Of a stretch of DNA of 34,105 nt, positions 1 to 34,105 are shown piece by piece. The stretch is from Promethearchaeota archaeon. Lineage in GTDB: Archaea; Asgardarchaeota; Lokiarchaeia; Sigyniarchaeales; SOKP01. Each line of letters opens with the position of its first letter. The first letter of the stretch is position 1. The translations under genes were made by a program, and so were the position numbers. Below the pieces are notes generated by a model, which was not told where the DNA came from, did no database searches, and saw only the letters and a program-made list of their open reading frames with translations. Where the stretch lies: positions 1 through 34,105 of the forward strand of contig JABCSY010000042.1 of NCBI GenBank assembly GCA_018238625.1, written 5' to 3'.

Positions 1-230
1 TTTTTCTTCTCTTTCTTTGTTATAATTGTTTGAGGCATATAATCAATTAACGAATCGGAAGAAGATCCTGGAGGTGTTGCGGTTGGAAAGATTGGGGATC
101 TACCAGTCAATTCTGGTTTGGGTTCAGGGCTAGGTTCAAACGTCATTGAAGCAGGTTGAGGTTTAGGAGTTTCTTCCCTTTTTATTACGCGAAATGGAGT
201 TTGACTTGGAGAACTTTCTATTGGTTTTGC
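1..230 (-). CDS. Partial Pro/Ser/Glu-rich protein fragment, runs off the left edge and has no native 5' end
   Basis: The minus-strand frame is open from 326 to 1 and reads ...KPIESSPSQTPFRVIKREETPKPQPASMTFEPSPEPKPELTGRSPIFPTATPPGSSSDSLIDYMPQTIITKKEKK. The part above ~230 is only the antisense of the UbiA gene. Not in the ORF track. Confidence 0.55.
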
Positions 231-891
231 CACTTTAATATTAGCCGTATTATCCGGAATAATTGTTGTTTCAATTATCTTTTTCGTTCCAAATTTAAAT
301 TTTATTATAATGATAATATTAATCATTATTACAGGACAATTATATAATCATATCTTTAAAAACTACGCTTTTATTGATATCCTCGTATTGGCATTAAATT
401 ATTTATGGAGAGCTTTAGCAGGTTGCCTTTTGATTAATGTATTCATTTCTGCGTGGTTATTTTTAGCAATTTTTGAAGTCGCTCTTTTTTTAGTAATAGC
501 TAAAAGAAAAGGAGATTTATTATTACTTGGTAAAGATAAAGCAATTGAACATAAAAAGAGTTACGACCAATATTCCACTAAATTATTGGAACAATTACAT
601 TTAATGATTGCAAGTTCTTTATTTATAACTTATTCTCTTTATCTTATATTAACATTTTACCCAGTCGAAGCTCCTATAATTCTACAAGAATATATAGTGA
701 TTTTTACGATTCCTATTTCCCTCTATATTATTATGCGGTTTATGTATTTAACTTCCTCTAAACCTGAATTAGCAAGGAGAACTGAGAAAGCCTTTTTCGA
801 TAAAGGCATAATTATCTCGGGGATTTTACTTTATTTGATCCTTTTTTCCTCATGTTATTATGATGTTCTTGTGGGATTATTTGGTGGTTAA
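205..891 (+). pseudogene. UbiA-family prenyltransferase (decaprenyl-phosphate phosphoribosyltransferase-like), 5'-truncated
   Basis: The frame extends upstream of ORF 310 to a TGA at 202-204 and reads LGELSIGFATLILAVL..., the end of the RPxASGxxS motif. It also has YNHIFKNYAFIDILV, WRALAG and KRKGDL motifs. The N-terminal third, with the first Asp-rich motif, is absent. Confidence 0.7.
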
Positions 892-1242
892 GATAATAGC
901 AAGCTTTAAAAAGTCTAATTACCAATATTTTTTGAATAGTTGTTGTTATTAATCATGTCAGCAATTATTTAATCGGGATATTCCGAATTGAGAACTGATG
1001 TAATCGGATAGGAAGATAATATTGAGGTCTACTTTTTTGAAAGTGAATATCTTTAAATATAAGCTACAAATAACAATCTCTATGATTATTTACAAAGGAG
1101 ACCCAAAAAACGCGAAAAATTAGCACCTTTAACGATTTACCGCTAAAAATATTAATTCTTAATGATTTAAAGGCATTTCCTATGTATCTTTTATTTTTTA
1201 ATTTTTGTAGCAAAGCTAAAAATAACAAATGATAAAAAAAAT

Positions 1243-1260
1243 GAAAAAACTTATAAGTTT
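1243..1260 (+). promoter_or_regulatory. BRE/TATA-like promoter of the SBP gene, inside a 14-bp palindrome
   Basis: A-rich gaaaaaac followed by TTATAA; aaacttataagttt (1247-1260) is a perfect palindrome 74 nt before the ATG. Confidence 0.45.
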
Positions 1261-1333
1261 CCAAAATCAAGTAGATACTTAACTATAAATCTAAAAAAAT
1301 AAAAATTAAAAAATAAAATAAAGTGATTAAAAT

Positions 1334-3037
1334 ATGGAAAAAAAAAATATCGCAATTACTGTCTTAATCGTTGCATTGGTAGCCTCTGGAGTAGGCAATA
1401 TTGTACTCGTTATTATTGGTTCGGCAGAACTTCCACCTAGTAGGAGTGATGCCTATATAAGATCCACTAGTTCTGGCCCACACACATTAGAAATCACAGA
1501 TTCTTGGGATAGTGCATCCAATGATGTACTTGAACAAGTGGTTGAAACACTATTCGCTTGGGATTTAACTGATACAGATTTACCTAGGATTAATTTGCTT
1601 GCTGAATCTTACTTTTGGGAAAACTTAACTACTCTTCACATAAAATTGAGGGAAGGTGTTCTTTTCCATGATGACACTTCTTTTAATGCTGTTGCAGCTA
1701 AATGGAATTTGGATAGATTACAATACATGATAAATGCTACTGGATTGAATACTAATGAAGTTGCTCATACTCAATGCTTATGGATGTTCCCTAATGGAAT
1801 AACCCCTATCATGAACAACACAGCCACCGTAGGAGATTATAATATCACTATTACTCTCAATGGTGCTTATGCTCCTTTCATGAGCGCTTTAACTTACATT
1901 AATGCTGGTATGATCTCTCCAACAGCTCACGCTACGGATGAAACAACTTTTATCCCTCTCACTACTGGAGATGTAATTGGAACTGGACCTTTTACCTATG
2001 ATAGTTTCACCCCTAATGTAGAAGTGAGGCTGAGTCGCTGGAATGATTACTGGATGCGAGATCTCACAGGTGCCTCTGTGATAGCTCACTTCCATACGGT
2101 AGTCTACGCTATCTATAGTGACGCGGTCACGGCCCACAACGCTTTTATAGGCTATACAATTGATGCAAACGCTATGGCTTCAGATCAAAATCTAGAGTTC
2201 TATGATACTGATCCTAAACTTCATGTTGAAAGATTACCTACCGCAAGTTTAGTTTACCAATATTTGGGATTCAACAACAAGAAATATAATGTAACTTGGA
2301 GAGAAGCCATGTCCTATGCTATTAACTACACTTATGTAATTGATGAAATGAGACTAGGGAACGCTTATAGAGCAGTTAGCCCTATTTCGCCTGGTTTTGG
2401 TGCTGCATATAACGCGTCCGTTCTCGCCCTCGCTCCTGTCTATGATATCGATCATGCACGCTCTGTTATGCAATCAATGGGATTTGGTGTTGGTTTTTCA
2501 GATGCAGATTGGATAGCCCAAGCAGAAGGTACATCTCCGTTCCTTTCAGTTCCAAACACCTATAATACAGGAAATAGCTTTAGAGAAAACATGTTTGTTG
2601 CGTTAAGTTCTTGGTTTAAACTAATCGGTATTTATGTAGAGGATGATGGTGTAACCTGGGATGAGTTCCTTAACTACTTATTTGATGATTTCGACCACTT
2701 AGGTGTTTTCGCTATTGGGTGGGCTCCGGATTATCTCGATCCATTCAATATGATAGATCCATTATTTAACCCAGTATCAGGTTCAAACTCAGGTCAAGTC
2801 AACGACACGTATTTAATGGATCAATTGGAATTAGCATTAGCCGAAACGGATGATGAAACAAGAAACGACATCTATAAAAATATTCAATCGTATATGGCTA
2901 CAGAAGGATTCTTCCACATGCCTCTCTATCATTCGAAAGTAACAAGCTGTCACGGTGCAAACATCTATGGTGTACCTTACAATGCAATGGGCACTTTGCG
3001 AATCTTTCCAATGTACCGTGGTCTTTATCCAGCATAA
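1334..3037 (+). CDS. dppA: Peptide/nickel ABC transporter substrate-binding protein (family 5, DppA/OppA-like)
   Basis: N-terminal membrane anchor, LREGVLFHDDTSFNA, IGTGPF, REAMSYAINY and GWAPDYLDP motifs; lies upstream of dppBCDF. Confidence 0.93.
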   Translation: MEKKNIAITVLIVALVASGVGNIVLVIIGSAELPPSRSDAYIRSTSSGPHTLEITDSWDSASNDVLEQVVETLFAWDLTDTDLPRINLLAESYFWENLTTLHIKLREGVLFHDDTSFNAVAAKWNLDRLQYMINATGLNTNEVAHTQCLWMFPNGITPIMNNTATVGDYNITITLNGAYAPFMSALTYINAGMISPTAHATDETTFIPLTTGDVIGTGPFTYDSFTPNVEVRLSRWNDYWMRDLTGASVIAHFHTVVYAIYSDAVTAHNAFIGYTIDANAMASDQNLEFYDTDPKLHVERLPTASLVYQYLGFNNKKYNVTWREAMSYAINYTYVIDEMRLGNAYRAVSPISPGFGAAYNASVLALAPVYDIDHARSVMQSMGFGVGFSDADWIAQAEGTSPFLSVPNTYNTGNSFRENMFVALSSWFKLIGIYVEDDGVTWDEFLNYLFDDFDHLGVFAIGWAPDYLDPFNMIDPLFNPVSGSNSGQVNDTYLMDQLELALAETDDETRNDIYKNIQSYMATEGFFHMPLYHSKVTSCHGANIYGVPYNAMGTLRIFPMYRGLYPA

Positions 3038-3063
3038 AGTAAAAATAATAAATAAATTCTATC

Positions 3064-3073
3064 TTTTTTTTTT
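3064..3073 (+). terminator. Archaeal oligo-T terminator after the SBP gene
   Basis: T10 run 26 nt after the stop codon. Confidence 0.5.
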
Positions 3074-3173
3074 AATATTATCTTATCTTAAGATCCATTT
3101 GGTGATGCTCTTCTTCAAATCAAATAGTAAATATCTAAATAAACTGAGAACCCATAAAAGAGATCTAGCTCCT

Positions 3174-4004
3174 ATGGGATTTTATTTTGATATTATTTCT
3201 ACTGATATATTTCAAATACCAATCCTTCCAATTCCTATGAGAATTGATAAATTATCTAATGGCGAACCTACATTACTTATCACTCCAAATCGGGAAAAAT
3301 TAGAGAAGGTGTTTAAAAGATTTAATTTAACCATCAACTTCCATCTCTTTTACACTATAGGAATTAAAAACTTACTTAATTATGCCAACTTAAAACAAAA
3401 AGAACTAACCTTAAGAGGTTTAGATAGTGATAAAATAAGAAAATGGTGGGAAGCATCAAACAACATTTCTGCATTCAACCCTGATTTGGATGAATCCTTC
3501 ACTTTTATCACCTCCCAATTTCTTAAAACCTATTCTTATATTGACAAGAATAACCTCGATCCAACACAAAATAAAGATGAATACAAGAATAAATTAATCG
3601 AATACTGTGATTCTATCATTAAGTATTTCCGAAATAAGATTGAAAAGAACATCTTTTTCATTAAAAATGAAGAGAAAATTGAAATGGAAAAGTTATATTT
3701 AGAACGAAAACAAAAATATTACCCTTTAGCAATAAAAATCCCCGTATATGATTTAGCTACTAATAGTACTTCTGAAATGGGTTTTGTACCATATTTAATT
3801 TACGATGATCTATTAGATAGTTTTTGTTATAACAAAAAGCTTTTAAAAACTGACATGGATGATACGATAAATTTAAAAGTTTACGAAGATAATGAAATAA
3901 TTATTAGAACATTTAATATTGATGACATTAGAACAAAGTCATCTAAAATAGAGCTTAAAAATATTAATATAAAAGAAATATTAAATGGATTGAAAATTTA
4001 TTGA
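3174..4004 (+). CDS. Hypothetical soluble protein (276 aa) embedded in the peptide ABC cluster
   Basis: Long open frame. The ORF-track start at 2955 overlaps dppA and its terminator, so the in-frame ATG at 3174 (MGFYFDII...) is more plausible. No recognisable motif. Confidence 0.8.
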   Translation: MGFYFDIISTDIFQIPILPIPMRIDKLSNGEPTLLITPNREKLEKVFKRFNLTINFHLFYTIGIKNLLNYANLKQKELTLRGLDSDKIRKWWEASNNISAFNPDLDESFTFITSQFLKTYSYIDKNNLDPTQNKDEYKNKLIEYCDSIIKYFRNKIEKNIFFIKNEEKIEMEKLYLERKQKYYPLAIKIPVYDLATNSTSEMGFVPYLIYDDLLDSFCYNKKLLKTDMDDTINLKVYEDNEIIIRTFNIDDIRTKSSKIELKNINIKEILNGLKIY

Positions 4005-4014
4005 GTAGGATATT

Positions 4015-4503
4015 ATGAAGTTCACAAAAATTGAATTTGCACGGCAAACCAACTTCTTATTGGCGCTATTGTTTATCCACTTCGCATTTTTTGGTTATTT
4101 GTCAAATGTTTATCAAAAAAGTATCGGAGAGGGTGTTTTATTTTTATATCAAGTAATGTTTCATCCCCAATCATATTTTGCATTGATTATCCTCGTTGCG
4201 ATAGTGTTTCTAATGGCGTTTAGGGAAAACTTTTTTGAATATGGAATTCGAAATAGTATATGGTTAGTTCCCTTTATTGTGGTTCAATCATGGATTTGGT
4301 ATTTTTTTGTATCTTATGATGTTAACTTAATGTGGTATGAAAATTTCGATATTACCGTAATAGGGGGATACTTCTTAAGATTAGAAAGCTATATTACGAT
4401 ATTAACTTTATTAGGGATAAATGTTTCGGCAGCTATCTTAGCTGCAATTACTAGGGAAAAATATAATTCAATTAAAATGCGAATTAAAAAGATTGAGGTT
4501 TAA
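4015..4503 (+). CDS. Hypothetical 4-TM membrane protein, closely coupled to dppB
   Basis: Four hydrophobic segments; 10 nt after the previous stop and 9 nt before dppB. Confidence 0.8.
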   Translation: MKFTKIEFARQTNFLLALLFIHFAFFGYLSNVYQKSIGEGVLFLYQVMFHPQSYFALIILVAIVFLMAFRENFFEYGIRNSIWLVPFIVVQSWIWYFFVSYDVNLMWYENFDITVIGGYFLRLESYITILTLLGINVSAAILAAITREKYNSIKMRIKKIEV

Positions 4504-4512
4504 ATTTAAATA

Positions 4513-5547
4513 ATGAGTCTATTAAAATATATTATAAGAAGATTATTAGTAGCCATTCCTGTTATATTTGGTGTAATGACGCTTGTTTTTGTATTATCAA
4601 GGTTTATGCCAGGTGATCCAGTATTAGCATATCTTCCAGAGGGTAAAATTAATTGGGATCTATATGAGCAATTGTACCAGCAATTAGGCCTAGGTGATCC
4701 CTTATATATTCAATATTTCCGATACTTGGGAGATATAATGGTAGGTAACTGGGGTCAATCATATTCAATCGTAAGAGGTATGCCTGTATGGGATTTAATT
4801 ATGTTAAAATTACCCCGAACTGCGGATATTGCTATTTTTTCAATAATTATCGCAGCAGCGGTTGGAATTAAGACGGGTGTTATTTCGGCAACTCATAGAA
4901 ATAAAGCAAAGGATACAATTTTAAGAGGAATTACGCTACTTGGCGTGGCCTTACCTGTGTTTTTTCTTGGCATGCTGCTCCAGTACACATTAGGTTATAT
5001 GATTAGAATAGATGATGTGGCACTTTTTCCCACAACCGGGTTTAAAACTATAACCTATGAAGATCCCGAATTGGTAACTGGATTTAGAATCATTGATGCT
5101 TTTCTCTCAGGAGAGTATTATATGATTTGGGATTATTTGTATCATTTAATTTTACCGGTGTTTTGTTTAGCTTTCATATCCTTGGCATCAATAGTGAGGC
5201 AAACCCGCTCGAGTATGCTTGAAATTCTTGAACAAGATTACATAAGAACCGCTCGAGCGAAAGGCTGTAAAGAAAGGGACGTTATTAATACACACGCTAA
5301 AAAAAATGCGATGATTCCGGTCGTTACTATTCTCGGTTTAGGTTTTGGGTCATTGCTAACAGGTGCAGTCCTTACCGAAACTACATTTGGATTAGCTGGA
5401 ATGGGAGAGTTATTGATTTTATCTATTCGAAATTCTGATTATTGGGTATTAAACGGGTTAGTCTTTTTCTTTGCATTAGTTTTTATTTCTGTAAATTTAA
5501 TTACAGATGTAATATATGGTGTTTTAGATCCACGAATAAGATATTGA
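4513..5547 (+). CDS. dppB: Peptide ABC transporter permease DppB/OppB
   Basis: YIIRRLL..IPV, PGDPV, the EAA-loop region QDYIRTARAKG and C-terminal LDPRIRY. Confidence 0.96.
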   Translation: MSLLKYIIRRLLVAIPVIFGVMTLVFVLSRFMPGDPVLAYLPEGKINWDLYEQLYQQLGLGDPLYIQYFRYLGDIMVGNWGQSYSIVRGMPVWDLIMLKLPRTADIAIFSIIIAAAVGIKTGVISATHRNKAKDTILRGITLLGVALPVFFLGMLLQYTLGYMIRIDDVALFPTTGFKTITYEDPELVTGFRIIDAFLSGEYYMIWDYLYHLILPVFCLAFISLASIVRQTRSSMLEILEQDYIRTARAKGCKERDVINTHAKKNAMIPVVTILGLGFGSLLTGAVLTETTFGLAGMGELLILSIRNSDYWVLNGLVFFFALVFISVNLITDVIYGVLDPRIRY

Positions 5548-5571
5548 TTTATAAAAATGAGGTAAAATATT

Positions 5572-6603
5572 ATGCAAAAAGAAATAGTTGATAAGACCAT
5601 TTTTGAAGAGGAAAGTCAATTTAATAGTGTAAAGGAAATTTCTAAAAGGATTTTAAAGTGGACTATTAAAAATTTAAAATTCCTTTTTGTTCCAGCATCT
5701 CGAATAGACGAGTTAACTATTAGAGAATTCGAATATGAAAAGGCCCGAAGTAAGAGAAAATTCATTAGACGATTTAAATCCGTTTTAACTATACTTGGCA
5801 TCGTGTTAGTGCTCTTTATAGCTACATTGGCGGTGTTCCCTCATTGGCTTGCACCTTATACCTTTCAGGAGGCACTTGGTATACTTCCAGGTTCTTGGGG
5901 CCCCCCAACTCCACTAAATCTCTTAGGACAAACTAAATTTGGACGTGATGTCCTCACAAGATTAATCTTTGGAGCAAGAACCTCGTTAACAGTCGCACTT
6001 CCAGCTATAACTTTTAGCGTAACATTTGGAGTTATGATAGGTGTTATCGCCGCATACTACGGAGGATGGGTTGACGCGGTAATCATGAGAATAATAGATG
6101 TTTTTCTAGCTTTTCCCTCTTTAGTACTTGCACTGGTGTTTATAGCCGTTTTAGGTAAAATTTTTGACACTGGACCACTAATTGATTACATTATGCTTGC
6201 TTGGGGGATTCTTGGGGTTCCCTACTATTCGCGTTTGATAAGGGGTAATGTACTTCAAGCTAAAGAGTTACCATATATTAAAGCCGCTAAAGTAGCGGGA
6301 GCTGGAAATGGGAGAATAATGTTTAAGCATATTTTACCTAATGTTATACAACCAATAATTATTTCAGTCACATTTGACATTGGGGGAATAATATTGAGCT
6401 TAGCCGGACTTTCATTCTTAGGTTTTAGTGATTATAGAATGATTGACTGGGGAAACGAGATTAGTATAGGTCGAGCGTATCTCTATATTGCCCCTTGGGC
6501 TTCATTGTGGCCTGGTATCTTCATTTTAATAGCTGTTTTAGGTTTTATGTTGCTAGGCGATGGATTACGTGATGCATTAGATCCTCGATTAAAAAATTTA
6601 TAG
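5572..6603 (+). CDS. dppC: Peptide ABC transporter permease DppC/OppC
   Basis: LGQTKFGRDVLTRLIFGARTSL, YIKAAKVAGA, HILPN and GDGLRDALDPR. Confidence 0.96.
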   Translation: MQKEIVDKTIFEEESQFNSVKEISKRILKWTIKNLKFLFVPASRIDELTIREFEYEKARSKRKFIRRFKSVLTILGIVLVLFIATLAVFPHWLAPYTFQEALGILPGSWGPPTPLNLLGQTKFGRDVLTRLIFGARTSLTVALPAITFSVTFGVMIGVIAAYYGGWVDAVIMRIIDVFLAFPSLVLALVFIAVLGKIFDTGPLIDYIMLAWGILGVPYYSRLIRGNVLQAKELPYIKAAKVAGAGNGRIMFKHILPNVIQPIIISVTFDIGGIILSLAGLSFLGFSDYRMIDWGNEISIGRAYLYIAPWASLWPGIFILIAVLGFMLLGDGLRDALDPRLKNL

Positions 6604-6661
6604 AAGATCATTAATAATACTTTTTAAACATAAATGATATCAAACTGGAGAATAAAAAAAA

Positions 6662-7906
6662 ATGACAGAAAGCGAAAAAATATCACCAACAAATAACGAT
6701 TCACATGATAAATTACTACAAATCAAAAATTTAAAAACATATTTTTATACTGAAGAAGGAGTAGTAAAAGCGGTTGATGGCGTTTCATTCGATATTTTTG
6801 AAAATGAAGTGCTTGGGTTAGTAGGGGAAACTGGTTGTGGAAAATCGGTTACTGCTTTGTCTATATTAAACTTAGTTAGAGCCCCTGGAAAAATAATTGA
6901 AGGTAAGATTTTATTTAAAGATCAAAATTTAATTGAATTAAAAAAAAAGGAAATAAGAGATTATCGTGGAAATAAGATTACTATGATTTTTCAGGATCCT
7001 CTCAATTCTCTCAATCCTGTTATATCGGTTGGGAGACAAGTAGGAGAAACTTTTTTATTACATCAAAAAGAAATACTTAAGGCAGAGTTAGATCGTAGAA
7101 AACTTGAAAGGAAAAAAAAAACTGATGAACGAAAATCACTAAAAAACGATTTGAAAATAAATAAAGAAAGATTAAGTGAAGAAGAAATAGAAGAATTACA
7201 AGCACGGATAGAACAGCTCTCTCAAGAAACTAAACGCTATCCCCAAATGAAAGATGTATTGGATGATTACTCTGCAGATATTATTAAAGAAGTAGGCATT
7301 GCCGACTCAAAAGAGATACTCCAGCGTTATCCTCATGAATTAAGTGGTGGAATGAGACAGAGAATCATGATTGCAATGGCGCTCTCATGTAATCCCGCCT
7401 TATTGATTGCAGATGAACCAACAACCGCTTTAGATGTGACTATTCAAGCACAAATTCTAGAACTTATGAAACTGTTAAAGAAAAAGTTTAAAACTTCAAT
7501 TCTGTTAATAACACATGATCTTGGCGTTATTGCAGAATTATGCGATAGAATAGCGGTAATGTATAGTGGAAACATTGTAGAATACGCAACTGCAGAGGAA
7601 TTATTTAAGAAACCAAGACATCCTTACACACAAGGACTTTTAGGAGCAATTCCAAAAATAGAGAAGAAGGATCAAAAGCTTCAAACTATAAGGGGGATGG
7701 TCCCCAATCTAATATATCCTCCATCAGCTTGTAGGTTTCATCCACGATGTGACTATAGAATGGAAGTATGCGATAAAATCAAGCCTAAACTAATTGAGAT
7801 TAGTGATAAATATTTTATTGCATGCCATTTATTTGACCCAGAATATAAAGACTCTCCTAAATATGAATTAAAAGAAAAAGAAGATTTAGTATCATATCAA
7901 ATTTAA
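6662..7906 (+). CDS. dppD: Peptide ABC transporter ATPase DppD/OppD with a charged insertion
   Basis: Walker A GETGCGKS, signature LSGGMRQR, Walker B LIADEPTT, HPYT and a C-terminal Cys cluster. Confidence 0.96.
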   Translation: MTESEKISPTNNDSHDKLLQIKNLKTYFYTEEGVVKAVDGVSFDIFENEVLGLVGETGCGKSVTALSILNLVRAPGKIIEGKILFKDQNLIELKKKEIRDYRGNKITMIFQDPLNSLNPVISVGRQVGETFLLHQKEILKAELDRRKLERKKKTDERKSLKNDLKINKERLSEEEIEELQARIEQLSQETKRYPQMKDVLDDYSADIIKEVGIADSKEILQRYPHELSGGMRQRIMIAMALSCNPALLIADEPTTALDVTIQAQILELMKLLKKKFKTSILLITHDLGVIAELCDRIAVMYSGNIVEYATAEELFKKPRHPYTQGLLGAIPKIEKKDQKLQTIRGMVPNLIYPPSACRFHPRCDYRMEVCDKIKPKLIEISDKYFIACHLFDPEYKDSPKYELKEKEDLVSYQI

Positions 7907-7939
7907 ATTTTAAATGAATAAAGAAAGGATAATCAGAAA

Positions 7940-9052
7940 ATGACAGAAGTAGAAAAAAACATTACATCCTCTGAAAAGTTTGATATACCAGAAGATTCAA
8001 TAATTTCAGTAAGAAATCTTCAAACCTATTATCCAATTTATGGAGGATTATTTAAAAGACAGATTGGATCTGTAAAAGCGGTTGATGGCGTATCATTTGA
8101 TCTTCGTAAAAAAGAAACTATTGGGTTAGTAGGCGAGAGTGGATGCGGTAAGACGACTATTGGAAATACTATTTTAGATTTGGTCCCTCCAACAGCGGGG
8201 GAAATTTATTATAGAGGTAAATTAATTCAAAGACCTAAATTCAGTTTTGGCAAAAAGACAGAAACCGAGGAGAATATAAACACTATCAGCTTTAATAAAG
8301 ACTTGAGGAAGAAAATACAAATGGTATTTCAAGATCCAGACTCTTCTTTAAATCCACGTTGGAAAATAGTAAACATAATTGGAGAACCACTCAGATTACT
8401 GAGTGGTATAAAGTCAAAAAATGAAATTAGGAGGCGAGTCTTAGAACTATTAGAAACCGTTTCCATGAAATTAGAGCATTTAGATAGATTTCCACATGAG
8501 TTTTCTGGAGGACAAAAACAACGAATTGTTATCGCTCGAGCATTAGCATGCAACCCAGAAGTTATGATATTGGATGAACCAACTTCCGCATTAGATGTAT
8601 CAGTACAAGCACAAATTTTAAATTTACTTAAAGAACTACAGCAGAGATTTAGTTTATCATTTTTATTTATCACTCACGATCTAAGTGTGATACAGCATAT
8701 AGCCAATAAGATTGAAGTAATGTACTTAGGTAAGTTTGTTGAAGGTGGAACCATAGATGAAGTGTTCTACAATCCAACCCACCCATATACGAAAGCACTG
8801 CTTTCAGCAAGACCAACTTTCGATCCGGGTTCAAAAGCAAAAAGAATTATCTTAGAAGGCGACGTTCCTAGTCCAATTAATCCTCCAAGCGGATGTGCTT
8901 TTCATCCAAGATGTTTTGAGAAAGAAAAACACGAGGGATGTCACCTAAACAAACCTGAAAGAGTCGATTTAGGCGGCGAGCATTACATGTATTGTACTCC
9001 TCTAAAAGATGAAAAAAAATCGTATAAAGGAATGGAATACATTTCAGACTAA
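7940..9052 (+). CDS. dppF: Peptide ABC transporter ATPase DppF/OppF
   Basis: GESGCGKT, FSGGQKQR, ILDEPTS, HPYT and PPSGCAFHPRC. Confidence 0.96.
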   Translation: MTEVEKNITSSEKFDIPEDSIISVRNLQTYYPIYGGLFKRQIGSVKAVDGVSFDLRKKETIGLVGESGCGKTTIGNTILDLVPPTAGEIYYRGKLIQRPKFSFGKKTETEENINTISFNKDLRKKIQMVFQDPDSSLNPRWKIVNIIGEPLRLLSGIKSKNEIRRRVLELLETVSMKLEHLDRFPHEFSGGQKQRIVIARALACNPEVMILDEPTSALDVSVQAQILNLLKELQQRFSLSFLFITHDLSVIQHIANKIEVMYLGKFVEGGTIDEVFYNPTHPYTKALLSARPTFDPGSKAKRIILEGDVPSPINPPSGCAFHPRCFEKEKHEGCHLNKPERVDLGGEHYMYCTPLKDEKKSYKGMEYISD

Positions 9053-9206
9053 TCAAATATTTTTCCTTATTAATAATATTATTTTATTATTACTTTTCCT
9101 TTTCAATTTTTGACATTTACTTTTTCTTAAACAGTTTTATTTTATATCAGAAAAGATTAGAAAATTCATAAAAAAAATAAATTATAGAACATTTTTTATT
9201 ATTATC

Positions 9207-10376
9207 ATGTCTCACAAATCTCAGATTTTTGTAGTAAAAACGTCTCCAAATACAGTTTTGGAAGATTATAAAAAATTAATGCGGTTAGCAGAATATGAAA
9301 AGTTTTACGATAAAAATGACAAAACCATCTTAAAATTAAATTTAAGTTGGTCAAAATTTTTCCCCTCGTGCTCCAGTCCACCATGGCAAGTGGAAGGAGT
9401 GCTAAAAACTATGGTTGAAGATGGATATAATCCAAAAAAAATCTTTACTGCTGAAAATAGAACAGTCGTGACGAACATCGAAAAGGGGCTAAAAGGAAAC
9501 AAATGGGGGCCTATCATCAAGAGATATGGGGCGTGGTTTGTACCGTTAACGCGGGTTCCTTTTGTGCCGTATGAATCGCTAAGACACAGATTTATTTCGT
9601 TGAAAAACAGGCAGTTGCACGTTCTTGATTCTAAAATATTTCCAGAAGGTTTTAAAATTCCAGAATTTTACATGGGGAAATCCATAATTCACCTTCCAAC
9701 CATGAAAACTCACGGCCATACGGGGGCGATCGGAGGTTCGTTAAAACAAACCAAGGAAGAAATGAAGAATGGGGGTATAACATGCTCTATGAAAAATGCC
9801 TTCGGTGGTCTTTTAACCAAGCGTAGACATTTTAGTCACCAATTTATGTCTGAAGTATTAGTAGATTTGTTAATAATTCAAAAACAAATTCACCCGAACA
9901 TTATGGCGGTAGTAGATGGGACTGTGTGTGGGGATGGGGCGGGACCAAGAACTATGATTCCTCGTATAAAAAACTATCTCCTTGCGGGGTACGATCAAGT
10001 CGCCGTTGACGCTGTTGTCGCAAAAATGTTGGGATTTGAACCTTTAAAACTACCAGCTATAAAAATGGCACATGAAGAAGGGTTAGGCTGCGGGGACGTC
10101 GCAGATATTGAGTTTATTGGAGAAGATGTATCGAACATAAATTGGAATTTTAAAGTAAAACGCAGTTTGGTAATTTGGGGAGATCAAATGGTTAGAAAAG
10201 GATCCTTACAGTTTTTAAATCCATTATTACAAAATAAAATCTTTTTTACCTTTCCAATTTTAGGTTCCTTAATCTTTCATGATATGCTATGGTACCCTAC
10301 AATAGGCAAGAAAAGAACAAATAATTTCCTCAAAACAGGATGGGGAAAACTTTTTAAAGATTATCCCAATAATTAG
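9207..10376 (+). CDS. DUF362 family protein (putative Fe-S binding)
   Basis: LKLNLSW, LPTMKTH, MKNAFGG, VVDGTVCGDGAGP and DQVAVDAV motifs. Confidence 0.85.
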   Translation: MSHKSQIFVVKTSPNTVLEDYKKLMRLAEYEKFYDKNDKTILKLNLSWSKFFPSCSSPPWQVEGVLKTMVEDGYNPKKIFTAENRTVVTNIEKGLKGNKWGPIIKRYGAWFVPLTRVPFVPYESLRHRFISLKNRQLHVLDSKIFPEGFKIPEFYMGKSIIHLPTMKTHGHTGAIGGSLKQTKEEMKNGGITCSMKNAFGGLLTKRRHFSHQFMSEVLVDLLIIQKQIHPNIMAVVDGTVCGDGAGPRTMIPRIKNYLLAGYDQVAVDAVVAKMLGFEPLKLPAIKMAHEEGLGCGDVADIEFIGEDVSNINWNFKVKRSLVIWGDQMVRKGSLQFLNPLLQNKIFFTFPILGSLIFHDMLWYPTIGKKRTNNFLKTGWGKLFKDYPNN

Positions 10377-11167
10377 GAGTTAATTTCTTTCGCATCTTTA
10401 AGAACTCCCTCAATTAAATTTTTAAAATTAAGATTAAATTTCTTTTCTATTCGAATATGGATCAAAAATTCAACAGCCCCTCCTTTTCCTAAAATAGGAG
10501 AAACCATTATACCCTTAGGAAAGAACGAATTCTCAACATTCCATTCCATTAAGTTAAGTAAAATCTGGTAAAGATTTTCAGAATCTTTTATTGCTTTTAA
10601 TTTGGTTTCTTCGCGAAAGTTTGTCTCAAAAATAGGTTTAACTAAAACAACAATATCTCCATTTTTCTTCAAATAATTCTTAGTGTTAGGTAGTACTGAC
10701 TTGAGCGAAGAGAAAGTTACGTCTATTGTTACAATGTCTACTTTATTGGGTAGAGTTTTCAAATGTCTAGCATCGACTCCTAATACTTCGACAATCTTTT
10801 CATTCTTGCATTTTAATGAAGGATGAAGTATATCTATTGCAGTATCAATTGCGTAAATTTTATTCGCTCCACATTGCAATAAGCAATCTGTAAAACCTCC
10901 AATTGAAGCTCCAATGTCTGCGCAAACCTTTCCTTTAACTGAGATAGAAAAACGCTCTAACGCCGCTTCTAATTTAAGTCCACCCCGCCCAACGTAAGGA
11001 AATTTGCGCGTTAATTGGATATCAGAAGTGTTTTCAAATTTTTTTCCCGGCTTAGTATTTATTACATCGTTTACATACACATATCCCTTTCTTATTAACC
11101 ACTGTGCTTTTGTTCTACTCTCTACTAACCTCCTTTCCACTAATAGGATGTCTAAGCGTTCTTTCAT
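10373..11167 (-). CDS. tlyA: TlyA-family rRNA 2'-O-methyltransferase (S4 + FtsJ domains)
   Basis: MKERLDILLVERRLVESRTKAQ S4 domain, YVGRGGLKL, DIGASIGGFTDCLLQ and LVKPIFE; the ATG at 11167 is preferred. Confidence 0.93.
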   Translation of the reverse strand: MKERLDILLVERRLVESRTKAQWLIRKGYVYVNDVINTKPGKKFENTSDIQLTRKFPYVGRGGLKLEAALERFSISVKGKVCADIGASIGGFTDCLLQCGANKIYAIDTAIDILHPSLKCKNEKIVEVLGVDARHLKTLPNKVDIVTIDVTFSSLKSVLPNTKNYLKKNGDIVVLVKPIFETNFREETKLKAIKDSENLYQILLNLMEWNVENSFFPKGIMVSPILGKGGAVEFLIHIRIEKKFNLNFKNLIEGVLKDAKEINS

Positions 11168-11288
11168 CTTTTCAGCATAAAAATATTTTAATATCAATTG
11201 GTAATAACGATGAAAATAATAAAATTATTATTATGAATTTATGAAAAAAGTCGAATTTTAAATTCTTAAAATAAAAACTAAATGTGAT

Positions 11289-11798
11289 ATGTCTAATTTT
11301 TTTGTTGATTATCATTACTTTAGTCAGATTGTAAACATAAAAAAGAAATTCTTTAACACAGAATTGAAGTTTTTTAAATTCTTTTTTGAAATTACAAAAA
11401 TCGTTCCTGTATTTGTAATTGTCAGAAGTCCGTTTGTGTTCTATTTTGTTAAACCAGTAGATTTTTTTATGGCTAAATTTTTTCTAAGAAAATTAAGATA
11501 TAGACTCAATGGTAAAAAAATTTCAATAATCCGCGCTGAAACCACTTTATTAAGGCTAATTTTCAGTTTTTTTGACGACGTTTACATTCATAACGTAAAA
11601 TTGGTTGAAAAAACAAATGGAACTTTAATTGATGTATTATTTTTATTTGATAAAGATAGGGCTGTTGCCGTTGGAAATGAAGGCGGTTATATTAAAGCCG
11701 TTAATTTTATCTTTAGAAATTTCATTTCTTTTGATAGTTCTTTTAACAAGATCGAAAAAGATCCGGTAGAAATAAGATGTACTAAAACTAGTTTATAA
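11289..11798 (+). CDS. Degenerate archaeal NusA-like KH-domain protein
   Basis: GKKISII...IHNVKLVEK and DRAVAVGNEGGYIK match the archaeal NusA inter-KH region and second KH loop by eye. Confidence 0.65.
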   Translation: MSNFFVDYHYFSQIVNIKKKFFNTELKFFKFFFEITKIVPVFVIVRSPFVFYFVKPVDFFMAKFFLRKLRYRLNGKKISIIRAETTLLRLIFSFFDDVYIHNVKLVEKTNGTLIDVLFLFDKDRAVAVGNEGGYIKAVNFIFRNFISFDSSFNKIEKDPVEIRCTKTSL

Positions 11799-11823
11799 TC
11801 AAGACGGATTTTTTATCTTGTAG

Positions 11824-12918
11824 TTAGTGTCTATTTTTTTCCTCGATTCTACTTGCTAAATAAAAACTTATTTTACCTAATATTACTTTAATTGAAGCTT
11901 TCCAACCCCAAGTTTTGTATATTTGCCTTAATATCAAGCCAAACAAAATAAAAGAAAATGCTACGGCTATCCATATGCTAAATGGGTCTAAGCTGTTTAA
12001 AAAAATAAAATACATCAAATTATGCCCTAAATAAACGGTAAAGGAATAATAAGAGAAGTAAAACAACAGTTTATAACTTCTTTTAGTTTTAAAAATGTTA
12101 AATTCCTCAAGAGCTATTAATATTAACAATAATGTTAAATCAACACCTAACGTATAAATCAGCCAAGAAAAACTACTTCTGATTAGAAAACTTGGAAAAT
12201 CAAATATTAAGCCAAAAAAAATTAACAATAAACCTAAGATACACATTGATAAAAATATTTTTTTTTTCAACTCATTTTTTCTGTTTTGTGGTTTTTTATT
12301 CAAATTTATCTCATGTAAGACATCTCCAACAACAGTTCCAAAAAGAAAAAAGGGAAAAAAGTTAAGTAAAGTGTCTTGACCTAAATCGTTATATAAAATG
12401 TGATATAAGACGCCTTGTAGTGTTGTTAAACCTTGATATGGAGATAAGAAATTATAAATAAATTGATTTATGATCCAAATCGAAAAACCAATAAAAATCC
12501 TAGTTTTTTTTGATAATTTAAATAATGGCCATGTTATAAGCAAGGAAAAGGCAGCAGTCATTAATACAAACCAAGTCCAAATCCACGATAAGTTATCTAT
12601 CGAAAGGGCTATTGCAAAATTATAACTTAAAGCAATTATTAATAGAAAAAACGCTCGAAAATAGTAAGAACTTTTTACTGTCGAATATTTTAGCTCGTTC
12701 AATATCTCAACTCTATAAATTCGAGATCGATACGATATAGCTATACTTACGCCTGAAATAAATAAAAACCCAGAAGCCCCAATCGGATCCAAAATACTAT
12801 GAGTAAAATTTGTTATAGAAATATATTCGGGTTTAAGCCACCAGTCTAGTAGATGACCTAAGAACATCCAACCCATACATATTCCGCGAAATATATCAAT
12901 ACTTTTGAGTCTTTTCAT
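11824..12918 (-). CDS. HGSNAT/DUF1624-family membrane acyltransferase, paralog 1
   Basis: KRLKSIDIFRG..M..M..GH N-terminal motif, FLFISGVS, YSFTVYLGH and multiple TM segments. An alternative TTG start is at 12927. Confidence 0.85.
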   Translation of the reverse strand: MKRLKSIDIFRGICMGWMFLGHLLDWWLKPEYISITNFTHSILDPIGASGFLFISGVSIAISYRSRIYRVEILNELKYSTVKSSYYFRAFFLLIIALSYNFAIALSIDNLSWIWTWFVLMTAAFSLLITWPLFKLSKKTRIFIGFSIWIINQFIYNFLSPYQGLTTLQGVLYHILYNDLGQDTLLNFFPFFLFGTVVGDVLHEINLNKKPQNRKNELKKKIFLSMCILGLLLIFFGLIFDFPSFLIRSSFSWLIYTLGVDLTLLLILIALEEFNIFKTKRSYKLLFYFSYYSFTVYLGHNLMYFIFLNSLDPFSIWIAVAFSFILFGLILRQIYKTWGWKASIKVILGKISFYLASRIEEKNRH

Positions 12919-12972
12919 TAATTTCAAAAAATTTTCGTTAATTAAACTTAATATTTAGAATTTAATTCTAAA

Positions 12973-14070
12973 CTAATTAAAATTTTTTCTATTATCGATT
13001 AATTTAGCAATTCCCAGACTCAACCTACCTATATGTGCTTTTATAGAGAAATTAGAGCCCCATTTATTATAGATGCTCCTTAAGGCAAATCCTATGAGTA
13101 TTATTGTTGTTGACATGTAAATCCAAATGTTAAATGGATACAAACTATCTAAAAATAGAAAATATAATAAATTATGTAAGAGGTATATCGTAAAGGAGTA
13201 ATAAGAAAAATAAGAGAGAAATCGGTATCTTTTTTGAGTATCAAGCTTTCCAATTTCTTCTATTCGCAGAATAATTGCAAACATTATTAATTCAATTCCT
13301 AAAGAATAAAAAAACCAAGAAAACGTTCGATGATGCAAAAAGTTTGGATATTGAAAGATAACCCCAAATGCAATCAAAATTACTCCTGATATTAATGAAG
13401 GAATTAGAAATTTTCTCATAAATACTTCTTTTTTAACCATTTTGTTATCATCTGAATATAAATCGTAAAGAACATCTCCTACAACAGTACCTATAACAAA
13501 AAACGTAAAAAACGATAATATCGGGTCTAATTCCAGGTTATTGTACAATACATAATATAAAACACCAAAAGGATTATTCTGACCGACATATCCCAATAAA
13601 AAGTTTATTAATATTTGGTTTAGAACCCATAAACTTATTCCAAAACAGATTCTAAATAGCTTCGATGTTTTAAACAAAGGCCAACTCATAAAAAGTGAAA
13701 TTGAAATAGTAAGAAGAATAAACCAATTCCATACAATAGATAGATCATGAAACATTACTGCAACAAATGTGTTATAAAGCAAAGCAATTATTAAAATAAA
13801 AAAAGCTCGAGAGAAATACTCGTTTTTTAGAGTTTTTTTACTGTAAGATTTCGATATTTCGGTCTTTTTAGTTCTGCTTCTATACGATAAAATTGCGCTT
13901 ACTCCAGAAAGAAATAAAAAGGATCCCGATCCTATTGGATCTGCAATTGCTCTATATACATCAAAGAACCACATGCTCTCTTGAGTAAGGTACCATTCAG
14001 TCATATGACCCACGATCATATGCACCATGCTTAATCCGCGCAGTATATCTATAGTTTTAAATCTTTTCAA
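12973..14070 (-). CDS. HGSNAT/DUF1624-family membrane acyltransferase, paralog 2
   Basis: KRFKTIDILRG..M..M..GH, FLFLSGVS and YSFTIYLLH; TTG start preceded by an SD-like GGGG. Confidence 0.85.
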   Translation of the reverse strand: MKRFKTIDILRGLSMVHMIVGHMTEWYLTQESMWFFDVYRAIADPIGSGSFLFLSGVSAILSYRSRTKKTEISKSYSKKTLKNEYFSRAFFILIIALLYNTFVAVMFHDLSIVWNWFILLTISISLFMSWPLFKTSKLFRICFGISLWVLNQILINFLLGYVGQNNPFGVLYYVLYNNLELDPILSFFTFFVIGTVVGDVLYDLYSDDNKMVKKEVFMRKFLIPSLISGVILIAFGVIFQYPNFLHHRTFSWFFYSLGIELIMFAIILRIEEIGKLDTQKRYRFLSYFSYYSFTIYLLHNLLYFLFLDSLYPFNIWIYMSTTIILIGFALRSIYNKWGSNFSIKAHIGRLSLGIAKLIDNRKNFN

Positions 14071-14178
14071 TTACAGTATCCCCAAAGCTCTAAGTGATAT
14101 GGATAGAAATAATTTTTGAAACTTTTTAAATTAGTAATTTGATGAAATTATTCAAAATTATTAAATTTTCAGATACAT

Positions 14179-15033
14179 CTAACAATTTCTTATTTCATTA
14201 ATCAATCGAGTAGACTCTTTAAGTGAGATTTCTCCGCTCAACACTTTTTCAGCAATTTCTCCCAGTGTATTAATATTTTCATCAATCTTTTTAAAATTCA
14301 TCTTGAATGACACTTCATTTTGTAATTTATGTAATCCTTTTTGTTTATAAATTGAGTTATAATTTTTCTCGTTTACTTCAATACCTTTCCTAAATGCTAA
14401 AATTAATGCTGAGATTTCGTCTTTAGAAAAATTTCGTTCTTTTTGTTTTTTAATTATTCTCATTTTCGATGATTTGTATTCATTAATTAAAAATATACTA
14501 ACGCTCTTTCTCCCGTGTAAAAATTTAAAAATATCTTCTATTAATTCATACGTAAATGAGGGGACTCCCATTCCTAATTTAAAAGTTAACACCATTAAAT
14601 TTGGGTTGCTATCTTGAAAAGTATGAATAGCATTCATTATAGCTGCCAATAACTCACCTTTTTCGTAACAACAAAAAGAATCTAAATAATAATCATCCAA
14701 AAAGATCATTAGTCCAATTCTCTTTCCTGGATCGATTGAAAAAGTTAAACTTAAGTAGTTATTTTTATATTCTATACGATATGCAGCAATTACTCTCAGT
14801 AGATATTGCTCGAAATTCTCGCCTTTCGAATATACAAGAAAATTTACCTTAAGATCTTTGTTATAATACTTTTTAAATTCATCCCGCGTTGTTAAGATAA
14901 TGGATGGAGCGTTTGGAATTTTATTTCCAGGATTTAATATTTCAACTTTAATTCTTTTTTCAATTAATCTTTTATTTATTTTATAAAAAAAGTTCAGATT
15001 CTCCGTTAATATAAATAAAGGTTTATTTTTCAA
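14179..15033 (-). CDS. RNase H-fold (YqgF/RuvC-like) protein
   Basis: FSIDPGKRIGL first-strand motif, then FKLGMG, LINEYKSS and KDEISALILA, giving a YqgF-like D..E..D layout. Confidence 0.6.
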   Translation of the reverse strand: MKNKPLFILTENLNFFYKINKRLIEKRIKVEILNPGNKIPNAPSIILTTRDEFKKYYNKDLKVNFLVYSKGENFEQYLLRVIAAYRIEYKNNYLSLTFSIDPGKRIGLMIFLDDYYLDSFCCYEKGELLAAIMNAIHTFQDSNPNLMVLTFKLGMGVPSFTYELIEDIFKFLHGRKSVSIFLINEYKSSKMRIIKKQKERNFSKDEISALILAFRKGIEVNEKNYNSIYKQKGLHKLQNEVSFKMNFKKIDENINTLGEIAEKVLSGEISLKESTRLINEIRNC

Positions 15034-15075
15034 ATTATTAATATAAATTAAAGATTTAATTAAAAATTTTTAATT

Positions 15076-15780
15076 ATGGATTTTCCTATCAAACAAATAG
15101 ACGATTTCTTTAATTCAATTGATACCTTCGAGGGAATCACTTCACTATGGGGCGATTTTGGTGTTGGTAAAACTACTTTATCGCTCCAAACAGCTTATAT
15201 TAACGCGTTAAGTGGCTCTAAGGTAATTTATATATATAGCAAACCAAATTTCCCTTACAATAAAATTGATTCTGTTATTGAAAAGAATTTAGATGAAGTT
15301 TTAGACAATATTTTGTTTAGCAAGGCAATAACTTTTGAAGTTTTATTAAACCTTGTTTTTAATTTAGAGTTTATCATTATTGATGATTTAAAAAACGGTG
15401 ATAGAACTTTTAATTTAGTTGTAATTGATTCAATAACCGATTTATATGGATTAGAATTACAACAAGATAAAAAAGGAAAAAATTTCATTCTGAATTATAA
15501 ATTGAATCAAATGTTAGCTAATTTAACTTTTTTAAATAAAAAATATCATGTTGATGTTTTAATTGTAAATGAACTTAGCAGAAAAACTCAAGAGGGCCAA
15601 ACTTATGAAGTGGAACGCGGTGGTAAAGTTATGGAATATTGGGTAAAAAATTCTATCAAAATTGAACGAACTGATAAACTTAACCACCGCAAGTTTTTTT
15701 TAATGAAAGGGAAAAGTAATAATTCGCTCGTGTTTTATACTAGATTAAATAAACAAGGTTTTGAAGAAGACCTCAAATGA
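15076..15780 (+). CDS. RadB-like RecA-family ATPase (core only)
   Basis: Walker A GDFGVGKT, KVIYI, Walker B VVIDSI, VLIVNE and GGKVMEYW. Confidence 0.8.
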   Translation: MDFPIKQIDDFFNSIDTFEGITSLWGDFGVGKTTLSLQTAYINALSGSKVIYIYSKPNFPYNKIDSVIEKNLDEVLDNILFSKAITFEVLLNLVFNLEFIIIDDLKNGDRTFNLVVIDSITDLYGLELQQDKKGKNFILNYKLNQMLANLTFLNKKYHVDVLIVNELSRKTQEGQTYEVERGGKVMEYWVKNSIKIERTDKLNHRKFFLMKGKSNNSLVFYTRLNKQGFEEDLK

Positions 15781-15789
15781 GTTGTTATA

Positions 15790-16782
15790 ATGAGCGAGAA
15801 AAGAGAAAATGTGAAATTGTCAAAATGGTTGGATAAAAACATCCCTCATTATTTTTCAAATAAAAGCGATTTAATAGAAATCATAGAAATTATTGCTGAA
15901 GCAACTATTCCTATTCGTGGGTTATTAGAAAGGGGCATCACCTCTCGCGAAATTGAGCAGAGAATGAATCTTGAAAAAGTAAAAGAAAAGACTATAAATG
16001 TTTACGGCGAATCCCAAATTCACGAAGATGTATTAACGCACAGCATCATATTAAAAGCGCTTCAAGAAAGCGATACAGATTTTCTTTTTGTAGCTTCTGA
16101 AGAAGCAGAGCCCGTTTTAAGCGATGGAAAATTTGGTATAACGATAGATCCTGTTGATGGCTCGTCAAATGTTATAGTAAATAGGACTGTTGGGACGATT
16201 GTGGGAATCTATGACGAGGCGGGGAGCATTGTATGTAGTTTCTATGTACTTTATGGGATTTATACTAATTTAATCTTAGCGCTTAATGGACAAGTTGCAG
16301 AATTCATTCTGGATAAATCCCAATATTCCATGACTTTTTACCACTATGTCTTTCAAGAATTAAAGAATTTGCCCAACAAAGAAGAGGGGGGCATTAGATG
16401 TCTTGGAGGTGATTCTATGGGATGGACAGACAAATGTAAGGCTTATGAACAAGTATTAATTAATCATCATTTTAAAAATCGCTATAGCGGAAGCTTTGTG
16501 GGTGATTTTCATGCAATCATAACTTATGGTGGAATTTATTCATACTTTCCTTCGCCAAACCCAAAGATTCGCGTATATTATGAGTGGCTTCCGTTAGCTT
16601 TTATCATTAAAACTTTAAACGGAGAATTTTTAATTATTGGAAGTACTGAAGACCCTAACAAAGTAAAAAAGATTGAACATATTGAGCCTTTAACTAAGTC
16701 TAACGTGAATAAGATACATGATATAACTTCTGGTGGTTTATTGGGGAGCGCAATACCCGTTAACCTCTTTTTATCGCTCTAA
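15790..16782 (+). CDS. fbp: Class I fructose-1,6-bisphosphatase / SBPase-like
   Basis: NVYGESQ, ASEE, IDPVDGSSN, RYSGSFVGDFH and KIRVYYEWLPLAF. Confidence 0.85.
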   Translation: MSEKRENVKLSKWLDKNIPHYFSNKSDLIEIIEIIAEATIPIRGLLERGITSREIEQRMNLEKVKEKTINVYGESQIHEDVLTHSIILKALQESDTDFLFVASEEAEPVLSDGKFGITIDPVDGSSNVIVNRTVGTIVGIYDEAGSIVCSFYVLYGIYTNLILALNGQVAEFILDKSQYSMTFYHYVFQELKNLPNKEEGGIRCLGGDSMGWTDKCKAYEQVLINHHFKNRYSGSFVGDFHAIITYGGIYSYFPSPNPKIRVYYEWLPLAFIIKTLNGEFLIIGSTEDPNKVKKIEHIEPLTKSNVNKIHDITSGGLLGSAIPVNLFLSL

Positions 16783-16840
16783 AAGAGTTTATACATATAT
16801 CTAATTTATAAATTAACTTGAGTAAAATGACTATTCTAAT

Positions 16841-18058
16841 ATGAAGATTGGAAATCTCAACCTAAATAATAACAAATATGTCAAAAAACAAGAAGGTTCT
16901 GTAGAGTTCTATTTATATAAGAATGACAACGATAGTATACCTTCCAAATCAATGGATGTTTTTTATAATGAAAAAATGGAAATAAACCGAGATATTTCAA
17001 TTTTAGCTATACTAACGTATAATAAACTGATTAATCGAGATTCGTTGGTAATGGTAGATTGTATGGCCGCTTCGGGCATAGGACCTATTAGATTGTTAAA
17101 AGCTTCCAATAATTTCAAAAAAGTATTTATTAACGATATTAACCCGATAGCTGTAAAGCTTATTAAAAAAAATTTAAAGCTAAACGATTTAGAAAAAAAT
17201 ACTCAAATCATCTCCTCACACAAAGATGCCAATTTATTATGTATAGAAATGATTGAAAGCCCCGATGTAATCTCAATTGATCCTTTTGGCACTCCAAACA
17301 TATATATTGATTCTGCATTTAAATCGATTAAGAAAGAAAATGGATTGTTATGTATAACGGCCACAGATACCGCAGTATTATTTGGTGTAAAACCAAAAGC
17401 TTGCATTAGAAAATACATGTCTAAACCACTGCACACGAAATATTGTAAAGAAATTGGAGCAAGGATACTAATATATTATATTTCAAGAATCGCTAATGTT
17501 AACAATTTAGGAATAATTCCGTTGTTAACTTTTTATTCAAATCATTTCGTAAGAATTTTTGCCCTTACATACAAAAGTAAAGCGAAGATTTTTAAGGACT
17601 TATCAAAGAGTTATGGATATATTATCCATTGCAACAATTGCGGGTATCGCTCGTCCGTTTTAAACGATATTTTAACGATTCCTCAAAAATGCCCATCATG
17701 TTTAAAAGAAGAACCATTGTCGTATTCTGGACCCTTGTGGATTAAAGAATTACATGAAAGATATTTTCTTGAAGATATAATTCATTTAAATGAAAAATTC
17801 AATTTCAAGAGTAAAAATAGAATAGCAAAAATTATTAGATACGCATTAGATGAAATAGACATGCCCGTTTCTTACTATAACATACATAAATTATGTCAAC
17901 AACTAAAGCTCCCATCAATTCCCAAAATCGAAAAATTGATTGAAGCAATTGGCAAAAGCGGTTATTCGGCATCAAGAACTCATTTTGATTTTATATCAAT
18001 TAAAACAGATATGGGAATTAATGCGTTAAAAAATATACTAAAAAATATAACAAATTAA
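16841..18058 (+). CDS. trm1: tRNA (guanine26-N2)-dimethyltransferase
   Basis: VFYN..M..NRD, AASGI, NDIN, IDPFGTP, LCITATDTAVLFG, a Zn ribbon, GPLW and SRTHF. Confidence 0.95.
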   Translation: MKIGNLNLNNNKYVKKQEGSVEFYLYKNDNDSIPSKSMDVFYNEKMEINRDISILAILTYNKLINRDSLVMVDCMAASGIGPIRLLKASNNFKKVFINDINPIAVKLIKKNLKLNDLEKNTQIISSHKDANLLCIEMIESPDVISIDPFGTPNIYIDSAFKSIKKENGLLCITATDTAVLFGVKPKACIRKYMSKPLHTKYCKEIGARILIYYISRIANVNNLGIIPLLTFYSNHFVRIFALTYKSKAKIFKDLSKSYGYIIHCNNCGYRSSVLNDILTIPQKCPSCLKEEPLSYSGPLWIKELHERYFLEDIIHLNEKFNFKSKNRIAKIIRYALDEIDMPVSYYNIHKLCQQLKLPSIPKIEKLIEAIGKSGYSASRTHFDFISIKTDMGINALKNILKNITN

Positions 18059-18073
18059 ATAGGAATATGGACC

Positions 18074-18709
18074 ATGCCAAAGGCAGCAGAAGAACACAAG
18101 AAAGACGCAGCGTATAAACAAGCTAAACGTAAAGGATATAGGGCCCGTTCAGCATTTAAATTACTTGATATACAAAGAAGATTCACCATTTTTAAAAGAG
18201 CCTTTTATATATTGGATTTGGGTAGCACTCCAGGTTCATGGCTTCAAGTTGCGAAGAAATTTGCTGAAGAAAATTTATCAAAATATAACGATAATTATTA
18301 TCACCGAGATCATTATAAAATTATGGGTATAGATATAAAACGCATAACGCCTATTGAAAATATTAACACAGTTCGAATGGATTTTACTACGCCTGAGTTT
18401 CAAATTGAAGTTGAAAAATACTTCGAAGGAGAAAAACTAGATCTTATATTATCTGATGCCAGTATCAAAAAATCAGGAAATAAATTTAGTGATCAAGCCA
18501 TGCAAGTAAAACTCTGTTTTAAAATTCTTGAACTTACAAAATTTTTAAAATTTAAGGGAAACTTCGTAATAAAAATATTTCAAGGAAATGACTACGAAGA
18601 GTTTTACAAGAAAATGAAGCAAAACTTTTCGATCGTAAAAAGCCTTAAACCAAAAAGTTCTAATAAGAAAAGCAACGAAATCTATCTAATTGGATTAAGG
18701 AAAAAATAA
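18074..18709 (+). CDS. rlmE: 23S rRNA Um2552 2'-O-methyltransferase RlmE/FtsJ
   Basis: GYRARSAFKL, DLGSTPGSWLQV, ILSDA, FVIKIFQG and SNEIY (K-D-K-E tetrad intact). Confidence 0.93.
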   Translation: MPKAAEEHKKDAAYKQAKRKGYRARSAFKLLDIQRRFTIFKRAFYILDLGSTPGSWLQVAKKFAEENLSKYNDNYYHRDHYKIMGIDIKRITPIENINTVRMDFTTPEFQIEVEKYFEGEKLDLILSDASIKKSGNKFSDQAMQVKLCFKILELTKFLKFKGNFVIKIFQGNDYEEFYKKMKQNFSIVKSLKPKSSNKKSNEIYLIGLRKK

Positions 18710-19318
18710 TCATTTTGGCGCTTCTGATTGAATTTCTTCAAAATTGGTTACGTAAATTTGCCCCTCTAAGGATGTTTTAACCCATTGAGTTAACCAAGGA
18801 CAATGTAAAGGATTAAATTGGTCGAGATTTGTTTTATTACACTTACCCGTAAAGGGACAAGTTAAACATGGTTGATGTGAAAAAATATCTAAAATGAAAT
18901 CATTTTTCTCTCTTTCAACTTGAATATCCTTAGCTTCTACATCGATTTTTTCAATTATAGTAATACGCTTTACCCAAGAAGCTTCCAATAATTCGCGATT
19001 TATATTAATTTTAGATTGTAAATATAGAGTATTTACAATTTTATCGAGTTCAAGTCGCTTTTTGTTTGTAAGCTCTAATAACCTAAAAAAAAACACATCT
19101 TTTTCTCGACTAATAATTCTAAGAACCGCTTTCTCATCTTTTCTTAAACTGCGCGATCCTTCTTTCTTTCTATCTTCGATCCTTTCTAACCTTCTTTCAA
19201 CATCAGATTTATCGGACTCTTCTGAACCCTCGAGCCTCTCCTTTACTTTACACTTGTGTCGACTAAGGTAAGCGAAACTATTACCACAATAGGGACAAAC
19301 TTCTTTTTTTTTTGCCAT
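18710..19318 (-). CDS. TFEbeta / RPC34(C39)-like protein: N-terminal Zn finger, winged helix and C-terminal 4-Cys Fe-S motif
   Basis: C-terminal PCLTCPFTGKC-x8-PLHCPWLTQW matches the RPC34/TFEbeta pattern PCxxCxxxxxC...PxxCxx(L/M)xxW. There is a central wHTH-like segment and an N-terminal CPYC-x9-HKC. Confidence 0.72.
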   Translation of the reverse strand: MAKKKEVCPYCGNSFAYLSRHKCKVKERLEGSEESDKSDVERRLERIEDRKKEGSRSLRKDEKAVLRIISREKDVFFFRLLELTNKKRLELDKIVNTLYLQSKININRELLEASWVKRITIIEKIDVEAKDIQVEREKNDFILDIFSHQPCLTCPFTGKCNKTNLDQFNPLHCPWLTQWVKTSLEGQIYVTNFEEIQSEAPK

Positions 19319-19516
19319 TTTAAAAGAACTTAAAATTTTTTATAACAAATTATATAATTATATAAAAACAAATCTTAAAGTTAATATATTTAATAGTTTA
19401 TGTTGAATCAAAAATTAAATTTACGATTTAGCTATTATTCAAAAAATTAATAAATTAAACCAAGATTTTCTGAATTTATAAATTAATAGTAATTACACAA
19501 TTTAATCAGCTAAAAG

Positions 19517-20314
19517 ATGAGATCAAACAAATCAAGCACGGTAAATCTAAAAAAATCATTGATTATTAGTACAAAAAAGATTGTTAGCGAAATCGAAAGA
19601 AATAAACGAGAAAAATTTAACATTTCAACTGGTTCAAAAAAAATTGACGATGTTATTGGCGGTGGATTTCATTCAAACAAAACCTATATAATTTTTGGGG
19701 CGAATAAAACTGGAAAAACTCAATTATGTCATCAATTATCTGTTCAAGCTTATCACAAATCCTTTAAGTTGATCTATTTAGACACAGAAAACACATTTCG
19801 CCCCGAAAGGATAAGTGTATTGGCAATAACACAAGAACTTGAAAGCGAAAAGATTCTAAAGAATATTTTAGTATCTAAAATCATGAGTAATCCCGCTTTT
19901 TTACTAAAATTAAACGAGATAGAAGACGTAATCAAACAAAATAATGCAAAAATCCTTATCATTGACTCTATCAATAACTATTATAGATTTGAGCTTAGTG
20001 ATAAAGAAGTTTCATCTTTTCGAGCTAAAACAAGATTTTTGAAGATTTTGGAAAAAATTAATAATCTTACTCGTAAATATAATTTAATTACAATTTTAAC
20101 CGCTCAAGTTGCTCCAAATTTTATTGAAAACTCAATTATAAAGGAATTTCCCGTAGGATTGCGGTATTTGAATCACTATTTCTCTGAAGTTTTATATTTA
20201 AATCGTAAAGAAAGTGGGATGGATTATATACATTTATTAAATTCTCATCAGTTTCCTGAAAAGAAAACACGTTATACGATTACGAATAAGGGAATAGAGG
20301 AATACAAAATTTGA
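19517..20314 (+). CDS. RadA/Rad51 paralog lacking the N-terminal HhH domain
   Basis: ISTGSKKIDDVIGGG, GANKTGKTQLCHQL, YLDTENTFRPERI and LIIDSI. Confidence 0.88.
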   Translation: MRSNKSSTVNLKKSLIISTKKIVSEIERNKREKFNISTGSKKIDDVIGGGFHSNKTYIIFGANKTGKTQLCHQLSVQAYHKSFKLIYLDTENTFRPERISVLAITQELESEKILKNILVSKIMSNPAFLLKLNEIEDVIKQNNAKILIIDSINNYYRFELSDKEVSSFRAKTRFLKILEKINNLTRKYNLITILTAQVAPNFIENSIIKEFPVGLRYLNHYFSEVLYLNRKESGMDYIHLLNSHQFPEKKTRYTITNKGIEEYKI

Positions 20315-20317
20315 AAT

Positions 20318-21157
20318 TTAATTATCAAGAATTTTCTCTTTAAACATTTCTAATGTTAGATTTTTAAAATTATCTGAGATAATTTTCGAATTGATTATAT
20401 ACGCGGGATTTTTGATTCTGTTCATTAACCATTCAATAATTTGTAAAGCATATTGTAACTTTTTCAGTTTGATTGGGCTAGCCTTATGATTTTTTTGTAT
20501 TTCTGGTTTACTATATTTGCCTACAATGTTGTTAAAATCCATACCTATAAGATATAATTCGTGCTTAGGTAAAAGTAAAGACGATATAAAAGAAAGAATC
20601 CTGTCACCATCAGTGAAGCCACCAGAATTAACTAGATTTTCTACTGGTTCTACTTGGGTTGTTCCTATAACATTTGGAAAGTTAATTATTTCTCTATTAA
20701 AATGTTTTAGGTTAATTATATTATCTCCATGAGCGTGAACTATTACAAACTTTGATTGGTTAAAATCTCGCTTAGTAATGCCATCTAAGTCTGTAAAAAT
20801 TCCATCAATTTGAATTTTCCTTTCTGTTAATAATCGAGTGGCTCCATCTGCAGCTAAATTCACCCATTTACTGAAATCTTTTTTACCCTGTATTTTTAAA
20901 ATGTAATCAACAGTTTCTTCGAGCGAAGGTCCACAACCATAAATGAAAATCCTTTTCTTATCTTGAATAAGGTATTTAAAAGAAAGTAACACCCTCTCAA
21001 GCTTCCAATTTTCATTTTTTTCTTCTAAAATATTAGATAAAAACTCTCTCGCTTCACAATCTTTCTGATAGTCAAAATTAAAATCTTGTAGTATCTTAAT
21101 ATACCATTGTTTAAATTCAACAAACGAATCTATCTGTTTCTTAAGTGAATGTTTCAT
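20318..21157 (-). CDS. mptE: 6-hydroxymethyl-7,8-dihydropterin pyrophosphokinase (MptE, DUF115)
   Basis: GCGPSL, AADGAT, TDLDG, HAHGDN, GGFTDGDR, GMDF and VGKYSKP. Confidence 0.9.
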   Translation of the reverse strand: MKHSLKKQIDSFVEFKQWYIKILQDFNFDYQKDCEAREFLSNILEEKNENWKLERVLLSFKYLIQDKKRIFIYGCGPSLEETVDYILKIQGKKDFSKWVNLAADGATRLLTERKIQIDGIFTDLDGITKRDFNQSKFVIVHAHGDNIINLKHFNREIINFPNVIGTTQVEPVENLVNSGGFTDGDRILSFISSLLLPKHELYLIGMDFNNIVGKYSKPEIQKNHKASPIKLKKLQYALQIIEWLMNRIKNPAYIINSKIISDNFKNLTLEMFKEKILDN

Positions 21158-21292
21158 TTATATCGTTGTTTTGTTTTTAAAAATTTTTCTGAATAAAAAA
21201 ATTTTAAATCTATTATATAATTAGTTTTATCATACACTTAAATTCGATATTATAAAAATTTATAAAATTATAAACAAAAAGTTGAATATAAC

Positions 21293-21694
21293 ATGACAAT
21301 TTGGTATACAAAAACCCACCAATGGTATAATGATGAAAATGGTGAAGTAGGACTTACTCCTTTTGCAGCTGAGCAATTAGGAGAAATCTCTTTTGTTGAT
21401 GTCGATGCACTTGAAGGTGCTGAACTTACTCAGATAACTATGGATGGAGATGAGCCCACTTCGGATCCAATTGACGCCACAGTTGAGTCAAGTAAAGCTG
21501 TTGGGGATATATATAGTCCTGTCTCTGGAACAGTTAAAGAAGTAAATGGCGATTTGATGGACGAGCCTGAAAAAATTAACGAAGATGGCTTCTCAGCTTG
21601 GTTATATAAGATCGACGCCTCAAATTGGGACGCAGAGAAAGGCAATTTACTAGACGAAGCCGCCTATAAAGCGTTTACAGCCTCGCTTAAATAA
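21293..21694 (+). CDS. gcvH: Glycine cleavage H protein (lipoyl carrier)
   Basis: YTKTHQW, FAAEQLGEI, lipoyl-Lys motif VESSKAVGDIYSPVSG and VNGDL..PEKINED..W. Confidence 0.92.
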   Translation: MTIWYTKTHQWYNDENGEVGLTPFAAEQLGEISFVDVDALEGAELTQITMDGDEPTSDPIDATVESSKAVGDIYSPVSGTVKEVNGDLMDEPEKINEDGFSAWLYKIDASNWDAEKGNLLDEAAYKAFTASLK

Positions 21695-21728
21695 ATCAAG
21701 TTTTTAGTCTTACTTAGAAAATTTATAA

Positions 21729-21744
21729 TTTTTTCTTTTTTTTT
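21729..21744 (+). terminator. Oligo-T terminator after gcvH
   Basis: T6-C-T9 run 35 nt after the stop. Confidence 0.5.
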
Positions 21745-21910
21745 AATTTTCCTTGAAAACTTTTAAATTATTTCAATAAGGTTTACTTTAGGATTAATGG
21801 ATTTCTTTCTGAAAATGAGTGTTTTTCCTCAATAAAAGCTAAGATTTAACTATTTTAAGCTTATTATAATAAATATAAAGAGTTTTATTCTATTTAGGGC
21901 GAAACTGGTA

Positions 21911-22441
21911 TTACACATTAAACAATTTTTCTCCAAGTTTAACCGTAATCATAGCCTGTAATGCAGCGAAAGCAATTATAATTAAAAGAATTCCTACAAC
22001 TAAATACCTAATGGCGACACTCTTCTCATAAACATATTGAGATGCTTGGTATAAAAAAATAAAACCTAAAGAACACAAAAAAATAAAAATTGAAGCGACA
22101 ATTCCTTCAATTATAAATGATTCATTAATGTCAGGATAAAGAAACATAGGTGCACCCGTTTGTGGATCAGCTCCCATTGCTGGAGGGTTTCTAATTATTA
22201 AATACACAATTCCAGTTTGTAAAAGGAACAAAACAATATAAACCACTATCGCAGATATTGATTTTCCTGGAAGAGGCATACTAATTCTAGGTCTTTTTAT
22301 GTCAGGAAATAATAATTTAGGTTTTCTTAGTGTTTTACCAAAAACCCAAGGGGTTTTATCTTTGATTTTTTCAAAAACAGTCTCTGAACCAATAACTTCT
22401 TCTTTAGCAAGCTTTGTTTTAGTGCTTCTTTCCTTTTGCAT
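21911..22441 (-). CDS. Oligosaccharyltransferase accessory subunit OSTC/DC2 (OST3/OST6 family)-like, 3 TM
   Basis: GIVYLIIRNPPAMG...INESFIIEGIVASIFIFLCSLGFIFL resembles the OSTC pattern GIIYDVIVEPPSVG...[26 protein letters not shown] (recalled, aligned by eye). Confidence 0.8.
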   Translation of the reverse strand: MQKERSTKTKLAKEEVIGSETVFEKIKDKTPWVFGKTLRKPKLLFPDIKRPRISMPLPGKSISAIVVYIVLFLLQTGIVYLIIRNPPAMGADPQTGAPMFLYPDINESFIIEGIVASIFIFLCSLGFIFLYQASQYVYEKSVAIRYLVVGILLIIIAFAALQAMITVKLGEKLFNV

Positions 22442-22526
22442 AATAATCGTAGAATTTTATTTCTTTGTTTTATAAATTTCTTTTGAATTAAAATTTTTTT
22501 AAAAAAGAAATAATTATTCTAGTTAT

Positions 22527-24032
22527 TTAAACTAAATTTTTAAGTAAAGCAATTAAAAATTTCCAGACTTTCTCTACGCTTCTTATCTTTAGCCTTTCGT
22601 CAGGAGAATGGCCTCCCAAAACATCGGGACCAAAAGATATCATTTCCATGTCTGGAAAATGGTGGCTAAAATAGGAACATTCTAATCCCGCGTGGATTGC
22701 TTGAATAATAACATCTTCGTTAAATAGGTCTTTATATACCGATTTGGATATGCTCGTAATTTTTGAGTCAAAATCCGGTGGCCAACTAGGATATTCAGTA
22801 TCAATAGTTTTATTGAATTCTAAGCCAGACATCTTTAATAAAGTTGTAAATTTTTCATGGACAACATCTTTGTCATATTGGGCCAAACTCCTTTGACTTA
22901 TTTGAAATTCAATAAAATCTTCATGTGTTTTTAACGACGCTAAATTAGAAGATGTATGAACTAATCCCTTACTCGTCGGATGTAGAGAAATAGGTCCGTT
23001 AGGTATCAAATATAACAAGCTTAACAATTTATCTTGAATTTCTTTAGTCAATACGAGATCGTCTGTAAATGCGTTCAATGTTTCGAAAGAAACCTTAAAA
23101 TTTGGCTCGATTTCATTATACAACTCTTGAATGTCTAATTTCAACTTTTTTATATAAGAATCGATTTCTGAAAACTTATTTTTGTTTATAAAAATAATAG
23201 CGTGGCATTCTCTTGGAATGGCATTCGATAGATTACCCCCTTTTAAAGAATTGATATAAATTATATATTTTCTATTCAATTTCCATAAAATTTGGGCAAC
23301 TATTTTTAACGCATTACCTCGACCTTTATGAATATCTCCACCTGAATGCCCCCCAACTAAACCAGTCACGGAAATTTTAGTTGGCGTTAAATTAGCATCA
23401 AAACTATTTGTCTTTGTTTTTTCTCTTTTTATCTTTACAGTAAATGTTCTGCCTCCTGCGCAACCAATTGTGAAACGATCGTCTTCTTCCGAATCAAGAT
23501 TTAATAGATATTTTCCTTTAATCAAGTCTTTATTTATTTGACTCGCGCCCGTAAGGGCTCTCTCTTCATCTACTGTAAATAATAAGTCCAAATCAATTGA
23601 ATCAAAACTTAAACTACCTTCGTGGATTTTCTTCATAATAGCAAGCTGATACGCGATCCCCACGCCATTATCTGCTCCCAATGTTGTTCCTTCCGCAGTT
23701 AGCCATCTTTCACCTTCAATTTCAACGATCTTTAATTTTAACGGATCTTTTGAGAAATCGTGAATAACATCTTCATTTTTTTCACACACCATATCCATGT
23801 GACTCTGTAAAACTACTCCCAAACTCCCTGAATTATACCCTATTTTGGACGGGATTCGCACAACGATATTTTTAATTTGGTCAACCTCAGTTTGAAAACC
23901 TAATTTCTCAGCTTCTTTCTTAATGTATTCTCTCATCTGATCTTCGTGAGCTGAACATCGAGGAATTTTTGTAATTTGATAAAAATATTGCCAAAACTCT
24001 GAAGGTTCGCCAAGTTTTTTTAAATTTTCCAT
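22527..24032 (-). CDS. pepD: Aminoacyl-histidine (beta-Ala-His) dipeptidase, M20C
   Basis: LQSHMDMVCEK, TTLGADNGVG, TVDEE, NLDSEE, GGHSG, IHAGLEC and HSPDE; ATG 24032 is preferred over TTG 24047. Confidence 0.95.
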   Translation of the reverse strand: MENLKKLGEPSEFWQYFYQITKIPRCSAHEDQMREYIKKEAEKLGFQTEVDQIKNIVVRIPSKIGYNSGSLGVVLQSHMDMVCEKNEDVIHDFSKDPLKLKIVEIEGERWLTAEGTTLGADNGVGIAYQLAIMKKIHEGSLSFDSIDLDLLFTVDEERALTGASQINKDLIKGKYLLNLDSEEDDRFTIGCAGGRTFTVKIKREKTKTNSFDANLTPTKISVTGLVGGHSGGDIHKGRGNALKIVAQILWKLNRKYIIYINSLKGGNLSNAIPRECHAIIFINKNKFSEIDSYIKKLKLDIQELYNEIEPNFKVSFETLNAFTDDLVLTKEIQDKLLSLLYLIPNGPISLHPTSKGLVHTSSNLASLKTHEDFIEFQISQRSLAQYDKDVVHEKFTTLLKMSGLEFNKTIDTEYPSWPPDFDSKITSISKSVYKDLFNEDVIIQAIHAGLECSYFSHHFPDMEMISFGPDVLGGHSPDERLKIRSVEKVWKFLIALLKNLV

Positions 24033-24131
24033 AATTCTCGCTTCCAATGAAAATATAAATATGAATTATTTTTTATTACTTAGTAAAAATAATATTTAAT
24101 TGCTTATAATATTAATAAAAGAGGTAATTTA

Positions 24132-25244
24132 ATGAGTAGTTGGAAGGATCTCTATTCTGAAGTTAAACAGCGTAAAATGGAAGCGCTTGATAAAAAAGAC
24201 GTTGTAAAGGCAGTCGAGAAGCACGGCAGAATACTCGCGGTTGAAGGTCGCTATGAAAAACCTAAAAAAGTAATAGATCACATGTATGCAGCAAAACATA
24301 TAACTATTAAACCTACTGATATCATGAAGTATAATTTAAGTGATTACGATGTCGTGTTGATAGGATGTCCGGGAGATAAAATCCCACATTCGGCTTTCCC
24401 TAAAATTAGTGAATATGTTTCGCTAAAAGGAGGGTGGATAATAACAACAGACTGGGCCATAAAACATATTGTGGAACCAATCTTTCCGGGATATATCCGA
24501 TGGAATAGAGAAAGAACTGCCGACGCTGTTGTTGCGTGTCAAATTCTTGAGCCAAATCACCCTTTCTTAGATGGAGTAATAAGTGAAATACAACAAGCAA
24601 AATGGCAAAAAGGATCGTCAAAAAACACTAAAAAAACTGAATTTAAGTGGTGGCTTGAAAATAGATCATTCCCAATTCAAGTTCTTAATCCATCCGTACG
24701 AGTATTAATCTCTTCTTTACGAATTCAGCAAAAATGGGGCGAAGCTCCCGTTTTATGTTATTTTGATCACGGAAAAACAGGAGGTCGCGTTATCCATTTA
24801 ATTTCTCATACACATCTACAAAAAGGCGGGGCAAAAGGTAAATACGCGTCAGCCTTAATATTAACAAATATTTTAGACGAGAAAGTTTCTTTAAAGATGG
24901 GACTATCTAAAAAACCTGCTCAAGGTTACGTTTCAAACTGGGAACAACCTCAACCTTATTCTCAGCATCAACAAACTGTTACGCCCTCTCAAGATAGTTC
25001 GTTTTTAACCCCTTCTAGTGCAAATACAGGGTTAACAGGGACTTCACAAATAGTTGAAGTGGACATAAATAGTAGTAATTTTTCTTTTGCAAATAAATGC
25101 AGTTATTGTGGCTATGATTTTGGTGATTACACAGGTAAAATATACATGTGCCAAGCATGTGGTACAAACTATCACGAAAACTGTCTTAACATGCAGATTA
25201 ATGAAGGAACATGTAAAAATTGCGGTAAAATATTGCTTTGGTAA
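24132..25244 (+). CDS. Class I GATase-like alpha/beta domain, Q/S/T/P-rich linker and C-terminal C4HC3 (PHD/RING-variant) finger
   Basis: YDVVLIGCPG and GGWIITTDWA in the N-terminal domain; C-x2-C-x13-C-x2-C-x4-H-x2-C-x9-C-x2-C at the C-terminus; SD GAGGT upstream. Confidence 0.75.
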   Translation: MSSWKDLYSEVKQRKMEALDKKDVVKAVEKHGRILAVEGRYEKPKKVIDHMYAAKHITIKPTDIMKYNLSDYDVVLIGCPGDKIPHSAFPKISEYVSLKGGWIITTDWAIKHIVEPIFPGYIRWNRERTADAVVACQILEPNHPFLDGVISEIQQAKWQKGSSKNTKKTEFKWWLENRSFPIQVLNPSVRVLISSLRIQQKWGEAPVLCYFDHGKTGGRVIHLISHTHLQKGGAKGKYASALILTNILDEKVSLKMGLSKKPAQGYVSNWEQPQPYSQHQQTVTPSQDSSFLTPSSANTGLTGTSQIVEVDINSSNFSFANKCSYCGYDFGDYTGKIYMCQACGTNYHENCLNMQINEGTCKNCGKILLW

Positions 25245-25334
25245 ATTGTAACTTAAAAAAAATCTCCATTCAGAAATATTTTATTACATTACTTATTTTT
25301 CAATATATATTCTAATTTAAGGTGATTTAAGATT

Positions 25335-26624
25335 ATGAGTATAGAGCAAATTTATAATGCCGTAGATAATTTAGATAGAGAAAAAGTAATGAAAGTTATG
25401 AGAACTTTCATCAATATTGATACTACAGTCCCACCTGGAAATGCATATCGCCAATATGTTGATGCTTTAATCCCCTTTTTCAGAAATTTAGGTTACTCCT
25501 TGGAAGAAGTCGTTGTGCCAGAGGAATTGGTAAAACAAATACCATATCAGTTAGAAGGACCTCGAATTAATCTTGTTGCTACAAAAAACTTTGGGCGAGA
25601 TAAGGAAGTTAGCTTTTATGGACACATGGATGTTGTACCAGCTCCGAATGATGGAGAAAAAAAATGGCGTTTCCCACCATTTGAAGCAACTATGATTGGA
25701 AGTGGAAAGATTTATGGTCGGGGAACTTCTGACATGAAAGGTGCTATGGTCTGTCTGATATTAGCCCTTCAAATAATTGAAGAACTAAAATTAACGCCAA
25801 AATATAACATTAATGTAATGAATTGTACTGACGAAGAGATCGGAATATGGCCCGGAATACGCTATCTTGCAGAGAAGGGATACGTTAAAGGAACGGTATT
25901 CTGTATGGAAGGCGTAATTAACCCCATAATTCCTATCGGAACAGCAGGGGCGTTAAATGTTATAGTCGAATCTTTCGGAAAAAGTTGCCATTCAGGAATG
26001 AACTTTTTAGGAATAAATGCGTTAGAAGAAACTGTTCCAATATTAGTAGAATTAATGAAATTAAAAAAAATCGTTGAAGCTCGCGAAAGTAAAAACATTC
26101 CGGGATTACCTAGATTTGGAACGGGCGAAAAAAGAAATATGACACCAATGTTCAACTTAGACATTATACATTCGGGAACAAAAACAAATATAGTGCCTGA
26201 TTTATGTACTTTAACTATTAACCGAAGAGTAATCCCTGACGAAAATCTCGAGGATGTTAAGAAAGAAATCTCTGAATCAATAGAAAGAGGAAAAGCAAAA
26301 AGCAAATTACTAAATGTTAAAACTACTTTTATTTACGATTACCCACCTATGGTCGCAGATCCAAACGCTCCCGACATAACTAGGATGAAAAAAGTTATGA
26401 TGGAGGTCCAAAAAGTGCCAGAAAATAAAATTATGGTGGTCGGAATCGCTGGAAGTAGCGATATGGGTTATGTCTCTGAAATTCTAAAAACTAAAGATAT
26501 TGTTTTTCATGGAGTAGGAAACCCTGGTTCTAACGACCACGCTGTAAACGAACATGTTAAATTAAAAGAAGTTAAAACTTACATAAAAGAACTCATCGTT
26601 TTTCTCTGCGTGGATTTGGAATAG
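25335..26624 (+). CDS. M20 ArgE/DapE-family deacylase/peptidase
   Basis: GHMDVVP, YGRGTSDMKG, TDEEIG, GKSCHS and DHAVNE; SD AGGTG upstream. Confidence 0.92.
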   Translation: MSIEQIYNAVDNLDREKVMKVMRTFINIDTTVPPGNAYRQYVDALIPFFRNLGYSLEEVVVPEELVKQIPYQLEGPRINLVATKNFGRDKEVSFYGHMDVVPAPNDGEKKWRFPPFEATMIGSGKIYGRGTSDMKGAMVCLILALQIIEELKLTPKYNINVMNCTDEEIGIWPGIRYLAEKGYVKGTVFCMEGVINPIIPIGTAGALNVIVESFGKSCHSGMNFLGINALEETVPILVELMKLKKIVEARESKNIPGLPRFGTGEKRNMTPMFNLDIIHSGTKTNIVPDLCTLTINRRVIPDENLEDVKKEISESIERGKAKSKLLNVKTTFIYDYPPMVADPNAPDITRMKKVMMEVQKVPENKIMVVGIAGSSDMGYVSEILKTKDIVFHGVGNPGSNDHAVNEHVKLKEVKTYIKELIVFLCVDLE

Positions 26625-26635
26625 GTATCTCACTA

Positions 26636-26644
26636 TTTTTTTTT
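26636..26644 (+). terminator. Oligo-T terminator after the M20 gene
   Basis: T9 run 12 nt after the stop. Confidence 0.5.
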
Positions 26645-26685
26645 ATTCTTCTTATGATTTTATAAAAATTTTAATTTGTTAGGAT

Positions 26686-26797
26686 TGTATTACACCGATA
26701 TATCTTAGCATATTTCGGTAATGCATATAAATTTTCGTGAAAGGTGTGTTTCACGATCTATTAATTTAGTTAACTTCGGGTGGCTTTGGGTTATAGA
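26686..26797 (+). ncRNA. Candidate structured non-coding RNA (three consecutive hairpins)
   Basis: Hairpins at 26686-26725, 26735-26756 and 26757-26797 (the last with a cUUCGg loop). G-U pairs favour the + strand. TTTATAAAAA at 26659-26668 lies at TATA distance. Confidence 0.5.
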
Positions 26798-26895
26798 TAA
26801 AACTAGTAGGATATTGTTAAAAAATGTTAAAAAAAATTTAATTTAAAAATAAAAAAAAGAGTTTTCTAATAAATCTAAGAGGAATTTTTTGAATT

Positions 26896-27093
26896 TTATT
26901 CCTCAGTTATTGTTATGCATTCTTCAGGGCATTGTGTTTCACATGCCATGCAACCAACGCAATCGTCTCTATTATCTTCGAGTATATGCACTTTTCCACC
27001 CTCTGGTTCGCCAAAGCATTCGCTTGGGCAGACTTCATAACATGTTCCGCACCCGGTGCATTTTTCCAAATCAATTTTGATTCCGAATCCCAT
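26896..27093 (-). CDS. fdx: 2[4Fe-4S] ferredoxin (65 aa)
   Basis: CTGCGTCYEVCP and CVGCMACETQCP; the real start is MGFGIKID at 27093, and the upstream extension in the ORF track is AT-rich intergenic sequence. Confidence 0.95.
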   Translation of the reverse strand: MGFGIKIDLEKCTGCGTCYEVCPSECFGEPEGGKVHILEDNRDDCVGCMACETQCPEECITITEE

Positions 27094-27268
27094 AATTAAT
27101 ACCTTTTTGTTGTTTTTATTTCTTTTCGAAGTTTTTTTTTGAATATAGATAAACTTTGATATTGAGAATTGCGTAAAAAATTTAAATTTCTTTCTTATTT
27201 TGAAATGATCAAAGATAATTTGAAGAAAATTTATGAGTTTTATTTGCTGAGAATATAAAAAAAAAGAA

Positions 27269-27703
27269 TTATTTATTTTTTTGATATAAAAAGAATAGGA
27301 TTGTATTAAGAACACCACCGACTACGGTACCATAAAATCCTAATTCGGGCCACCATTCATAAGCGCTATAAGTTAATCCAAAAGAGGCAAGTCCAATAAT
27401 AGCAAAAATCCAAGTTAAAATAGCTAAATACATGCCGTATTTGGTAACATCCAAAGGAATGAATTTATTAGGTAGCAATTCGTTTAAAGCAATGATTATT
27501 TGAATCACGAATAATATTAGAATTAAGTATTGAAGTATAAAATCAACAGGTGTACTATATTCACAATTCAAACACGAATATCTATAGCTATAACCACCTA
27601 AGAAGAAACTTGCGAAGGGACCTATTATTTCCGTAATTATTGCGATGATGCTAAGAACTAAAATCAATAACGAAAAAGGATCTATATTTCTTTCTTCTGA
27701 CAT
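27269..27703 (-). CDS. Hypothetical 4-TM membrane protein
   Basis: Four hydrophobic helices, CLNC in the first loop and WWPELGFY before TM4. Confidence 0.8.
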   Translation of the reverse strand: MSEERNIDPFSLLILVLSIIAIITEIIGPFASFFLGGYSYRYSCLNCEYSTPVDFILQYLILILFVIQIIIALNELLPNKFIPLDVTKYGMYLAILTWIFAIIGLASFGLTYSAYEWWPELGFYGTVVGGVLNTILFFLYQKNK

Positions 27704-27844
27704 TTCTTTTCACTCAACAAAATTTTATTTTAAATTTATTCTTAATTTATTTTAAATCTATTTATAATTATATTTTATTAAAAATAATTTCTATTTCAAA
27801 TAATTAACACCTAATAAATTAGTGCAAGTAAAGTAGATGTAAGA

Positions 27845-28966
27845 ATGGTTAATATTAAAGAACAATGGGCCTTCCATTCCAATGAACCGATTCTTGGGAT
27901 TGAAATAGGAGATGTCAATAATAACGGCCAAAATGAAATTATAGCATTCTCTAAATCTGGGAGACTTCTTATTATTTCACTAAGTGGTAAAAAATTAACC
28001 GAATTAGAAATTTCAGAGAATTCCTCTATTTGGCAAGCAAAAATATGCGATATTGATCGTGACAATAAAAACGAAGTTATTTTGGGGGGTTTAGATGGCT
28101 TATTAAGAGCGTTTAAATGTAGTCTCTCCTATGAATTAAAACCATTTTGGGCACACCAATTTGGTGCATCTATTAGCGGGTTCTTGTTTGAGGACATAAA
28201 CAATGATAACATAGAAGAACTTATCGCGTATTCGATAGATAAAAGTTTAAGAGTTTTAAACCCTATTAATGGGTCTTTAATATGGGGACAAATTTTTGAA
28301 GATGGTATAGGTGACGCTATAATTTATCGAGATTCTACTGACTTAAGAACAAAGCAAGTAATTGCATGTGGAAACGATGGATCACTCAGAGTTTTTAAGG
28401 GAAAAGATGGAGATTTAGTTTGGTTTAAACGATTTAAAGATAAAATTCGTTGCGTTTCGATTTTTAAATCAAAAAATAGAGAATTGGTTGTTTGTGGAGG
28501 GGATGATAAAAAACTTCACTTAATTGATAAACTTACTCAAGAAGATTTTAAATCAATTCAATTCGACGATTATGTCTGGAAATGCTTTTCATTTCTTCAT
28601 AACGACGAAAATTATTTATTAGTAAGTACTTATTCGTTTGAATACTTTGACGAGTCTTTTAAAATCGACGATATCGAATTCAGCTCAAAACTTACGTGTT
28701 TGAACCAAAAATTAGTAATTAAATGGGAGATTACACATATAAATACGGAATGTTTGATTCATACTAAAATAGGTTCGAATGGTTATATTGTTTTAGGAAC
28801 AACTAAGGGGAAATTGTTGATCATTGACGAAGTTTCTGGCAAAATTATTACTAAAATTCAAAAAAAATCGTGTTTAAACGACCTAAAATTCGATTTGAAT
28901 TCAAATATTTTAATTGCCTGTCACGATAACGGTTCAATATTCGCTTACTTTTTAGCGGAGTCTTAA
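27845..28966 (+). CDS. WD40/FG-GAP beta-propeller protein
   Basis: Repeats GDVNNNGQNEII, CDIDRDNKNEVILGGLDG and EDINNDNIEELI, plus ACGNDGSLRVF and CGGDDKKLHLI blades. Confidence 0.85.
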   Translation: MVNIKEQWAFHSNEPILGIEIGDVNNNGQNEIIAFSKSGRLLIISLSGKKLTELEISENSSIWQAKICDIDRDNKNEVILGGLDGLLRAFKCSLSYELKPFWAHQFGASISGFLFEDINNDNIEELIAYSIDKSLRVLNPINGSLIWGQIFEDGIGDAIIYRDSTDLRTKQVIACGNDGSLRVFKGKDGDLVWFKRFKDKIRCVSIFKSKNRELVVCGGDDKKLHLIDKLTQEDFKSIQFDDYVWKCFSFLHNDENYLLVSTYSFEYFDESFKIDDIEFSSKLTCLNQKLVIKWEITHINTECLIHTKIGSNGYIVLGTTKGKLLIIDEVSGKIITKIQKKSCLNDLKFDLNSNILIACHDNGSIFAYFLAES

Positions 28967-29004
28967 CTTTGATATTTGAATAAAATTTTTTTAAAGGAAT
29001 AACT

Positions 29005-29745
29005 ATGTGTCGTATGTTTTTTCAGTGTTCGCTTGAACCCTTTCAAATCGATTTTAAAATTTTAAAGAAATTTGTAACCTCGTGTCATTGGCATTATTTA
29101 AGGAAGTACAACCTTTTTGGGCACCATGGATTGGGTTGGGGCTTCGCTTATATCTCTGAAGATGACAACAAACTCGTAATAAAGCGAGATATAACTCAAA
29201 TTTACCACGCGGACTGGAAAAACCTCACTAAGATTAAAACTCGTTTCCTTTTAGTCCACGCGAGAAAAACCCTCCCTTGGAAAAAGACCTTTAGAGACGT
29301 ACATCCTATCGATATTGGTGAGAAATATATCATAACTCATAACGGAATTATAAAAGGCTTTCCAGATGAAAAATTAAAAAACCCAAAATTGGAAAGAATT
29401 TATAGTAATACTAACTTGGACACTCGAAAATATCTATGTGCTATTATTGACGAACTACAAGAAGGTAAAAGTTTAAAGAATTCCTTGGAATCACTTTTTA
29501 AAGAGATTGAGATAGGTGCTGGCGCGAACGCGTTTCTATTTAATTCGCACATCTGCAATGTCATCACGAATCATAAAACTAATTTTAACGGCAGGCACCA
29601 CACCTTATTTTTAAGTAAAAATCAAAAAGAAATCCTTGTAAGCACTACTCCCTTAACTGAGAACGCGAAAGAAATTCCTAACTACTCTTTAATTCAAATT
29701 GAATTAAAAAATCTAAACCTGAATGCGATGAAATTAGAATTTTAG
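29005..29745 (+). CDS. Class II glutamine amidotransferase (YafJ/EgtC/Dug3-like Ntn hydrolase)
   Basis: N-terminal nucleophile M-C-R-M, GWGFAY, HARK, HP and THNGII. Confidence 0.88.
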   Translation: MCRMFFQCSLEPFQIDFKILKKFVTSCHWHYLRKYNLFGHHGLGWGFAYISEDDNKLVIKRDITQIYHADWKNLTKIKTRFLLVHARKTLPWKKTFRDVHPIDIGEKYIITHNGIIKGFPDEKLKNPKLERIYSNTNLDTRKYLCAIIDELQEGKSLKNSLESLFKEIEIGAGANAFLFNSHICNVITNHKTNFNGRHHTLFLSKNQKEILVSTTPLTENAKEIPNYSLIQIELKNLNLNAMKLEF

Positions 29746-29800
29746 GTATAAATATATAATTTTAAATAAAAAAAAATAGAAAAGGTTAATTATATCCTTT

Positions 29801-30118
29801 CTACGCTCCCGATTCTTCTTCAGCCGCTAACTCCTCTTCCAATTCTTCGAGCGGAACTGGTGCTGGAGTTGTGAGCATCGAATATCCTATCCATATAGCA
29901 ATAACTGCTATTAATAATACCATAATCCAGAGTGGTAGAACAGTGAAAAATCTCCAATCGAGCCAATCGATACCAAATATTTGGAAGGTAATGTCCCAAT
30001 TTGGGTTTCCACCAAGAGTGCCAAACCATAAATCAATGACGCTTCCCATGGTATAGACTACTGCGATAAGGATACCAAGGAGCATAACGATTAGGCCAAT
30101 TATCTTATCTTTTGCCAT
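29801..30118 (-). CDS. Small 2-TM protein, DPM2-like
   Basis: MAKDKIIG-TM-YT...LP-TM-IGYSML, followed by a TTPAPVP and acidic tail; ATG 30118 is preceded by AAGGT. Confidence 0.65.
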   Translation of the reverse strand: MAKDKIIGLIVMLLGILIAVVYTMGSVIDLWFGTLGGNPNWDITFQIFGIDWLDWRFFTVLPLWIMVLLIAVIAIWIGYSMLTTPAPVPLEELEEELAAEEESGA

Positions 30119-30204
30119 TATCAATACCTTTGTTTGTATTAAGTTTTTAGTATATTTTTTCAAGCATATTTACATTGCTTAATATTATTTTTAAAATTAT
30201 ATTA

Positions 30205-30242
30205 AATTAAAACCATTCGTTAAGAATCACTTGGTTTTAATT
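30205..30242. repeat. Perfect 11-bp inverted repeat in a divergent promoter region
   Basis: aattaaaacca-N16-tggttttaatt. Confidence 0.6.
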
Positions 30243-30313
30243 GTGATGTTTCATAAATTGATAATATAAAGCGAAGAGAGTTCGAAAAATCGCGATTTTA
30301 AAGTGGTAAAATT

Positions 30314-31285
30314 ATGTTAAATAGCAACCAATATGTTCTAATTATTGGTTCGAGTAATATGGATTTAAACATATACTCGCAACGGTTACCGGAACTAGGT
30401 GAAACCGTAACTGGAGGTACATTTAAGCAATCCCTGGGAGGAAAAGGTGCGAATCAAGCGGTAGCTTCTGTGAGATCGGGGTCTAAAACTATTTTTATTG
30501 GTAAGGTCGGCATAGACTCGTACGGAGACCAAATGATTTCTCAGTTAAACAACGAAGGCGTGGACATAGAACATATTATAAGGGATCCTTACCAATCGAG
30601 CGGAGTCGCTTTTATAATGATAGATGAGGACGGAGAGAATATGATTAGTGTAGCGCCCGGGGCAAATTTCAATTTAACACCAGAAGACGTTCGAATAAAT
30701 TCCGAAGCCATTAAAAATGCTAACGCTTTGGTCGTTCAGATGGAAATTCCCATTGATTCAATTGAGGAAATTTTTAAAATAGCAGTTCAAGGGAAGGCTG
30801 TAAAAATTCTTAATCCTGCGCCTTTAAAACCAATTAGTTTATCAATTTTGAGAAATATTGATGTAATAGTCCCCAACGAGGGAGAATTACTACGTTTACA
30901 TTCGCTTTTAAATCTCAAAGAGTTAGTTGGCGAATCTAAAGGTAAAATTATTCAAGCTTCAAAAGATATTTCAAAATTAGGGGTTAAAACAATCGTAACT
31001 ACATTAGGCAGTCAAGGATGTATGATATATAACGCTGCAGAAGATAAAACTACTGAGATACCCGCTTTTAAGGTTAAACCCGTTGATACAGTAGGCGCTG
31101 GAGACTGTTTCAATGGAGTTTTAGCAAGTAAGCTAAATCAGGGGGATAATTTAATCACTTCGGTAAAGTACGCAACAGCAGCCGCCTCAATAGCAGTAAC
31201 AAGGAAAGGAGCGCAAGAATCAATGCCATTTATAGATGAAATTGAAGCACGCTTCAAAAAATATAAAGATATTTATACGAAATAG
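30314..31285 (+). CDS. rbsK: Ribokinase (PfkB family)
   Basis: GSSNMDL, GETV, GGKGANQAVA, QMEIP, NPAP, PNEGE and DTVGAGDCF. Confidence 0.95.
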   Translation: MLNSNQYVLIIGSSNMDLNIYSQRLPELGETVTGGTFKQSLGGKGANQAVASVRSGSKTIFIGKVGIDSYGDQMISQLNNEGVDIEHIIRDPYQSSGVAFIMIDEDGENMISVAPGANFNLTPEDVRINSEAIKNANALVVQMEIPIDSIEEIFKIAVQGKAVKILNPAPLKPISLSILRNIDVIVPNEGELLRLHSLLNLKELVGESKGKIIQASKDISKLGVKTIVTTLGSQGCMIYNAAEDKTTEIPAFKVKPVDTVGAGDCFNGVLASKLNQGDNLITSVKYATAAASIAVTRKGAQESMPFIDEIEARFKKYKDIYTK

Positions 31286-31305
31286 ACGATGTAGGTGTTA
31301 AAAAG

Positions 31306-31980
31306 ATGTTAGAAGAGATAATTCAACCTGAGAAAGGCACAAATCTTAGAAAAAATGGGCAAGAAGAACTAACAATTCTGATAGATTCAAATGCTCTAAA
31401 AAAAATATTTCTTATAAATGGGACCAATTTTTTCACTCAAAATTTAAATGCGTCTAATCTAGTTGTAAAACCAAACGATTGTTACATGGTAATTAATAAA
31501 GGAGATGAAGAAATTAATGTTGAATATAGTATCGATATTTCTAGTCATATAATAATTTATGAACCTTATATGTATGAATCGTCCAAAAAAGAGATATTTG
31601 ACCCTATTTGGTTTAGCAAGAAATATAATGTTCCAGAGGGATACATCGACACTTTAGCTAAGTGGTACAGTATTAAATTCACATACGCTGATTATAATTT
31701 AATATTTATTAAACCGAAGATAGGAATCTCCATCCAAACTCATAAATTTAGAAGCGAAACGTGGAAAGTATTGAAAGGTAAACCAATAATAATTAACGGG
31801 AATAAAGTACATTATTTTGTTGAAAATGGAACAGAATTCTTAAACGCAAAAATGACTTACCACTCCGTTATAAATCCAAATAGCAATCCTGAACAATTTG
31901 TTTTAATAGAAGAAAAATGGAGTGGTAAATTCGAAGAAGAAGATATAATTAGAGCGTTTAACCCCAATAATTATCATTAA
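31306..31980 (+). CDS. Cupin protein with a type II mannose-6-phosphate isomerase-like C-terminal domain
   Basis: ISIQTHKFRSETW...YHSVIN...EEEDIIR matches the ManC/PMI-II cupin pattern SLQxHxxRxEHW...H...EDDIxR. Confidence 0.65.
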   Translation: MLEEIIQPEKGTNLRKNGQEELTILIDSNALKKIFLINGTNFFTQNLNASNLVVKPNDCYMVINKGDEEINVEYSIDISSHIIIYEPYMYESSKKEIFDPIWFSKKYNVPEGYIDTLAKWYSIKFTYADYNLIFIKPKIGISIQTHKFRSETWKVLKGKPIIINGNKVHYFVENGTEFLNAKMTYHSVINPNSNPEQFVLIEEKWSGKFEEEDIIRAFNPNNYH

Positions 31981-32213
31981 AAATAATTCACGAAAGTGAG
32001 AATTTACAACTCGTTTGATCCGATAAAATATGAGATTTTGAGATGATATTGTTTTCCTTGGAGTTCACATTCCAACCTTTTAAATTTTGTGTTTTTAGTT
32101 CCTTTGTTTTAATAAAATTAAAATTTGATAGATAACTTCTATCATTACACGAAGTAATAAAAGTGTAAAAAAAAACATTATAAATTTAATGGAACAAGTA
32201 GATTGGTGGAAAA

Positions 32214-32759
32214 ATGGCTCCAAATGAAGAACAGAACGATGGAAAACAAGAAGAAACGAAAACAGAAGATGCTGCAAAAGAACCTTCTAAAGAACCTTCT
32301 AAAGAATCTGAAGAAGTAAAAGATACTAAAGAATTAGATCTTGCTAAAGAAAGAGATCGTCTTAAATTTCATTATAGAGGCCACACATTAGACCAATTAA
32401 AGAGAATGAATATGGACGAGTTTATTCTATTGCTACCGGCACGAGCGCGGAGATCATTAAAAAGAGGACTACCGCCTAGACAGAGAAAGCTCCTTGAAAG
32501 ATTAAGACGAGCATACAGAGCCAAAAAAAGAGGTAAAGATCTTCTTACGCGAACACATGTGAGAGACATGTTGATTTTTCCTGAGATGGTAGGTTTGAAA
32601 ATAGGCGTCTATAACGGAAAACAATATGAAATTGTTGATGTAAAACCTGAAATGATTGGACATTACTTAGGGGAGTTTTCACTCACTAGAAGGCGCGTTC
32701 AACATGGTTCTCCCGGAATTGGAGCCACACGTTCAAGTAAATATGTTCCTTTAAAGTAA
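32214..32759 (+). CDS. rps19: 30S ribosomal protein uS19 (archaeal S19P) with acidic N-terminal extension
   Basis: [34 protein letters not shown] and [14 protein letters not shown]. Confidence 0.98.
32277..32309 (+). repeat. In-frame 12-bp tandem repeat ([11 protein letters not shown])
   Basis: aaagaaccttct x2 followed by aaagaatct. Confidence 0.85.
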
Positions 32760-32801
32760 TCAATATTATAATAATATAATAAATAATTGAGATGATAGAA
32801 A

Positions 32802-33281
32802 ATGCCTAATTGGGGTTATTCCTTTAGCGAAGAAAAATACGATGTAGATAGATTGGCTAAAGCTTCAGGGAGAGATTTACGGATAAAGCCGAAACCCTCA
32901 AGAGAAATTTGTGCCGTGATAAACGGCATGAAATTGGACCAAGCTAAAGGGTTTCTTGAAAAAGTTATTCAATTAAAACAATCAGTGCCTTTCAGAAGAC
33001 ATAAAAAAAAACAAGCTCATAGAAAAGATTTAAAACAATTTAATTGGTATGCCGGTAGATATCCCCAAAAAGCTGCCGCAAGAATCTATGAAATTCTCAC
33101 TTCCGTTGAATCTAACGCAGAGTACAAAGGCTTAGACATCGATCAATGCAGGATTATTCACGCTGCTACGCATAGGGGTCGAATCATAAAGCGTTACATT
33201 GAACGCGCTCACGGTCGATCAACCGCAAAATTTAGGCATTTGAGTCACGTAGAAATTGTAATTTACGAATTTCCAAGTTAA
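32802..33281 (+). CDS. rpl22: 50S ribosomal protein uL22 (archaeal L22P)
   Basis: REIC..I.GM, VPFRRH, AGRYPQKAA, ESNAEYKGLD, RAHGR and HVEIV. Confidence 0.98.
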   Translation: MPNWGYSFSEEKYDVDRLAKASGRDLRIKPKPSREICAVINGMKLDQAKGFLEKVIQLKQSVPFRRHKKKQAHRKDLKQFNWYAGRYPQKAAARIYEILTSVESNAEYKGLDIDQCRIIHAATHRGRIIKRYIERAHGRSTAKFRHLSHVEIVIYEFPS

Positions 33282-33322
33282 TGAAAAAAAAAAAATAAAT
33301 AAATAAATAAATATTAAAGATA

Positions 33323-34105
33323 ATGACACCATTGGCAAAGCATTTTATTGAAAGTGGAATCAAGTTGATGCAAATAAACGAATTCTTGCGTAAAGAGTTT
33401 GTTCGAGCTGGATTTGCGGGTATTGAAATGCAACAGACTCCACTCGGCGTAAGAATAACACTTAAAACCTCTCGCCCCGGTTTGGTAATTGGGAAAGGGG
33501 GAAAGCGTATTCAAGAGATTACGGACCAATTACAAGAAATTTTTGACTTAGAACTTCCGCAGATAGAGGTCGAAGAGGTTGCTAACCCCGATTTAAACGC
33601 CCAAATTATGGCTGAGAGGCTAGCATATAGTCTTGATAGAGGCCGGCATTATAGAAGAGCAGGCTATTATATATTACGCAAAATAATGGATTCTGGCGCA
33701 AGGGGCACAGAAATCATAGTTTCGGGTAAGGTCACGAGCCAACGTGCCAGAACAACCGTATTTCGCGCGGGTACGATGAAAAAGTCGGGTCAACCAGCTC
33801 AAGAAGGGGTGGATAAAGGAGTTGCACAGTGCGTCCAAAAAAGTGGCACTTTAGGTATCATAGTAAAAATTATGCAAGCGGACATAAGAATGGGAGACAC
33901 AGTTAAAGTTAATAACGAAGCACTGGCAAAAGCGCAAGCAAAAAAGGTAGCAGAATTAACCAAAACGAGAGCAGAGAAAGATTACGAAATCACCGTAGAG
34001 GAAGGAGAGCTCACCGAAGTAGAAAAAGAATTATTCGAAGAAGTAGAAGAAGAAGAAATATCTGAAATTTCGCTAAAGCCAGAAAAAGAAGACGAAGAAA
34101 AAGAT
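33323..34105 (+). CDS. rps3: 30S ribosomal protein uS3 (S3P), partial, runs off the right edge
   Basis: Read by hand because it is absent from the ORF track: MTPLAKHFIESG...RAGFAG...TPLGVRI...RPGLVIGKGGKRI...NAQIMAERLA...GARGTEIIVSGK, then a Glu-rich tail. Confidence 0.98.
   Translation, partial: MTPLAKHFIESGIKLMQINEFLRKEFVRAGFAGIEMQQTPLGVRITLKTSRPGLVIGKGGKRIQEITDQLQEIFDLELPQIEVEEVANPDLNAQIMAERLAYSLDRGRHYRRAGYYILRKIMDSGARGTEIIVSGKVTSQRARTTVFRAGTMKKSGQPAQEGVDKGVAQCVQKSGTLGIIVKIMQADIRMGDTVKVNNEALAKAQAKKVAELTKTRAEKDYEITVEEGELTEVEKELFEEVEEEEISEISLKPEKEDEEKD

Follow-up and report, generated by a model that had tools for sequence, protein, structure and literature searches.

A DPM2/PIG-P-like two-helix membrane protein of Asgard archaea and its possible role in a dolichyl-phosphate hexose synthase

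Introduction

Could an archaeal genome encode a counterpart of DPM2 or PIG-P, and if so, which enzyme would it serve? These two small proteins are generally regarded as accessory subunits found in the eukaryotic ER; their common fold is said to serve two enzymes in eukaryotes, DPM synthase and GPI-GnT, and human DPM3 bridges DPM1 and DPM2. The question is raised by a short ORF in a 34,105-nucleotide stretch of DNA from a Promethearchaeota archaeon (the whole of this stretch is referred to here as the window), which a first-pass annotation had described as a DPM2-like regulatory subunit of DPM synthase / GPI-GnT. The same annotation took DPM2 to be regarded as a eukaryotic protein and this is no longer fully true, as a passage in a 2025 Nature paper lists the pre-LECA duplication 'DPM2 and PIGP' among the ER families 'of archaeal origin' (PMC12872463). 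Full-text searches of the literature for DPM2 or PIG-P together with archaea or Asgard returned no paper describing the archaeal protein itself. Because an archaeal origin of the family is already in print, we treat the window protein as a divergent and unannotated member of a known family, and what we describe here does not overturn current views.

The ORF and its predicted protein

The DPM2-like coding sequence occupies positions 29801–30118 on the - strand, starting with ATG and ending in a stop codon at 29801–29803, and its 105-residue translation contains both of the residue stretches quoted in the first-pass annotation. An alternative upstream start, a TTG at 30163, would give a protein with 15 extra residues. 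However, all 47 aligned family representatives share an M-x-K-D-K N-terminus which aligns with the ATG, and we therefore place the start codon at 30118. An AGGT lies some 9 nt before this ATG on the - strand (read by eye from the sequence), within an A+T-rich divergent intergenic region (30119–30313) common to the DPM2-like gene and the neighbouring PfkB gene. Among four sequencing runs compared with the window, a 154-nt metatranscriptome contig aligns to 29821–29971 with three differences, a weak hint of expression that falls short of showing transcription, and a second RNA run covered only a neighbouring gene and the A+T-rich spacer.

The AlphaFold2 model of the window protein, built from the 47-row family alignment, is a confident hairpin (mean pLDDT of 86.8) with helices at residues 2–35, 55–83 and 90–104, the third of which is acidic, and the protein is thus modelled as a small two-TM-helix hairpin like DPM2. 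Helix 1 (30014–30115, - strand) begins with the K-D-K-x-x-G entry, in which D4-x-x-x-G8 includes a glycine that is invariant in the alignment, and has the family consensus Y21-T22 near its end. It is followed by a variable inter-helix loop of residues 36–54 (29957–30013, - strand) which forms a short beta hairpin in the model. Helix 2 (29870–29956, - strand) is opened by P62, which is kept in at least 90% of family sequences, and ends in I77-G-Y-S-M-L82 as part of a W-I-G-Y-S-M-L stretch, where I73, W76, I77 and G78 are also kept in at least 90% of sequences. The D-x-x-x-G, YT, Pro and I-x-Y-x-ML features on which the DPM2 comparison was first based are all present in the window protein and conserved across the 47 rows. 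Beyond helix 2 lies a further element that had gone undescribed, a conserved tail of residues 84–105 (29804–29869, - strand) consisting of a T-T-P-x-P-x-P-x-E motif and the acidic helix. We infer that both ends of the hairpin face the cytoplasm, in which case the tail is probably cytoplasmic too, and it is a candidate docking element.

Distribution of the family

A word-indexed search with the window protein found 623 database relatives at E ≤ 0.01, and the 120 matches listed share 70–92% identity with it. The named relatives among these come from metagenome-assembled genomes of Promethearchaeota, Lokiarchaeota, Hermod-, Thor- and Hodarchaeota and are called 'hypothetical protein', as had been anticipated for this gene. 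Some members carry other source names, 'predicted DNA-binding transcriptional regulator' among them and EscU in one case, and we note that the source names across the family are automatic and mutually inconsistent. An exhaustive HMMER search recovered 70 clusters at 50% identity (E ≤ 0.001). A profile of the family matched 277 of the 301 sampled genomes of the Asgard phylum, mostly as a single copy per genome, and 87 of the 90 genomes that were at least 90% complete. With this many relatives, clusters and genome matches the ORF is not a chance one, and the DPM2-like gene is shown to be real, near-universal and usually single-copy in the phylum. Two paralogues were found in each of the five genomes examined from one family of the phylum (f16).

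A species-level scan for the motif W-I-G-[WY]-T-[MI]-[LA]-T-T, using one genome per prokaryotic species, confirmed at least 507 loci. We kept 80 of these for context analysis, and they include Thor-, Hermod- and Baldrarchaeota and Promethearchaeota within the Asgard archaea and Bathyarchaeota/Bathyarchaeia, Thermoproteota, Nitrososphaerota, Methanomethylicota and one Methanocella beyond them. The family is thus found throughout most of the Asgard phylum and also in several other archaeal lineages.

Relationship to DPM2 and PIG-P

We compared the family with Pfam, where the gathering scores (the cut-offs used below) are 27.3 bits for DPM2 (PF07297), 39.3 bits for PIG-P (PF08510) and 28.4 bits for Phage_holin_3_6 (PF07332). 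DPM2 and PIG-P are two of the three best Pfam matches of the window protein, and both are sub-threshold. The best is PIG-P (18.9 bits, E 0.0014, residues 6–96 on profile positions 4–83), and the DPM2 match (13.2 bits, E 0.11) aligns helix 2 only. An NCBIfam search gave a chance-level match only. Support improves when the wider family is considered, with each of the two profiles matched by 35 of 47 representatives at E ≤ 1 (best values of 2.3e-10 for PIG-P and 1.7e-8 for DPM2). Six of 46 representatives pass the DPM2 gathering score with a colinear, end-to-end match covering profile positions 2–71 of 75, and two of 46 pass that of PIG-P, also colinearly, over positions 3–101 of 121.

This relationship was also seen in six-frame surveys of the 301 phylum genomes. 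The DPM2 profile matched 59 of them at E ≤ 0.001 and passed its cut-off in 31, the latter at loci also found by the family profile, and none of the 14 control genomes was matched at E ≤ 0.001 by either DPM2 or PIG-P. The top five DPM2 survey scores were 54.3, 44.6, 42, 42 and 40.7 bits, and as the matches (G004:C12, G024:C7, G013:C1, G001:C1 and G035:C2) lie inside family-profile matches, they are orthologues of the window gene. Called as ORFs, orthologues score 54.2 bits (G004, E 1.8e-14) and 44.8 bits against DPM2, and the G004 protein aligns end to end with the window protein (37% identity over 99 residues). The PIG-P profile found the same genes, though more weakly when measured against its cut-off, with 28 of the 301 genomes matched at E ≤ 1e-5 and one over the cut-off, and one further orthologue passes it at 40.1 bits. 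Members of one nearby ESM Atlas cluster are also annotated with PF07297, in 11% of cases. It should be noted that the 68 genomes of the window's own taxonomic family gave no match in either survey, and since the window protein itself is sub-threshold, its family membership rests on transitive homology.

In detail, the window protein's family resembles DPM2 in being small with two TM helices, and the two align colinearly along both helices, from the D-x-x-x-G motif that opens helix 1 through to where helix 2 ends. Orthologues in other Asgard families exceed the cut-off, with scores that include 54.2, 44.8 and 33.5 bits. In contrast to DPM2, the window protein has a longer inter-helix loop, which is also longer than the loop in the orthologues that pass the DPM2 cut-off and is the visible difference, at the sequence level, of the window's own family with its score of 0/68. 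It also has the conserved T-T-P-x-P-x-P-x-E/acidic tail, which the 75-position DPM2 profile does not reach. For PIG-P the match in relatives does not stop at helix 2 but takes in part of the tail and reaches profile positions 98–101 of 121, and some relatives reach the cut-off (40.8, 40.1 and 39.8 bits), although this cut-off is passed in only one of the 301 genomes compared with 31 for DPM2.

It could be argued that the resemblance is convergent and that the DPM2 and PIG-P profiles pick up nothing more than a similar composition in an ordinary two-helix hairpin. The window protein by itself stays below both cut-offs, and at E ≤ 10 the two profiles match nine and 11 of the 14 control genomes. 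The actinobacterial holin family Phage_holin_3_6 is also weakly similar to 30 of 47 family members (best 25.8 bits; window protein 15.6 bits; all sub-threshold), and part of the signal must therefore be that of a generic hairpin. A Foldseek search of the PDB with the hairpin model found nothing at E ≤ 0.001, and the best of its non-significant hairpin matches has an E of 0.73. However, a generic-hairpin signal does not account for a DPM2 score of 54 bits over nearly the whole profile, the control genomes are empty at E ≤ 0.001 for both profiles, two sister families are matched by the same genes, the conserved positions fall where the first-pass annotation had predicted them, and the large-scale study cited above, in the passage concerned, independently assigns archaeal members to the DPM2/PIGP family (PMC12872463). 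We regard convergence as extremely unlikely and already largely refuted. A phage holin identity was rejected separately, as the matches fall below the gathering score and the gene is near-universal, chromosomal and found beside housekeeping genes.

Searches of solved-structure sequences with the window protein and two family profiles found no DPM2 or PIG-P chain, and the best matches were to glycophorin-B, cytochrome b559 and a pilin, all with E values above 0.07. Taking these comparisons together, the sequence profiles support homology beyond that of a generic TM hairpin, and we consider it very likely that the window protein is homologous to the DPM2/PIG-P family. The DPM2-like identity first proposed for it therefore stands as homology, through orthologues that pass the Pfam DPM2 cut-off, but the window protein does not reach this cut-off itself. 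We further infer that the archaeal protein represents the pre-duplication form, co-orthologous to both DPM2 and PIG-P.

Genomic neighbourhood

In the window, the DPM2-like gene is flanked on its divergent side by a PfkB-family sugar kinase (30314–31285, + strand; PF00294, E 5.2e-68), followed by a gene for a protein with a mannose-6-phosphate isomerase C-terminal (cupin) domain (31306–31980, + strand; PF01050, 39.6 bits against a cut-off of 23.6). The convergent neighbour on the other side encodes a class-II glutamine amidotransferase-like protein (29005–29745, + strand; PF13230, 28.2 bits). Ribosomal protein S19 (32214–32759, + strand) also lies near the DPM2-like gene in the window as part of an S19–L22–S3 group, and this closeness recurs in other Asgard lineages. 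An OST3/OST6-family gene is found 7.4 kb from the DPM2-like gene.

The neighbourhoods of the 80 loci kept from the motif scan (of at least 507) were compared after ORFs had been called and clustered, with the target gene itself called in 70 of them. S19 is found within the flank at 23 of the 80 loci, PGM/PMM at 20, and a GMPP-like NTP-transferase at ten, the last at a median distance of 158 nt. The Thor-type arrangement runs ETF-alpha/beta, DPM2-like, PGM/PMM, TPR and S19, and the Hermod-type arrangement GT4, two DUF1616, GMPP-like NTP-transferase, DPM2-like, HypC, RsmB, NIP7 and P1/P2, in which the GT4 is some 4 kb from the DPM2-like gene; in two Hermod-type loci a UDP-GlcNAc 2-epimerase gene is directly upstream of it. 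In the Bathyarchaeia an AdoHcy hydrolase gene is followed by the DPM2-like gene, which an NTP-transferase adjoins in two loci, and in the Methanomethylicota it sits between NAD synthase and triosephosphate isomerase. Four further families of the phylum have the order DPM2-like, SIS isomerase, PGM/PMM and S19 (f5), S19, PGM/PMM and then DPM2-like on the same strand (f6), DPM2-like followed by a GDP-mannose-dehydratase/epimerase-family gene (f8), and a GlmS-like neighbour (f22). These arrangements indicate that the DPM2-like gene accompanies several hexose-activation steps in several lineages. We note that these neighbours are soluble sugar-phosphate enzymes encoded mostly on the opposite strand to the DPM2-like gene, and that shared descent, rather than selection, may explain the synteny because related genomes are not independent. 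No GT2 gene was found adjacent to the DPM2-like gene at the 80 loci or at five further loci.

The ribosomal neighbours and a few unusual family members bear on a second alternative, in which the protein is a true homologue but works on something other than lipid-linked sugars, perhaps as a membrane tether that holds nucleic-acid-binding or other cytoplasmic proteins through its conserved acidic tail. Two f16 proteins and P0193 have helix-hairpin-helix domains (HHH_5 and DUF4332) fused to their C-termini, the transcriptional-regulator names given to some members by their sources would fit, and ribosomal protein genes adjoin in several lineages (S19, with P1/P2 in another). Such fusions are nevertheless rare, as only two longer forms of the protein were found, one with HhH-type domains and the other a likely assembly artefact; the names, which include EscU, are automatic and do not agree with one another; and sugar-pathway genes form a wider context than ribosomal ones. 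We consider such a tethering role very unlikely. Neither of the two longer proteins is a GT2 fusion, which is weak evidence.

Candidate glycosyltransferase partners

The genome from which the window derives is 97.9% complete with 7.6% contamination and holds no more than four or five GT2 genes. Among solved structures these are closest to GtrB, the Pyrococcus DPMS (PfDPMS) and ArnC, which belong to the polyprenyl-phosphate glycosyltransferase class, and all of the DPM1/GtrB-type GT2s of this genome are without the C-terminal TM hairpin of GtrB, PfDPMS and ArnC. Three of these genes were considered as partners. One (on contig C63) lies between genes for an LPG_synthase_TM protein and an 8-TM protein, and we rejected it as a universal partner as it lacks conservation even within the genus, being found in three of 61 genomes at E ≤ 1e-30. 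A second (C185) adjoins an NAD-epimerase-like gene and a gene for a 767-residue, 15-TM protein which we take to be a putative AglB/STT3-like or other GT-C enzyme; this GT2 was likewise rejected as a universal partner because identity falls to 30–40% outside its family. The third (C164:21868–22590, 240 residues) is the best-conserved DPM1-like GT2 of the genome, and 34 of 61 genomes contain a match to it at E ≤ 1e-25, mostly within a frame of 225–280 residues. Its co-occurrence with the DPM2-like gene is uneven (34/61 genomes compared with 277/301), and some of its relatives carry fused TM hairpins of their own. A complex prediction for this GT2 (from a 14-row alignment) with the hairpin returned an ipSAE of 0.00 in both runs, a result that counts neither for nor against binding.

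In fused enzymes the arrangement is a TM hairpin under a GT-A catalytic domain acting on polyprenyl phosphate, and we propose the same job for the DPM2-like hairpin as for the fused C-terminal TM hairpins of the Pyrococcus type-III DPMS (5mlz), GtrB (5ekp) and ArnC (9bhe). The ArnC hairpin ranks third in the Foldseek search with the hairpin model (TM 0.49, rmsd 2.9 over 77 columns), a match that is not significant (E 3.2). When the family profile was run with hmmsearch on the hairpins fused to Asgard GT2 relatives, no score was significant. The N-terminal hairpin of a group of four-TM GT2 proteins (L134–L136 and L145) gave a weak colinear match of at best 7.6 bits with high compositional bias, which was discounted.

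We also looked for the other subunits that a eukaryotic-type complex would have. DPM3 (PF08285) was not found in any of 151 phylum genomes, nor in the window's own genome, in a search made without a positive control. PIG-A (PF08288) had no match in this 97.9% complete genome, and neither did PIG-C/GPI2 (PF06432) or PIG-Q/Gpi1 (PF05024), for which there was again no positive control as nothing was found in the control genomes.

A possible role as a membrane subunit

Our best explanation is that the protein is an archaeal member of the DPM2/PIG-P family that would serve a DPM1-like dolichyl-phosphate hexose synthase, and we give this an even chance of being correct as a whole. It would be the small membrane subunit of the enzyme, with a DPM1-like GT2 lacking TM helices as the catalytic subunit. 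The hairpin would provide in trans the C-terminal TM helices that are built into GtrB, ArnC and the Pyrococcus DPMS themselves. The protein's conserved proline-rich and acidic tail might then keep the catalytic subunit in place on the membrane, or stabilise it there, close to the dolichyl phosphate. The choice of this partner and mechanism is more tentative, and we put it somewhat below an even chance. This reading fits the family relationship, the absent GPI-GnT subunits, the set of GT2s without TM helices and the sugar-activation neighbourhood, and is weakened by the lack of an adjacent or fused GT2 at the loci and among the longer proteins examined, by the imperfect co-occurrence with any single GT2 lineage and by the missing DPM3. 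The label of a regulatory subunit of DPM synthase / GPI-GnT first given to the window protein is a plausible proposal.

Gandini et al. (2017), in the sections bearing on this point, distinguish three classes of DPM synthase and suggest that the two TM-helix dimers of PfDPMS could be the topological counterparts of DPM2 and DPM3 (PMC5526996). A statement in a 2026 paper expects the TM subunits of eukaryotes to differ in structure from the TM domain of type-III enzymes (PMC12992685). Should the archaeal protein act as proposed, this suggests that a split Dol-P-mannose synthase with a soluble catalytic and a small membrane subunit predates the eukaryotes. The archaeal DPM2-like family provides a concrete and testable prokaryotic model for the poorly understood DPM2 and PIG-P subunits, and the Lokiarchaeial versions that are now labelled hypothetical can be annotated.

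A third alternative accepts the DPM2/PIG-P homology but makes the protein a general small adaptor for peripheral enzymes acting on membrane lipids, with a GT4, an acyltransferase or OST/AglB, for example, as its partner rather than a DPM1-like GT2. The f16 family is informative here, as in three of the five genomes a PlsC-type acyltransferase gene (PF01553, 80–86 bits) comes next, on the same strand, after the paralogue with the higher PIG-P score, and this coupling suggests a wider range of partners. The two enzymes attributed to the eukaryotic fold, the GT4 of the Hermod-type arrangement and the OST3/OST6-family gene of the window could all be read in the same way. This is countered by the missing PIG-A, GPI2 and Gpi1 matches in the window's own genome, by the acyltransferase link being limited to one family and to a paralogue rather than the orthologue of the window gene, and by the most widespread neighbours being hexose-phosphate and nucleotide-sugar enzymes. 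We therefore think a general adaptor with such a partner somewhat unlikely, and prefer the DPM1-like synthase subunit for the window protein.

A broader reading takes this further. The DPM2/PIG-P hairpin could be an ancient archaeal all-purpose adaptor that recruits lipid-acting enzymes without TM helices, with one copy serving a DPM1-like Dol-P-hexose synthase without DPM3 in most Asgard archaea, and with f16 having already split it into a DPM2-like copy and a PIG-P-like copy, the latter operon-coupled to a PlsC-type ester-lipid acyltransferase. We regard this as quite unlikely, but if true, subfunctionalisation into DPM2 and PIG-P would have begun inside the Asgard archaea, and so would the link to bacterial-type ester-lipid synthesis.

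Paralogues and fusions in the DPM2-like family

The DPM2-like gene, which in the window encodes a two-helix membrane hairpin with an acidic tail, is represented by two paralogues in all five genomes examined from one family of the phylum, f16 (G054, G148, G169, G181 and G247; loci L162–L172 and L178–L183), with three hairpin matches found in G247. Paralogue A scores highest on the DPM2 profile (33.5, 32.9 and 31.4 bits), and paralogue B on the PIG-P profile (30.1 and 28.8 bits, both below the cut-off), with no Pfam match in two of the four copies of paralogue B. A PlsC-type acyltransferase (PF01553) is found 3' of paralogue B on the same strand in three of the five f16 genomes, and in two of these three an alpha/beta hydrolase lies between them.

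Some members of the hairpin family are extended past the acidic tail by a C-terminal helix-hairpin-helix domain (HHH_5), as seen at L164:1492–2091 (+), L165:1333–1785 (-) and in the related database protein P0193, which carries DUF4332 in addition to HHH_5 in this C-terminal position. Such a fusion is unusual for a glycosylation subunit.

When the genome holding the window was searched in six frames with the PIG-P profile, the top match was found on another contig and is not the window ORF (C201:32280–32594 (+), locus L001; 19.7 bits, E = 0.0019), where it forms a stretch within a 265-aa open frame. This match is probably noise, because the same profile also finds matches at E ≤ 10 in 11 of 14 control genomes.

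GT2 forms and GT2 contigs

A candidate partner of the hairpin, the TM-less DPM1-like GT2 found on contig C164, has relatives of 390–419 aa in which a TM hairpin flanks the GT2 domain at both ends (L134–L136, L139 and L145, in genomes G041, G050, G058, G026 and G025), and others with a C-terminal hairpin only (L152, L153 and L161). The phylum thus contains versions of this enzyme with no, two and four TM helices side by side. Elsewhere in the genome holding the window, C28:1–228 shares 91% protein identity with the end of the GT2 on C185, and near-identical ORFs open both contigs. These similarities suggest that the contigs are duplicates or strain variants, a reading which agrees with the 7.6% contamination estimate for this genome.

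Other genes in the window

The 176-aa protein encoded at 21911–22441 (-) is a known Asgard 'eukaryotic signature' protein, with a match (PF04756, E = 1.6e-13) to the membrane region at the C-terminus of OST3/OST6, a eukaryotic family. A 373-aa beta-propeller (27845–28966 (+)) exceeds the Pfam cut-offs of four eukaryote-type propeller families, namely the BBS7 beta-propeller (32.5 bits versus 27), BBS2_Mid (29.9 versus 27), Itfg2 (30.3 versus 27) and FG-GAP_3. The C-terminal cysteine-rich region of a 370-aa protein (24132–25244 (+)) resembles C1 (phorbol ester/DAG-binding; 23 bits) and Prok-RING_1 (21.3 bits), both below their cut-offs.

The ribosomal protein S19 ORF (32214–32759 (+)) is 181 aa long, compared with 131–160 aa for the S19 ORFs adjoining the DPM2-like gene in other lineages, and has some 80 residues rich in lysine and glutamate ahead of the S19 domain (residues 80–164); this N-terminal stretch is either a true extension or the result of a start called too early. 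Finally, the window holds two Rad51/RadA-family paralogues 4 kb apart (15076–15780 (+) and 19517–20314 (+)): a short one that scores weakly (47 bits) and a full one (129 bits).
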